Source: Nitrosopumilus sp.
GTDB taxonomy: Archaea; Thermoproteota; Nitrososphaeria; Nitrososphaerales; Nitrosopumilaceae
NCBI GenBank assembly: GCA_965238275.1
Contig: OZ250186.1
Location: 128,001 to 192,000 of the forward strand
Reading direction: 5' to 3'
Length of the DNA: 64,000 nucleotides
Of the stretch, positions 1-64,000 are shown in pieces. The notes beneath the pieces were generated by a model. The model was given only the letters and a program-made list of their open reading frames with translations, was not told the origin of the DNA and made no database searches. Positions within the stretch are counted from its first letter, which is position 1. The number at the start of each line of letters is the position of its first letter. Position numbers and translations under genes: made by a program.

Positions 1-501
1 ACAGGTTTTTCCATATTTTGAGGCCAATTATCATATTTAAATAGTTTTGTTTTTAAGGATCTGGTAAATTTTGATGATCTCTACTGTTTGTCGTTTAAAA
101 GTGTGTTTTAGGATTTTCTCCAGATTCAATCCCACCGCACTTCATTACGGTGTTCAAAAGTGTGGTGCCTTCCACCACAAGTTCTGTTGAATTATAGCTG
201 TTTGCGTCCCATAGTTAGCATGATTTCCACAAAATCCCCTAAAATAAAAAACAGTGGGCAACCACTCTTCCTGTTTTAATGGGCATGGAAATTCAAAATT
301 ATGGTGGTTTCAAACCACAGTACTTCTCTCTGTAGTCCTCGTACGGTATAATACTAAAGTTAGGCTTATCTTTGGGAGGCGTGCTCATTTTGTATATGTG
401 CTGACATCTCTCATCTTCACTGTCAAATGTTATTCCCGTACATCGTTCATTGTCGGCGATGGCTTCCTTTAGTCCGTCTGATGCTCCCGGTCGCCGCATC
501 A

Positions 502-830
502 TCAGCCATCCACGTTGAGGATGACTGCTGGTCTTATCTGCATAATTGCCGAGTTGTCCGCGAGCATCCCCCGCGCTTCGGACGCAGACATGCACGCAGG
601 CGTGCCGTCGGGCACAATTACCAAATGCAGCATGTCCTCGCACAGTACCTCAAAGGGCAGCGTCCCCCATCATGTTGATCGTGTCCATGCCCCTGACGTT
701 GTGCCTCCTGGCGAATTCATCGATATAGCGAGATCTTGGCAATGCCAAAACGCCGCCGGCCAACGCACGTGCCACGACCAACCCCCGTGCAGAATCCATT
801 CGTTCCACGGCGCCGTTACCATTCCATCAT
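502..830 (-). pseudogene. Probable frameshifted relic of a small secreted protein with the thaumarchaeal two-Cys domain
   Basis: The minus strand reads GTLPFEVLCEDMLHLVIVPDGTPACMSASEARGML, which resembles the serpin N-terminal GVPSDEIRC...GRPACIFETTAQRL. The frame changes at a C5 run (664-668). Confidence 0.35.
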
Positions 831-1121
831 GGACTGTGAAGAGGGCCTGCGCGTCATAGCATATTTTCGCCGGATCGCCGACGAGGACGAAAGGAACGGC
901 AGGCCAAAGTCTGCCAAGGCCTTGAGGAACGTCGCGCTAGCCATGGAGTGCGTGGACTACGGCCTGTACCAGTAATCCCAGATGTGCCATCTAGCACCTG
1001 ATGCAAACAGATCAATGGGGGCACGCCCAGACGATCCTTATGTACCACCAAAAAGATCGCCTGAGACGCGATATGATGAACAATGGCAAAATATATGAAT
1101 CTGTTGAGAAGGTGCTGAGAG

Positions 1122-2195
1122 TGTAGTATACCGAAATAATGTCGCCTACTCATCAGTGTCTACCTCCATCCATTGGGGGTTGTCTTTTCTGATCTCATCT
1201 GTGGCCTTTCTTGCGGAAAACGCTCTGAGCGGTGTCTCACGGTTTGCCATGTCAAGTGAAAAGTGCAGCCTTCGCTCATTATAGTATTGGACATAGTCGG
1301 ACAGCGACTCGTAATGGTAAATCTCTTCCTCTATGCTGCGGTGGAACCGCTCCAGCTTTCCGTTGGTCTGTGGATGGTACGGCCGGGTGTTTATCAGTTC
1401 AATTCCGCGGTCCAGCAGCTCGGCCTCAAAGGCGGTGGGCTGCCATGATCCTGCAGCTGCCTTCCTTCTCCGGCCATCTTTTCCTTTCTTGTGCCTGCCT
1501 GCCGCGCCTACAAAGCATGAGCCGTTGTCAGACAGTATGGTGGCAGGTGTTCCAAACGTCTCGATCGCCTTTCGCAGCACGGCCACCGCGTTCTCAGAGG
1601 TGGCCTCGGTGAACATCTGTGCTGCTGCTATGCATCTGGATGAGTCATCCAGGTACGTTATCAGGTTGAGGCCCCTGAAGCGCGGATCCTTCATGACGTG
1701 CCAGTCCACATGCCACATTGCGTTCGAGTATTTCCTCTCAAAACGGACCCACTTTCTCTTCTTTGACTTTGCAGCCGAGGGCGTTACCAAACCATGCTCT
1801 TTCATGATCCTGTATGCCCGTCTGTAGCTTATATCGCAGTCTGTTTTGAGATTTCCTACCGTGCGCAGCACGCCTACCGGTTCCCGTGCGTGCATGTCCA
1901 GAACCCGCCGTATCTCGTCTTCGGTGGCCCGTATGGGCTTTCTTCCCGCTGGCATTGGAACGTGGTGGGATTCTGTCCTGCAGAACCGGGCGTACAGTCG
2001 CTGAACGTGCCTTTGTGAGACTCCTATCTCTTTGGCAATCTGGGACGTCTTTTGGCCTTTCCTGCACTGTGTGACTGCGTATCTGATTGTCTTTGCAGTC
2101 AGGCGTTTTATCAACGGTTTTCTTGACCGATAAAGGACAAAGTATTCCTTTGCAGTACGTCTAAAATTAGGACGACCTAATTTCGGTACAATAGA
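1122..2195 (-). mobile_element. IS481-family insertion sequence
   Basis: Imperfect ~23-bp TIRs (TGTAGTATACCGAAATAATGTCG vs TCTATTGTACCGAAATTAGGTCG); 15-bp direct repeat AGAAGGTGCTGAGAG at 1107-1121 and 2196-2210. Confidence 0.88.
1146..2114 (-). CDS. IS481-family (rve/integrase-core) DDE transposase
   Basis: N-terminal HTH, then WHVDW, LDDSSR, ILSDNG and PYHPQTNGKLERFH motifs. TTG start at 2114 lies inside the element ends. Confidence 0.9.
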   Translation of the reverse strand: MIKRLTAKTIRYAVTQCRKGQKTSQIAKEIGVSQRHVQRLYARFCRTESHHVPMPAGRKPIRATEDEIRRVLDMHAREPVGVLRTVGNLKTDCDISYRRAYRIMKEHGLVTPSAAKSKKRKWVRFERKYSNAMWHVDWHVMKDPRFRGLNLITYLDDSSRCIAAAQMFTEATSENAVAVLRKAIETFGTPATILSDNGSCFVGAAGRHKKGKDGRRRKAAAGSWQPTAFEAELLDRGIELINTRPYHPQTNGKLERFHRSIEEEIYHYESLSDYVQYYNERRLHFSLDMANRETPLRAFSARKATDEIRKDNPQWMEVDTDE

Positions 2196-3525
2196 AGAAG
2201 GTGCTGAGAGAAAGCATCGTGCCGTCCGCCGAGGTCTCCAAAAGGTACAACGCGACATATGGCGCAAGCGACTTTAACGTCGGCATGCTGCATGCCGCGA
2301 TGCTTGACACTTCGGTCGGCGGATGCAGCTTCGCCATGAGAGAAATCACGGCGCAGTCCATCGAGAATCCAAGATATTCACGTCATTCTCCAAGCGACGA
2401 GTGGTTTCGCGATATCCTGTCCAAGACGGACGAGGGTAAGGCGCTTGAGACTTTTAACCAGGCGGTAAGGGCACAGCTGGATGAGCTTTACCTGTTTGGC
2501 AGGCTGCCTGATGTGCTTGATGTGGCCATCGACATGCACCTGATACCGTGCCACAGCAAGAAACTTGGCTCTGACCTGAGAGGCGGAGAGCGCAAGAGCG
2601 GCACCAACAGATTCGAGGCGTACATCACGGCGCAGTGCGTCAACTCCAAATCGCGGCTTATCCTTGCGGCCCTATACGTGGACAAGTCCTCATCCGTGCA
2701 CGAATCCCTGCGTGAAATCCTCAATTCGTGCCTAGAAAACGTCTCCGCCGTCGGATCCAGGCTGGGACTGATCCTGGTTGACAGGGGCTTCTTTTCAGTG
2801 AACTCAATATCCGAGATTGAGCGTCTTAGCCTTGAGTACCTGATGCCGTGCACCAGAACCAGTAGGGTGAAAGACTCGCTGCGCAAGTTCGTGGCCAAAA
2901 CGCTCGGCCCCATCTCAAAATCCGACATGACGAATTCTGACAAGGCAACGGTTCAGTACCACATGATCATAGCAGAGAAGAAGAGAGTAAGGAAGGAAAG
3001 TGAGGGGGCGAAGAACGGGGACAAGAAGGCAGGTGCGCCGGAAGATCGATACATTGCGTTTGCCACCAATGCCCCGTGGATGGATGTAGAGGAATATTCC
3101 AAAAGGTGGACCATCGAGACATGCTACAGACTGGTAGAGAATGCCAGGGCGAAATCGTTCGGCAGCAGTAGGCCTGCCCGGCTTTTCTGCTTTCTGTACT
3201 CGCTGATGCTATTCAATGCGTGGGTGCTGGTAAACGCGCAGCTGGCCAGCTTTCTGAAGCTGCGTGACGGAGTCCTTCCGGTGACGCAGCTGTATATGAA
3301 AATTGTCACGCTAATAGCAATCTATCGGAATATTACGATTCAGCCCGAGCCACCGCCAGATCCCGTGGCTCCGTGAGCACATCTGGGATTACTGTGTACC
3401 TGTTCGAGTACAAGTACGGGATCAAGACGCGTAATGATTAGTAACCGAGAATTTTTGGTTATCTCAAACCACAAGCAACCGAGGCCGCCAGACTGGGATG
3501 AAGATCCCGTGCTGTGTCCCCGCAG

Positions 3526-3750
3526 CTAAGTGCTAGAAGGCTTGCACCATTTACAGTCTCTGTAATTCATACGGTATTCTCTAGCTAGTCTTTGAGCTGT
3601 ACTTGTAGCCGCTTGCAGGTTTGGTGCGGTATGCCAATCAGAATTTTCAGCTAAAGGATCCCTGCCCGCATATGCAGTACAATCAATATGGTGAATCTTA
3701 ATGTCTGATGCTTTTGGAATGTTGTGATAAATTGCAAATCTATCTGGCAT
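3526..3750 (-). CDS. Small hypothetical protein with C-terminal CxxC
   Basis: ATG start, AT-rich upstream region, HxxxC and CKWC motifs; lower GC than the flanks. Confidence 0.6.
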   Translation of the reverse strand: MPDRFAIYHNIPKASDIKIHHIDCTAYAGRDPLAENSDWHTAPNLQAATSTAQRLAREYRMNYRDCKWCKPSST

Positions 3751-3997
3751 GAAATATGAACACCAAACTTGTTAAAAAATTAAACTATTCAATGATATGA
3801 ACACGTTGGTGGTTAACCCGGTTCGTATCCATGCAAGTTTAACTGATTTATGGGCGTGCCGGACGGCCCAGCAAATATCCTATCATTGCATCGCCGTTTT
3901 TGCCGTTTTCTGACTTGGATGCCAATACTTGCATCTGCCATCATTACGGAAACGGCAGAATTCAAAGTATAAAAACCACCTTTGCCGTTTGTATTTC

Positions 3998-4336
3998 ATG
4001 TTTGTTGGCACCGCATGGAACAACGGTTCTCCAAGAATGAGTGGCGTAGGTTATGGGATCAAACTGAAGCCAGAAGATCGTGACAGATATTTTGACAGAA
4101 GGTTGAGATGTGTGGCTTTGAGGCTTGAAGGTCAGACAAGGGATATACTTGTCAATACGGACAAGCCGTCCTTTTGGAACGGTACGTGCAGGGAACTGAT
4201 CAGCAAGGAGATAGGACTTTGGTTCATAAGTAACTACTTGGCCTCGTGGGTAAAGGGCCACCCACCGAAACTACAGTTAGAACCGGCAGGCGATCAGAGA
4301 TTCAACGTTACCATCTTGCCAGAACCAGTGTCATGA
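3998..4336 (+). CDS. Hypothetical protein (AWNNG...GYG...SFW..TCRELI)
   Basis: Protein-like composition; the stop overlaps the next start (ATGA 4333-4336). Confidence 0.7.
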   Translation: MFVGTAWNNGSPRMSGVGYGIKLKPEDRDRYFDRRLRCVALRLEGQTRDILVNTDKPSFWNGTCRELISKEIGLWFISNYLASWVKGHPPKLQLEPAGDQRFNVTILPEPVS

Positions 4337-4614
4337 CAAAGATCCTGTTGGATGTCATGTACGAGGACTTGGAGGCATTGTTGGGAGACTTGGGACGGAA
4401 CGTGGAAACCGTGACAAAGCATCTGGGTGTTACACAGCAGGACAGGGATGACGGAGCGATATTGCGGTATGCAAGGGAGAATGGCATGGTTGTCGTCACG
4501 GCAGATAAAAAATTCATAGAGCGTCTCAAGGTCAGCGGAGTCAGCGTGGTCACAGTAGATGCCGGGGATAAAGCAAGAATTGTCCATGAAAAAATAGGTA
4601 ATGGTTCTACCTGA
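4333..4614 (+). CDS. PIN-like domain protein (DUF5615/Mut7-C N-terminal type)
   Basis: ILLDVM...DDGAILRYARENGMVVVTADKKF acidic PIN signature. Confidence 0.8.
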   Translation: MTKILLDVMYEDLEALLGDLGRNVETVTKHLGVTQQDRDDGAILRYARENGMVVVTADKKFIERLKVSGVSVVTVDAGDKARIVHEKIGNGST

Positions 4615-4933
4615 GTATGAAGCTTGTCTGATTACACGAAAGACTGATGTGTCCTGTTACAGATATGTTAATTTCGTCTTCCCGCTTTGTGCGACGGTTC
4701 TAATTCCTCGCGCATGGACGGCCAGGGAACTTGGCGCCGTTGAGGGGCCAGCATGGCTTACCAGAGTTACCGCCTCTTGGATGCGTGTCAATCAATACGT
4801 CTGAATTCCCGTAACAACTTGGAAAGACAGGCATGCAGACCGACCAGTCACTGATTCTCCAGCACGCACACCAGCGCCACGGCAAATTCGTCCATCGTGA
4901 CCTCTCCCTTGGCCGCCGGCGCATCCGGACGCG

Positions 4934-5107
4934 TCACCGCCAGACATGGGATGCACGGATAACATCCGTCAGACTCCTTGCCAGCAGGTCGTTTACGGCA
5001 TCAGAGAAGCTGTACGCCTTGTTGCCCTCCAGTATCTTCCTGGCCTGGTATTCCCTTATCCTGCGGTCCAGCCCGTCATCAACCAGGATTGTGGCACGTT
5101 TGGCCAA
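4934..5107 (-). CDS. Small ribbon-helix-helix-like protein, 57 aa (missed by ORF track)
   Basis: MAKRATILVDDGLDRRIREYQARKILEGNKAYSFSDAVNDLLARSL shows a beta-strand-helix-helix pattern; TTG start. Confidence 0.65.
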   Translation of the reverse strand: MAKRATILVDDGLDRRIREYQARKILEGNKAYSFSDAVNDLLARSLTDVIRASHVWR

Positions 5108-5249
5108 TTCCTAGGCGCCCCCCGGCAGCACGTATTCCAGCATCGCGATAAACTTGTCCATGGTGACCTCTCCCTTGGCCGCCAGCGGCCCCAGCTCCGT
5201 CATCATCCAGCCCGGCATGTCGGCTCCGACGGGTTCAGTTTCCGCCAAT

Positions 5250-8200
5250 CTAGATGACGGCCTCGAAGGCATCCAATACCTGCATGGTCAGTATCGACCG
5301 GTTGGCATCCGACGTCCGGGCCACGATGTGGGTCAGATCCATGGCATCTGCAAACGTGATCCCAAACGTGATCACCTGCACGTTCCCGTCGGCGTCGATC
5401 GTGACTGCGGAGGATTCGACAAGATCGTGCGGATCGGTCACCGTGACGCTGCCCCGGTCGTACCTGACGTACGTGTCGCTGTCATAATATTGGTCGTCTG
5501 CACCGTGCAGGTTCAGGTACATAGTAAAGACTTCTATCGGCATGTCGCCATACACAGCAAAGCTGATGCTAGTCTCGTCCCCGACGCGCACTGTCTGCGG
5601 CTCGAGCGTGTTTCCGGTGCCAGTCAGCAGGTACCCGTAACCGTTTATCGATATGGGAAAGTCAAGCGCGCCGTCCATGATTATCGACGGGATGGGGGCG
5701 TTCGGGTCGTCAGCATAGTCGACGGGCTCGGGCGGGTGGATGCCCCACGCCCGCAGTATCCGGAGTTCGGACTCGTCAAAGTCGTCGGGATCCTGAAGTG
5801 TCATCTCGTCGGCCGGCGCGTCTAAAACGGCGGTCGCGGTGGTGGCAGATCCGGGATCCTCCAGGGATTCAGGCGCAGCGTGTCCGGGATACTCCCATGA
5901 CTCGATCGCCACAAAGTATTCCAAGGCGTTGACGAGCGTCTGCCTGTCCAGCGTGCCGTCTATGAACCACTTTGCGATATTCCTGAAGTAGTCGGGTACC
6001 GTCGTCCCCTGGAATCCGAACGCGCCCAGAAATTCCGCGTCATCGGCATATTCGGGGGAATAGCCGCCCCATGCCTTGAGTGTCTGGATTTCGGATGCGC
6101 CAAAGCCTCCCGCGGCGGGCTTCGGATCCGCCGTGATTTCTGCCGGTTCCGGTTCGGCGTCCGGTTCCGGCTCGACTGCCGGTTCTGTCAACGCCGTCGC
6201 CTCTGCCGGCATCGGCTCCGGCTCGACTGCCGCCTCCACCACCTCAAAGGCGTCGAGGACCTGCACCGTCAACAATGACAGGTCGGCGTTCCACAGCCGG
6301 GCCACCATGTTGGTCAGATCCATCTCGCCTGCAAACGTGATCTCAAACGTGATTACCTGCTTGTCCCCTCCGTCGGCCCGGATCGTGACTGTGGCAGACT
6401 CGATGAGACCGTGCGGGTCGACTATTTGGATGGTGCCGGCATCGTACCTGACGTAGGTGTCGCTGTCAGAATATTGGTCGTTTTCGCCGTGCAGGTTCAT
6501 GTACAGCGTAAAGTGCACTATCTGGACGCGGTCGTACACGGTAAATGAGATGGTGACGTTGTGTCCCGGGTGGATCGTCTGCGGCTCGAGCGTGTTCTTA
6601 ATGCCGCCAAGCAGGTACCCGTAGCCGTTTATCTCCAGGGGAAAGTCAAGGGAATCGTCTGCGGGCATGGGCGGGATGGGGGCGTCGGGATCGTGCGAAG
6701 TGGCGGTGTCTCGTATCTCCTGGGGGATCGACTGGAGGTACGATGCTATCGCGGAGTGGATGTCCAGTACCGGGACCGACGATTGCCGGGACTTGCTGGA
6801 TGAGGGATGGCTGACGGTTATGTTGTCGACTGTCCCAAGGGAATTGCCCGCAAGGTCCCGTATTCCAGAACCGGTGTATTCCAGGGTGAGCGCGGGCTTG
6901 CCGTCCGGGATGTCGCCGGAGAGGCCGAGCGTTATGGAGCTGCTGCCGGAGGGATCGGGGGCGTCGTCTACCGTTATGCTGTTGCCGCCATCGCCATCGC
7001 CGACGATGGATACTGACCAGTCAGCAGCGCCGGTGCTGCCGGTGACCCTCTCGGAGAACGACACCACGATTCCATCATTCCCGGACACCCGGGCAGACGA
7101 CACCGCCGGGTCAGTCAGGTCGACAGTCACGCTCGCGCTTGCGGCCCTAAACGTGTCGCCTTCCAGGGTGGTGACCGTGCGGGTCGGGATTGACACGGTC
7201 TGCCTGCCTTCTGAAAGGTTGTTCACGGTAACATCATACGAGGCAGCATTAGAGGACGGGGTTATGGCACCCACCGTTCCGCTGGTGGCGGTTACGGCAG
7301 AGACGAGCGTGCCGCGGTCAATGTCCCTGCCAAAGGAAAAGCCAAAGGATACAGTCTGGGAGTTTGTGACGGGAACGTCTGCGGTGATGTTGGCCGTAAG
7401 CGTTTGCGTGGGTATGCGGACCGTCACGGAGTCGGTGCCGGTGTTTTCCTCAGCACTGTTGTCAGTTACCGTGAGCCGGAAGGTCAGCGGGGTGGCAGAC
7501 GCCATTTCTGGCGTGAAGGTCGCGACTGCGCTGTTGACGTTGCTCAGGAATACCGTGCCTCCGCGGATCTGCTCCCACAAGTATGTCAGGGTGTCGCCGG
7601 GGTTTGGATCAAAGGAGGCAGAGCCGTCAAGGGTAACCGTTACGTCGGAGAGCGGGCGGTCCCTGACTGTCTGGTCGGGTCCGGCGCGCGCGACGGGACT
7701 GTTCCCGGTGGGCGGGGGAACGTCGTCTACCGTGATCGTGACGGTATCCGTGTCGGTGCCGCCGTTGCTGTCGTCTACGGTGAGGGTGAGCGTCACAGAG
7801 CCGCCTGACGTTTCCACGTCGGGTGCGGTAAACGTCGGGGACGCGGTGTTGGCGTTGTTCAGCGTAACTGACAGGCCGCCGGTTCGCGCCCACGAGTATG
7901 ACAGGGTGTCGCCGTCCGGATCAGAGGAGTCGGTGCCGTCAAGGGTGACCTGTTCCCCCTCGTTCACGGCCTGGTCGGGCCCGGCGTCCGCATTGGGGGC
8001 CTGGTTGGCGACCACGTTGTTTACCGTGATCGTGACGGTATCCGTGTCGGTGCCGCCGTTGCTGTCGTCTACGGTGAGGGTGAGCGTCACAGAGCCGCCT
8101 GACGTTTCCACGTCGGGTGCGGTAAACGTCGGGGACGCGGTGGTCGGACCGTTCAGGATGACTGGCAGGCCGCCGGTTCGCGCCCACGAGTATGACAGGG

Positions 8201-10727
8201 TGTCGTTGTCCGGATCAGAGGAACCGGTGCCGTCAAGGGTGACCTGTTCCCCCTCGCTCACGACCTGGTCGGGCCCGGCGTCGGCGTCGGGGGCCTGGTT
8301 GGCCTGGCCCGTCACGGTAATATCAAAGGCGGAGCTCAGCGCGTACTCGTTGACGTCGTTCCCGTCGGTTCCCGCCACGAACATCTTGTCGCCGTCAGAA
8401 GAAAACGCGAGGCCGACGGGGGAGGTATCCTGGTCACTGACTGAAAACGAGTCCGTAAAGTTGGCAGTGGTGATGCTAAAGGGAGTAGACAGCGCGTACT
8501 CGTTGACGTCGCTCCCGGTGGCTCCCACCACGAACATCTTGTCGCCGTCAGAAGAAAACGCGAGGCCGACGGGGGAGGTATCCTGGTCACTGACTGAAAA
8601 CGAGTCCGTAAAGTTGGCAGTGGTGATGCTAAAGGGAGTAGACAGCGCGTACTCGTTGACGTCGCTCCCGGTGGCTCCCACCACGAACATCTTGTCGCCG
8701 TCAGAAGAAAACGCGAGGCCGACGGGGGAGGTATCCTGGTCACTGACTGAAAACGAGTCCGTAAAGTTGGCAGTGGTGATGCTAAAGGGAGTAGACAGCG
8801 CGTACTCGTTGACGTCGCGCCCGAAGAGTCCCGCCACGAGCATCTTGTCGCCGTCAGAAGAAAACGCGAGGCCGGCGGGGAAGGTATCCTGGCCACTGAC
8901 TGAAAACGAGTCCGTAAAGTTGGCAGTGGTGATGCTAAAGGGAGTAGACAGCGCGTACTCGTTGACGTCGCTCCCGGTGGCTCCCACCACGAACATCTTG
9001 TCGCCGTCAGAAGAAAACGCGAGGCCTCGGGGGAGGTCATCTTGGGCACTGACTGAAAACGAGTCCGTGAATACTGCCGTAGAGACGTCAAAGGTGGCCG
9101 CAAACGCGGTGCCGGACGTGTCCTGGACTGCACCCGGATCGATCGTGAGTTCGGGAGTGGTCAGCGCGTTCACGGCGGCGAGTTTGGCAGTAGTCAGCGT
9201 AAAGGAAACGGTGGCCGAGCCCGAAGTGGTGCCAAGCTCCGCTGCAGACAGCGTGACGCCGCCGGTGGACGTGTTTTTCTCCCTTATGTGGAACTTTGTC
9301 GGGTCTATGTCCGTAGACGGCGTGGCGTCTATGATTTCGCTGAACGTTACCGCCAGCACGCCGGTGCCGCGGTCAAGCGTGGCAGAGACAAACGTGGGCG
9401 GCTGGTTGGCCTGGCCCGTCACGGTAATATCAAAGGCGGAGCTCAGCGCGTACTCGTTGACGTCGCGCCCGGTGGCTCCCACCACGAACATCTTGTCGCC
9501 GTCAGAAGAAAACGCGAGGCCGACGGGGGAGGTATCCTGGTCACTGACTGAAAACGAGTCCGTAAAGTTGGCAGTGGTGATGCTAAAGGGAGTAGACAGC
9601 GCGTACTCGTTGACGTCGCGCCCGGTGGCTCCCACCACGAACATCTTGTCGCCGTCAGAAGAAAACGCGAGGCCGACGGGGGAGGTATCCTGGTCACTGA
9701 CTGAAAACGAGTCCGTAAAGTTGGCAGTGGTGATGCTAAAGGGAGTAGACAGCGCGTACTCGTTGACGTCGCTCCCGGTGGCTCCCACCACGAACATCTT
9801 GTCGCCGTCAGAAGAAAACGCGAGGCCGACGGGGGAGGTATCCTGGTCACTGACTGAAAACGAGTCCGTAAAGTTGGCAGTGGTGATGCTAAAGGGAGTA
9901 GACAGCGCGTACTCGTTGACGTCGCGCCCGAAGAGTCCCGCCACGAGCATCTTGTCGCCGTCAGAAGAAAACGCGAGGCCGGCGGGGAAGGTATCCTGGC
10001 CACTGACTGAAAACGAGTCCGTAAAGTTGGCAGTGGTGATGCTAAAGGGAGTAGACAGCGCGTACTCGTTGACGTCGCTCCCGGTGGCTCCCACCACGAA
10101 CATCTTGTCGCCGTCAGAAGAAAACGCGAGGCCTCGGGGGAGGTCATCTTGGGCACTGACTGAAAACGAGTCCGTGAATACTGCCGTAGAGACGTCAAAG
10201 GTGGCCGCAAACGCGGTGCCGGACGTGTCCTGGACTGCACCCGGATCGATCGTGAGTTCGGGAGTGGTCAGCGCGTTCACGGCGGCGAGTTTGGCAGTAG
10301 TCAGCGTAAAGGAAACGGTGGCCGAGCCCGAAGTGGTGCCAAGCTCCGCTGCAGACAGCGTGACGCCGCCGGTGGACGTGTTTTTCTCCCTTATGTGGAA
10401 CTTTGTCGGGTCTATGTCCGTAGACGGCGTGGCGTCTATGATTTCGCTGAACGTTACCGCCAGCACGCCGGTGCCGCGGTCAAGCGTAGCAGAGGAGAAC
10501 GTGGGCGGCGTCTGGGCGTGCGCTTCCATTGGGTAGTCGATGAAGATTATGTCGGCTGCGAGGAATGCCACGGCCACGCATGCCAACGCGACATGCAGCC
10601 AAGCCCTGCGCCTGGTAGAAGATCCTCGTTCCGGATGGGTTGCTGCATAATTTTTATGCCGAAAACTGATATCATAATGGCTATTATGCACCGTAGTTTC
10701 GACGTTATAATGAATCCGGGCGCCCAA
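5250..10727 (-). CDS. Giant secreted/surface protein, 1825 aa: signal/TM segment, 2x[Ig-like domain + five 50-aa beta-propeller-like blades], 3 PKD/REJ-like domains, duplicated C-terminal beta domain
   Basis: Hydrophobic N-region, GLAFSSDGDKMFV blades, ADAGPDQ...VTLDG..SSDPD..LSYSW PKD motifs, two LDFP..INGYGYLL..NTLEPQT domains. Confidence 0.92.
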   Translation of the reverse strand: MGARIHYNVETTVHNSHYDISFRHKNYAATHPERGSSTRRRAWLHVALACVAVAFLAADIIFIDYPMEAHAQTPPTFSSATLDRGTGVLAVTFSEIIDATPSTDIDPTKFHIREKNTSTGGVTLSAAELGTTSGSATVSFTLTTAKLAAVNALTTPELTIDPGAVQDTSGTAFAATFDVSTAVFTDSFSVSAQDDLPRGLAFSSDGDKMFVVGATGSDVNEYALSTPFSITTANFTDSFSVSGQDTFPAGLAFSSDGDKMLVAGLFGRDVNEYALSTPFSITTANFTDSFSVSDQDTSPVGLAFSSDGDKMFVVGATGSDVNEYALSTPFSITTANFTDSFSVSDQDTSPVGLAFSSDGDKMFVVGATGRDVNEYALSTPFSITTANFTDSFSVSDQDTSPVGLAFSSDGDKMFVVGATGRDVNEYALSSAFDITVTGQANQPPTFVSATLDRGTGVLAVTFSEIIDATPSTDIDPTKFHIREKNTSTGGVTLSAAELGTTSGSATVSFTLTTAKLAAVNALTTPELTIDPGAVQDTSGTAFAATFDVSTAVFTDSFSVSAQDDLPRGLAFSSDGDKMFVVGATGSDVNEYALSTPFSITTANFTDSFSVSGQDTFPAGLAFSSDGDKMLVAGLFGRDVNEYALSTPFSITTANFTDSFSVSDQDTSPVGLAFSSDGDKMFVVGATGSDVNEYALSTPFSITTANFTDSFSVSDQDTSPVGLAFSSDGDKMFVVGATGSDVNEYALSTPFSITTANFTDSFSVSDQDTSPVGLAFSSDGDKMFVAGTDGNDVNEYALSSAFDITVTGQANQAPDADAGPDQVVSEGEQVTLDGTGSSDPDNDTLSYSWARTGGLPVILNGPTTASPTFTAPDVETSGGSVTLTLTVDDSNGGTDTDTVTITVNNVVANQAPNADAGPDQAVNEGEQVTLDGTDSSDPDGDTLSYSWARTGGLSVTLNNANTASPTFTAPDVETSGGSVTLTLTVDDSNGGTDTDTVTITVDDVPPPTGNSPVARAGPDQTVRDRPLSDVTVTLDGSASFDPNPGDTLTYLWEQIRGGTVFLSNVNSAVATFTPEMASATPLTFRLTVTDNSAEENTGTDSVTVRIPTQTLTANITADVPVTNSQTVSFGFSFGRDIDRGTLVSAVTATSGTVGAITPSSNAASYDVTVNNLSEGRQTVSIPTRTVTTLEGDTFRAASASVTVDLTDPAVSSARVSGNDGIVVSFSERVTGSTGAADWSVSIVGDGDGGNSITVDDAPDPSGSSSITLGLSGDIPDGKPALTLEYTGSGIRDLAGNSLGTVDNITVSHPSSSKSRQSSVPVLDIHSAIASYLQSIPQEIRDTATSHDPDAPIPPMPADDSLDFPLEINGYGYLLGGIKNTLEPQTIHPGHNVTISFTVYDRVQIVHFTLYMNLHGENDQYSDSDTYVRYDAGTIQIVDPHGLIESATVTIRADGGDKQVITFEITFAGEMDLTNMVARLWNADLSLLTVQVLDAFEVVEAAVEPEPMPAEATALTEPAVEPEPDAEPEPAEITADPKPAAGGFGASEIQTLKAWGGYSPEYADDAEFLGAFGFQGTTVPDYFRNIAKWFIDGTLDRQTLVNALEYFVAIESWEYPGHAAPESLEDPGSATTATAVLDAPADEMTLQDPDDFDESELRILRAWGIHPPEPVDYADDPNAPIPSIIMDGALDFPISINGYGYLLTGTGNTLEPQTVRVGDETSISFAVYGDMPIEVFTMYLNLHGADDQYYDSDTYVRYDRGSVTVTDPHDLVESSAVTIDADGNVQVITFGITFADAMDLTHIVARTSDANRSILTMQVLDAFEAVI
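7720..8300 (-). repeat. Two near-identical 294-bp PKD-domain repeats
   Basis: Direct comparison of the two PKD units; boundaries approximate. Confidence 0.85.
8295..10507 (-). repeat. Intragenic tandem duplication, period 1107 bp, each unit holding five 150-bp repeats
   Basis: Near nucleotide-identical blocks; shadow ORFs are offset by exactly 1107 (8336/9443). Confidence 0.92.
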
Positions 10728-10919
10728 AATGCCAAAGAACCGGTCATTTTTGCCATATTTGGGGCCTCAAGGCACCATTTTAGGATGTTTTTTATCACAT
10801 TATTAATATATATGAGTAACATTAAATGAAATCACGTTGCGTAATAGCCATTATGCAGTCACATTTCGTGATATTGTTACAAACATGGCGCGTTTGGGGG
10901 CAGGCAGGCACCTTGCAGG

Positions 10920-11007
10920 GCAGGTTTGGGGCAGGTTTGGGGCAGGTTTGGGGCAGGTTTGGGGCAGGTTTGGGGCAGGTTTGGGGCAGGTTTGGGGCAG
11001 TTTCGGG
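10920..11007 (+). repeat. Tandem array (GCAGGTTTGGG) x7 plus one degenerate copy
   Basis: Seven perfect 11-bp units at 10920-10996, then GCAGTTTCGGG. Intergenic, between divergent genes. Confidence 0.97.
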
Positions 11008-11074
11008 CCCGGCACCCGGCGCGCCGGGGCACCGGTTTTGATGCGGATTAAATATCTAAAGCAGGTTATGGATA

Positions 11075-12616
11075 GTGATGGGCAGCTGCTATAAGATGCT
11101 GCGCCCCGTGAATGATGACGATTTGGACAAGGCGGATCCAGACGTCGCCACGATCCTGAAGAAACTGCCGCCCGAGGGCCACCTGGACGCGAGCCGGATG
11201 GAACCACGCGGCCGCGACGCGCTTGCGTGGGCGTGTTCCCGCGGCATAATGCGCAGGACAGACTCCGGGGACTGCATGATGAGATTCGAGAGCGTGAAAT
11301 TCTGGATCGCGCAGCTCAACTCGCCGGGCGCCAAGAACATCCGCATCCGCAGGGGCACCAGGCAGTCATACGCGGCCGCGCTCGGGACCTTTGACGAGTG
11401 GTTGCGGGGCCGGAAATTCCCGGTAACGCGGGACGGTGCCGGAGGAGGAGGAGATGGAAAGGCAGGGAATGCGGAGGCGTCATTTTCTGACGTGGGGGAG
11501 ATGCTGCGCTTCTGCCAGAATTCCATCCACGGCGCCCGCGCCGCAAAGCGCGTCGTGCGGGAGTACCTTGCCCACCTTGCGTCTGCCGGATATTCCAAGT
11601 CCACCGCGACGGTGCGCTGCTCTGCGATAAAGTCGTACTTTGCGGTGCACGACGTGCCAGTCGACGTGAAGGTGGGCAAATTCAGGTACGCCCAGGACAA
11701 CGGGAACCCCGAGCTGAGCCTGTCGGACTTTTACAAGATGGTGTATTCGGGAAGCATGGGCCCCATGATGAGGGCCATAACGCTGGTAAAGTTCCAGGCC
11801 GGGCTGGATTCCTCGACGCTTGCCGACCGCTTCAACTTCGAGGCGTACCCCCAGATAGTGAGGCACTTTGGCGTGGAGGACTATGACTCCTGGGACCTGG
11901 ACAAGTGCCCGGTCCCGATAAAACTGACAAGGCTGAAGACCGGCATGCCGTACACCACCTTCATAGACCGCGATGCCGTGTCGCAGCTGCGGGACTACCT
12001 GAGGTGGAAGGAGTCCAGGCACGGCAAGCACGACGGGACGGGGCCGCTGTTCGTGACGCGGCGCGGCACGCCGGTCAGCCCGATCTGGATATCGGTCCGC
12101 TTCTCCAAGGCCGCATCAGACGCGGGCGTGCAAAAAAAGTTCTCGCGCGGCTACTACAGGGTGCGCGCCCACGAGGTGCGCGACCTGTTAAAGTCGACGC
12201 TGGTGGCCGCCGGGTGCGCGCAGTACGCCGCAGACCACGTGCTCGGGCACGCCCCCAAGGACTCCTACGAGAAGCAGGCCACGCTGTACCCCGAGGCGCT
12301 CAGGCGGGAATACTCCAAGGCGTCGGGGTACCTCAACGTGTTTACCAGTTTTGAGAGGTACCTGGAGATGGTGTCGGGCCCGCCGCGGGAAGGTGCTGGC
12401 GGCGGCGGCGGCGGCGGCGGCGGCCAGCCTGCCACAATGCAGCAGCAGCAGCAGCAGCAGCAGCCGCAGGACGCGCAGGCCGCATTCCAGGGGATGGCCT
12501 CTGCCATGTCAGGCATGGCCAGGATAATGCTGCAAAGTCCGGACGTGCCAGACGATCTTGCGCGCGTGCTCAGGGACCTGGAAGGCATCGGGGGACGGGA
12601 CGGCAAACAAGGATGA
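11075..12616 (+). CDS. Tyrosine recombinase/integrase family protein
   Basis: SAM-like N-domain (SY...L..F; SAIKSYF), RLKTG, RAHEVRD, HVLGH...SY. Box I reads GLDSSTL. C-terminal poly-G/poly-Q. Confidence 0.85.
   Translation: MMGSCYKMLRPVNDDDLDKADPDVATILKKLPPEGHLDASRMEPRGRDALAWACSRGIMRRTDSGDCMMRFESVKFWIAQLNSPGAKNIRIRRGTRQSYAAALGTFDEWLRGRKFPVTRDGAGGGGDGKAGNAEASFSDVGEMLRFCQNSIHGARAAKRVVREYLAHLASAGYSKSTATVRCSAIKSYFAVHDVPVDVKVGKFRYAQDNGNPELSLSDFYKMVYSGSMGPMMRAITLVKFQAGLDSSTLADRFNFEAYPQIVRHFGVEDYDSWDLDKCPVPIKLTRLKTGMPYTTFIDRDAVSQLRDYLRWKESRHGKHDGTGPLFVTRRGTPVSPIWISVRFSKAASDAGVQKKFSRGYYRVRAHEVRDLLKSTLVAAGCAQYAADHVLGHAPKDSYEKQATLYPEALRREYSKASGYLNVFTSFERYLEMVSGPPREGAGGGGGGGGGQPATMQQQQQQQQPQDAQAAFQGMASAMSGMARIMLQSPDVPDDLARVLRDLEGIGGRDGKQG
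12398..12463 (+). repeat. In-frame microsatellites (GGC)9 and (CAG)8
   Basis: 12398-12424 and 12440-12463. Confidence 0.95.
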
Positions 12617-12704
12617 GGCAGTTGTTGATATCGCCGGGCCGAATGACACGGGGGGGTTTGAAGCAGTAGCGGCAACGGCGGCGCCTTCAGGCTCCGGCGT
12701 CGTG

Positions 12705-13085
12705 TCAGCGGAGGGGCTGTTTCGCGCAGTCCCGGCGGCCAAACAAAGCGCCGATCCCCGGATCTTGCAGTTTTGCCGGAACCGGGCCGCCGGGCGCTAG
12801 GCTGTTGCCTTTCAGGCGCACGGATTCGCGCATCAGCCAGGTCATGATCGCCGCAGACTGGAGCGTGTCCATTTCTTCTGCGTCAAGGGAGTCCTGCTCC
12901 AGCGCGTCGGCTGCAAGCTGGAATGACTTTCTCATGACCAGGTCGTACTCGCGCCTTCCCATGTCCTTGCCCCTGCAGAACGAGTCGGCGTCGTCCTCGT
13001 ACCCGGGATCGTCGGCGTCGGCGTGCCGCATGATCATGGCCACGTACCGCATCGTCATGCCGTAATTCCAGATTTCATGTCCCAC
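12705..13085 (-). CDS. Hypothetical helical protein
   Basis: Acidic, helical composition; converges on the integrase. Start uncertain. Confidence 0.5.
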   Translation of the reverse strand: MGHEIWNYGMTMRYVAMIMRHADADDPGYEDDADSFCRGKDMGRREYDLVMRKSFQLAADALEQDSLDAEEMDTLQSAAIMTWLMRESVRLKGNSLAPGGPVPAKLQDPGIGALFGRRDCAKQPLR

Positions 13086-13572
13086 ACATTTTACGAAATT
13101 TTGGCAGATTTAAACATGACACGTCACCGCGGCGGCATGGTGCTGTGGCAGGCCTAGTAAATCGACAGTGCCGGAGAGTTTCGCGTCCGGCTCCAAATTC
13201 CGCCTATCTCCGGACGTCATGGGGCAGGCGCACGGGCGTTGCGCGCCGCTTGTCGTCATGGCACCGGCCGCGTGCAGGCATTTCTCTGCGGGTTCAAGGG
13301 GCTGTCCGTGACGGGACGTCCGGCAGACGATATGAGACCGCCCCTTCAGGCGCGACGTGGGCACGCATGTACATGGGGCGCAAGCTGTAAAATTTCCAAA
13401 ACGACTAACGTCATGCTGGCTTGACCCGCATGTAACGACGACCTGGCCATAATTGTTTAAAAACTGCAAGCCCGTGTGGTACGCAATGACCGCAACCTTG
13501 CCGGATCCGGCTGCCAAAATTATAAAAAACTCCGTGAAAAAACAGTGGAAAAACTACGTTTAAACCAAAGGA

Positions 13573-14088
13573 ATGCCAGGAATGATCGTGCACAAATCCG
13601 GCATCGTACTAGTGGGCTCCGGAATGGCAATCATAGCAGGACTGGTTCTCATAACTGTGGGAAACCAGATAGTGTTGGACGGGGTCATTCAGGGCGAGGC
13701 AGACGTCAGTATCGGGGAGCCCCTGATCGTGCAGGGCGGGTTTGACCCGGAGGACGGGCAGAAGGGAATCTTTGCACTGCAGATAATGGAGTTTCAGGAC
13801 GGCGTGTTTCACGCAAGGGTGATTGACCCGCACGGCACCGAGATTGTATCAGAGGAGATCGGCGGCGAGTCCCTCGAGATGGAGTTTGACGTGACAGGTG
13901 ACGGGGAGTACAGGCTGGTCGTGGAGGGGACCAACAGCGTACAGACGCACGTGTTTGGCGCCATAGGACCGCTTCCGGATGCAGGCAAGAAGGCACTCGG
14001 GTTCGTGTCAGTGTACGTGCTGCTTGCAGGCATGGCGGGGCTTGTCGGGGGAGGAGCATACACCCTTTGGAAGAGAAGATCAGTTTAG
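13573..14088 (+). CDS. Membrane protein with two TM helices flanking a GOLD-like beta domain
   Basis: Hydrophobic termini; internal DPHG...FDV...GEYRLVV pattern. Confidence 0.85.
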   Translation: MPGMIVHKSGIVLVGSGMAIIAGLVLITVGNQIVLDGVIQGEADVSIGEPLIVQGGFDPEDGQKGIFALQIMEFQDGVFHARVIDPHGTEIVSEEIGGESLEMEFDVTGDGEYRLVVEGTNSVQTHVFGAIGPLPDAGKKALGFVSVYVLLAGMAGLVGGGAYTLWKRRSV

Positions 14089-14397
14089 GTAGCTGTCCAT
14101 CTTTTCAAGGCCGCTTACGGCCCCATCAAAGTTGTCGCCGTCCTCTATTATGCCGGTGAGTTTTTCGGTGTCTGCAGAGAGGAGATGACTGCCGTCGCCG
14201 TCTGATGATTCCTCGTTTATGAACCCGTGGGCAATCAGGTATGAGAGTCTGTCAAGTACCTCGGACTCGGGGACAGATGCGTGCTCTGCCAGAACGCTGC
14301 ACTCCTTTGCCCCGTCCTCAAGCTCTGCAAGAATTGAGGATGTCACAGGATCAAACATGCAGTTGACCACCTTTTCCCTATCAAAGGACTCGTCCAT
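14080..14397 (-). CDS. Winged-HTH (ArsR-like) protein
   Basis: FDPVTSSILAELEDG.K....LA......SEV..RLSYL...GFI pattern. Confidence 0.85.
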   Translation of the reverse strand: MDESFDREKVVNCMFDPVTSSILAELEDGAKECSVLAEHASVPESEVLDRLSYLIAHGFINEESSDGDGSHLLSADTEKLTGIIEDGDNFDGAVSGLEKMDSYLN

Positions 14398-14849
14398 TCC
14401 AAAGCGGGCTTTTGTGAAATGTATATTTCTTTTCGTTTTTTTCCGGATTTTTTCTAAAATCGGCAGCCGGATCCGGCACGGTTGCAGTCATCGTATCACA
14501 GTTGCTCCGAGGATCTAAAACGTTGGGCGATTGAACCGCGGCAACCTGTCCGATCTTTCCAGCGGTAATTCGCTGCTGGAATCCAGACGCCTTTATGAAT
14601 GCAAATTTGGAAGGCATTGGCTCTGGCATGCCATGCAAGCCACCTCCGCAGCGGTACCAAGTTCGTGCCGTTTCAGGCCATGGCAAGCCACATTCCAAGA
14701 CAATATCCCTGCGACAAATTTTATCGTAAAAACCCTTCAGCGACTTGATGACGTACAGGGATTACAACGCCACGACTCCCGCGGATCCACGTGCTGGAAT
14801 ACATGGTGCGGCTCTTTTTTTTTTCAAAAAACTTTGGCAATCCCTCAGG

Positions 14850-14974
14850 CACGCACCTGATCTTTTTGTACGCCTATGAGTTCCTCCCGTTTTGTTTGAT
14901 CCATGTCGCATCAAAAAACCTACATGGCTTGGTTTGGCCGGTTCAATTTGAAGGAATTTTTTCGTGCCGCTATA
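14850..14974 (-). mobile_element. IS630-like end remnant abutting Yip1 copy 1
   Basis: TA-TAGCGGCACGAAAAAATTCCTTCAAATTG end, matching the remnant at 16098; degenerate MDQTKREEL. Inner boundary approximate. Confidence 0.6.
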
Positions 14975-15641
14975 GGTTAAGCACGAACTCAGAGATGACT
15001 GCCGTAACGAAACCGTGAAACATATTCCCCGCATACATGATCAGTATCGCCAGCACCAAGACCACTGCGGATCTGGCGTACCCGAATCCGTTCAGTATCC
15101 GGATCGCTTTTGCCTGTAGCAGGAGCGTCCACCCGATAAAGAGGAACCCGATGGCAAACTGGAACAAGGAGAAAGGTATACCGTCTCCAGACGTCAGGAT
15201 CAGCCCATCAGAAAGGACAATATCTGGAACTGCGAGGCTGTATAGGCTTTCTGCTGCTGTGACCGCCAGAACCCCCAGTATGCTAGGAACCAAACAGTAC
15301 ACCAATGCCGGAAACGCCCTTCGAAAACTGCGGTTCCCTCCCCACCTTCTTCCAACCCAAAAGATTCCCATAATGGGCAGCATGCCTAGAACGAACCTGA
15401 TAATCAAGCTGTATAGAGTGTCATCCCATGTGATGTCGTTCATCTGATATCCGACGTAGCCCCATGGGAGCAGCACCCCCAGGACAACTGTGGTTGCAAA
15501 TACCGCCACAGACGGCACAAGGTACATGCCAGGATTATCGGATATGCGGCAAAGCGTTGTTCCGGGCCGCGCTATCATGCCGTAAAGTGCCAAGACTGCG
15601 TTTTGCATGCCCCGCCCATTCATGCCAACTGTCATCCACAC
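14970..15641 (-). CDS. Yip1-domain membrane protein, copy 1
   Basis: Five TM segments; P..T...I and GRRWGG..SF...F..L.Y..VP motifs. Confidence 0.85.
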   Translation of the reverse strand: MWMTVGMNGRGMQNAVLALYGMIARPGTTLCRISDNPGMYLVPSVAVFATTVVLGVLLPWGYVGYQMNDITWDDTLYSLIIRFVLGMLPIMGIFWVGRRWGGNRSFRRAFPALVYCLVPSILGVLAVTAAESLYSLAVPDIVLSDGLILTSGDGIPFSLFQFAIGFLFIGWTLLLQAKAIRILNGFGYARSAVVLVLAILIMYAGNMFHGFVTAVISEFVLNL

Positions 15642-15914
15642 ATCACAGCCATCACCGCTTCCCCATGCGCCATGACCGTATAAAGAGTGCCTGTTCCCAA
15701 AAGCGTAACTTCTGGGAATAATGGAACACCAAACAGAAGGGTGGTGTCATATCCGTAATCCATAGATATGATGCTGAAATCACGAAGTCGACTATCTTGA
15801 GACTACGATCTTGACTAACGGTTCTAAATTTAGCGTGTAACCAACATGACTGCGACTAATTTGTTTTTTATTTGAATCGTATTTTTCATCTGCACAAACT
15901 TTTGCTTTTAGCCA

Positions 15915-16098
15915 TATGCTTGTTTTATGCACACAAACCATGTGTACTGCAAGCATTCTTGCACGCACCCGGCAGTCCTTTTCCTTTTTGCACGTCTTTT
16001 CAAGTTCTTCCCGTTTTGTTTGGTCCATGTCGCATCAAAAAATCCACATAGCTTGGTTTGGCCGGTTCAATTTGAAGGAATTTTTTCGTGCCGCTATA
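15915..16098 (-). mobile_element. IS630-like truncated remnant (end plus HTH N-terminus)
   Basis: MDQTKREELEKTCKKEKDCRVRARMLAVHMV resembles IS630 N-termini; the end abuts a TA. Confidence 0.7.
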
Positions 16099-16101
16099 GG
16101 T

Positions 16102-16764
16102 TCAAAGCACGAATTCCAGTATGGCTACCGTAACGGTGCCGTGAAACATATTCCCCGCATACATGATCAGTATCGCCAGCACCAGGACTACTGCGGATCT
16201 GGCGTATCCGAATCCGTTCAGTATCCGGATCGCTTTCGCTTGTAGCAGGAGCGTCCACCCGATAAAGAATAACCTGATGAGAAGCTGGATCGCGGGGAAA
16301 AATATACCGTCTCCAAGCGTCAGGCCCGGTCCATCAGAAAGGACGATCTCTGGAACTGTGAGATGGTATATGCTTCCTGCTGCAGTGGCTGCCAGAACCC
16401 CCAGCATGCTAGGAACCAAGCAGTACGCCAATACCGGAAACGCCCTCCGAAAACTACGGTTTCCGCCCCACCTTCTTCCAACCCAAAAGATTCCCATAAT
16501 GGGCAGCATGCCCAGTACGGAGTTGATAATCAAGGCGTATATCGTGCCATCCCATGTGATGTCGTTCATCGGATATCCAGCGTAGTCAGAGGGGAACAGC
16601 ACGGCCAGGGCAACTGTGGTTGTTGCAAATACCACCACAGACGGCACAAGGTACATGCCAGGATTATCGGATATGCGGCAAAGCGTTGTCCCGGGCCGCA
16701 CTATTATGCCGTAAAGTGCCAAGACTGCGTTTTGCATGCCCCGTCCATCCATACCGACTGTCAT
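16102..16764 (-). CDS. Yip1-domain membrane protein, copy 2
   Basis: Close paralogue of 14970..15641. Confidence 0.85.
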   Translation of the reverse strand: MTVGMDGRGMQNAVLALYGIIVRPGTTLCRISDNPGMYLVPSVVVFATTTVALAVLFPSDYAGYPMNDITWDGTIYALIINSVLGMLPIMGIFWVGRRWGGNRSFRRAFPVLAYCLVPSMLGVLAATAAGSIYHLTVPEIVLSDGPGLTLGDGIFFPAIQLLIRLFFIGWTLLLQAKAIRILNGFGYARSAVVLVLAILIMYAGNMFHGTVTVAILEFVL

Positions 16765-16816
16765 CCACGTATCACAACCATTACCGCTTCCCCATGCGCC
16801 ATAACTGTATAAAGAG

Positions 16817-17024
16817 TACCTGCTCCCAAAAGCGTAATTTCCGGGAATAATAAAACTCCAAACAGAAGGCCGGTGTCATATCCGTAACCTGTAGTGAATT
16901 ATACGAAAATTAGGTGGAAGTACCTGCTCCCAAAAGCGTAATTTCCGGGAATAATAAAACTCCAAACAGAAGGCCGGTGTCATATCCGTAACCTGTAGTG
17001 AATTATACGAAAATTAGGTGGAAG
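16817..17024. repeat. Perfect 104-bp tandem duplication in the divergent Yip1/serpin intergenic region
   Basis: 16817-16920 = 16921-17024; a diverged partial copy lies at ~15687-15760. Confidence 0.92.
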
Positions 17025-17211
17025 AAAACAAAAATAACCTAAAACTATTCAAATTGTATGATTCTTTTGTATTTCCGGTGCTGAGATTGCCCAAGGACAA
17101 TTCTGCCTGAGAAATTCAAGAGGCACATTCAGAGTGGCAAATACACCAGCATTTGGAGAAAAACTGCCCGGATATCACAGTTATAAGCGACATCACGACA
17201 TACGCTTCGTA

Positions 17212-18618
17212 TTGAAGTACCTGGTTCTGTTTTTGATCATAGCCGCATCCCTTGCAGTATCGCAGTCATACGCTGCATTCGAGTCCCCCCTAAAACAGAC
17301 GCAGGCAGGTGTTCCATCAGACGAGATACGATGCAATGACGACCGGGTTCTGGTAATCTTCCAAAGCGGCCGCCCTGCGTGCATATTTGAGACCACTGCA
17401 CAAAGACTTGGATTGGACCCCATAGAACCCAGTACCAATAGTCTCCTTGCCAATGCCACGGTCATACACGCAGCTGATGCAGACCCGGTAACCCCGCCTG
17501 AAATTGCGACTGCAAACAACAATTTTGCAGTGGATTTTTACAGTCAGATCTCAGACGGGGATGACAACATGTTCTTTTCACCCATCAGCATGTATACTGC
17601 ATTTTCAATGCTGTATGAGGGCGCCCAAAACAACACCGCAGAGGAGATGCAACAGACATTTGCCTTTGAGCCTGATCAAATCCCACGTCACAACTCCACT
17701 GCCCACCTCATATCATCCATAAACCGCGACGATCCGGATGCCACACTCGATATGGCAAACTCGCTGTGGCTTGCCGACTGGTTTGTTCCCTACGAGTCGT
17801 ACACGGACGTGGTACGCAGTACGTATCTTGCAGAAATAGAGAGTGTTGACTTTTTAGATGCCAGTGATGCGGGCGGGGTACCGCGAATAAACGCATGGGC
17901 CAATGAAAAGACACACGGCAAGATACCGAAGGTTCTGAAGGCTGATGATGTGAAGGAATCCACCGCAGCCGTGCTTCTAAACGCCATATACTTCAAGGGT
18001 ACCTGGAAGACGCAATTCTTCGAGGAGAGCACGCTGGAATCCGACTTTTGGACAAGCCCTGCGCAGAGCGTCAGGACAGATTTCATGAACATGAAAGGAT
18101 TTTTTGACATGGCGCAATTGGACAATCTTCAAGTCCTGAAACTCCCATACAAAGGAGACAGACTGTCCATGCTGATAATACTGCCATCGGACAGGGACGG
18201 CATACAAAAGATAGAAGAGACGCTCGCATCAGAGCAGATAGGGCAATGGAGACAGAGTATGCAGAATACCGAAGTCGAGATAAAAATGCCAAAATTTGAG
18301 ATGAAAACACATTATGACCTCATACCTCATCTTAAGAATCTCGGGATGGCAGATGCCTTTGATATGTTTGATGCGGATTTCTCAGGGATACAGGATGTCT
18401 CATCTGGGAATCTGTTCGTGTCAAAGGCAATCCAGGATGCATATGTAAAGGTAAACGAGGAAGGAACAGAGGCAGCTGCCGTAACTACCATTGTGCAGGA
18501 CCAAATGATGTTGCCAGAAGTTGCATCATTTGTTGCAGATCACCCATTCCTGTTTGTAATACAGGACGATGAGAGCGGGATGGTTCTATTCATGGGAAGG
18601 GTCTCTGATCCGTCATAA
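17212..18618 (+). CDS. Secreted serpin with N-terminal SPLKQ/two-Cys domain
   Basis: NMFFSPISM, LNAIYFKGTW, hinge EEGTEAAAVT and ADHPFLF motifs; signal peptide from TTG 17212. Confidence 0.96.
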   Translation: MKYLVLFLIIAASLAVSQSYAAFESPLKQTQAGVPSDEIRCNDDRVLVIFQSGRPACIFETTAQRLGLDPIEPSTNSLLANATVIHAADADPVTPPEIATANNNFAVDFYSQISDGDDNMFFSPISMYTAFSMLYEGAQNNTAEEMQQTFAFEPDQIPRHNSTAHLISSINRDDPDATLDMANSLWLADWFVPYESYTDVVRSTYLAEIESVDFLDASDAGGVPRINAWANEKTHGKIPKVLKADDVKESTAAVLLNAIYFKGTWKTQFFEESTLESDFWTSPAQSVRTDFMNMKGFFDMAQLDNLQVLKLPYKGDRLSMLIILPSDRDGIQKIEETLASEQIGQWRQSMQNTEVEIKMPKFEMKTHYDLIPHLKNLGMADAFDMFDADFSGIQDVSSGNLFVSKAIQDAYVKVNEEGTEAAAVTTIVQDQMMLPEVASFVADHPFLFVIQDDESGMVLFMGRVSDPS

Positions 18619-18943
18619 GAATCCGTGTGTAATGGATCAAATTAAAAAAATTATGTCATTTCAAATAAATTCGTGGCAGATCAGAATTATAAAATGAATT
18701 TTAAAATTCGGTTCAAAGACAGTTTTATCCATACTGCATTAAATGTGCCAACGATGAAAAATTCCTATTGAAATTTCCCATGGCTTTCTTATCTGGTAGC
18801 TGCCTCCAGAAATTATGGTGCATGTCTGCCCAATGTACAGGCCGAGAATTTCTTGATACATGATAGCAGGGACATTTTGACCATTAATTGATTTTGCAGA
18901 ATGATTGGCAATGCCCAAATGGATAATAGCTGGAGGGCACAAT

Positions 18944-20540
18944 AGAGAATATGCGTAATCCCCCTGTCCACATCGATAAATTTAGATCAGGCACGATCGT
19001 GTCTCACATCAAATGCCAGACTCGCCTGATCAGATCATATACAAGTTGCAGCAGGAAAACAAAAGACTAAAAAATATTCTAAAGCAGAAAGACAAAAAGC
19101 TGGAGCAGAAAGACAAAAAGCTGGAGCAGGAAAACAAAAGCCTAAAAAATATTCTAAAGCAGAAAGACAAAAAGCTGGAGCAGAAAGACAAAAAGCTGGA
19201 GCAGGAAAACAAAAGCCTAAAAAATATTCTAAAGCAGAAAGACAAAAAGCTGGAGCAGAAAGACAGGGAGCTGGGCCTTGAGCGCGGCCTGTGGAAGAGC
19301 AGGGACGATGGCTGGAACCCCGGCAAGGGGCCCGCGCTGCATCTGCTAGAGGTGCTAGACGACATAATACGCGACGGGGACAAGCTCCGCCATGCCACGC
19401 TGGCAGACGGGGAACAGTTCCGGTACATGCTGGAGCGGGCCAAGGTGTTTCTGACGCATTCGGGCCAGATGCCGCTGTTCTGCGATAACGCATCCCGGGC
19501 CTCCGATCCCGGAAACCGGTGCAAGCTGCACCTGAGGCACGCGCTGCTCATGGCGCTGATGCACAAAAAGGAAAACATCACGCAGGGAACGCTTGCCGCG
19601 TTCTTCGGGATAGACCAGTCCACCGTGTCCCGGTACTTTCCTGTGATGGACGCGATGCTGGCAGGAATACTTCCGACGGCAGACAACATATCCGAGGAGG
19701 TAGCTGCTGCCCCGACCAGGGAAGATTTCAAGAAGATCGTGCCCGGATCGGATGGGGGCGAGATCTTCATAGACGGCACGCACTGCCCCATACAGCGCCC
19801 GTCCGTAAAGTCAGTCCGGCGCATGAAATACTCCGGCAAGAAGAAAAAGTTTACCAACAATACCAACGTGTACACCAACCGGAACGGGGTGGTGATCGGC
19901 ATATCAAAAAGCACCGTCGGGTCAGTCGGCGACATCACGCTGCTCAAGGAACGCCCCATGCCGTTTGGAAAGTGGGAGAAGGCGATGCACGATCCGGACC
20001 TGCCAGAATCAGACAGGTGCCACCCATTCGTCGACCGCGGCTACCAGGGAATCGCAGACCACCTGCCCGGCACCACGCCGGAGATCCCGCACAAGAAGAC
20101 CAGGGACACGCCGCTGACGCCGGAGCAAAAAAAGCACAACCACAGGATCAACTCCACCCGGGTGTTGGTGGAGCACACGATAGGCAGGCTCAAGCGCTAC
20201 GCGCGCCTCACCGACCCGTACGACGGCAACGCAGCCGGGTTCAACAGGGAGTTCAACGTGATCACAGGGCTGGTAAACCTGAATCTTTTGTGGGACTGCA
20301 TGGAAAAGGGCCCGCCACCACCGGGGCAGTGGAAGACGTCAGTAGACTGGGACAGGGCCTGCTCCCAAGCTCCGGTCAAGTAGAATTCAGGGCACGATGA
20401 AGTGCTGCAAGGCTGCGCACGTCATTTTGGATTTTGGGGTGAACGGACTTGCCACATGCCAGACACGAGTAGTTTTAGGCCGTATTTTTCCGGTTTTTTA
20501 TGACCGAGTTGGCGAAATGGGCGGATTACGCATATCTTCT
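18944..20540 (+). mobile_element. IS5-like (DDE_Tnp_4/HARBI-type) insertion sequence
   Basis: TIR AGAGAATATGCGTAATCC vs AGAAGATATGCGTAATCC; 3-bp TSD AAT (18941-43 / 20541-43). Confidence 0.85.
19013..20383 (+). CDS. DDE_Tnp_4 transposase with a repetitive coiled-coil N-terminus
   Basis: FGIDQSTVSR HTH, IDGT, YSGKKK, DRGYQG and RVLVEHTIGRLK motifs; ~2.8 copies of a 75-bp repeat at ~19050-19265. Confidence 0.92.
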   Translation: MPDSPDQIIYKLQQENKRLKNILKQKDKKLEQKDKKLEQENKSLKNILKQKDKKLEQKDKKLEQENKSLKNILKQKDKKLEQKDRELGLERGLWKSRDDGWNPGKGPALHLLEVLDDIIRDGDKLRHATLADGEQFRYMLERAKVFLTHSGQMPLFCDNASRASDPGNRCKLHLRHALLMALMHKKENITQGTLAAFFGIDQSTVSRYFPVMDAMLAGILPTADNISEEVAAAPTREDFKKIVPGSDGGEIFIDGTHCPIQRPSVKSVRRMKYSGKKKKFTNNTNVYTNRNGVVIGISKSTVGSVGDITLLKERPMPFGKWEKAMHDPDLPESDRCHPFVDRGYQGIADHLPGTTPEIPHKKTRDTPLTPEQKKHNHRINSTRVLVEHTIGRLKRYARLTDPYDGNAAGFNREFNVITGLVNLNLLWDCMEKGPPPPGQWKTSVDWDRACSQAPVK

Positions 20541-20542
20541 AA

Positions 20543-20857
20543 TTGGACACCGTGTACGAAGAAAAAACCAGAAGTAATAGGTATTTTTTACTGCCAATAT
20601 TTATCGGAATATTTGGAGGGATTGTTGCATATTTTGTACTGAGGCATGATGATCCAGAAAAGGCAAGGAACTGCCTGTATCTGGGTGCCATCCTTACCGG
20701 AACGAATCTGGCATTCAGCACGGTGTTTGGGATGGGCGTGATTGACATTTCAGGGTCCTTTCCTGACTTGGCTTCTTTGTCCAGACTCAACATACTACTC
20801 TGGCTGGCCGTGATTGACACCATCGTTGACGGATTTCGTGCCATGCTTGGCCTTTAG
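20543..20857 (+). CDS. Small membrane protein
   Basis: LLPIF.GI.GGI.AYFVLR.DDP.KA.NCL pattern recalled from Nitrosopumilus proteins; start may be GTG 20552. Confidence 0.75.
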   Translation: MDTVYEEKTRSNRYFLLPIFIGIFGGIVAYFVLRHDDPEKARNCLYLGAILTGTNLAFSTVFGMGVIDISGSFPDLASLSRLNILLWLAVIDTIVDGFRAMLGL

Positions 20858-21035
20858 GGTCAACATGGTTTGGGCCTGGGCGTGATGGACATGGTGTCAG
20901 CATGCCCCCTGAATTCCGGGCGGGCACACGATGCGAAAATTATGACAGCCAACATCAAGCACGGCGTAAAGGAACGCTTGGGGGCGTTGCCTGTGGCAGG
21001 CAGCAGCAGCATCAGGCGCACCGCTCCCCGACAGG

Positions 21036-22490
21036 CTAGGAGTATCCTTCAGGTACCGGAATTTCATGGAAGACAGAGTGCGATGCGATCTCTATGGATT
21101 TTCCCTCGACCACACCATACACGGCTACAGTATACACTCCCGAACCGTGCTGCTTCAGCTGGTTAATGATGTTGGCCTTGATCTCAAAGTGATCCCCTAG
21201 GACGGTCCAGTGGTTTGTGGTGGTTGCTGGCACGCTGAATGTGACTGGGATCTTGGTTTTTTTCGCCTCCTCCCAATTCCTGGTGGCTTCTTCAGGTGAG
21301 GACGGCGCTGGCAGCGACTCGGAGAGATCGTAAGGGTCGGGACATTTTTGGGTGTTCCAAGTCCAGACATTATCTGCATACTTCCACCCACTTTGCAGTA
21401 TGGGCCGGACATAGACGACAGGTTCGCCGTAGTTGTAGCAGTACGTGCGAGATGTCTGACCCGCCGTGAGGCTGTGCGGTGGCGGATCGTAATAAAGAAT
21501 GACTGAATATTCGTCAAATTCCCAAGGATGTTTTATCGTGGCAGAAAAAGAGGCTATCCCTTTGCTTATCTCCGGAAGGGTTTCAAACTGCACAATGTCA
21601 TACTCGAAATGCTGGACGACCATCGTGTTGTACCCGTCATTGGCTATGCCGATGTTTATCAGGGCGTGGTTGGGATCGAGTACGTTGTCCCTGTGACCCG
21701 GGCTTGCCATAAACCCCCACATTGCTTGTCGGACGCCCTCGTTGGGAGTTTCGGGAGAGAGACCGGTGCCTGCGCAGTATCTCGCCCCATGGACATTCTC
21801 AGCGTTGGATTGGTATCCGCCATCCAGCGTGTACCGCATGTACGGCTTTAGGCCGTCCGGTCCCCAGTGGCCGGCAGAGCACTCTTCCAGTATGTTGTCT
21901 GCATGGATTTGGGCGGCGCTGTTATTGCCCATGGCCACCAGGCCCAATCCGGCCCGGGCACGCTCCCCGTTTATCAGTTCCAGCATGAGCAACCTGCTCT
22001 CTTCCATGGCAGACTGCGGCTCGTCTCCGGCAGAGACATCATCCGAGTCAGGCGATGCATCTAGATCTGCATCAGGCAGAATCAATTCTTCATCATCGGC
22101 CGGATCTGGATTGTCCGCCAGTAGTTCGTTGTATAACTCTACCAGCATGTCGTATTCTTGGTGTAACTGCTCGTAGTTCTTGTTCGTCTCAATGGAATGA
22201 TTCCGCAGATCCACGCTTAACTGATGTAGTCTTGCGATCTCCTCCAGGTCGGCAGCAGAGTGGACAGATATCACGCCCGCGTTTGCAAGGTACGCGACGG
22301 CCTCGATCAGTTCGTCGTCTGTTATACTGCCTTCTGCCCAATACCCAAACACGGTCCTTACCCATGGGGGTATCGATTCGCTCTGCGAATACGCATAATC
22401 TATACCGGAGAACGCTATGATCAATCCGAGTGCCATACAGCAAAGTCCTCTACAATTCACACGTATGGAGAACCACGCCATCTTTATCAA
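21036..22490 (-). CDS. Secreted CAP/SCP-domain protein with thaumarchaeal IP.W...W..G.I.D.E domain
   Basis: LINGERARAGL, AQIHA, AEN and SPGHRDNVL CAP motifs; signal peptide. Confidence 0.9.
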   Translation of the reverse strand: MIKMAWFSIRVNCRGLCCMALGLIIAFSGIDYAYSQSESIPPWVRTVFGYWAEGSITDDELIEAVAYLANAGVISVHSAADLEEIARLHQLSVDLRNHSIETNKNYEQLHQEYDMLVELYNELLADNPDPADDEELILPDADLDASPDSDDVSAGDEPQSAMEESRLLMLELINGERARAGLGLVAMGNNSAAQIHADNILEECSAGHWGPDGLKPYMRYTLDGGYQSNAENVHGARYCAGTGLSPETPNEGVRQAMWGFMASPGHRDNVLDPNHALINIGIANDGYNTMVVQHFEYDIVQFETLPEISKGIASFSATIKHPWEFDEYSVILYYDPPPHSLTAGQTSRTYCYNYGEPVVYVRPILQSGWKYADNVWTWNTQKCPDPYDLSESLPAPSSPEEATRNWEEAKKTKIPVTFSVPATTTNHWTVLGDHFEIKANIINQLKQHGSGVYTVAVYGVVEGKSIEIASHSVFHEIPVPEGYS

Positions 22491-22723
22491 TATTCATGCC
22501 AAACATATTCCAATATCCTAGGATCGGGCGTCGGTAAGGCTGCCGGAATCGAATCGCCTGCATGCATCACCAGTACATGTCACCGACACACGCAGTACAT
22601 TACACGTGAGATTGTGACACATTGGCAAGACCAGACATGTCTGTTCTGCCAGACGGCATTCCGGTATACGCCCAACAAGCTAATTAGGATACGGGCGCAC
22701 ATGATACCATGCAGGGACTGTGC

Positions 22724-22861
22724 ATGAAGGATCCGTCAGGCAAGGGCGAGCACTGCTTCTGCACAGGGATAGATCCACAGCGGGGAATCAAAAGGTGCTG
22801 CAGATGCGGCCAGTGGAATGTGCAGGGGAAGAACTGGACAAGCAACGAGGACTTTAGGTAA
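22724..22861 (+). CDS. Putative 45-aa Cys-rich protein (missed by ORF track)
   Basis: [45 protein letters not shown]; host-like codons. Confidence 0.55.
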
Positions 22862-22964
22862 GGCTGTCCATGGAGACAGGCAGCATCTGCCTCACCTGCC
22901 AGGACATTGTTGCACCTGGCACCTAGCATGGTTTTTATCGGGGTTTCTTCGAATCTTGGAGTAC

Positions 22965-23447
22965 TTGAGCAGCCAGGAATACAGACACATCGTAAGGATA
23001 GTCGGCAACGACATTCCCGGAGAGAAGAAGACGCTTGTGGGACTGACCCAGGTAAAGGGAATAGGCCAGAGTTTTGCAACCGCAGTCATCGACACTCTGG
23101 GAATCAACCCGAACTCGAACATCGGGGATCTCACCGACAGCCAAGTGGAGTCGATTGAGAGGGTGATTACGGATCCCATCGCTGCAAACTTTCCAATATG
23201 GTTCTTCAACAGGCGCAAGGACATAGAGACAGGAAAGGACATGCACCTGCTCACATCAGACATTCCGTTTACGCTTAGAAATGACATTGAAAGGGAGCGA
23301 ATCATCGCAAGCTGGAGGGCTTACCGCCATCTCAGCGGCCTGAAGGTAAGGGGACAGAGGACCAGGACCTCAAGCAGAAGGGGCGGCGCAGTCGGCGTTG
23401 CAAAGGGCGGCCTGACATCCACTGCAAAGAAGGGTTCCGGGAGTTAA
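22965..23447 (+). CDS. rps13: 30S ribosomal protein S13
   Basis: [16 protein letters not shown] and [11 protein letters not shown] motifs. Confidence 0.97.
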
Positions 23448-23460
23448 CAGGTGAGGCACG

Positions 23461-24021
23461 ATGGGAGATCCAAAATATCCACGAAGGGCATGGAGGAAGC
23501 CAAAGAGGCCCCTCAACTACGACCTGAAGATGAGCGAACTTGAGACGCTGGGCACGTTTGGGCTCAGGACCAAGAGGGAGCTGTGGAAGGCCCATACCGA
23601 GCTGTCCCGGGTAAGGCACCAGGCAAGGTCGCTGCTTGCACTCAGGCAGGAGGTCAGGATTGAAAAGGAACCAATCCTGATGAGATCGCTTGCAAAGATA
23701 GGGCTGGTCAGCCAGGATGCGACGCTTGATGACGTCCTTAACCTAAATGTCAAGGATCTGCTTGCGCGAAGACTGCAGACGATCGTCACAAAGAAGCTCG
23801 GGTTCAAGACCCCGTACCAGGCAAGGCAGGCAGTGGTGCACGGCCACATCATGGTAGGGGAGAGAAGGGTCGACATTCCATCATATACAGTCACCATATC
23901 AGAGGAGGACAGCGTAAGGTTTGCACCAGAGTCAAAGATCTCAGAGATGTTCAAAAAGGTAGAACCTGATGGTGATGGTGATGCCCCGGCGACCGTACCA
24001 GATGAATCCAAAGAGTCATAG
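23461..24021 (+). CDS. rps4: 30S ribosomal protein S4
   Basis: MGDPK, GLRTKRELW, RRLQTIV and QARQAVVHGHI motifs. Confidence 0.97.
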   Translation: MGDPKYPRRAWRKPKRPLNYDLKMSELETLGTFGLRTKRELWKAHTELSRVRHQARSLLALRQEVRIEKEPILMRSLAKIGLVSQDATLDDVLNLNVKDLLARRLQTIVTKKLGFKTPYQARQAVVHGHIMVGERRVDIPSYTVTISEEDSVRFAPESKISEMFKKVEPDGDGDAPATVPDESKES

Positions 24022-24060
24022 GCACAAGCCGGCCAAGGGACTGTCCGCGGGAGAATTTTC

Positions 24061-25815
24061 ATGTGTTCCATCATAGGGTACAGCGGGGACGGTGCGGCCG
24101 CGCCAATCATGGTAAAGGGATTGGAGAGGATGGAGTACCGCGGGTATGACAGCGTCGGACTGGCAACCGGGTTCGGGGGAAAGATCGAGACAAGAAAGGG
24201 CGTCGGAAGGGTCGGCCAGGTCAACGCAAAGGTCAGGCTGGATGTCATGCCCGGAAGGACAGGCATAGGCCACACCAGGTGGGCCACCCACGGCATGGTT
24301 ACAGACATCAACGCCCATCCGCACCCGAGCAACTCCGGAGAGATCGCCATAGTCCACAACGGGGTGGTGGAGAATTTTGAGGACCTCAAGGAGATGCTCA
24401 AGGGCGAGGGATACGTCTTCAAAAGCGAGACTGACAGCGAGGTGATTGCAAACCTGCTCCAGAGGAGCTACGAGTCGACAAGAGACATCGTAAAGGCAGT
24501 CGCAATGACTGTCCGGGAGCTCAAAGGGCATTACGCGTTTGTGGCCATGTTTGCCGACGGCACCCTGGCGGCTGCAAAGTTTCACGAGCCCCTGATAATA
24601 GGGATCGGCTCAGGCGGGCTGTTCCTCTCAAGCGACGTCCTTGGATTCATAGAGTACGCAGACGATGCCATATACATGGAAAACGGCAGTTTCGCAATAG
24701 TCAGCGACGGGGTGCCTGCAATCTTTGGGTTTGACCAGAGCCCCATAAAACATGCCATCACCAAGGTCTCAAGGGAGTTCGGGGATGTCTACAAGGGGGA
24801 CTATGCGCACTTTACCCTCAAGGAGATATGCGAGCAGGACAGGACCATACCAGAATCCGGCATGACTGCCCCAGAAGAGATTGCAGAGGCAGCAAAATGC
24901 ATCAGGGATGCCAAAGAGGTCTACATTACCGGAAGCGGCACCAGCTATAATGCGGCGCTGGTTGCAAGGCAGATCCTCTCAAGGCACGCCAAAATCAAGA
25001 CAGAGCCCATAGTGTCAAGCGAGTTTGGGTTTGTGGCAGACGGCATCGGGAAGGATCCGGTCCTGATCGCCATATCGCAAAGCGGCGAGAGCGCAGACGT
25101 GCTTGAGGCAGTGGGCATCGCAAAAAGGGCAGGCTGCCGCATAGTATCCATCGTCAACCTGCCAATGTCATCCCTGGCGCGCGAGTCTGACGTGGTAATC
25201 GGGATGAACTGCGGGCCGGAGATAGGGGTGGCTGCGACAAAGAGCTTTACATCGCAGCTTGCCATACTGTACAGGATAGTCCAGGAGATAACGGGCACGG
25301 GGATCGACTTTGCAGAGATCTCCCGGGCGGCAGCAGAGGTGCTCAGGGATCATGCAGGGATCCAAAGGATTGCAGAGGAGATGAGGGATGTCGCAGACAT
25401 CTACATACTTGGAAGGGGGATTCATTATCCGATTGCCAAGGAGGCGGCACTGAAGCTAAAGGAGCTGACGTACATTCACGCAGAGGGGGTCCCGGGAGGC
25501 GAGATGAAGCACGGGACGCTGGCCATGATGGATTCGGACATACTGGTTATAGTGATCAATCCGGACGACTCGACGCATGCAGACACCCTGATCGGGGCAA
25601 GGGAGATCAAGGCCAGGGGCGCAAGGATAATCGGGATATCCGATCTCAAAAGCGACGTGTACGACTACTGGATTGAGGTTCCCAGGGCAGGCAGGGCCGC
25701 ATACCCCATGGCAGAGATAATTCCAATCCAGCTGCTGGCATACTATGCTGCGCTTGGGAGGAACGCAGACCCCGACCACCCCAGGAACCTTGCAAAGTCA
25801 GTCACAGTCAAGTAG
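24061..25815 (+). CDS. glmS: Glutamine--fructose-6-phosphate aminotransferase
   Basis: N-terminal Cys, EYRGYDS, GHTRWATHG, SQSGE and PRNLAKSVTV motifs. Confidence 0.97.
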   Translation: MCSIIGYSGDGAAAPIMVKGLERMEYRGYDSVGLATGFGGKIETRKGVGRVGQVNAKVRLDVMPGRTGIGHTRWATHGMVTDINAHPHPSNSGEIAIVHNGVVENFEDLKEMLKGEGYVFKSETDSEVIANLLQRSYESTRDIVKAVAMTVRELKGHYAFVAMFADGTLAAAKFHEPLIIGIGSGGLFLSSDVLGFIEYADDAIYMENGSFAIVSDGVPAIFGFDQSPIKHAITKVSREFGDVYKGDYAHFTLKEICEQDRTIPESGMTAPEEIAEAAKCIRDAKEVYITGSGTSYNAALVARQILSRHAKIKTEPIVSSEFGFVADGIGKDPVLIAISQSGESADVLEAVGIAKRAGCRIVSIVNLPMSSLARESDVVIGMNCGPEIGVAATKSFTSQLAILYRIVQEITGTGIDFAEISRAAAEVLRDHAGIQRIAEEMRDVADIYILGRGIHYPIAKEAALKLKELTYIHAEGVPGGEMKHGTLAMMDSDILVIVINPDDSTHADTLIGAREIKARGARIIGISDLKSDVYDYWIEVPRAGRAAYPMAEIIPIQLLAYYAALGRNADPDHPRNLAKSVTVK

Positions 25816-26875
25816 AGAGCCGCTCGTACTCGGATTCTGCCAGTGCCAGAAACCTTGACGAATCGATGCCGGACTTTATCATCGAGGATATGACAGCGCC
25901 GCCTGCGCCTGCCCCCTCCTTTGCAAATCCCTGCGAGAATGCCTTCAGGCCCGGATACGCGGATCTCTCCAGGTGCATGTCGACTGAGATGGCAGGAACG
26001 TCCCCCACCGACTTTACCAGGCCTGCAAAGTTGGCGCTTGGATCGTCTGCCACATACGACGTGGTTCCGATGACGGTGTTTTCCACGTTAAAGCCGACTT
26101 CGGATGCAAATGCAAGCACGGCAGCCATCTGGGTTCCGCCTGCCAGCATGACCCGGGATACCTCGGAGGCGGAGCTGAGCATTCCGGCCACAAACGGAAT
26201 CATCGGATCCCCGGCCTGGGCCACTATCCGGTAGGGAAGATCCGAGTCTATTCGTGCAATCGCGGCTGCCACTACCTGGTCCTTGAGCTGGACGGGATTT
26301 GTGGGGATGCTGGAGCTGGTCTGGGCATCAAACCCCATGGCGCGCAGTACGGCAAGCGCAGTGGTGGTTCCGCCCGGAATGCTCTCGCCCACGACCAGGC
26401 AGTCAGTCAGGGATGCCAGGCTTCTGCCTACAATCCGGCCATAGTCCACGGCACTGGATACTGTCGCGTCAGTCATTGCGTTTTGGACTGATATGTCCAT
26501 TCCAAACGGAAGGCCCGTATTGATGAATGGCAGCATCGGGGGGATCTTGGAGCCGGCATTGATGGTAAGGTGCGGGATGCTTGAGGACTCCAGCGCAGTC
26601 TTGGTCAGCAGCGCCGGCGTCGGCATGCCGTCAGGGGTCATTGGAATCGCATCCATGCTTTTGCAGTAGCCGTAGTGGAGGTATTCGGCATCTGCAGGCG
26701 GGGTAAACTGCATCAGATCCCTGTTGGCGCCGGCAATGGTAATTCCGGGAATCCTGCATGTCTCAGTGTAGGAGAGGGCAAGGGAGAAGAGGAACCTGCC
26801 GGACTTTAGGGAGTCCATGAATTCCCGGGCCCTGCCGGCGTTTCCAATAATGGTAAGATCATCCAAGGGTGTCAC
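25808..26875 (-). CDS. cobT: Archaeal NaMN:base phosphoribosyltransferase (TIGR00303/CobT-like)
   Basis: IPGITIAG, TP.ADAE, GESIPGGTTTA, LAGGTQM and KEGAGAGG motifs. Confidence 0.88.
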   Translation of the reverse strand: MTPLDDLTIIGNAGRAREFMDSLKSGRFLFSLALSYTETCRIPGITIAGANRDLMQFTPPADAEYLHYGYCKSMDAIPMTPDGMPTPALLTKTALESSSIPHLTINAGSKIPPMLPFINTGLPFGMDISVQNAMTDATVSSAVDYGRIVGRSLASLTDCLVVGESIPGGTTTALAVLRAMGFDAQTSSSIPTNPVQLKDQVVAAAIARIDSDLPYRIVAQAGDPMIPFVAGMLSSASEVSRVMLAGGTQMAAVLAFASEVGFNVENTVIGTTSYVADDPSANFAGLVKSVGDVPAISVDMHLERSAYPGLKAFSQGFAKEGAGAGGAVISSMIKSGIDSSRFLALAESEYERLST

Positions 26876-27486
26876 TGGCCGCCCATCATCCTGACAAACT
26901 GAAGCTCGGTCCGCATCTGCATTACCGGATTGGTTGCCTTCTCGTGTCCGATGGTGGATGTCTTTGAGGAGCCGTAGTTGTGCCCGGGGTAGACAACCAG
27001 GCTGTCATCCATGACGTACAGGGTCTCAAAGAGCGCATGGTACAGATCCCGGGCACTGCCTCCGGGAAGATCCACGCGGCCGCAATTGCCTACAAACAGG
27101 GTATCGCCTGAGAAGATCTTACCGTCCCCGACCAGGCATATGCTGTCCTTGGAGTGGCCCGGGGTGTGTACCACCCTGAGCCGGGAGTTGCCAAACTCGA
27201 TATGATCACCGTCATTCACGGAGATGTCGTGGTCCAGCCCGGAGGCCTCGTGCTGTACAATCCTGGCCAGAGTTGACTCTGCCATTGCCCTGTTTCCCAG
27301 GGTATGATCAAAATGGTGGTGCGTATTTACAATGTACTGCACGGCAAGATCGTTGCGCTTTATGATGAGATCCAGCTCTGCCAGATCCCATGACGGATCA
27401 ATGACTACTGCCTTGCCGGTCTCCTCGTCCTCGACGACATAGGTAAAGTTCTGCATGCTGCCGACCGGAACCTGATGGACCTTCAC
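26872..27486 (-). CDS. MBL-fold metallohydrolase (glyoxalase II-like)
   Basis: THHHFDH, HTPGH, SGDTLF and PGH motifs; GTG start overlaps the upstream stop. Confidence 0.92.
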   Translation of the reverse strand: MKVHQVPVGSMQNFTYVVEDEETGKAVVIDPSWDLAELDLIIKRNDLAVQYIVNTHHHFDHTLGNRAMAESTLARIVQHEASGLDHDISVNDGDHIEFGNSRLRVVHTPGHSKDSICLVGDGKIFSGDTLFVGNCGRVDLPGGSARDLYHALFETLYVMDDSLVVYPGHNYGSSKTSTIGHEKATNPVMQMRTELQFVRMMGGQ

Positions 27487-28127
27487 AGGATGTCCTCCTC
27501 GGCCTCGGGCGGAATTCCAATCTTCTCGACGTGTACGGGGCCGGTCAGATCCCTCCTTTTTGGAATTCCCTGCTTCATCTTGTGAAAGGTCACTGTCATG
27601 TCGCATTTGACAGAGATGTTTGCGGTGCTGCCCGTCTGAGGATCCAATCCCGAGGGCACATCCACTGCAACCTTGTAGCATGTGGTCTGGTTGATGTGGT
27701 TTATTGCAGAGGAGTATGGTTCGCGAATCTCCCCGGATATTCCGGTGCCAAGAATTCCGTCAATCATGATATCCGGGGAGCGGGCGTAATCAGCCAGGTC
27801 TTGGAGCAGTTCCACAGACGGCATCTTTTCCAGGATGGACCAGTTCCACCGGCTCTCATCAGTCTTGATATCCTGCGGATCCCCCAAAAGCACCACGGAT
27901 ACCTTGGCCCCGCGGCCTGCAAGGTGCCTTGCCATGACCATGCCGTCTCCGCCGTTGTTTCCCAGTCCGGCAAGAACCAGCACGTTCTTGGACTCTACCG
28001 TACCAAACTGTTCCACCAGCCTTCGGACGGCAGCCGCGCCGGCGTTTTCCATCATGAATTTTTTCAGGAATCCCATGGCATGGCCCTTGTTTTCAATGGC
28101 ATACATCTGGCTTACGGTAATCTCCAT
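27483..28127 (-). CDS. nnrE: NAD(P)H-hydrate epimerase (YjeF N-terminal)
   Basis: MENAG, GNNGGDG, DGILGTG and AVDVPSG motifs. Confidence 0.93.
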   Translation of the reverse strand: MEITVSQMYAIENKGHAMGFLKKFMMENAGAAAVRRLVEQFGTVESKNVLVLAGLGNNGGDGMVMARHLAGRGAKVSVVLLGDPQDIKTDESRWNWSILEKMPSVELLQDLADYARSPDIMIDGILGTGISGEIREPYSSAINHINQTTCYKVAVDVPSGLDPQTGSTANISVKCDMTVTFHKMKQGIPKRRDLTGPVHVEKIGIPPEAEEDIL

Positions 28128-28178
28128 GATCTACTGGAACATTGGAACCAAAATAAGAGTTATGTGCATGAAATCCGG

Positions 28179-29828
28179 GTATGGACTCAGGTCGCCAAAC
28201 TGCGCTACGCTGCCACTGCGGGTACAGAAACCTTCTGATATTGTTCGGGTGGCTTGAATATGCTCCAGCCAGGATCCATGATGATGTTCTCGACTGCTTG
28301 GCGCGGGAAGATGCCCTGCTTGTGGCAGGTGCGCGCCACTGATATCAGCACCGAGAAGACCTCCCGCCCCTCGGGTTCGGACAGCTGGTGCCGCACGTTC
28401 CTGTGCAGCACCGCAGTGTCGCGTATCTCCAACTCTGCTGCGTTGTTATGCGGCGGCATGCCCGGATGCCTGAGGAACGTGAACATGCACGGGGCCGCGT
28501 TCTCAAGCGTCGTGCGGAAGTCGTGGGACTCCCCGTAGTCCGAGGCGATTTGGAGCACCGTCCTTTCCAGGTCCAGGCACTCGCCGGATCCGGCAGATTC
28601 TTTGTCCTTGACTGACCGGTACAGGGCAAGCAGCCTGCGGTAGCAGGCAAGATCGTTGCCGCCGTTCCTGATGGCGTACTCTTCTGCGGCGCGCAGCAGG
28701 TGCACCCAGCACCTCTGCTTGACTGGGAACATGTTGTAGACGGTGTACCCATCCACCACCACCGGCTTGCCAAGCAGCCGGGCAAAATGCGCGTTTATCA
28801 CGAGGGCCGCCCTGCTCGGGGCGGCCACCAGGTACGTGGCGTCCCCGGTGGTGACCAGCCACACGTACCCCTTCTTCCCGTTCCATCTTCATGTGGGACT
28901 CGTCAAACTGCACGAACGCGGCCTCGGCGATGTGGGCCAGTATGCCCTCGTACGCGCCCTTGAGGATCTTTTTGAGGGCCTTGCGTGCGTTCCATATGGC
29001 GTTTGGCGATATGCCAAACCCGTACAGCGCCTTGAAATAGTATGATACGGTGTAGTCCGTGCTCCTCTTGTCGTAGTACTCCTCCACAAACCCCAGGGCC
29101 TTGGGGCCAAGCGACATGCCGGGGATCGTGGGAGGCACGGCAGAGCTGACGTGATTGCACCTCTTGCACAACCCCTGTCCCACCAGGTACGCGACGCGCT
29201 CGATCCTCATGGCGCCGTCGTCGGGAAAATCATACACCATCTTGACAATGGACGGCATCCGGACCAGGTGTCCGCGTCCGCACTTTTCGCACCTGCACAC
29301 TGGCAGACTCTCGGTCCTCTCGGCCTTGTTCTTGTGCGAGGCGCCGGCGTGTCCTGCCGGCGGTCCCTTGCGGGTCTTGTCTCCGGCGCCTTCGCCTTCT
29401 GATTCAGGTCCGCCTTCCGATTCGGACTTTTCTCCTTCCTTGGGCCCGCTGCCATCGGACTCCATCTTGGCCTCCATGTCCATCCGCTTCCTGAATGCCG
29501 TGCGGTCCGAGTTGTACAACGAATATGTGGACGAGGACATGTTGGGGTTTTCGTACTTGCGGAGCCTCCTGCGGTATCCTGCATTCTCCAGGGTCAGGCG
29601 GTCGTTTTCAATCTCGAACAGCGTCACCTTCTTGGTGAGTTCGGCATTTGTCTTGTACATCGTTTTCTTAAACTTCTCGAACTCCGTCACTACCCTTGCC
29701 AGCTCCCTGCGTAGGAGCGATATCTCTGATTTGCTCACGTGGGTTCGCGGATTCCGAGATCAATAAATCGGCATGGTCTAATTTGATGCACAAGCGATTA
29801 AAATCTAGGCACGGACCTGAGTCCATAC
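28179..29828 (-). mobile_element. IS66-family element, single-ORF (ISBst12-like)
   Basis: Perfect 15-bp TIR GTATGGACTCAGGTC; 8-bp TSD AAATCCGG (28171-78 / 29829-36). Confidence 0.92.
28205..29738 (-). pseudogene. IS66 transposase with a 1-nt frameshift near 28884
   Basis: Coiled coil, CxxC fingers and FDES in one frame; YVWL, QRCWVH and NNAAE in the other. Removing one C gives MKMNGKKGYVW. Confidence 0.88.
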
Positions 29829-29899
29829 AAATCCGGCATATGGCGACTGCAGATCAATTAATTATGATAGTTATTTTATGCAATACCCATTCAAGATGA

Positions 29900-30380
29900 T
29901 GCCCGCTGGGAGGGCCGCTTTACCTCAACTGTTCCTTGTGGGGGGTGCCGTCGCGATTCATGAAGATGATGTGCACGGCCAGATCAGGCATCAGCCTGCA
30001 TCATCACCACCAGCAGCAGCGCCGGCTTCAAGATAGTTTATGCCGTCATTGCTCAAGTCGTCGATGTTTGCAACAGAGAAGCCGAACCGGCCTTCGCCGG
30101 CCAGATCAGACAAGCCGGTGGCGGTGGTGGGAGGAGAACCATCCATTGCGGTGACGGGTGTAAAATATTGATCATGGCCTGCCGCCTGAACAGTCACCCC
30201 ATAGGCGTTATTGTCATGCCCACTTATGATCTGGGATGCCAATGGTTCGTAGACGCCGGGTTCAGCATCATGCCCAACGGAGTCAATGTAGATGCCGACA
30301 GAACAGATTGCAAGTAGGGATAGGTGGACTGCAGATATGCGCATATAGGTAACAGTGGACGGTTTGCAATTATCGATCAT
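29900..30380 (-). pseudogene. Relic of a secreted FG-GAP (integrin-alpha-like) repeat protein
   Basis: Signal-like N-terminus, then FGFSVANIDDLSNDGINYLEAGA..GDDAG*, with AVHIIFMNRDGT following after the stop. Confidence 0.7.
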
Positions 30381-30775
30381 GTTATTGGGTGCTACATATA
30401 ATTATATAGCAATTGATAACGACTTGCGGTATGCCTTTGAATGACACATCTGTGTATTGTAACTTGATGCAGTACAGGTTCTGCGTCAGGCCGGAAGCAC
30501 GCAGGCTGCACGGTAACACCAGATGACGAGGCGCAAAGAATGCAACAGGCGTCATAATTGCAACAAGCCGTCAAAAAATAAACCATAATTTATTGTTGCT
30601 TTTTGCAGATGAATATTATTTTAGCGATAATTTTTTTTTTTTGGACATGTCAGGAATGTAAAAGTCAGGATGACAAAAACATTCCGAAAAAAAGGGGCCG
30701 GCGTAAAAAATACAGCATTTGCCGAGGGCTAAAAGGTAGGCATAAATACGAACAGGAAAAAAACAGGTCTGGCCG

Positions 30776-31285
30776 ATGTTCCTTGACAACGACAGACTCG
30801 TGGAGTTTCTTGAGCACATAGACGGCGAGCTCCGGTGCGGGGTTGTGCTTGCTGCAGTTGACGACACGGCAATGGTCCTTACAGGAATAAGGGCATTCAC
30901 CAAGAGCGTATGGTTTACCCTGCCAAGCAGGCACTATAGTGAATTCGTACGGGCAAAAAAGATCGTCAATCCAAGATTTTCCGTGGACGTTTTTCAGGAC
31001 GGGGCCGTATCCATAAACATCCTGCCTGCAGACTATCTGAGCCGCAGCAAAATTGTCAAGACGGATTTTAAAAATATTGAGCTGAGGGTGCTGCATCCGG
31101 TCGACCTGGTCATTACAAAAATTAGCAGGCGGGACTACGACGGACAGGACATACGGTCATGCATCAGGGCACATTCCATTGCGGCACAGGAGATTGAGGA
31201 TCGCGCAAAAGATGTAAATTATTTTGGCAGCGATGCGGTATTTACAAATAATTTAAGAGTGCTGCTGGCCGAATTTGGCAAATAG
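30776..31285 (+). CDS. DUF6036-like nucleotidyltransferase-fold protein, apparently degenerate
   Basis: FLE.ID.EL...V.L.AV..TAM.L.G.R..TK and LHPVDLVITKI.R....D motifs. Confidence 0.7.
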   Translation: MFLDNDRLVEFLEHIDGELRCGVVLAAVDDTAMVLTGIRAFTKSVWFTLPSRHYSEFVRAKKIVNPRFSVDVFQDGAVSINILPADYLSRSKIVKTDFKNIELRVLHPVDLVITKISRRDYDGQDIRSCIRAHSIAAQEIEDRAKDVNYFGSDAVFTNNLRVLLAEFGK

Positions 31286-31579
31286 TATGGCAGAATTGGC
31301 ACCGTCTGCAGTTTCCCCGTACAATCAGGGGATCACGGCAGGGAGCCATTAATCACGGAACCCAGGCGCACCGGCACCCGGGGCATACAAAGCATGGCGA
31401 TGGGGCCATGCCGGCAGGAGCTGTAAAATGCGTAATTTTGCAGACACGGCGCAAGCAATTTAACAAGGATTACAGCACAGCACACCGTTGTACAGACCCA
31501 AGTCATATCCGAAACAGCATATTCATCAAGGTGACCGAATCTACATTAGTGCAGAATCATGCAGGATGCCTGTTGCACA

Positions 31580-32194
31580 ATGACGACGCTGCAAAATGCC
31601 ATACCCGCACTTGGCAGGATTGAAAAACATCTGGAGAAGGTTCAGGACGCAAGGGAGTTTCTTTTGGGGAACACCAGGGGGGTGATCTCCCTGTGCAGCA
31701 AGGCGATAATTGCCATCCACAAGGGCGACTTTCAGGAGGGGCAGGAGGGTCTGAAGAAGGCAGATGCGCTGTTAGCCGAGTACAGAAAAAGGGCGACAGG
31801 GGAGCTCAGGAGGTACCTTATCACCCCCGAGCAGGAGCTTGTAGAGGCATCATGCCTTCTGGCCATAGCCCGGGGAAAAAAAATCCCCACGGACAAGAGC
31901 CTCAAGGTAATGCCAGAGTCATACGTGCTGGGCCTGCTGGACTGCGTCGGGGAGCTCAAGAGGATGATCCTGGACAGCATTCGGACCGGCAAGGTGGATG
32001 AGGCGGCCAGAATCTTTGTGATAATGGAGGAGATGTATCTTCACCTCTACACGTTTTCAATGTACGACAAGGTCCTCAGGGAGTCTCGAAGGAAGATAGA
32101 CGTCAACAGAATCCTAGTCGAGGATGTAAGGTCTGCCATAACAGAGGAGACCAGGCGTGCAGAACTAATCCGCGCCCTGCAGGAATCAGGTTAA
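31580..32194 (+). CDS. Translin-family protein
   Basis: RE.L....R, EQELVEA, YVLGLLDCVGELKR and RRKID motifs. Confidence 0.9.
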   Translation: MTTLQNAIPALGRIEKHLEKVQDAREFLLGNTRGVISLCSKAIIAIHKGDFQEGQEGLKKADALLAEYRKRATGELRRYLITPEQELVEASCLLAIARGKKIPTDKSLKVMPESYVLGLLDCVGELKRMILDSIRTGKVDEAARIFVIMEEMYLHLYTFSMYDKVLRESRRKIDVNRILVEDVRSAITEETRRAELIRALQESG

Positions 32195-32203
32195 TAGGGG
32201 TTA

Positions 32204-32288
32204 TGCGGGCGATGGGATTTGAACCCATGAACTCCTGAGAGACTAGCCCCTCAAGCTAGCGCCTTTGGCCAGGCTGGGCAACGCCCGC
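32204..32288 (-). tRNA. tRNA-Leu(GAG)
   Basis: Cloverleaf with GCGGGCG acceptor, CTAGC-TTGAGGG-GCTAG anticodon arm, long variable arm and GTTCAAATC T-loop. Confidence 0.96.
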
Positions 32289-32339
32289 AAGAGACGATCC
32301 TTGCATGGTTTTTATAATCCTTGGTTAATTCTCATGCGT

Positions 32340-32576
32340 ATGCTAGTTCCTGTCAGGTGTTTTACATGTGGAATGCTGATTGCTGACAAGTACGAGGATT
32401 ATCAGGACAGGGTAGGCAAGAGAGAGGATCCTGAGATAGTGCTTGACAGTCTGGGTATTGAGAGATACTGTTGCAGGAGGATGTTTCTGACTACTGTCGA
32501 GACCATTCGACAGGTGATTCCGTTTTACGAGGCAATTCAGAGAAGAAAACAGGAAGTCCAAGCAGAGCTAGAATAA
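32340..32576 (+). CDS. rpoN: RNA polymerase subunit N (Rpo10)
   Basis: PVRCFTCG...RYCCRRM. Confidence 0.97.
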   Translation: MLVPVRCFTCGMLIADKYEDYQDRVGKREDPEIVLDSLGIERYCCRRMFLTTVETIRQVIPFYEAIQRRKQEVQAELE

Positions 32577-32577
32577 C

Positions 32578-33816
32578 TTGGCCTGCATCACATCCGTGAA
32601 GGGACGTGTCCTGTACAACAGCAGGGGCAGCAAGACGGTAGAAGTTGATGTAGAATCAGACGGTAAGTTTCTGGGACGCGTATGCGCCCCGTCCGGCGCA
32701 AGCGTGGGAATACACGAGGCAGTCAGTTTTCCCAAGGGAGGCCCCGAGGAGGGCATCAGGATACTACACCACAACTCTGGGAGGTTTCTGGGACTGGATC
32801 CGTCAGACCCAAAGGCAGTCCATGATGCCCTCAAAGGCGTTGATGGCTCCAAGGATTACTCGGGTGTCGGCGGGGCGCTTGCGTTTGCCCTCACCATCGC
32901 ATCAGCAGAGTCTGCATCCCGGGCCGCAGGAGAGCCGCTGTTCAAGACCATATCCCCAGAATCATCATTCAGGCTTCCGTTCCCGCTTGGAAACATACTT
33001 GGCGGCGGGGCACATGCAGGGCCGGGCACGCCTGACATACAGGAGATCCTCGTATGTGCGACAGGCTCAAGGGACATACAAGGCGCCATAGAGACCAACC
33101 TGGCAGTCCACAGGGAGCTGCGCAACATTCTGGAGAAGAGGGATCCCGGCTTTACAAACGGAAGGGGCGATGAGGGAGGATGGGCCCCAAGAATGAACAA
33201 CGAGGAGGCGCTGGAATCTGCAGCAAAGGCGTGCGAGAACCTGGGATTCACCCTAGGAAGAGAGGTCTCGCTGGGCGTGGACTTTGCATCATCAACCCAG
33301 TGGAATCAGGACAGGGGGATGTACGTCTATGACAGGGCGGGCTTTGAGAATACCCCCGGAGAGCAGATAGACTTTGCATCAGACATCATAAGAAGGTACA
33401 AGCTTGTCTATGCAGAGGATGCAGTGCACGAGGAGGCCTTTGACGGCATGGCAGAGATCACCTCAAGATTTCCAGACGTCATGGTTACAGGCGATGACCT
33501 GACTGTGACCAACAGGGACATGGTCAAAAGGGCAGCAGAGATGGGAGCATGCAATGCTGCAATCCTGAAGGTAAACCAGGCAGGCACCCTGTATGACGCC
33601 CTGGAATTTGCAGACATGGCAGACAGGAACGGCATCAAACTGATCACCTCACACAGATCCGGAGAGTCGACTGACTGGCACATATCCCATATCGGCATAG
33701 CGACGGGTTCAAAGATGCTCAAGGTCGGGATAGTCGGCGGAGAGAGGGTCGCAAAGCTCAACGAGCTGCTGCGCCTCTCAGAGCATGATTTAATACAAGG
33801 CATGACAGAGATTTAA
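32578..33816 (+). CDS. eno: Enolase
   Basis: NSRG..TVEV, APSGAS, GDEGG, LKVNQAG and SHRSGE motifs. Confidence 0.96.
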   Translation: MACITSVKGRVLYNSRGSKTVEVDVESDGKFLGRVCAPSGASVGIHEAVSFPKGGPEEGIRILHHNSGRFLGLDPSDPKAVHDALKGVDGSKDYSGVGGALAFALTIASAESASRAAGEPLFKTISPESSFRLPFPLGNILGGGAHAGPGTPDIQEILVCATGSRDIQGAIETNLAVHRELRNILEKRDPGFTNGRGDEGGWAPRMNNEEALESAAKACENLGFTLGREVSLGVDFASSTQWNQDRGMYVYDRAGFENTPGEQIDFASDIIRRYKLVYAEDAVHEEAFDGMAEITSRFPDVMVTGDDLTVTNRDMVKRAAEMGACNAAILKVNQAGTLYDALEFADMADRNGIKLITSHRSGESTDWHISHIGIATGSKMLKVGIVGGERVAKLNELLRLSEHDLIQGMTEI

Positions 33817-33823
33817 AATCGTC

Positions 33824-34450
33824 ATGAGCCAGCAAGCAGAAGAAGTCACCGACATAAATATGAAGATCCGTAATACTGGCATAAGGGTCGGAACGCAGGT
33901 CAAGACAAAGTTCATGAGATCATTCATCACAAAGGCAAACCCGGAGGGGCTGTACATACTGGACATGGACATTACCATAAAGAAGATCAAGACTGCTGCC
34001 AAGTTTATCAACAGGCTGGGAACCGACAACTTGATCGTCTGTTCAGGCAGGCAGTACGCAGAGACGCCGGTGGAGAAGTTTTGCGAGGTTCACGGATCCA
34101 AAAAGATTCTTGGAAGATTCATGCCAGGAACGCTGACAAACCCGTCACTCCCATATTACATAGAGCCGAAGCTGGTCCTGATATCGGATCCGCAAGTTGA
34201 CGGGCAGGCAATCACAGAGGCTACAAACGCGGGAATTCCAGTTATCGGAGTTGCCAATACGGACAACATCACCTCAAACCTAGACGTGATAATACCTGCA
34301 AACAACAGGGGAAGAAAGGCGCTTGCCGCAGTCTACTGGATGCTGATGCGCCAGATTCTCATCGAGAGGGGCGAGCTTGGAGAGGACGATTCGACAGAGT
34401 ACGAGATTGACGACTTTGAGACCAAGATCATCGAAGGCGACAGCGAGTAA
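33824..34450 (+). CDS. rps2: 30S ribosomal protein S2
   Basis: GRFMPGTLTNP and IPANNRG motifs. Confidence 0.96.
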   Translation: MSQQAEEVTDINMKIRNTGIRVGTQVKTKFMRSFITKANPEGLYILDMDITIKKIKTAAKFINRLGTDNLIVCSGRQYAETPVEKFCEVHGSKKILGRFMPGTLTNPSLPYYIEPKLVLISDPQVDGQAITEATNAGIPVIGVANTDNITSNLDVIIPANNRGRKALAAVYWMLMRQILIERGELGEDDSTEYEIDDFETKIIEGDSE

Positions 34451-35402
34451 CATCCATGCAAAGTCCAGGGCGTCTGCCCCGGGAAAGATAATCCTGTTTG
34501 GAGAACATTTTGTGGTGTATGGGGTAGAAGCCATCCTGTGTGCCATAGACAGGAGGGCCACAGTTACAGCAGAGCAGACAGACGATAACATGATATCCAT
34601 AGAATCAGACATTGGCAGGATGTCATCCGAGCCGGGCAGGCATATCTCGGATGTCACCCCCGAGCTTCGGCCATTCTACCACATGGCAGACGTGAGGGGC
34701 GGCGGTGGCGGTGGCGGGATGCGCATCACGATAGAGTCGGAGATTCCGGTGGGGGTCGGGCTGGGCTCCTCGTCGGCATGCTGCGTGGCAGGGGCAGCTG
34801 CTGTCCTCGGACTCTCAGGCAGTGCCGGCAGGGAAGATATCCTGAGGCTTGCAGTGGAGGCAGAAAGGACCATCTTTGAGAACACGTCCGGGGCCGACTG
34901 CGCAGTCTGCACGTACGGGGGGATTGGCAGGTACGACAAGACCAGCGGCTTGGCCAGGCTGGATTCGGATACCGGCATCGACTTGGTAATTGCCGACTCG
35001 CAGACGATGCACTCGACTGATGCCGTGGTGGAGAGGGTGCGGGGATTCAGGGAGAACAACATGGGAGACTTTGCCAGAATGTGCGGCGAGGAGTCAGGAA
35101 TCATAGATGCAGTGCTTGGGATGCTCAAGGTAGGGGATGCCTGCGGGCTTGGCAAAATGGCAGCCAGAAACCAGAAACTGCTCCAGAGGATAGGCGTCTC
35201 AAATGATACGCTTGATAAGATGGTCCGCATAGGACAGGATTCCTCGTTTGGGGCAAAGATAACCGGCGCCGGGGACGGCGGGTGCGTCATCGCAATAACT
35301 GACGAGCAGGGCAGGGAGGAAGTCATGGAACGGTTCAGAAGGGACGGATACGAGTGCTTTGCTGCCAGAATCGACTGCACGGGACTGTCATACGGCGGCT
35401 AG
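34377..35402 (+). CDS. mvk: Mevalonate kinase (start codon uncertain)
   Basis: APGKIILFGEH, IPVGVGLGSSSA, SGAD and KITGAG.GG motifs. Confidence 0.92.
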   Translation: MERTIRQSTRLTTLRPRSSKATASNIHAKSRASAPGKIILFGEHFVVYGVEAILCAIDRRATVTAEQTDDNMISIESDIGRMSSEPGRHISDVTPELRPFYHMADVRGGGGGGGMRITIESEIPVGVGLGSSSACCVAGAAAVLGLSGSAGREDILRLAVEAERTIFENTSGADCAVCTYGGIGRYDKTSGLARLDSDTGIDLVIADSQTMHSTDAVVERVRGFRENNMGDFARMCGEESGIIDAVLGMLKVGDACGLGKMAARNQKLLQRIGVSNDTLDKMVRIGQDSSFGAKITGAGDGGCVIAITDEQGREEVMERFRRDGYECFAARIDCTGLSYGG

Positions 35403-35492
35403 GTACGCAGCGCCATTCATGACGAGGCCGGACGGGACCGCCCAAGAACCGAAACTGTATACTTTTTAATTGACCAGAAAGTTTGGAACGGT

Positions 35493-36251
35493 ATGATTCT
35501 GATAAAGCTTGGCGGCTCTGTAATTACCAACAAGTCAAGGCCGCTGTCTGCCAGAAGAAAGGCCATAGACAACATTGCAGCTGACGGCCTTGCAGGGATT
35601 GACGAGCCAATCACAGTGGTGCACGGCGGCGGCTCCTACGGGCACTACTGGTCTGTAAAATACGACATGCACACCAAGGAGAAGAGGTATGACGCCCACG
35701 GCGTCTCGGCTGTAAAGAACTCAATGATTCACCTGAACAGCATAATCGTGGACTCTATGCTAAAGAGCGGGTTGAACCCGTACAGCCTGCCGCCTACCGA
35801 CTTTATGGCAGGCGGCGCACCGGTCCCCGAAAAGATACTCGAGATTAAAAGGATTGCAGGGGCAGGATTCGCTCCGGTTACATACGGGGATGCCCTGTGG
35901 TGGGGCAAAAAGAAGACATACATCCTGTCAGGGGACAGAATAATGACACACCTGGCCCAGGCCCTCAGGCCCAGGCTCTGCATCTTTGCACTTGACGAGG
36001 ACGGCCTGTACACGGATCTCAAGTCAAAGCGCCTGATTCGCCAGATAGGCGATGCAGATGCCACGTTTGCGCCAAGCGGCGGCATGGACGTCACCGGCGG
36101 CATGTCAAGAAAGGTGCAGGAGGCCACCAGGATTGCGCAGGGCGGAACCGCCGTATTCCTGGTCAACGGGAACAAGCCAGAGAGGATCAAAGAAGCTGTT
36201 AAAAACAAGAAGTTTGAAGGGACATTGTTCAGAGGCAAGAGGAATGTCTGA
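35493..36251 (+). CDS. ipk: Isopentenyl phosphate kinase
   Basis: IKLGGSVITNK, VHGGGSYGH, SGD and DVTGGM motifs; mevalonate-pathway context. Confidence 0.92.
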   Translation: MILIKLGGSVITNKSRPLSARRKAIDNIAADGLAGIDEPITVVHGGGSYGHYWSVKYDMHTKEKRYDAHGVSAVKNSMIHLNSIIVDSMLKSGLNPYSLPPTDFMAGGAPVPEKILEIKRIAGAGFAPVTYGDALWWGKKKTYILSGDRIMTHLAQALRPRLCIFALDEDGLYTDLKSKRLIRQIGDADATFAPSGGMDVTGGMSRKVQEATRIAQGGTAVFLVNGNKPERIKEAVKNKKFEGTLFRGKRNV

Positions 36252-36894
36252 AGAGTTTGTAATTTTAGTGGATAAAGACGACAATCCCATAGGCACGGCA
36301 GAGAAGGTCAGGTGCCACATGCCAGACGGGTTGCTGCACCGGGCATTTACGGCGCTGCTGTTTGATGGGAGCGGCAGGCTGGTTCTGGGAAGGCGGGCAG
36401 ACACCAAGATGCTGTGGCCAGGCTACTGGGACGGAACCTTTGCAAGCCACCCGAGAGAGTCTGAGACGTACGTCCTGTCAGGCCAGAGGAGGATGCCTGA
36501 GGAGCTGGGGGCGGGTACGACGCTGGAGTACCTGCACAAATTCGAGTACCACGTGCCGTACCTGGATGTGGGCTCTGAAAACGAGATATGCGCCACCCTG
36601 ATCGGGGTAATTGACGATATAGACGGGCTTGCAGGGGCCAAGGACGAGATAGACCAGATAAGGGCAGTCTCCGCAGAGGCGCTGCTCTCGGAGATCGAGT
36701 CGGATCCGGGCACGTACTGCCCGTGGATGCTGATTGCACTTGACCTGCTTGACAGGTCAGACGGCGCAGCACTGGAAAGGCACGCAGGTATCCTGTCAGG
36801 ATGGACGGGTGATGAGACGCACGGTATACTGCGCAGGGCAATCAACACGCACCTGCCAGATGACAGATGGAGGCTTGTACATGAGGAGGCCTAG
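36244..36894 (+). CDS. idi: Isopentenyl-diphosphate delta-isomerase, type 1 (Nudix)
   Basis: LHRAF, WPGYW, SHP, EELG and ENEIC motifs. Confidence 0.92.
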   Translation: MSEEFVILVDKDDNPIGTAEKVRCHMPDGLLHRAFTALLFDGSGRLVLGRRADTKMLWPGYWDGTFASHPRESETYVLSGQRRMPEELGAGTTLEYLHKFEYHVPYLDVGSENEICATLIGVIDDIDGLAGAKDEIDQIRAVSAEALLSEIESDPGTYCPWMLIALDLLDRSDGAALERHAGILSGWTGDETHGILRRAINTHLPDDRWRLVHEEA

Positions 36895-37870
36895 TAACCC
36901 CATCGAGTCCAACGCAAAAAAGGTCAACAGGTACCTGGGGGCCAAGATAGGCGGAAGGCCGGAGAGGCTATACGAGGCTGCAGCGCACCTGATTGTTCAC
37001 GGCGGAAAGAGGCTCAGGCCGTACATGGTAGTCCGGAGCTGCCAGCTGCTGGGCGGAACGGCAACAGAGGCCATGCCGGCAGCAGGCGCAGTGGAGATGA
37101 TCCACAACTTTACGCTGGTACACGATGACATAATGGACAACGACGACATGAGGCACGGCGTGCAGACGGTCCACAAGATGTTCGGGACGCCGGTTGCGAT
37201 ACTTGCAGGAGACGTGCTGTACTCAAAGGCATACCAGACCATTGCAGACTCGGGGATGCAGCCGCAGAGAGCTGCCATCCTGGTATCAAGGCTTGCAAAG
37301 GCATGCGTGGACGTGTGCGAGGGCCAGTTCCTGGACATGAAGATGTCCGAGGAGGAGAGGATTCCAACGCAGGCAGAGTACATTACGATGATTCGCAAAA
37401 AGACTGCGGCCCTCTTTGATGTCTCCTGCACCATGGGGGCAGTCTGTGCCGGGGGAAGTGATAAAGACATTGCAAACCTCTCCTCGTTTGGCAGAAACCT
37501 GGGAATCGCGTTCCAGATAACAGACGACCTGATAGGGGTGATGGGGGATCCGGACATTACAAAAAAGCCTGTCGGAAACGACCTGAGGGAGGGCAAGAAG
37601 TCGCTTCCAATCCTGATGGCAATAAATGCAGCAGCAGAGGGTAGTGCCGACAGGGACACAATTACAGGCGCCTTTGGAAACCCAAAGGTAACGCCTGACG
37701 AGCTGGCTGCTGCAGCACAGGCAATCCGTTCCCTGGGAATAGAGGAGAGCGTCAGGGGGATGGCCACAAAGTATGCCAGGAAGGCAAGGACATCGCTTGC
37801 AGGATACTCGGGACCCGTACAGGAGGAGCTTGCCGCACTTTTGGATTTTGTAGTCAAGAGAAGATCGTAG
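36881..37870 (+). CDS. Geranylgeranyl diphosphate synthase (polyprenyl synthetase)
   Basis: GGKRLRP, DDIMD, KTA and FQITDD motifs. Confidence 0.94.
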   Translation: MRRPSNPIESNAKKVNRYLGAKIGGRPERLYEAAAHLIVHGGKRLRPYMVVRSCQLLGGTATEAMPAAGAVEMIHNFTLVHDDIMDNDDMRHGVQTVHKMFGTPVAILAGDVLYSKAYQTIADSGMQPQRAAILVSRLAKACVDVCEGQFLDMKMSEEERIPTQAEYITMIRKKTAALFDVSCTMGAVCAGGSDKDIANLSSFGRNLGIAFQITDDLIGVMGDPDITKKPVGNDLREGKKSLPILMAINAAAEGSADRDTITGAFGNPKVTPDELAAAAQAIRSLGIEESVRGMATKYARKARTSLAGYSGPVQEELAALLDFVVKRRS

Positions 37871-37871
37871 A

Positions 37872-39593
37872 ATGGATCTGGACAGGGAGATAAGAAGGGC
37901 CGCCCTTCAGAACGCATCCGAGCACGGGGGACAGACGCGAAGTGGGGCAGTGATGGGGAGGGTTCTGGGGGCAAGGCCTGACCTGCGCGGCAGGGTGCCG
38001 GAGATCTCAGCCATGATAGAGGGGATCGTCTCCCAGGTCAACTCCATGAGCCCCCAGGAGCAGAACGACGAGATTGCAGAGAGTTTCCCGGAGATTCTCG
38101 CGCCAAAACACAGGGAGGAGAGGGAGGGCCTTCCGGAGCTGCAGGGCGCAGTGCACGGCCAGGTCGTCACAAGGTTCCCCCCCGAGCCCAACGGATACCC
38201 CCACATAGGCCACGCAAAGGCTGCAATCATCAACTCAGAGTATGCAAGGATGTACGGGGGGAAGTTCATTTTGCGAATGGACGACACAAACCCGGAGGCA
38301 GAGAGGATGGAGTACCATGCGGCAATCAAGGTGGGTCTGGAGTGGCTTGGCATCACGCCGGATGTCATAAAGAGCACCTCAGACGACATGGATGTCTTTT
38401 ATGAAAAGGGCGGGAAACTGATCGATGCGGACCTGGCGTACGTCTGCACCTGCAAGAGGGACGACATAACCAAGAACAGGAGGCAGAGGGTCGCCTGCAA
38501 GTGCAGCAGCACGAGAAAGCCAGAAAAGAACGCAGAGAACTGGGAGAAGATGCACGGCAGGTTCAGGCCCGGGGAGGCCGTGGTGAGGTTCCGTGGCGAC
38601 ATGAAGGCAGACAATGCAGTGATGAGGGATCCCGTGCTGTTCAGGGTCATACACGCAAAGCACTACACCCTCGGCAACAGGTATGCAGTGTGGCCAAGCT
38701 ACGACTTTGCAGTAGCCATAGAGGACAGCATAGACGGGGTGACCCACGCGTTTCGCTCCAAGGAGTTTGAACTGAGGGCGGAGCTGAACCGCAGCATTCT
38801 CGAATCCCTGAACATGCGGGTTCCGTACCAGGGATTCTTCTCCAGGCTGGAGTTTGAGGGGATGCCCACATCCAAGAGAATCATAAGGCCGTTAATCGAG
38901 GAGGGCAAAGTCTCGTGGTATGACGACCCGAGGCTCCCCACGCTTGAGGGCCTGAAGGGCAGGGGGATCAGGCCCGAGGCAGTCAGGAAATTTGTCATGT
39001 CGCTTGGCCTGACAAAGTCCAACACGCATGCGCCGTTTGACGCGCTTGAGGCGTTCAACAGAAAGGTGGTGGACCCGCAGAGCATCAGGCTGTTCATGGC
39101 GGGAAGGCCCAGGGCGCTTTCGGTAAGGGGGGTTGGGACCGACTCGGTCGAGATGCCAAACCATCCGACAGTAACAGACATGGGGAGCAGGAGCATACCA
39201 GTTGACGGGAACTTTTACATACCAGGGGATGATGCAGCATCCCTTGTCCCCGGCGCGACAGTCAGGCTCATCGGGCTTGGAAACGTCCTGATCACAGAGG
39301 GCGGCGGCGGCGGCGGTAGCCACTCCCTTGCAGGGGATCTTGTGGAGGAGGGTGGAGGCACGGATGTTCCAAAGATACAGTGGGTTCCGCAAAAGGATGC
39401 GCACATGCTGAAGATAATCATTCCGGGACTGCTATTCGACGGGGACGAGTTTAACAGTGACAGCCTTGAGGAGATGGACGCGTGCGTGGAGCCGCACTAT
39501 CTGAAGATAAAAGACGGCAGCGAGATCCAGTTTGTCAGGTTTGGATACTGCCAGAAAAACTCACAAAAGCAGGCAGTGTTTACCCACAAGTGA
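37872..39593 (+). CDS. gltX: Glutamate--tRNA ligase
   Basis: TRFPPEPNGYPHIGH, RMDDTNP and DDPRLPTL motifs. Confidence 0.96.
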   Translation: MDLDREIRRAALQNASEHGGQTRSGAVMGRVLGARPDLRGRVPEISAMIEGIVSQVNSMSPQEQNDEIAESFPEILAPKHREEREGLPELQGAVHGQVVTRFPPEPNGYPHIGHAKAAIINSEYARMYGGKFILRMDDTNPEAERMEYHAAIKVGLEWLGITPDVIKSTSDDMDVFYEKGGKLIDADLAYVCTCKRDDITKNRRQRVACKCSSTRKPEKNAENWEKMHGRFRPGEAVVRFRGDMKADNAVMRDPVLFRVIHAKHYTLGNRYAVWPSYDFAVAIEDSIDGVTHAFRSKEFELRAELNRSILESLNMRVPYQGFFSRLEFEGMPTSKRIIRPLIEEGKVSWYDDPRLPTLEGLKGRGIRPEAVRKFVMSLGLTKSNTHAPFDALEAFNRKVVDPQSIRLFMAGRPRALSVRGVGTDSVEMPNHPTVTDMGSRSIPVDGNFYIPGDDAASLVPGATVRLIGLGNVLITEGGGGGGSHSLAGDLVEEGGGTDVPKIQWVPQKDAHMLKIIIPGLLFDGDEFNSDSLEEMDACVEPHYLKIKDGSEIQFVRFGYCQKNSQKQAVFTHK

Positions 39594-39599
39594 TGAGCC

Positions 39600-40478
39600 A
39601 TGAAGATAGCAAGACTCTCAAATGACGACGGCCCGACGTACGGGATTGTCAGGGACGGAAAAGTCTCCACAAGGGACGAGATGACCTACCTTACCGGGAT
39701 ACCCGTCCCGCACAGCACAAAGGACTTTCTGTTTGACGGGTGGTACGAGGAGATCAGGGGAATGGCCGGCAGCCTGCCGTACGGCCAGGACCTGTCAGGG
39801 TACAGCCTGCTGCCGCCCATATCAAGCCCCAACAAGATAATCTGTTTGGCCTTCAACTATATCGATCATGCAAAAGAGCAGGGACTGGAGGCGCCAAGCG
39901 AACCTGCGCTCGTAATGAAGCCAAGAACCGCCCTGAACGGCACGAACTCAGACATCGTATGCCCGGACTTTGTCAAGCAGCTGGACTACGAGGTAGAGCT
40001 TGCAGTGATAGTCAAAAAGAGGTGCAAAAACGTTGCAGTCTCTGATGCCATGGACATGATATTCGGGTACATGGTATTCAACGACGTCTCGGCGCGCGAC
40101 ATCCAGTTTATGGACAAGCAGTTTACCAGGGGGAAGGGCTTTGACACGTTTGCGCCGTGCGGGCCGTGGATAACTACTGCCGACGAGGTCAAAGACGTGC
40201 ACAACCTGAAGATGACGACCAGGGTCAACGGGGAGACCAGGCAGGACTCGAACACCTCCAACATGGCAATAAGGATCCCCGAGATCATCTCAAAGATATC
40301 CAGGGTCATGACGCTGGAGGCAGGTGACATCATATCGACTGGAACGCCTGCAGGGGCAATGCTGGGAAAACCAGGCGGGGTGTTCCTGAGGGACGGCGAC
40401 GTGGTGGAGGCGGAGATAGAGTCGCTCGGAGTCCTCAGAAACACCATAAGGTTTGTAAAGTCAGATTCGGTGGCGTGA
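39600..40478 (+). CDS. Fumarylacetoacetate hydrolase family protein
   Basis: DYEVELAV, NDVSARD, GKGFDTF and STGTPAG motifs. Confidence 0.94.
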   Translation: MKIARLSNDDGPTYGIVRDGKVSTRDEMTYLTGIPVPHSTKDFLFDGWYEEIRGMAGSLPYGQDLSGYSLLPPISSPNKIICLAFNYIDHAKEQGLEAPSEPALVMKPRTALNGTNSDIVCPDFVKQLDYEVELAVIVKKRCKNVAVSDAMDMIFGYMVFNDVSARDIQFMDKQFTRGKGFDTFAPCGPWITTADEVKDVHNLKMTTRVNGETRQDSNTSNMAIRIPEIISKISRVMTLEAGDIISTGTPAGAMLGKPGGVFLRDGDVVEAEIESLGVLRNTIRFVKSDSVA

Positions 40479-40881
40479 TGCGGCAGTGCCAGGCAGCTGC
40501 CCGGAGTTGCCGGTGTTGCCCACCACGGAGCGTCTAGATTCACATGTCTGCCGGTCAGACATTGCCGCCGGAACGGGTTTTTGGTCGTCGGCATAGTGGT
40601 TCACTTCAATCAATTTAGGATGCCTAGAATTTCTTTGGGTTTTGCCACAAATTTCAGTCGTCTCCATTCATCATCACAAATCCTTGTGAAAGTTTAATGT
40701 CCTTGTCTGTAATGGCAATTTTTCCTTCCATGTCCATACTGTTCAATGCAATTTTTTCAAGTGAACTACCAACGACTAAAGCCGTTGGCTTCCTCGTTCA
40801 ACGAGTCTGCTTGACCATGACCATTTGCCATGATTAGAGGCAGTCTCTCCGGAGGCGTAACTTCCCTATGTACCATAGGTA

Positions 40882-42127
40882 TACCAACAACGAAAAATTC
40901 ATGCTAAAACTCCCCCAATACCCTGAACCAATAACTCCGTCTGGAAATTAAAACGTCCGTGTGCATGTCCTGGAACCAGACATGGATCTTGGGGTCTGTG
41001 GATTTGGGGTATCGTGCATGGCACACGCTGTCTGCGTGTGTGTTCATCGTGGTTTGATGCCGTCTTAGATAACCCGGTACAGGAAATTTTCAACAACCAG
41101 GTTCGGTTTTTTGTACCTCGTGTATCTGGTGATCGCCTTGCGAAGCATGCTCAGGTTGGTGTATGACACGTCAAGGACTGCCCGCTTGAGATCCCGCCAG
41201 TACGTCTCTATGGCGCTCAGATCCGGGGTTGCAGTCGGCAAGAAGATTATCTCCAGGCCGTCTGTTTTCTCAACCAGTTTGCGTATGTTTGATGCCCTGT
41301 GCTGGGAGGCCCTGTCCATGATCAGGCAGATCTTCCTGAACTTGTATAATGCCTGTTTTAGAAAGTCTTCAAACGTGTCCTTGGTAAACGCGTCGTACTG
41401 TCTGAACATCCTCCTGCCGTCCGTGGTAAGCAGGCCGTGGAGTATCGTCTTGGAGTGTGAGCCGGTGTACGTGAAAAACGCCCGTATTCCCTTCCTGGTG
41501 TAGCCGCGTTTTCGTGGTCTGGCATCGGAGATTACTATGGACTCGTCCTGTATCGCTACGACTGTTCCCTCGTCGTTCTTTTTTTTATAAGATCCGGCAT
41601 CGTCTTTTGGAATTCCCTGATCTCGTCGTCAGGGGCCCTGCGCGCGTGCTTTCCTACAGGAACCTTCTGGGAATAGCCCCAGCTCCGCAGTATGTAGCGT
41701 ACGTGCATGATGTTGTATTTTATTCCGGTCTTCTGTTGGATGTATTCCTGCATCTCCCTGCCCGTCCATACCGTCTTCCTGCATGCGTTCTTCCTGATCC
41801 TCTTCAAGTCTGCCTTGCTCACTGTAGTGGGCCTGCCGGAGCGTGGCATGTCAGCCAGCCTGTCAAATCCAACTTCCAGGTAGCGCTCGTGCCACTTGTA
41901 GCCCCACGAGGCCGACTTTCCCAGGGATTTTGCAGAGTCCCTTATGGTTATTCCGTCACGTTTGATCCTGATGATGAGCATCATGCGGTCCTTGACGTTG
42001 CAGTCATTCTCAGCGGCGTATCTTTTCAGCATCGTCTTGATCTTCATTGACTATACAATTTGGGATGAGTATAACTCCGCACGTGGGAAAAATATTTTAC
42101 AATCACATGAAATTCTATTTGCCGGTA
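40882..42127 (-). mobile_element. IS630-family element, copy 1
   Basis: TA duplication (40880-81 / 42128-29); ends TACCAACAACGAAAAATTCATG / TACCGGCAAATAGAATTTCATG. Confidence 0.9.
41065..42047 (-). CDS. IS630 transposase, two frames joined by -1 slippage at an A8 run
   Basis: HTH and RSGRP in frame 1; QDES, IMDRASQH and PTATPDLSAIE in frame 2; T8 at 41579-86. Confidence 0.88.
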
Positions 42128-42160
42128 TAGTAGCAGTGTTGCAATCCCTTTCTGCCTGAT

Positions 42161-43836
42161 AGATCCTATGCAGAATGCGCCTGACGCGGCAAACCATAAA
42201 ATCACGTCCGAACTGCGCTGGGCATGGCCGTATCTGAAAATCCCACCTGCCACATATTTTACAAATTCGTCTTGTTCGTCCATGTGAAAAATCTAGTTTC
42301 CAAGAATGAAAAGCAAGACATGTCCGGCGGATGTGCGGCATCTGTCCACCAGAGCGGCAGATTGTTTCATGGTGAATTGGAGGGGGAGATTCATGCGAAT
42401 CCGAATGCTATGCGCGGCATTTTTGCACTGCTGCATCTTTTACTCCGTCCAGGCGACTCGTGCCGCCCTGCCTCAGAGGCGCGCCCTTTCTTCTGCCAGC
42501 CTCTTGAGAAGGTCCGCGTCCCTGAGTTTTATTTCGTCCCACATCAGATCCTGGTTTACCATTCCTGCAATCGCGTTGAGCTCGTCGTTGTACTCCTCTT
42601 CGGTGCCGTCGTACGGGTCAGTCAGCCTCTTGTACTGCTTCAGGTTCCCTATGACGTGCTCTATGGCCACCCGGGAGCTGTTTACCCTCTGGTTGTAGGC
42701 GCGCTGCTTCTTTGTCAGGCCACCTGTCTTTTTGTCGGCACCAGGCTTTTTCTTGTACGGGTGCCTGATGTGCCATTCTGGATATTCCTCCCTTGTCCCC
42801 TGGTAGCCCTTGTCGGTCAGGACGTCTGGCTTTTCCTTTTCGGGCACGTCCTTCTGGCCCATCCTTGCAGTGATGATTCCAAGGTTTGGCGGATCCTCGT
42901 TGAGCAGGGTCTTGTCGTGGACGCTGCCCGGAACTGTCTTGCTTATCGCAACTATCACGCGGCGCTTGTTGATCACGATGTTGGTGTTGTACGTGTGTGC
43001 CTTCTTCTTGCCAGAGTACGTCTTTTTGCGCCTCTCCTTGTCCGCGGATCTTCTGACCCGGTTGTGCGTGCCGTCCACCATCAGTTCTCCTCCCCTCCTG
43101 CCCGGTATTATCTTCTTGCTCTCCTCAAGCGTCCTGGCCTTTTGTGCAGCCTCGCTGATTTTGCGCGGCGCCGTGTCTATCTCGCCGAGCAGCCTGGTCA
43201 TCAACGGGAGATACCTGGAGACGGTGGCCTGGTCAACGCCAAGCATCGTGGCCAGGGCTTCCTGCGGTATGCTCAGCCTTGACCGAAACAGCCACAGCAG
43301 GTACGCGTGCCTCAGGGGCAGGATGCGCCTGCTTCCGGAGTTTTTTGATCTGCTCCCAACTTCCCAAAAGAGCGCAGTCTCCCCGTTCCGCTCCAAAAGC
43401 TCCTTGAGGCGGTTCAGCGTGTGGTCAAACCTTTCCGGGGTGCGCAGCGTCATGGCGTGCAGGAATTCAGGATATTTTATGATGTCGTCAAGAAACCTAG
43501 ACGTGATGGTCCAGTGGTCAGTCAGGCGTTCCTTGAGGGCCTCGCCCTTCTGCCGGTCTGTCCTGCGTGCCTCCCTGAGGGCCCTGATCCTCTGCCTGTG
43601 GAGTTCTCCTGATTCCCTGAGCGACTCGTTTTCCTGCCGTATTCTCTGCACGATCGGTTCTGCCAGCATTGCCATCACGGTGTGGCGTAAAGACCACCGA
43701 TCTTAATGTTTCGGTTGCCGTTCCTGGATTTCCATGTTTTACGGTTCTGTGAATATTCGACTGCATGTGGTGCTGCATGTAGGAATAACCCAGTTTAATT
43801 CAGTTTTTTAGGTCAGGCACATTCTGCATGAGATCT
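42161..43836 (-). mobile_element. IS5-like (DDE_Tnp_4) insertion sequence
   Basis: 25-bp TIR AGATCCTATGCAGAATGCGCCTGAC vs AGATCTCATGCAGAATGTGCCTGAC; 3-bp TSD GAT (42158-60 / 43837-39). Confidence 0.9.
42473..43678 (-). CDS. DDE_Tnp_4 transposase, paralogue of 19013..20383
   Basis: GVDQATVSR, VDGT, YSGKKK, DKGYQG and RVAIEHVIG motifs. Confidence 0.92.
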   Translation of the reverse strand: MMAMLAEPIVQRIRQENESLRESGELHRQRIRALREARRTDRQKGEALKERLTDHWTITSRFLDDIIKYPEFLHAMTLRTPERFDHTLNRLKELLERNGETALFWEVGSRSKNSGSRRILPLRHAYLLWLFRSRLSIPQEALATMLGVDQATVSRYLPLMTRLLGEIDTAPRKISEAAQKARTLEESKKIIPGRRGGELMVDGTHNRVRRSADKERRKKTYSGKKKAHTYNTNIVINKRRVIVAISKTVPGSVHDKTLLNEDPPNLGIITARMGQKDVPEKEKPDVLTDKGYQGTREEYPEWHIRHPYKKKPGADKKTGGLTKKQRAYNQRVNSSRVAIEHVIGNLKQYKRLTDPYDGTEEEYNDELNAIAGMVNQDLMWDEIKLRDADLLKRLAEERARL

Positions 43837-44895
43837 GATGTTTATGGCAGCATTGTGGTCCCTGCCCAAGACTAGACCGCAGGAATCGCAAACGTGCGTT
43901 CTTTGTGTCAGGGTTTTTTTGATTATCTTGCCGCAGCCTGAACATCCCTGGCTTGTCTGGTGCGGTGGTACCTTGCGAAACAGAATACCAGCGTTTGCAG
44001 CTTTGTATTCCAGTTTTTGAAAAAACGAGTACCATGATGCGTTTGAGATTGATTTTGCAAGTTTGTGGTTTTTCAGCATGTTTTGTATGCTGAGATCCTC
44101 GACGAATATGGTGTCGTATTTGTCAACGTACGCCCTTGATGCCTTGTGCTCAAGGTCACGCCGCTGGTTTGCTATCTTCTTGTGGATGGCAGCAAGCCTG
44201 TTTTTCTGCTTGTGCCTGTTGGAAGAGCCTTTGGTCTTTCCTGACAGGCGTCGTTGCGCCCTTTTGAGTTTCTTTTCTGACTTTTTCAGGAACTGTGGAT
44301 TGTCAATCTTGTGGCCGTCAGAATCACATGCAAAGTTGGTCAGGCCAACGTCAATGCCGACTATTTTCTTTCTTTCCAGTGAGCACCTGTCAGTCAGCAG
44401 CACGTCCTCACAGACTGCAGTCGCAGACCATTTGCCTGTAAGATCCTTTTTCACTACGACACCCTTTGTCTTTCCGGCTGTTTTGCGGTGGATCACGCAC
44501 TTGATCTTGCCGATTTTTGAGAGTTTCAGGGTGTCGTCTGGCAGAAAACAGAACCCGGACTGGTTGTAGTTTATGCTCCTGTGCCTTGATCCTGGCTTGA
44601 ATCGTAACCTGCCAATTTTTTTGCCCTTCTTTGATGCCGAAGACAGGACCTTGATGTTGTTATAGAACTGCCACAGAACCATCTGAGCCGCCTTGCTGTA
44701 CAATGGCGTATTTTTAGGAACCATGGCAGGAATCATCCTTTGCATCTCGTCAAATTTCATCTTGTGCCCTTCCTTGTATGCCAAACGTGATTCGTATACA
44801 AAGTCATTGTACAGCCTGCGGCACGCCTCCAAGGACTCGTCCATACGTGCCTGTTGTGTTTTTGTCGGATACGGGCGAAACTTGAAACTCTTCAT
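43813..44895 (-). CDS. tnpB: TnpB RNA-guided endonuclease with its C-terminal tail displaced by IS insertion
   Basis: FKFRPYP HTH, RuvC GIDVG / VEDL / RDHNAAINI, and TSQGCSGCG...CDSCG zinc finger. Confidence 0.93.
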   Translation of the reverse strand: MKSFKFRPYPTKTQQARMDESLEACRRLYNDFVYESRLAYKEGHKMKFDEMQRMIPAMVPKNTPLYSKAAQMVLWQFYNNIKVLSSASKKGKKIGRLRFKPGSRHRSINYNQSGFCFLPDDTLKLSKIGKIKCVIHRKTAGKTKGVVVKKDLTGKWSATAVCEDVLLTDRCSLERKKIVGIDVGLTNFACDSDGHKIDNPQFLKKSEKKLKRAQRRLSGKTKGSSNRHKQKNRLAAIHKKIANQRRDLEHKASRAYVDKYDTIFVEDLSIQNMLKNHKLAKSISNASWYSFFQKLEYKAANAGILFRKVPPHQTSQGCSGCGKIIKKTLTQRTHVCDSCGLVLGRDHNAAINIRSHAECA

Positions 44896-45239
44896 TTCTG
44901 CCCCTCCACGTTGTTATTGGTGGCATGGTTGTGAGTCGAGACAAAACCACACATGTTTGTTATACGTGTGCGTTGAATATAACCCGCATGGCAGTTGCAT
45001 TGTTCGCTTTCATCCAACCCATGAATGGTGTGGGATTTCCCGCTCATGTGTTAAATTATTTCATAACAGATTTTCTAAACTCATCCGGATCTGCCGGTGT
45101 ATTTCAAGGCGTCGTGTTTGTTCATCATTTTCGCCTCCGCTCGATGCATATTCCAACCCCAAATGATGGCGGTTATCTGCCCAAGCAATATTCGGTTTAT
45201 ATATCATAAGGCGTAAGTTATTTTATGGATTTGGTTGGA

Positions 45240-45624
45240 ATGTACATGTTAAACACTCCAGAATACAGTGAAGAAAAAATTGAGGAGGCGCTTGAGATGC
45301 TATTCGGTTTATACGCGGATACAGCTGTACGCGGATAGAAAAAACGAGTTCCGTGAGCTGTCCGAGGCACTCTTGGAGGAAAAGAAACTAAGTAAAATGT
45401 CAAACTGGAGGCAATTTGTTTTGAATTTTTGTTTGGACGTGAGTGATGCTTTTAAGACATGGACCAGCCAAAGGTCACCGTCTCCAGCATCCCCGCAAAA
45501 GGCTCTGACTATTTTAAGACAAATTGGGAATGATTTGATATCGATGAATCAGCTTACCAAAATACTAAACACCGCATATGATATCTCCGAAGAGTTCAAG
45601 GCGATCTACAATCGTATAAAATAA
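45240..45624 (+). pseudogene. Hypothetical protein gene frameshifted by a 16-nt insertion
   Basis: TACGCGGATA-CAGCTG-TACGCGGATA at 45312-45337; deleting one period fuses MYMLNTPEY...LY with ADRKNEFREL... Confidence 0.7.
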
Positions 45625-46018
45625 TTTTTAAGGCAGACATCGGGGCCTGGTTTCCAAATTAGTCCATTTGTGCCATACCTTTACTCAAAACGCCCATTTC
45701 CTGTAACGTAGTGATTATTAGCTGATAGGAAATAGTATTTTTGGGTATTTAGGATGTGGGCAAAAATTAGTCAGAAATTGGGATTATGTCTCATTTTTTG
45801 TTACTGCGTCATCGTCATCATTTTGCATTTTGTCTGTGCCAATGCTGCCAAGATTTGGGTTGAGAACAGGATTCAATCTAAGTGGCTTGGACGCTTGAAA
45901 TGTCCACAGGAATGCCAGGCAATGATAGAATCCATACGCGGCAGCAGACAGTGTCTTGCCAGTTTTTCCGTCCGGGTTCATAGCTACAAAAAAATACGGG
46001 GAGTCTGCAGAAGCCATA

Positions 46019-46327
46019 ATGGACAGAATCAAAGTTGGAAAGGCATCAGACATTCCTCCGGGAAGCATGGTAAAGGCATCAGTTAACGGCCTGGACATCA
46101 TGATTGCAAACATCGACGGGGAGTACTGCGCCGTAGACGATACGTGCACGCATGCAGGGGCAAGCCTCTCAGAGGGCGCGCTGGACGGATGTACCGTTAC
46201 ATGCGGCTGGCACGGGGCCCAGTTTGAGTGCAAGACGGGGAAGATGAGCAAGTTTCCAGTCAAGATAAGGGATCTTACGTCATATGCAGTCAAGGTGGAG
46301 TCAGGTGACGTATTTGTGGAGATGTAA
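46019..46327 (+). CDS. Rieske-type [2Fe-2S] ferredoxin
   Basis: CTH...CGWH motifs. Confidence 0.94.
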   Translation: MDRIKVGKASDIPPGSMVKASVNGLDIMIANIDGEYCAVDDTCTHAGASLSEGALDGCTVTCGWHGAQFECKTGKMSKFPVKIRDLTSYAVKVESGDVFVEM

Positions 46328-46362
46328 CTATATACTCAGGGACATCAGGATAGTTGGTAGCA

Positions 46363-46632
46363 ATGGCAAGCAGTGAACATAACAAGGAGTCAATGAGGGA
46401 CGCAATCGAGACGCTAAACCAGATCGCCTCAAACAACTCCACTCCAAAGACGATAAAAAAGTCAGTCGCAGACCTGGTCACGGAGCTAAAGAGCGACGAG
46501 TACTCGCTGTCTGTAAGGGCCGCAAACACCATAAGCCTGCTGGACGATGTCACGCAGGATCCCAACATGCCATCATACGTCAGGACACAGCTGTGGCAGG
46601 CAGTATCAAAGCTCGAAAGCATCAGGGAATAG
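46363..46632 (+). CDS. UPF0147 family protein
   Basis: TPKTI, RAANTISLLD, DPNMP and RTQLW motifs. Confidence 0.9.
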   Translation: MASSEHNKESMRDAIETLNQIASNNSTPKTIKKSVADLVTELKSDEYSLSVRAANTISLLDDVTQDPNMPSYVRTQLWQAVSKLESIRE

Positions 46633-46761
46633 AACCTCATACCCAGAATTTCGTTTTGGCACCACACATGAGACAGGACGTCCTTGCACGCCGCACCCCA
46701 TGGAATCCTAGGCAGAACCTCACAAGGGAATAAATTTCAGGATGCAACAACACCACCACCG

Positions 46762-47511
46762 TTGAAAATAGAAGAGTACCTCCAGACGCTGCCAGAGAAC
46801 CTGCTTAGCGGGGAGGACATACGGGTGTCAGACAGGATGCTAAGGGAGATCTTTCGGTTTGTGGATCTGGGTCCAGGCGACGTCTTTTATCATCTGGGGT
46901 GCGGGGATGCAAGGAGTGCGTGCATTGCGACAGACGAGTTCCAGGCGGCAAGGGCCGTTGGAGTAGACAGCAGTGCAGAGAAGATACGCCTTGCACAGGC
47001 CAATCTTGGGGACAGGGTACAGATGGTGTGCAGTGATGTCAGGGAGGCAGACATCTCAGATGCCACGGTGGTGCTTTTCTGGTTTGCAGACGAGGATGTC
47101 ACAGATGCCATGATGGAAAGATTTGAGACGCTGAGTCCCGGAACCAGGGTGGTAACCGTGTGGGGCCCGCTGCCTGGATGCCTTCCGGACGGCGTGAGAT
47201 TTCCGTACATCATCAACAGGGCGCCGTTCAGGAAGGCTGCAAGCGTCCAGGAGCAGGTGCTTGCAGTGTTTGGGGTAAAGTGTGTGGATTTTGTCACGGC
47301 CTGGGAGTTTGCCGAGAGGTACACAAAGGCCACAGGCTCGCCTGATGTAAAGAATGACAGGTTTCTGACCATCATACAGACGCTGGTGATATGGACTAAT
47401 GCAAAAAGGCTCGGCGTTGCATGCGGGGACGAGGTGCCAGAACCCATCAGGACGTACGTCAAGCTCATGAAGATGAACTTTGACATAGACTTTGAGCACC
47501 TGTTGGAGTGA
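46762..47511 (+). CDS. SAM-dependent methyltransferase-like protein
   Basis: FYHLGCG, AVGVD and DISDATVV motifs. Confidence 0.85.
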   Translation: MKIEEYLQTLPENLLSGEDIRVSDRMLREIFRFVDLGPGDVFYHLGCGDARSACIATDEFQAARAVGVDSSAEKIRLAQANLGDRVQMVCSDVREADISDATVVLFWFADEDVTDAMMERFETLSPGTRVVTVWGPLPGCLPDGVRFPYIINRAPFRKAASVQEQVLAVFGVKCVDFVTAWEFAERYTKATGSPDVKNDRFLTIIQTLVIWTNAKRLGVACGDEVPEPIRTYVKLMKMNFDIDFEHLLE

Positions 47512-47593
47512 TTCTGGGAATCGCCGGCATTCGGATCCTGTGACAGTCCTGCCAGATATTCATCCCAGATGCAAAAACCAGGTACGGTATGTT

Positions 47594-49342
47594 CTAGGAT
47601 TTTCCGTCTCGTATCCTCGCCTCGGCATTATCGGTGTGTATCGGTATCGGTACTGACTTGAGCCCCGTGGCATCATGGCTGACAACCAGCCAGTCACCCT
47701 TTTGGAACTTGAAGGTCTCCTGCAGGATGTCCGGGGTTGTGCCAAATGCGTCTATCACCCTCTGCCGGTCCGATATCCTTGGCAGCTTGCTGATAAAGTA
47801 GGTATGCGGCTGCGCCATTATGCTGGTATTCAGGTAGGTGACCCTCTGCGTTGCAATCAGCACACCCAGGCCAAACTTCCTGCCCCTTCTTGCCAGGGTC
47901 TCGACTGCTGCAGTGGATGTTTCGTATGTGCCGGTGGCGTTCTGCGGAATAAACTCGTCTGCCTCGTCAAACACAAACAAGGTAAGCGGCAGGTGCAGTC
48001 CGCTCTTTCGCCTCTCAGAGTATACGCTGTGCCTGGAGTCGGCAGCAATGTCGTAGGCAAACCGGCGTATCTCGTCTTCGTTCTCCCCCTGGATTATGTA
48101 AAGGGACGCACCCTTTCCTCCGCTGACAAGGGGATCCACCAGATCCTTGTTCCTGTCCACCTTGAACTCCTCTAGTGGTTCAAAAAAGTCAGCAGAGTTT
48201 GCGGCTGCTGCAATCCACGCCTCCAGCAGTGTCTGGGAGCCTGATTTTTGCGCAAGGCGGGATTTGTTTTTGAGATGGTCTGTCAGGGCGTTCAGATTGT
48301 CCCGGGTAAACGGCATGGCTCCGAATATCTGATAGATCTCCTTTGTGATCCTCTTGGATTCCATGGAGACGTAATGTTCCGGGGTATGCTCGTCCAGAAA
48401 CTGGCCTATCGTTGAATGCTTCTGCACATGCAGCCGTATCTTTCCTGCAGAGAACAGTCTTGAAAAGATCTCTTTGTACCTCTGCTTCATGGCGGGGTTT
48501 CGCAGCGGGGCAGGCATGTGCATGCTGCCGATAAACGCATCCCGGGCGCCTGCCAGATCCTTCCTGTCAGTAAGATACTGCCTGACCTGCATGGGGAGCG
48601 AGTCCCTCCCAAGAAAGCACATGTAACCATTCACCCTGTCCAGCACGTCTGCAAGCAGCGCGGTGTACTCTCCCATCAGATCAAATATGACCACGTTTAC
48701 CGGTATGGGGTTCTTCTCCAGAAGCTTGTGCACCAGCGTGCTGACAAGGTTTGACTTCCCGGTGCCGGTGTACCCGAACACCCCGATGTGCGTCCGGACC
48801 ATGTCCTCGACTTGCAGGTCTATATCCACGCCACCCTTTTGGATGTGCCCGACAGTCATGGTCTTGTCATCCAGGCCGCTGTTGAAGATCATTCCCACGA
48901 GATCGGCACCCAGAATTCTGGCAGGTCCGCCAAACATGGGCATCTGCGACTCCTCCCGGATGCGCAGGTCAGGATCCTCTACAAGTTCTTGTCCCGTATG
49001 GGTGGCACTCACCTTGATCTTTGTGGTCTCCTCAGAAGAGACGTCGTCTTGGCTCAGAAAATCCTTGTACACCTCGTCCCGGGTCTTTTCAAGAAACACG
49101 GGGTATCCTGACATCTGGTCCCCCGCCGTGGCATAGTGAAAGGGCATAACCGAGGTGATGCTCAGGATGCTGTAGTGTTTGTCCCCGTGCGAGTATGAAA
49201 AGCTGGGCACGGATATGAGATCCCCTGCCTTCAGCTCGTTCATCAGCTTTCTGGTATAGTCAAACCATACCGTGTACACGTATCCGTGGTTCTCGTCAAA
49301 TCCGACATCCATCAGCCTGCCGGTCTCTTCGCGGAACGTCAC
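47594..49342 (-). CDS. herA: HerA/FtsK-superfamily ATPase (HAS barrel plus DUF87)
   Basis: Walker A GYTGTGKS, IFDLMGEY, Walker B FVFDEAD, ARRGRKFG and IATQR; GTG start overlaps the nurA stop. Confidence 0.9.
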   Translation of the reverse strand: MTFREETGRLMDVGFDENHGYVYTVWFDYTRKLMNELKAGDLISVPSFSYSHGDKHYSILSITSVMPFHYATAGDQMSGYPVFLEKTRDEVYKDFLSQDDVSSEETTKIKVSATHTGQELVEDPDLRIREESQMPMFGGPARILGADLVGMIFNSGLDDKTMTVGHIQKGGVDIDLQVEDMVRTHIGVFGYTGTGKSNLVSTLVHKLLEKNPIPVNVVIFDLMGEYTALLADVLDRVNGYMCFLGRDSLPMQVRQYLTDRKDLAGARDAFIGSMHMPAPLRNPAMKQRYKEIFSRLFSAGKIRLHVQKHSTIGQFLDEHTPEHYVSMESKRITKEIYQIFGAMPFTRDNLNALTDHLKNKSRLAQKSGSQTLLEAWIAAAANSADFFEPLEEFKVDRNKDLVDPLVSGGKGASLYIIQGENEDEIRRFAYDIAADSRHSVYSERRKSGLHLPLTLFVFDEADEFIPQNATGTYETSTAAVETLARRGRKFGLGVLIATQRVTYLNTSIMAQPHTYFISKLPRISDRQRVIDAFGTTPDILQETFKFQKGDWLVVSHDATGLKSVPIPIHTDNAEARIRDGKS

Positions 49343-51156
49343 TTGAACCTCCTCTTTGCCCGAACAGACGTAGACCACGGCTTCATGTAGTGGCTGTCCA
49401 TCATGGTGCTGCTCTGGATCATCGGTTGCACCATCCTGGCAAATGTCTTGGCTCCAAGGTCTGCCTTGTGCAGCGGTTCTGGATACCCCATGACATCAGG
49501 GAACCTGTTGGAGGCAGTACTGTAAAGGAACAGCGTCACAAAATCCAGAACGGGATTGGCCACGGTGTTGTCAACATCTACAAACGGGCGGACATCTAGG
49601 GTCGCCTCGGCTGCCTGGGCGCAAATCGGATGTTTGCCGGTCTTCTCCGAGTCAAACTCGGGCAAAAGCACTCTGTCTACGAACAGTCCGTGGTTGAATA
49701 TTGTCTTTCCCTTCTGCCTGACAAGGTACAGCATGGTCAGGTGCCTTGCAAACATTCTCTCGGTGGTTGGTATGGTCCTGATGGCGATTCTCTGGGGGTC
49801 GGTTCTGGAGGTCAGGTAGAGTGTCTGGAAGACCGAATCATACTCTATGGTGGTCCACGGCGCATCAAGACTGGCATCTGCAATCTGCAGGCGCTCCATT
49901 GCCAGCCGGTCCGACCACAGCAGGCCGCGCAGATCAGATATTTCATAGTCTGAATAGTGTCCCTCCTTTCTCATCACCCCAAGATAGTTTCTGGTAAAGT
50001 ACTTTGATGCCGAGTCCTTTACGACGCCGACTGCCAGGATGTGCTTTTCCCAGCACACCTCAATCATTCTCCGAAGCAGGGTCGATATCATAAAGCCGAT
50101 GTCTGCAGCAGTGATCCATCTTCCCGAGTATGTCATGGCTGCAACATCCCTGTCCCGGAACAGCCGGGTGCACAGGTTTACGACCAGCCCCACCACAAAC
50201 CCCCAGGAATCCTCATGCCTCGGGTTGAGGCTTACGACATCCGTTGACGGGTCGTGGTACAGGCAGCCGGGATGTGTTGTGCCATCAGGAGTCTCAGTCT
50301 CCCCCATGAACTGCTCAAGCACGCGCCTTACCTGGGATTCTGGCTGGCCAAGCAGCGTGGCAATGCCGGACACCCTGGCCTCCCGGTCAGGGGAGGAGAA
50401 TACCTCATAGAGCATGCGGCTTGGTATGTTGAAGAATCCCCCCGACTTTGAGGGAATCTCAAGCATGGAATTGTACGGGTGGGATCGGCAGATGATGGCG
50501 TCTGCCATTGTCAGCTGCCGGCCATCATACTCGTAGGAGTGGTTTACCATCGGAATTTCGTTGATTGGAGGGGTGTGCCAGTGCAGCGCACCGCTGAGAG
50601 TCTGATCCCAGAGCAGTATGTTCGGGGGTCTGTCAGATGTAACCTCGCTGTACAAAAGGTAGACTTCTGCCAGTATCATCAGCCTGTTGTGTATGTCGGT
50701 CATTGAAAACTGGCTCTGGTCGTCAAGGGTTATGCCAGATATCCCGTCGAGTTCTGCAAACGGAACCGGAACATATGCAACCATGCTCAGCTCGTCATTG
50801 AGGTTGCGCTTTTCATACATGACAGAGTCGGTGCCGTCAAGCAGGAACGTGCCCCTGACCCCGTACGAGGCTGCAAAGAACACGGCGTACTCTTCAAGCT
50901 GAATCTTCTCAGATGTCCCGTCCACTGCCACAAACGCAGGACTGTCTGTTCCAAAAAAGTCCCGGAACCTCTCCAGCAGGTTTCCCTTCCATTCCCGGTC
51001 TGCCATCTGGTCCTTGTACCTTCTGACCAGCCGGTTCAGGAATGTGTCGTAAAACTCATCAGTCCTGCCGCTGCAGGAGTCGTATATTCCGCGCTGCCTG
51101 TCCTGTGAGGCTGCAAGCGCCTGGCTATATTTGGCAAACGTCTCAGACAGGCTCAC
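49339..51156 (-). CDS. nurA: Long NurA-family nuclease (605 aa) with an internal insertion
   Basis: AVDGT, LAEVYL, LLWDQTL, GVVKDS and GYPEPLHKAD motifs; adjacent herA. Confidence 0.8.
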   Translation of the reverse strand: MSLSETFAKYSQALAASQDRQRGIYDSCSGRTDEFYDTFLNRLVRRYKDQMADREWKGNLLERFRDFFGTDSPAFVAVDGTSEKIQLEEYAVFFAASYGVRGTFLLDGTDSVMYEKRNLNDELSMVAYVPVPFAELDGISGITLDDQSQFSMTDIHNRLMILAEVYLLYSEVTSDRPPNILLWDQTLSGALHWHTPPINEIPMVNHSYEYDGRQLTMADAIICRSHPYNSMLEIPSKSGGFFNIPSRMLYEVFSSPDREARVSGIATLLGQPESQVRRVLEQFMGETETPDGTTHPGCLYHDPSTDVVSLNPRHEDSWGFVVGLVVNLCTRLFRDRDVAAMTYSGRWITAADIGFMISTLLRRMIEVCWEKHILAVGVVKDSASKYFTRNYLGVMRKEGHYSDYEISDLRGLLWSDRLAMERLQIADASLDAPWTTIEYDSVFQTLYLTSRTDPQRIAIRTIPTTERMFARHLTMLYLVRQKGKTIFNHGLFVDRVLLPEFDSEKTGKHPICAQAAEATLDVRPFVDVDNTVANPVLDFVTLFLYSTASNRFPDVMGYPEPLHKADLGAKTFARMVQPMIQSSTMMDSHYMKPWSTSVRAKRRFK

Positions 51157-51421
51157 AGCATATCTCCTGATGCATCATAATTCATGGATATTATGTTGTG
51201 AGTTTTATTTAAGAAGGATCGCGGTTTTGCAGTTTTCAATCCGGGTTACGCCAGTCACTTTTTCGGGCGACATTACGCAGTCACCGTCATCCCGGATCAA
51301 ATCCCAAGTCATGTAAGACCGCTCCGTGTCTGCACGCTAAGATGGGGGTGAACAATTTTGGAGACATGCAATGAAATACAACATATGTAATCCTTTTATT
51401 TTGTACAGCAGAATACAGTGT

Positions 51422-51769
51422 ATGGAAGGCAGGCTCAACATCAACGTATCAGCAGTGGACTACGATAAGACTAGCAAGGCACTCATTCACCAGTTGGCCC
51501 TGCTAGAGGAGATGGTTCACGCAGAAGACGAGTTTGCCATGACTGACTCGGAGTTTGCATTCGGATGGCACTTTTTTGTCCTGAGTATCAACAGATCACT
51601 CATTCAAAAGCTGGCAGAGACGATGGGGCCAGACTATAACACCCTGAAGGGAAAGAACATCGAGAAGAAGTTTCTGACATGGCTGACAAGGAACGTGGAG
51701 TCAAAATCTCCCAGGTTCAAGCTTGCCATCAAGGAAGAGATGGAGTCAAGCAAGTTCGGCATATTCTAG
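51422..51769 (+). CDS. Hypothetical protein
   Basis: Host-like codons; upstream TTTTATTT promoter-like element. Confidence 0.8.
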   Translation: MEGRLNINVSAVDYDKTSKALIHQLALLEEMVHAEDEFAMTDSEFAFGWHFFVLSINRSLIQKLAETMGPDYNTLKGKNIEKKFLTWLTRNVESKSPRFKLAIKEEMESSKFGIF

Positions 51770-52137
51770 TACCGGCTACTGCACCATCACCCTGGATTTG
51801 TGCACGTGTGGGTTCTGTTGCATCCTTTTGCAGCAACGCCACTTTATGAATCACTAATGAGGCAGTGGCAAACAGGACAATGTCGAATTTCCCATCAGGT
51901 CAGGTGACTGCCCATGTCTTGCCGGAATGAATAACCATTCAGGACTGCATCCCTCGGGCCTTGCTGCATGATGACATAATACCGCCTGCGATTCTGCGTT
52001 CTGAAATAGAAATTCTGCGTATACGGAGCAGGCGCCTAGATTTCAGGTCCATGCCTAAAAATTGACCGGGACATGTGCCTGTGCAGACAGTTACCAATCT
52101 ACATAGATTATTATAGTAAGACACATACAGTCAAACA

Positions 52138-52599
52138 GTGAGATTAATAGCAAAGGTTGGCATCATCATAGGAATCATCATCGCAGTAATAGTAGTAGCC
52201 GGCGCGGCACTGTTCTACACAACAATAAGCATGATAGAAGAGCAGATGGGAATCGTTTTACCTGACTATTTTGAACAGATGGTTCTGGATGTGGATCACG
52301 CAGACCTGGTCAGGAACAACTCGGAATACGTCGGCGAGGTGATAAAGGGAACGGGGCAGATAATCAACATCGAGGAACGATCCAGTGAAGGACAGGCCTA
52401 TTTGATAGACGCAGGAGATGGGCAATACTATCTGATGTACAGTCCCCGGATCAGTGATGCTAAGATGCAGTGTGCGCTGTTCTATGGGACGGTAACAGGG
52501 CTTCAAAAGATGGGTCTGGTATCGGGCGACACGGTGTCAGCAGTGGTGCTCAATCAGAAATACATCGCATTCTCTCCTGCTCCAGATTCATTCAACTAG
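52138..52599 (+). CDS. Membrane-anchored protein, possible OB-fold
   Basis: N-terminal TM helix; DLVRN..Y.GE.I...G.I...YGTV.G pattern. Confidence 0.7.
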   Translation: MRLIAKVGIIIGIIIAVIVVAGAALFYTTISMIEEQMGIVLPDYFEQMVLDVDHADLVRNNSEYVGEVIKGTGQIINIEERSSEGQAYLIDAGDGQYYLMYSPRISDAKMQCALFYGTVTGLQKMGLVSGDTVSAVVLNQKYIAFSPAPDSFN

Positions 52600-52668
52600 C
52601 CTGCAACCCCCAGAAACCATCATGCACGCATGCCAAACGTATCCTGCCGATGCAGAATAATGTGTGTA

Positions 52669-52741
52669 GGCCCTCGAGGGGAATCGAACCCCTGTCCGGG
52701 GATCCACAATCCCCTATACTCACCACTGTACTACGAGGGCC
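52669..52741 (-). tRNA. tRNA-His(GTG) with encoded G-1
   Basis: GCCCTCG/CGAGGGC acceptor, GGGGA-TTGTGGA-TCCCC anticodon arm, GTTCGATTC T-loop. Confidence 0.96.
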
Positions 52742-52929
52742 ACCAGAATAGGGCAGCACCCCTCCCGTAATAATCTTTGAGTCCGAGGCATCCAGACCCT
52801 GGACATGACTGCCGGTTCTGCACAGTCATGGACGGTTTCTGAGGCCAGGTTGTGCCGTACCCGGCCATCAGAACCGCTCCGGAACGCCCGGACTTTAGAT
52901 TTATTATTAGCTAGGTTTTGATTTTAGGT

Positions 52930-53010
52930 ATGCGGTTATGGTGGATTGGAATGGGCGTAGCCCTTGTCATCGTATGGATCGGAATGAACGAGCTGCTTCC
53001 GTTCAAGTAG
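52930..53010 (+). CDS. Putative 26-aa single-TM microprotein
   Basis: MRLWWIGMGVALVIVWIGMNELLPFK*; TATA-like TTTATTA at ~52900. Confidence 0.55.
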   Translation: MRLWWIGMGVALVIVWIGMNELLPFK

Positions 53011-53081
53011 TAGGCCGGTTGCGCGTGCCTGCGCGGCATGAACGATCGCTTTAAATTTGTTGCAACAGGGTATTCTTCGAC

Positions 53082-54083
53082 TTGAGGAAGGGATTCATAT
53101 CAAACAAGTTGCGACCCAACAAGAAGCCGCTGGACGATGCCAAGAGCATCCAAAAGAACGAGAGGATAAAGGGTGCGCGGTTCACATGGCTGAACCTTCA
53201 AAACCCCGACAGGCAGTACATGGAAAAGGTGGCAGAGGAGTACCGCCTGAACATGCTCAACGTGGAGGACTGCCTTACAAGGTTTGAGCTTCCAAAGCTT
53301 GACAGCTATGATGATCACTTCTTTGTAATCCTGCACTTTCCGCCCCTGGCACAAAAGACCGGAGTGTCAAGGAACAGCCAGCTGTCAGTCTTTGCCGGAA
53401 AGAACTTTCTGATAACTGTACACCAGGGGGACCTGGGCCCGCTAGTCGAGCTTGCAAAGTCCTACAGGAACTCTGAGAAAGAGCAGGCATCCATGTCTCC
53501 TGGAACAATGCTGCACAAGATTATAGACGTCCTGGTGGATGATCTCCTGCACACGTCGCGAAAGATAATAGCAAACCTGGACGAGATGGAGGACGGCGTA
53601 TTTGACGAGACAAAGTCGGTGGCAAGGAGCATCGCGCTGCTCAGGAGGGAGATCAACAGGCTGAGGAGGATGGCAAACCCGCTCAAAAAATTCGTACAAG
53701 AGATTGCAAGGGGGGTCGAGAGGCTCTCGGAGGGAGGCGACAAGGAACTCGGCCTGTACTTTGACGACGTGATAGACCACATAGACAAGGTGATTGAGAC
53801 GCTGGAGGAGTCAAGGGAGACCATGGAGATCTACAAGGATACGGACTTTGTGCTGAGCACGGAAAAGACAAACAAGGTACTTGGAATGCTGACCATCATA
53901 TTCACCCTGGCAATACCTGCAACCGTAATCGGGACATTCTATGGAATGAACGTCAGCCTGCCGGGCGCAGATGCCATGCTGTTCGGGCCGCTCACCGCGT
54001 TTACAATCATCATCGTGGCCTCGATAATCCCCGCGGCCCTGATGGTCATCTACTTTAGGAAGCTGGGCTGGATAAGCAGATAG
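53082..54083 (+). CDS. corA: CorA-family Mg2+ transporter
   Basis: YGMN signature; two C-terminal TM helices. Confidence 0.94.
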   Translation: MRKGFISNKLRPNKKPLDDAKSIQKNERIKGARFTWLNLQNPDRQYMEKVAEEYRLNMLNVEDCLTRFELPKLDSYDDHFFVILHFPPLAQKTGVSRNSQLSVFAGKNFLITVHQGDLGPLVELAKSYRNSEKEQASMSPGTMLHKIIDVLVDDLLHTSRKIIANLDEMEDGVFDETKSVARSIALLRREINRLRRMANPLKKFVQEIARGVERLSEGGDKELGLYFDDVIDHIDKVIETLEESRETMEIYKDTDFVLSTEKTNKVLGMLTIIFTLAIPATVIGTFYGMNVSLPGADAMLFGPLTAFTIIIVASIIPAALMVIYFRKLGWISR

Positions 54084-54354
54084 GCATCAGCCAAGCACGG
54101 GATGGCCCCGGAGCGGTCCGCCGCGTTTTCGATGGTCCCGGCATACGTTCCGCAGGAGGGGCTGTCGCAGGACATGAGGATCCAGACTGGGCTTCTGCCC
54201 GGCATTCTGGCTGTATCAGAGGGGGGGGACGGAACCCGGTCAGGGAACAACAGGGTGCTGCACATCGGCATTCCCAAACCTCCGGTTCTGTGGATCCTCG
54301 TATGCAATTTCCAAGACGACAAGTAGATAAATACAAGAGGTTTTAATCTAGAAC

Positions 54355-54621
54355 ATGGGAAAAATCAAAATACGCACCGGCAGAGGCACTGGAACAATCG
54401 AAGTTGACGACGATCCAAAGAAGTGGTCTGGAGACGAGTTTAAAAAGATTCAGGCGTTAAGAAAGAAAGAGGCTGCAAACAGAACTGTCCATACCGGCAG
54501 GGGCACCGGCACAACAAAGCTCGGAGACATACCGGATCCAAAGGCGGCGCCGTCCACGGAAGGAATGACGCGTGTTACAGGAAGAGGCACCGGTTCAAGA
54601 AAGAGCAAGGGTACCAAGTAG
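54355..54621 (+). CDS. Small basic protein with three TGRGTG motifs
   Basis: ATG start after an AT-rich promoter; T-rich terminator-like tract follows. Confidence 0.75.
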   Translation: MGKIKIRTGRGTGTIEVDDDPKKWSGDEFKKIQALRKKEAANRTVHTGRGTGTTKLGDIPDPKAAPSTEGMTRVTGRGTGSRKSKGTK

Positions 54622-54645
54622 AAATTTTTTTTAGAATTTTTTCAT

Positions 54646-55311
54646 TCAGATCCTGACTTCAGGATCGCCCTTTCGAATCTTCTCCCAGTCTGCAAGAAAG
54701 CTCTCCAGTCCGAGCTTGGTCAGGGGATGCTTCATCATCTTGTCCAGTACCGCAGGGGGCAGCGTCACCACGTCTGCGCCCACCCGGGCTGCCTGGATCA
54801 CGTGCAGGGGATGGCGCACGCTGGCCACAAGGATCTGCGTTTTAAACGAATAGTTTGCAAATATCTCCCTGATCTCCCTTATCAGCTGCATGCCGTCCTG
54901 GCCCACGTCGTCAAGCCTGCCAATGAACGGACTCACGTATGTGGCCCCCGCCTTTGCCGCAAGCAGCGCCTGGTTGGCAGAAAATATCAGGGTTACATTC
55001 ACGGGGACGCCGTCTGCAGACATGGTCCTGCACGCCTTCAGGCCGTCAGGAGTCATCGGGACCTTGACTACCACCCCCTTGCCGTATTCGTAGAGTCTCC
55101 TGCCCTCTGCAAGCATCCCGTCGTAGTCGGTGCTGATCACCTCCAGGCTTACAGGGCCGCTGACAATCTGGGCAATCTGGGCCATCACCTCTGTTGGGTT
55201 GCCGCCCTCCCTTGAGAGCAGCGATGGGTTCGTGGTGATGCCGTCCAGCAGCCCCATGTCGTTGAACCTCCTGATGGATTCCAGGTTGGCAGTATCAAGA
55301 AATATCTTCAT
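54646..55311 (-). CDS. tal: Transaldolase (short TalC/FSA type)
   Basis: FLDTA, GITTNPSL, VVKVP and YVSPFIGR motifs. Confidence 0.94.
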   Translation of the reverse strand: MKIFLDTANLESIRRFNDMGLLDGITTNPSLLSREGGNPTEVMAQIAQIVSGPVSLEVISTDYDGMLAEGRRLYEYGKGVVVKVPMTPDGLKACRTMSADGVPVNVTLIFSANQALLAAKAGATYVSPFIGRLDDVGQDGMQLIREIREIFANYSFKTQILVASVRHPLHVIQAARVGADVVTLPPAVLDKMMKHPLTKLGLESFLADWEKIRKGDPEVRI

Positions 55312-56267
55312 AGCTTTTCCCTCAGAAGGGTAGCCTGCCTTGCCATATTAAACGGTGTGATTCCGTGCTTTTCAAGCAGGAGCGGGACCTCCACGTCGTG
55401 CGCAGACTCGCCAAACATGTCCATCACCCCCACCCTCTTGACTGGCACGGGGTGCGACTCTGACACCGACTCTGCAACTGCAGAGCCCATGCCCCCAAGG
55501 ATGTTGTGCTCCTCGGCAGTTACGATGCACCCGGTCTGGCGCGCGGCCTTTTCCAGCAGCGCAGAGTCTATGGGTTTTACGCAGAACATGTCAAGGACGC
55601 GGCAGGATATCCCGTCGCGCTTCTGCAGGATGTCGGCTGCCTCAAGGGCCATGTGTACGGTTATTCCGCATGATACGATGGTGCAGTCAGAGCCGTCCCG
55701 GACCGTTATGCCCCTGCCTGTCTGGAACTCCTGGGATTCGGGGTGTACCAGCGGGGTCTTTGATCTTGACATCCTCATGTAGAACGGCCCATAACTTGAT
55801 GCCATCAAGTCGATCAGCGCAGAGACTGCAACGGTGTCTGCCGGAATGAACACAGAAAAGTTGGGAATCGCCCTCATGATGGCAATATCCTCTATCTGCT
55901 GGTGCGATCCCCCGTCGGGCCCGACTGAGAGGCCTCCGTGGGACACCACCAGCTTTACGTTGAGTCCACTTTTTCCGGGCGGGGACGGATATGCTATGTT
56001 GTTTCGTATCTGGTCTACTGCCCTGCCCGGAAGGAATATGGCGTACGTGCTTGCAAACGGGATCTTGCCGGATGCTGCAAGCCCCGCAGACACCGTAACC
56101 AAGTTTGCCTCGGCAATTCCCACGTTGAAGAACCTGTCGGGAAACTCCCTGCCAAACCCGGCAGTCTTTAGCGAGTCAGTCGTGTCAGCGCCGAGCACCA
56201 CTATCCGGTTATTTGTCCTCCCCATCCTGATGAGTGCCCGGGAGTACTCTGAGCGCATGTCAGTCAT
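55308..56267 (-). CDS. Transketolase C-terminal subunit
   Basis: FFNVGIAEAN, GPDGGSHQ and EEHN motifs. Confidence 0.93.
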   Translation of the reverse strand: MTDMRSEYSRALIRMGRTNNRIVVLGADTTDSLKTAGFGREFPDRFFNVGIAEANLVTVSAGLAASGKIPFASTYAIFLPGRAVDQIRNNIAYPSPPGKSGLNVKLVVSHGGLSVGPDGGSHQQIEDIAIMRAIPNFSVFIPADTVAVSALIDLMASSYGPFYMRMSRSKTPLVHPESQEFQTGRGITVRDGSDCTIVSCGITVHMALEAADILQKRDGISCRVLDMFCVKPIDSALLEKAARQTGCIVTAEEHNILGGMGSAVAESVSESHPVPVKRVGVMDMFGESAHDVEVPLLLEKHGITPFNMARQATLLREKL

Positions 56268-56278
56268 GACAGGCTTGC

Positions 56279-57946
56279 TCAAAGGTATCGTGCCTCCCGT
56301 GCCAGTGCCTCTATCTGCTCTTTTTTTGCGCCCACCATGTGCAGGTCTATCCATTTGCGGACAAGGTCTGTGCCCCCGAGGGAGTGGGCCCTTGCAAGAA
56401 GGAGCCGCCTTCTGGACTCGACGGCCCCGTCCCGGAACTCCCGGATTGCCTCCGGCACGTCGGATCTACCTATGATGGCCCCGCCCCCGACAAAGGCGCG
56501 GGCGCCGTCGGCAAACGCGGAGCCTATGTTGTCCTGGTTGATGCCGCCGTCGGCCTCAACGTATCCTGCAAAGCCGTTACTTTGCAGGAGGGGCATCAGG
56601 CGGGCCATCTTGTCATGCGTCTCCTCAATGTACTTCTGGCCTGACCTTCCGGGAACCACAGACATCACTATGAGCTGGTCGATTATCGGCAGGAACGAGT
56701 AGGACCACTCCGGAAGCTCCGTGTCGGGGTTGATTGCAAGGCCCACGCCAACCATGCTCTGCCTGAGGGTGTCGCATATTCTGCCAAAGGAGTCCCTGTC
56801 AGTCACCTCGGCATGGACCGTGATGATGTCGCTGCCTGCACGGATGTAGTCAGGCACGTGCCGTTCCGGGTCGTCTATCATAAGGTGGGTGTCAAAGGGG
56901 ATAACCGTAAGGGGCCTGAGGTCTTGTATGGCGGTGTGATCAAAGGTGCAGTTGGGGACAAACTTCCCGTCCATGACGTCAAGGTGGATATAGTCGGCCC
57001 TTCCCGAGACGCACCGTCCCACCTCGCCGGGCAGGTCGTTCATGTCCCCTGCAATTATGGAGGGGGCAATCATGAACTGCGAGTCCAGCTCCTGGTTGAT
57101 TATCGGGATGGTGTCAGGCGCAGGGGCCTTGCCGTGCCACTGAGGATTGTCCTCCATGTGCTCGACTGACTTGCCCTTTATGGTGCGGGATATTATTATT
57201 GTCGGGACGTTTTTGGTTGCGCATGCCTGCGTGATGGCCGCATCAATCTGCTCTATCCTGTGTCCGTCTATCTCGATTACGTTCCACCCGAAGGAGCGCC
57301 ACTTGTCGCCGGTCCTCCAACGGGAGGCGTCATTCCACATCTCGGAGAGGTCATCGCCTGCAAGGTGCCTGTCAAGCGGCATCACCTTTTCGGTGTAGGA
57401 GTCCTGCTGGATAAAGTTCCTGTCAAGGAATACCGTGAGGTTGTCAGTCTTGTACTTTGCAGCAGTCATTGCAGCCTCCCATATCTGGCCCTCGTCAGAC
57501 TCCCCGTCACCGATTACGGTGTAGACGTGATGCCCCTTGGAGTCTATCTTGGCTGCAAGTGCCACGCCGACAGAGTAGGAGAGTCCCGTTCCAAGGGAGC
57601 CTCCGCAGAACTCCACCCCTGGGCATTTGAGGTCAGGATGCCCCTGGAGCCTGCTGCCAAGCTTTCTCAGCGTGTCAAGCTCCGACTCTGGGATGTATCC
57701 TGCAACTGCCATGTTTGCAAAGAGCCCGGGGGCCGCATGCCCCTTGGAGAGTACTAGCCTGTCCCGGTCCTCCCATTCCGGATTGCTTGGATCAAACCTC
57801 AGGTGCTTGTAGAACAGGCAGCCGAGGATCTCTGCCATGGAAAACGAGCCCCCCGGATGCCCGGAGCCTGCAATGCCCGTTGCCCGTATCACCAGCCTGC
57901 GGGCCCGAAGCACTTTTCTCTTTATCTGGTAATAGTTGAGCCCCAT
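56279..57946 (-). CDS. Transketolase N-terminal subunit fused to ribulose-phosphate 3-epimerase
   Basis: SGHPGGS, LSKGH and GDGE, followed by APSI, HLDVMDG.FVPN, MSV.PG and DGGI. Confidence 0.93.
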   Translation of the reverse strand: MGLNYYQIKRKVLRARRLVIRATGIAGSGHPGGSFSMAEILGCLFYKHLRFDPSNPEWEDRDRLVLSKGHAAPGLFANMAVAGYIPESELDTLRKLGSRLQGHPDLKCPGVEFCGGSLGTGLSYSVGVALAAKIDSKGHHVYTVIGDGESDEGQIWEAAMTAAKYKTDNLTVFLDRNFIQQDSYTEKVMPLDRHLAGDDLSEMWNDASRWRTGDKWRSFGWNVIEIDGHRIEQIDAAITQACATKNVPTIIISRTIKGKSVEHMEDNPQWHGKAPAPDTIPIINQELDSQFMIAPSIIAGDMNDLPGEVGRCVSGRADYIHLDVMDGKFVPNCTFDHTAIQDLRPLTVIPFDTHLMIDDPERHVPDYIRAGSDIITVHAEVTDRDSFGRICDTLRQSMVGVGLAINPDTELPEWSYSFLPIIDQLIVMSVVPGRSGQKYIEETHDKMARLMPLLQSNGFAGYVEADGGINQDNIGSAFADGARAFVGGGAIIGRSDVPEAIREFRDGAVESRRRLLLARAHSLGGTDLVRKWIDLHMVGAKKEQIEALAREARYL

Positions 57947-58081
57947 CGTATCGTATCTTGACAAATTGAATAAAAATCTACTTCTGTGGAATGGGGGATG
58001 CGGTGTAGGATGGGAGAGATATCCATGTCAGTAAGCTGTGCGGGACAATGATTTAAAGCGTACCGGATGGAAGATAGAGCC

Positions 58082-58339
58082 ATGGGGAATGACAAGTGCG
58101 ACTTTTGCAGGGGGACAGGCAGGAGTACATCCGGCATGTGCGTGTACTGTAACGGTACCGGCGAGTGGAACCAGGCCGCACAGGCATACGTCAAGAACCA
58201 CATATGCCAGTGCATCACCCTGGACAGAAAGTTCTGTCCCGTGTGCAACAAGGCGTGCCACCACGACACCACGCTGAGTCCAAGGCAGAAGATCGATCCC
58301 GGATACGGGGGAATGGCAACGCCAGGAATGAGATCCTAG
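58082..58339 (+). CDS. Small Cys-rich zinc-finger protein (CxxCxGxG x2)
   Basis: CDFCRGTG, CVYCNGTG, HICQC and CPVC...CHH motifs. Confidence 0.75.
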   Translation: MGNDKCDFCRGTGRSTSGMCVYCNGTGEWNQAAQAYVKNHICQCITLDRKFCPVCNKACHHDTTLSPRQKIDPGYGGMATPGMRS

Positions 58340-58403
58340 GGACAATACAGGGTTTGCAGATCATGGCATGCTCTAAATAGCGCATTTGGCGCATGGTGTC
58401 TTG

Positions 58404-59831
58404 ATGAGAATTGCAGAATCCGTAGAAAAGACAGAGATGCTGTGCGGGTTTGTGCACGAGGGAAGAGACGAGATACTGGGATTTGACAGAATCAAGGTGT
58501 CGCAGGAAGTAAGACAGGCGCTTGCAGACATGAAGGGGAAGATGGGGGCGACATGCGTGGTTTATTCCCCGAATGCCAAACACCAGAGGATACTGCTTGC
58601 AGGGCTTGGCAGGGAGACAACAGAGGATACGGTCAGGTTTGTCTCAGGCAGGATTGCGCAAAAGGCAGCAGGTCTTGGGGTAAAAGAGTTTTCAATAGTT
58701 TCACCGGATGGGGATGCGTCACCGTCCCGCATCATCGAGGGGGTCGTGATGTCGCTGTACAGGTTTGACAGGTTCAAGTCCGAAAAGGGCGATGCGCTGC
58801 CTGATTTTACAGTGGTGGCGCCAAGCGGGGCAGGGCCTGCGGCCAGGACAGCCGGTATCGTTTCAGACGGGGTTGTATTTACAAGGAATGTTGCCAACAT
58901 GCCTCCAAACGAGTGCACCCCTGCAGTGCTGGCCGGCCTGGCAAAAAAGATCTCAAGGAAGAACAAGATTAAGTGCAGGGTGGTTGCAGAAGCCGAACTG
59001 AAGAGGAGGGGGTTTGGCGGAATTACGGCAGTGGGGCAGGGGAGCAGCAACGGCCCCAGGCTTATAATTATGGAGTATGGCGGAGGCGCAAAGGGGGCAA
59101 AGCCGACGGTGCTGGTAGGAAAGGCTGTGACCTTTGATACCGGCGGGATCTCCATCAAGCCAGGCGAGAAGATGGACGAGATGAAGTTTGACAAGTGCGG
59201 GGGGTGCACCGTCCTGGGAATTCTCAAGGCCGCATCAGAGATGGGGCTAGGGGTGAACCTGATCGGGATAGTGCCGGCCGTAGAAAACATGCCCGGGGGA
59301 GACTCGTACAGGCCCGGGGACATAATCAGACTGTACAGCAAAAAGACAGCAGAAATCATGAATACGGACGCAGAAGGAAGGCTGATTCTTGCAGACGCGC
59401 TCTCCTACGGGGAGAAGCATTATCGCCCCAGGGCGATAATTGACTTTGCCACGCTGACAGGCGCGTGCATTGTTGCGCTGGGAAACAACGTCGCAGGAAT
59501 GGTCTCAAATGACAGAGATGAGGCTGCAAGGATAATGGATGCCTCCAGGAGGACATCCGAGGAGGTCTGGGAGCTGCCGCTGAACCAGGACTACATGGAC
59601 ATGATAAAGTCCGATGTGGCTGACATGAAGAACATCGGGATCGGAAGGGCCGCAGGCACCATTACGGCCGCAGCATTCCTGAAAAACGCCATAAATGACA
59701 CGCCGTGGGTCCACATTGATATTGCAGGGGTAGCATGGAAACAGGCAGGCACCAAGGAGAAGCCGTACAATCCAAAGGGCGCGACCGGCTTTGGCGTAAG
59801 GCTGGTTCTTGACTATCTGCAGAACCTCTAG
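58404..59831 (+). CDS. pepA: Leucyl aminopeptidase (M17)
   Basis: GKAVTFDTGG, MKFDK and NTDAEGRL motifs. Confidence 0.96.
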   Translation: MRIAESVEKTEMLCGFVHEGRDEILGFDRIKVSQEVRQALADMKGKMGATCVVYSPNAKHQRILLAGLGRETTEDTVRFVSGRIAQKAAGLGVKEFSIVSPDGDASPSRIIEGVVMSLYRFDRFKSEKGDALPDFTVVAPSGAGPAARTAGIVSDGVVFTRNVANMPPNECTPAVLAGLAKKISRKNKIKCRVVAEAELKRRGFGGITAVGQGSSNGPRLIIMEYGGGAKGAKPTVLVGKAVTFDTGGISIKPGEKMDEMKFDKCGGCTVLGILKAASEMGLGVNLIGIVPAVENMPGGDSYRPGDIIRLYSKKTAEIMNTDAEGRLILADALSYGEKHYRPRAIIDFATLTGACIVALGNNVAGMVSNDRDEAARIMDASRRTSEEVWELPLNQDYMDMIKSDVADMKNIGIGRAAGTITAAAFLKNAINDTPWVHIDIAGVAWKQAGTKEKPYNPKGATGFGVRLVLDYLQNL

Positions 59832-59956
59832 TAGCCCCGGCTGTTCCGGTCAGGCTTTCCGACGTTTGGGTTGCGCCAGCTGTGCTTTTCCATCATGTGA
59901 TTGAGGAATCGGATGTCGTTTTCACACGACTCCCCACATACTGCACATACAGGCAT
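59828..59956 (-). CDS. Putative 42-aa C2H2 zinc-finger protein
   Basis: CAVC-x12-H-x4-H spacing. Confidence 0.6.
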   Translation of the reverse strand: MPVCAVCGESCENDIRFLNHMMEKHSWRNPNVGKPDRNSRGY

Positions 59957-60034
59957 GACTGGTGTGCGGGTGCGGAGGAATATTAAGATTGCAGCGGCAT
60001 GGCAATGTCGTGGATTCGATAAACAAAAGGATAC

Positions 60035-61635
60035 GTAACTGTGTAGTTTTTTGATCAAACGTTGAATTCCATGCCTACAAACGTCTGTGTAGTTTTTTTT
60101 GAAACTATTTTTAATCACTTGATCGAGTTTTTCTCTCCATTCCAATTTTTAGATCATCAGTTCCCACGGTTTGCATTATGCCTGATGATAATTCCGAGTC
60201 AAGGATTGCAGAACTGGAGGAAAAAGTGGAGATGATGGCAGGGCAGCTGGCCAAAAAAGACCGTCAGCTGGCCAATCTCGCTGATCTTTACGCTGCCGCC
60301 CTCCGACAGATCCGGGACCTCACGGCAGAGTTGCAGGAAGCAAAGGGCGTCATATCGGCTGCCGTTGCAAGGAGCATCGGCGCAAAACCTGACAAAAAGA
60401 CCGGCGGTGCCAGACGCCGCACAAAGGCCAAGGGCAGGCCAAGCGTCCACAGACGTACCGGCCTCAGGCGTCCTGAAAGAATAGACGCGGAGGAGACGGC
60501 AGATCCCCACACGTGCGACAACTGCGGCAGCTCCGACCTCTCCGAGTGCGTATCCACGTACACAAAGGTCGTAAGGGAGGCTGCCAGGGTGGAACTAGAG
60601 CACATCAAGGTGACAGTAAAGAGAAGGCGCTGCAGGAACTGCAAGAAGACCGTGTCCGGCAGGACCCCGCTGGCACTGCCAAACTCCAGGTACGGGATCA
60701 ACTTTATGATAATGATGGTCATCCTCAGGCTGCACGGCATGTCAGACCTCAGGATATGCCAGATTGTCCTGCTAACGTACTCTGCAAGGATCACCGAATC
60801 TGCCATAAACCGCATGGTGTGCAGGATGGCACGGGAGCTTGGGCCGCTGTACGAGAAGATCAAGGAGGAGGTGAGGCGCTCGCCTGCGATAAATGGGGAC
60901 GAGTCTGTCTGGCGCGTCAACGGCACCAACTATTGGCTGTGGGCGGTGGTAACAAAGTACGCCGTAATCTACGAGGTACACCGCCGCAGGAACTCGAAGG
61001 TTCCAAAAAAGATGCTTGGCAAGGACTATTCGGGATGCGTGACGTCTGACTCGTGGGGAGCGTGGAACGTCATAGGAACCATGCACCAAAAGTGCCACCT
61101 GCATTACGCCCGGGACATCAAGGACACCCTGAGATACAAAAATCCCGGCCAGGACTACCGGCGGCACGCAAGGACGCTGCGCAGCATACTGTGGGACTCG
61201 CACGTCGACGGTGCCATTCCGGGAGGAGCAGACGCGCTTGCCACAAAGAAGAGGCTGGACCGTCGCATCGCGTCCCTGATAGGCAGGCTCGAGAAGGACC
61301 GCGACTGCAAGCACTGCAACAGGATGCGCAAGAGGCTGGTGCGGGAAAGGGATCACCTGTTTGCGTTTCTGGAGACAGACGATGTCGAATACCACAACAA
61401 CCGGGCAGAGCGGGCCATCAGGCCGTACGTCATTCTTCGCAAGAACAGCAACGGGAGCAGGTCAAAGAAGGGCGCAGACGCGATTGCCGTGCTGATGAGC
61501 ATCAAGCAGACATGCAAGGCAAGGGGAGATGATTTTTGCACGGTCCTGCGCGAGAATCTGGTTCCATGTTAAAAAAAATACATAGTTTTTTGTAGGCATG
61601 GAATTCACCATTTGATCAAAAAACTACACAGTTAC
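60035..61635 (+). mobile_element. IS66-family element, single-ORF, apparently intact
   Basis: 47-bp TIR (GTAACTGTGTAGTTTTTTGATCAAA...) with 2 mismatches; 8-bp TSD AAGGATAC (60027-34 / 61636-43). Confidence 0.94.
60178..61572 (+). CDS. IS66 transposase
   Basis: Coiled coil, CxxC x2, GDESVW, VTSD, QKCHLH and NNRAERAIR motifs. Confidence 0.94.
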   Translation: MPDDNSESRIAELEEKVEMMAGQLAKKDRQLANLADLYAAALRQIRDLTAELQEAKGVISAAVARSIGAKPDKKTGGARRRTKAKGRPSVHRRTGLRRPERIDAEETADPHTCDNCGSSDLSECVSTYTKVVREAARVELEHIKVTVKRRRCRNCKKTVSGRTPLALPNSRYGINFMIMMVILRLHGMSDLRICQIVLLTYSARITESAINRMVCRMARELGPLYEKIKEEVRRSPAINGDESVWRVNGTNYWLWAVVTKYAVIYEVHRRRNSKVPKKMLGKDYSGCVTSDSWGAWNVIGTMHQKCHLHYARDIKDTLRYKNPGQDYRRHARTLRSILWDSHVDGAIPGGADALATKKRLDRRIASLIGRLEKDRDCKHCNRMRKRLVRERDHLFAFLETDDVEYHNNRAERAIRPYVILRKNSNGSRSKKGADAIAVLMSIKQTCKARGDDFCTVLRENLVPC

Positions 61636-62106
61636 AAGGATACAAGAACTTGCAAAAGAGTATCTTGTGGAATGGCAAGTGGTGGGAGATTATTTGCGAA
61701 AAATAAATAAAAATGAGAAAAAATTAATAAAATACGCAGACGAGGCACGGCTGCGCCTGGGTTCGGATGATTACGAGGACGGACAAAAAATGGTTTCAGA
61801 CATATTGAAACATATTGAAAAATTAAAAATCAAATTTTACATACACCGGAAAGAATCTGAACAAATTAGAATTAATATTGTTAAATTAAATCCCTACAAA
61901 AAGATGCGACCATGTCGTACACATTCCAGCTCAGCGTAAAGATCTATTGAATGGGATCGGTAAATCCTGCCGTTGGAGCGAACTTTTGGTCGTCAGTATA
62001 GGTCACTCATTTAACGCCCCATGACCGGCACCCGGTAATGTGGCAGAGCCTTGACGCGGGTTCTGTGTGATCTTAGAAGGTTACAAAAATCGTCCATATC
62101 CAACTA

Positions 62107-63361
62107 TACCAAAGATGAAAAATTGATGTGATTGTAAAATATTTTAACTCCATGTGAAATTATGCTTATTTCACGTAGCATAGTCAATGAAGATCAAGAC
62201 GATGTTGAAAAGATACGCCGCTGAGACAGACTGCGATACCAAGGACCGCATGATGCTGATCATCAGAGTCAAACGTGACGGGATAACCATGAGGGATTCT
62301 GCAAAATCCCTGGGAAAGTCAGCCTCGTGGGGCTACAAGTGGCACGAGCGCTACCTGGAAGTCGGATTTGACAGGCTGGGAAACATGCCGCGTTCCGGCA
62401 GGCCGACCAAGGCGAGCAAGGCAGACATGAAGAAGATCAGAAAGGCCGCATGCAGGAAACCTGTCTGGACGGGCATGGAGATGCAGCAATACATCCAACA
62501 GAAGACCGGAGTAAGGTACGAACTCGGATATGTGCGCCAGATACTGCGCGGGTGGGGCTATTCCCAGAAGGTTCCCGTAGGAAAACATGCAAGAAGGGCA
62601 CCTGACGAGGAGATCAGGAAATTCCAAAAAGAGATGCCAGAGCTTATAAAAAAAAGAACAGTGAAGGAACAGTCGTAGCGATACAGGACGAGTCCATAGT
62701 AATCTCCGATGCGCGGCCGCGAAGACGCGGCTACACCAGGAAGGGAATACGGGCGTTTTTCACGTACACCGGCTCACACTCCAAGACGATAATCCATGGA
62801 CTGATCACCACGGACGGCAGGGGCATGTTCCGGCAGTACGACGCGTTTACCAAGGACACCTTTGAGGACTTTCTAAGGCAGGCGATGTACAGGTTCAAGA
62901 AGATCTGCCTGATCATGGACAAGGCCTCCCAGCACAGGGCATCAAACATACGCAAACTGCTTGATGGCACAGACGGCCTGGAGATAGTCTTCCTGCCAAC
63001 TGCAACCCCGGACCTGAGCGCCATAGAGACGTACTGGAGGGATCTCAAACGGGCAGTGCTTGACGTGCCGTACACCAGCCTGAGCATGCTCCGCGAGGCG
63101 ATCACCAGGTACACGAGGTACAAAAAACCGAATCTGGTCGTTGAAAACTTTCTGTACAGGGCCATCTAGAACGACATCAAACCGCACCGGACCCACGCCG
63201 CCTAGCGTGTGCCATGCACGGCGCACCAGAGCATGCAATGTCTAATGTTCGGGGCGTCTTTTCTCGTCATTTGGGAATTCAACGCACCTCGTAATTTCCA
63301 GAGACGGCTGTTGCATCAAAAATTTATGAGCGATTTTGATATGAATTTTTCATTGCTGGTA
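62107..63361 (+). mobile_element. IS630-family element, copy 2
   Basis: TA duplication (62105-06 / 63362-63); TACC...GGTA ends homologous to copy 1. Confidence 0.9.
62187..63169 (+). CDS. IS630 transposase, two frames joined at an A8 run
   Basis: Paralogue of 41065..42047; A8 at 62648-55. Confidence 0.88.
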
Positions 63362-63629
63362 TATGCCATTACTATCTGCGTTAAAGGTCGGTGGTAAAAT
63401 GTAAGAGGTCGCCTTTACGAAGCGATTCCGTGCCTGATTTGCCCCGATTAATTACCAACTGAGCTACGTTTTCGACCATAAATACCCGATTAATTACACG
63501 TTATCAGCGTGGTCCGCAGGCAGGACAGTTTTCAAATCAAGGCTCACCTGCCGGATCTTTTGTGCCGCATTTCTCGGCAGACGCTACGTGTCCAAAAGCT
63601 TTATGGATCATGCCTTCCAGTGTTGTGGC

Positions 63630-64000
63630 ATGGTGCCTGTAATCGACTTGGAAAAGATTGACTGGAACTCCGTAACCGACACAAAGTCCATCTTCGAATC
63701 AGTCCTTGCCATGCTCAAATCCCGGGACGAGGAGAGCGTGGCGTTGAGGAAAAACATCGAGCAGTTGAAGGAGGAGGCAGAGGCCTTCTCAGGGGAGCGC
63801 GCGATGCTGACGGAGATGGGCACCAGAATCGAACAGCTGGAGGAGGAGAACGCGCAAAAGGACTCCGAGATAGAGAATCTGGGAACAGATGTGGAGAATT
63901 TGAGTGCAGAAGTAGAGAAGCTGAGGGCAGAAAACGCCGCCCTCCTGCAGGGATGCGACGTCTCGCAGGCAGTCATGGACAGGATAGCCCGCCTGGAACG
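63630..64000 (+). CDS. Coiled-coil protein, partial (runs off the window); possibly a transposase N-terminus
   Basis: Open frame MVPVIDLEKIDW...RIEQLEEENAQKDSEIENL... with heptad pattern like the other transposases in this window. Confidence 0.65.
   Translation, partial: MVPVIDLEKIDWNSVTDTKSIFESVLAMLKSRDEESVALRKNIEQLKEEAEAFSGERAMLTEMGTRIEQLEEENAQKDSEIENLGTDVENLSAEVEKLRAENAALLQGCDVSQAVMDRIARLE

Follow-up and report, generated by a model that had tools for sequence, protein, structure and literature searches.

A long-NurA and HerA gene pair apart from the repair operon of an ammonia-oxidising-type archaeon, a predicted degrader of foreign DNA

The genome of an ammonia-oxidising-type archaeon harbours, besides its normal DNA-repair HerA-NurA genes, a second, markedly different nurA-herA pair. 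This pair is best explained as a nuclease-motor module that was acquired horizontally and is complete in itself; it belongs to a long-NurA plus HerA family and is apart from the HerA-NurA-Mre11-Rad50 repair machinery. Judged from sequence comparison, it is probably a minimal system that uses ATP to degrade foreign DNA, the predicted function that appears most likely because relatives of the pair usually adjoin DNA-marking enzymes. Positions are given as coordinates within the window, that is, the whole 64-kb stretch of DNA that was analysed; codes in G and L denote compared genomes and loci, and C1 is the genome's own contig.

The features of the pair are collected in Table 1. The gene order is nurA followed by herA, with translational coupling through a 4-nt GTGA overlap read at 49339-49342. 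This overlap, the AGGAG ahead of the nurA start and the unusual length of the NurA had all been described in an initial annotation of this DNA, and each is present as described; an AGGAGG was recorded from the sequence together with the overlap. Both ORFs are full length and retain all family-invariant catalytic and ATPase residues.

Table 1. Coordinates of the nurA-herA pair and its parts within the window.
Feature	Position	Strand	Remarks
Long NurA-fold nuclease, 605 aa	49339..51156	-	Helical part 1-70; RNase H-like core I 71-190; insertion 191-312; core II 313-585
HerA-type hexameric ATPase/translocase, 582 aa	47594..49342	-	PF01935, PADLOC and PDB matches
Predicted winged helix-turn-helix within the nuclease, residues ~244-312	50221..50427	-	Predicted full-length model
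HerA Walker A GYTGTGKS, residues 190-197	48752..48775	-	G195, K196 and S197 invariant in 40 HerA partners
HerA Walker B acidic pair D459-E460	47963..47968	-	Invariant in 40 sequences
Shine-Dalgarno-like AGGAG	51164..51168	-	7 nt upstream of the nurA GTG start; read directly
Inserted 3.9-kb segment	47512..51422		herA and nurA are its only genes

The pair is not the sole herA/nurA of the genome. A complete canonical operon, nurA (362 aa)-herA (521 aa)-mre11 (419 aa)-rad50 (845 aa), lies 1.14 Mb away at C1:1318500-1324821, and the earlier observation that neither mre11 nor rad50 adjoins the window pair is confirmed. Fold and partner are common to the pair and to canonical archaeal HerA-NurA (S. 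solfataricus 2ygk; P. furiosus 3tai/3tal; T. kodakarensis 9x1l-9x1n). The window NurA, however, is ~250 residues longer than the canonical protein, including the inserted winged helix and the N-terminal helical part, and the pair has neither linkage to mre11/rad50 nor equivalog-level similarity to the canonical repair operon.

Homology at the DNA level to G110, the closest relative, ends at 47511 and restarts at 51423. The methyltransferase gene and the 51423 gene that flank the pair are directly adjacent in relatives (G183, G212 and G205, also G206, G208 and G204), the pair being inserted between them, and both junctions are bridged by contigs from 4 runs of 4 studies. In one X1 contig, a weak joint that skips 47632-51386 was considered as an empty site and set aside, since one of its sides spans 29 letters, below the trust limit. 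A long-NurA homologue occurs in none of 16 sampled same-genus genomes, in none of 23 in a second sample, and in 3 of 200 same-family genomes, where the three proteins are 31-33% identical; the pair is thus neither vertically inherited nor syntenic across the family. Because the GC content of the insert equals that of the genome (0.534 and 0.527, respectively; 60th percentile), a compositional sign of recent import is absent, which counts against such an event. Searches for terminal repeats, att-like sites, promoters and terminators gave nothing above chance.

The large ORF had been read as a NurA from its motifs, and structure comparison of a predicted model bears this out: the long NurA has the three-dimensional fold of NurA. 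Sequence alone does not reveal its relation to canonical NurA. The protein matches no Pfam family at E<=0.01, the PF09376 sequence model included; a PF09376 search of the genome at E<=1 returned the canonical nurA as sole match; the long-NurA profile found a chance match (E 0.3) among PDB sequences; and the genome's canonical NurA, compared by hhalign, gave a probability of 4%, with no detectable sequence relation. Among the relatives, 31 of 44 match PF09376 at E<=0.1 (best 1.4e-5). Across 44 sequences, residues D79, E164, D184, H563 and D566 do not vary, and in the predicted model they map to core elements; by their order, rather than by residue-level superposition, they may correspond to the published catalytic Asp/Glu/Asp/His set of NurA. 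The central insertion had been read as a winged helix-turn-helix, and such a domain is indeed predicted there from the full-length structure model, on which the assignment rests, by the DSSP order (H244-254, E259-261, H262-269, H273-284, E299-302, E307-310) and by local Foldseek matches to IclR, MarR and RepE. The five PDB matches listed for the profile of the inserted region are not significant (E 0.3-1.9) and comprise four transcriptional regulators and the KAT6A histone acetyltransferase, some of them presumably winged helices. Conservation within the family is lowest in this region, with a mean majority-residue fraction of 0.32 against 0.61-0.63 in the cores. Since the full canonical operon is present elsewhere, the pair is neither vertical nor syntenic and the NurA fold is confirmed, the pair is an accessory nuclease-motor system, as originally proposed.

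The window HerA matches PF01935 (4.4e-19; 69.9 bits against a cut-off of 23.2) and PDB HerA chains (E 1e-13), while falling under every NCBIfam HerA cut-off, e.g. NF040819 with 62.7 bits against 970.

The long-NurA (~600 aa) plus HerA family is sparse, its members being scattered across many phyla of archaea and bacteria. TGT/DpdA-like and DUF6884 (DpdC-like) genes flank the pair at 35 of 56 loci, and a C5 DNA methylase does so at four others; other context in relatives includes restriction-modification genes and a TIR protein. Because these marker genes adjoin the pair, it is suggested that the family serves as the restriction arm of restriction-modification-like systems in which the marks would be interchangeable. 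The window NurA is 31-39% identical over its full length to the NurA of DpdA/DUF6884 cassettes, and belongs to a separate clade (100% support, long stem) of 10 sequences that are 48-62% identical and 589-605 aa long. Context is available for two of these ten; the window pair and its closest relative lie at different chromosomal sites, and neither has a marking gene. A metagenome search for clade context yielded one close locus, L083, on a 4.2-kb contig.

Unlike those 35 loci, the window has no TGT/DpdA-like or DUF6884 gene beside the pair, and no marking gene within the insert. At E<=1 the genome shows nothing that matches DUF6884, and its one TGT is of the housekeeping type (260 bits, C1:882513). 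The methyltransferase at 46684-47511, which looks like a protein-lysine methyltransferase (62.7 bits, short of the cut-off), was rejected as cognate marker: it is present in 20/20 other same-genus genomes sampled, whereas no long-NurA homologue was found in the same-genus samples of 16 and 23. The genome's single C5 methylase (C1:102276-103355) was uninformative as a trans partner, being 26% identical to the NurA-linked ones, no more than those among themselves.

Comparison with known defence systems shifts the nearest analogues. SIR2-HerA and DUF4297-HerA, named in the initial annotation, are likewise two-gene modules of a HerA ATPase and one effector; here, however, the effector is a NurA nuclease, and the NCBIfam anti-phage HerA models score far below their cut-offs on the window HerA (NF042943, 72.3 against 800 bits; NF042944, 64.8 against 850). 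They are better replaced by mark-coupled HerA/NurA-type restriction machines, namely TdpAB and the DpdA/DUF6884-linked cassette. TdpAB belongs to a phosphorothioate system; its TdpA is, we assume, HerA-like, and its likeness to the window NurA is a fold match of the predicted model to chain G of PDB 8wfd. In TdpABC the phosphorothioate mark is made by TdpC (An et al. 2025, cited in PMC12914056). The Dpd system comprises dpdA-K (PMC5699537; PMC10164549; bioRxiv 10.1101/2025.10.09.681413), and the DUF6884 protein is related to DpdC/YaaA (PMC11701544). Relatives of the window pair adjoin DpdA and a DUF6884 protein, but no DpdB or DpdD-K was seen in them, NurA-HerA replacing the restriction genes, and the window itself is without any Dpd gene. 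HerA/NurA linked to CRISPR type III form clusters 57/58 (PMC6546367). The PADLOC model from that cluster (PDLC01055) matches the window HerA at full length (5.7e-72, residues 24-573), whereas none of the PADLOC NurA models hits the long NurA; against its 44 family members the PADLOC models gave, at E<=1, nothing beyond scattered chance-level rows. The 64-kb window holds no CRISPR-like array.

By analogy with solved HerA-NurA complexes, a HerA hexamer, once loaded on DNA, would use ATP to drive it into a NurA dimer, which would cut both strands. The recurrent placement of the family beside DNA-marking enzymes indicates that it is probably the destroying arm of a restriction-modification-like immunity, in which marks would be supplied by DpdA/TGT-like and DUF6884/DpdC-like proteins or by a C5 cytosine methylase; the window would represent a minimal form with no dedicated mark. 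Foreign DNA that enters the cell in linear or otherwise exposed form is the most likely target here, and the fast-evolving winged helix is probably a selectivity element. The circular chromosome may escape because it has no free ends or because the host carries an unlinked modification. The antiviral or anti-plasmid role proposed at the outset gains circumstantial support from the marking enzymes, restriction-modification genes and TIR protein in relatives; the pair's immediate neighbours in the window are housekeeping genes rather than a defence island.

The strongest competitor, though an unlikely one, is a further machine for DNA end processing or repair, a specialised paralogue with which the host would resect or clear certain DNA structures. 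Its fold and partner are those of repair HerA-NurA and the window flanks are housekeeping; in Armatimonadota the pair is kept alone, syntenic, between MutS/MutL and metabolic genes, which fits repair as well as immunity, and the L043 pair neighbours RecQ, an RPA-like OB-fold protein and a MrfA-like helicase. Against this, a complete canonical operon is already present in the genome; the pair is dispensable for the lineage, because both sets of sampled same-genus genomes lack it; and a scattered spread with repeated linkage to marker or restriction-modification genes is unexpected for core repair. Improbable, too, is an orphaned remnant, in which the restriction half of a former cassette would have lost its marking genes and be silent, attenuated or drifting. 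The contrast between most relatives, which have a marker gene (35/56 plus 4), and the window, which has none, would agree with this, as would decayed loci in the family (NurA fragmented in L058, L060 and L063; L048 without HerA) and the absence of any RNA run among the 24 sequencing runs listed. However, the intact ORFs and residues, the lengths kept across the clade and the bare pair of its closest relative at another site point to selection on the two-gene form. FtsK/HerA-type pumps serve transfer- or packaging-type roles in plasmids and viruses. A comparable DNA-processing or packaging role in transfer or replication of a mobile element is very unlikely here: this insertion hot spot is occupied in G110 by an element with TraG/VirD4 and MCM genes, IS elements are present 3 kb from the pair and the HerA gives weak matches to TrwB/FtsK models, but the two-gene insert is without integrase, replication gene or terminal repeats, and homologous loci whose flanks were examined lie outside recognisable plasmids and proviruses.

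Within the preferred reading of foreign-DNA destruction, a bolder and more tentative version is conceivable: the bare long-NurA/HerA pair might be a complete two-gene archaeal immune system, its winged helix telling foreign from own DNA via ends, sequence or host-wide modification, and the same machine might be a universal 'restriction cartridge' onto which different markers (7-deazaguanine writers, C5 methylases) were repeatedly plugged across archaea and bacteria. The lack of a marker beside the pair, in a genome with only a housekeeping TGT and no DUF6884, counts against an immune reading, as does the Armatimonadota arrangement. Should the pair be an immune module, it would constitute a compact two-gene system in abundant ammonia-oxidising archaea, whose antiviral equipment is little known, and would connect HerA-NurA, a repair nuclease of archaea, with defence. 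Destruction of foreign DNA by canonical HerA-NurA is an idea raised, and not tested, in PMC12977600. The literature search found no paper describing a TGT-linked NurA-HerA cassette, nothing relevant on NurA and HerA with DpdA, 7-deazaguanine or transglycosylase, and nothing on PDC-M57; NurA, TGT and deazaguanine have 0 occurrences in PMC10853773. The family may be a natural module-swapping experiment, with one nuclease-motor core accompanied by 7-deazaguanine writers, C5 methylases or nothing, and might thus reveal how marks of different chemistry are read by one restriction machine. Three DpdA neighbours in related loci score above the NCBIfam cut-off, and the family may supply the restriction partner for DpdB-less DpdA enzymes.

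The genome that holds the window (G000) is 2.22 Mb in a single contig, C1, and harbours two sets of NurA and HerA genes. One belongs to a complete nurA-herA-mre11-rad50 operon, for which the initial annotation had advised a search (see table); the other is the pair under study. Judged by profile alignment, the NurA and HerA of the pair are not recent copies of the canonical ones, because hhalign gives the two NurA proteins a probability of 4% and aligns the two HerA proteins only over the Walker regions. Searches with the long NurA found no homologue in 16 sampled same-genus genomes, nor in a second sample of 23, and a homologue was present in three of 200 same-family genomes, at 31–33% identity. 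The pair is an accessory, imported unit. Two observations speak against the import being recent: the GC content of the insert is that of the genome, and no terminal repeats were found at the insert when sought.

Features of the window and of contig C1 (window coordinates unless C1 is given)
Feature	Coordinates	Strand	Description
Very long ORF	5250-10727	minus	1825 aa; 153-nt and 294-nt tandem repeats, 92-95% identity
IS pair	42473-44895		DDE_Tnp_4 transposase (401 aa) and TnpB/OrfB_IS605 protein (360 aa)
herA ORF	47594-49342	minus	582 aa; own AGGAGG
nurA ORF	49339-51156	minus	605 aa; GTG start
Canonical operon	C1:1318500-1324821		NurA 362 aa, HerA 521 aa, Mre11 419 aa, Rad50 845 aa

The coupling of the two genes by a GTGA overlap, with an AGGAG 7 nt before the nurA start, was confirmed in the sequence. 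The predicted fold identifies the upstream protein as a NurA. Neither Pfam, NCBIfam nor PADLOC gives a match to the protein itself, and the Pfam NurA profile is touched weakly by 31 of 44 relatives; full-length relatives number 81, each of about 600 aa. A confident AlphaFold2 model (pLDDT 85.5, pTM 0.87), computed from a 44-sequence alignment, retrieved NurA in all of its top ten Foldseek matches in the PDB, which bears out the initial assignment of the large ORF to this fold. The next structural matches are the NurA proteins of T. kodakarensis (12.1–15.4) and P. furiosus (13.5–13.9); chain G of the TdpAB structure also resembles the model (12.8), and generic RNase H-like folds (EndoV, Argonaute PIWI) rank below the NurA structures, at about 10. 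Residues D79 (AVDGT), E164, D184 (WDQT), D381 (KDS), H563 and D566 show no variation within the family. The surplus length is made up of a helical stretch at the N terminus and an insertion, in which a winged helix had been suspected. In the model, residues ~244–312 follow the helix-strand-helix-helix-strand-strand order of such a domain and give local Foldseek matches to IclR, MarR and RepE regulators, in agreement with that suspicion; this stretch is also the least conserved of the protein, with a mean majority-residue fraction of 0.32 vs 0.61–0.63 in the cores. The downstream protein is, by sequence, a HerA-type ATPase: it matches Pfam DUF87/HerA (4.4e-19), the PADLOC HerA model PDLC01055 over its full length (5.7e-72) and solved HerA chains at about 1e-13. 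Its Walker A (G195-K196-S197) and Walker B (D459-E460) residues, as well as an arginine block, are invariant among 40 HerA partners of the family.

The pair interrupts a conserved gene order. The flanking methyltransferase and CorA genes are present in 20 of 20 other same-genus genomes sampled, and in six genomes (G183, G212, G205, G206, G208 and G204) the methyltransferase gene directly abuts the small gene that starts at 51423 in the window, which answers in the affirmative the question, raised by the initial annotation, of whether these flanking genes are adjacent in relatives. DNA homology to the closest relative genome, G110, whose flank proteins are 84–88% identical, ends at 47511 and restarts at 51423; the insert therefore spans 47512–51422, and it contains just nurA and herA. 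An assembly artefact is excluded by contigs from four runs, belonging to four studies, that span both junctions; two of these contigs derive from a strain about 1% diverged, and one run also contains the G110-type sequence at 47511. In the genome of the closest NurA relative (L010, 62% identity), the methyltransferase/small-gene junction is intact; the pair lies about 155 kb from it, flanked by a phosphoglucomutase-type gene and a serpin gene, with a transposase nearby, so insertion of the two-gene unit has occurred at different sites. The junction that carries the pair in the window is occupied in G110 by about 28 kb of other DNA (L076:2221-16201 plus L077:1-14264), which encodes a TraG/VirD4-like coupling protein, pieces of a split MCM helicase, DUF5131 and GNAT proteins and a product resembling an A-type ATPase subunit; this segment has the look of an integrated mobile element, and the junction that of a hot spot. 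Close by, a segment of about 0.9 kb (51770–52655), with a 153-aa membrane-like ORF (52138–52599) beside tRNA-His (52668–52741), is absent from G110 and other relatives, and in a contig of run X7 position 51769 is followed immediately by 52656.

When 185,579 species, each represented by a single genome, were scanned for the pattern, 56 loci of the family were recovered in Archaea (Nitrososphaerota, Bathyarchaeia, methanogens and ANME, Thermoplasmatota, Asgard, Aenigmatarchaeota) and in Bacteria (Cyanobacteria, Armatimonadota, Chloroflexota, Bacillota, Acidobacteriota, Planctomycetota, Nitrospirota, Aquificota, Actinomycetota, Patescibacteria). The NurA tree (61 rows, quick LG+G4), which excludes ORFs below 540 aa (L022, L041, L044, L058, L059, L060, L063), is discordant with taxonomy. 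A HerA homologue lies immediately downstream of NurA in 52 of the 56 loci, two of the four exceptions stopping at a contig edge, and in 25 of 28 more distant relatives within the phylum. Decayed members also occur: NurA is split into several frames in L058, L060 and L063, no HerA was found in L048 or L060, and that of L063 is in two pieces. Clustering of the flanks revealed a third and a fourth conserved gene, namely a DUF6884 protein (~150 aa) just upstream of NurA and, immediately 3' of HerA, a TGT-like protein of ~400–480 aa that is frequently fused to DUF6884. HMMs of these proteins detect them in 34 of the 56 loci, and Pfam adds L017 (TGT plus the ArcS-core domain DUF5591), making 35; among the remaining 21, eight are too short to judge and 12 have no such gene in the flanks examined, one of which is short in some cases. 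In the last of the 21, the Asgard locus L042, a C5 cytosine methylase lies directly 3' of HerA.

DpdA is the TGT homologue that inserts preQ0 into DNA, and DpdC, of the DUF328/YaaA family, converts this preQ0 to dADG (PMC5699537; bioRxiv 10.1101/2025.10.09.681413); DUF6884 is distantly related to YaaA and has a DNA-binding cleft (PMC11701544). True DpdA was found in three of 17 partner proteins scanned (L019, L014, L054; 361–489 bits vs an NCBIfam cut-off of 200), the rest being mostly weakly DpdA-like or ArcTGT-like, and the family-linked DUF6884 proteins match the PADLOC candidate PDC-M57A and, weakly, DpdC. In the other genomes of the archaeal family that carry the pair (three: L080, L081, L082), which fall in a clade different from the window's, the order is operon-like, with a C5 methylase immediately before the long NurA, then HerA and an Eco57I-type methylase, followed in L081 and L082 by a BsuBI/PstI-type endonuclease; a TIR-domain (ThsB-like) gene is nearby in L080. 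One nuclease-motor core is thus linked to at least two chemically different DNA-marking modules, among restriction-modification genes, the kind of company that the destroying arm of a restriction-modification-like system would keep.

The window's own clade comprises ten sequences on a long stem with 100% support. Besides the window and L010, it includes eight metagenomic proteins (589–605 aa, 48–61% identity). Neither member with context, the window or L010, has a marking gene beside the pair; DUF6884 has no match anywhere in the genome, and its only TGT is of the housekeeping type (260 bits). The adjacent methyltransferase was considered as a partner and rejected as a conserved host gene. About 72 kb from the pair, outside the window (G000:C1:~100000-105100; L094, L099, L100), a DNA methyltransferase cluster that may be a restriction-modification island includes a C5 cytosine methylase of 385 aa, the only one in the genome, with N6-adenine methylases on its flanks, one in a 956-aa frame; no tie between this C5 methylase and the pair was found. 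A syntenic Armatimonadota clade (beside MutS/MutL) and one Patescibacteria locus have bare pairs too, which suggests that the two-gene form is viable by itself. Five loci of Armatimonadota and unclassified bacteria (L018, L026, L028, L030 and L035) have the bare pair between MutS and an HpcH-type aldolase, MutL accompanying MutS in L026 and L028; L018 has an additional 846-aa N6/N4 DNA methylase inserted just upstream.

The pair belongs among HerA-plus-nuclease machines. By analogy with solved complexes, HerA would form a ring that drives duplex DNA into a dimer of NurA, where both strands would be degraded; the target would be foreign DNA, and the variable winged helix would serve as selector. 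We favour this reading with moderate confidence. TdpAB, named in PMC12914056 and PMC13223576 as the restriction part of the phosphorothioate system TdpABC, is a possible precedent for such a destroying arm. Self DNA lacking a dedicated mark might be spared by the chromosome's lack of free ends, by an unlinked modification or by regulation. A specialised role in repair is credible but rather unlikely, that the pair is an orphaned remnant is doubtful, and a function for a mobile element is the least probable of all. A defensive side of canonical HerA-NurA has been suggested, no more, in the discussion of PMC12977600, and HerA/NurA genes near type III CRISPR loci are catalogued in PMC6546367; in the literature searched, no paper joining NurA-HerA with DpdA, 7-deazaguanine or transglycosylases was found. 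To this the window adds a clade without marking genes and a clean insertion in conserved synteny with the canonical operon intact in the same genome, and its archaeal family adds C5-methylase-linked variants.

Elsewhere in the genome, at G000:C1:786928-789387, an IS pair comparable to that of the window, with proteins of 416 aa and 393 aa, adjoins a 340-aa TraG/VirB4-like P-loop fragment, the source of the third DUF87 hit. The product of the 1825-aa ORF is probably a repetitive surface protein.
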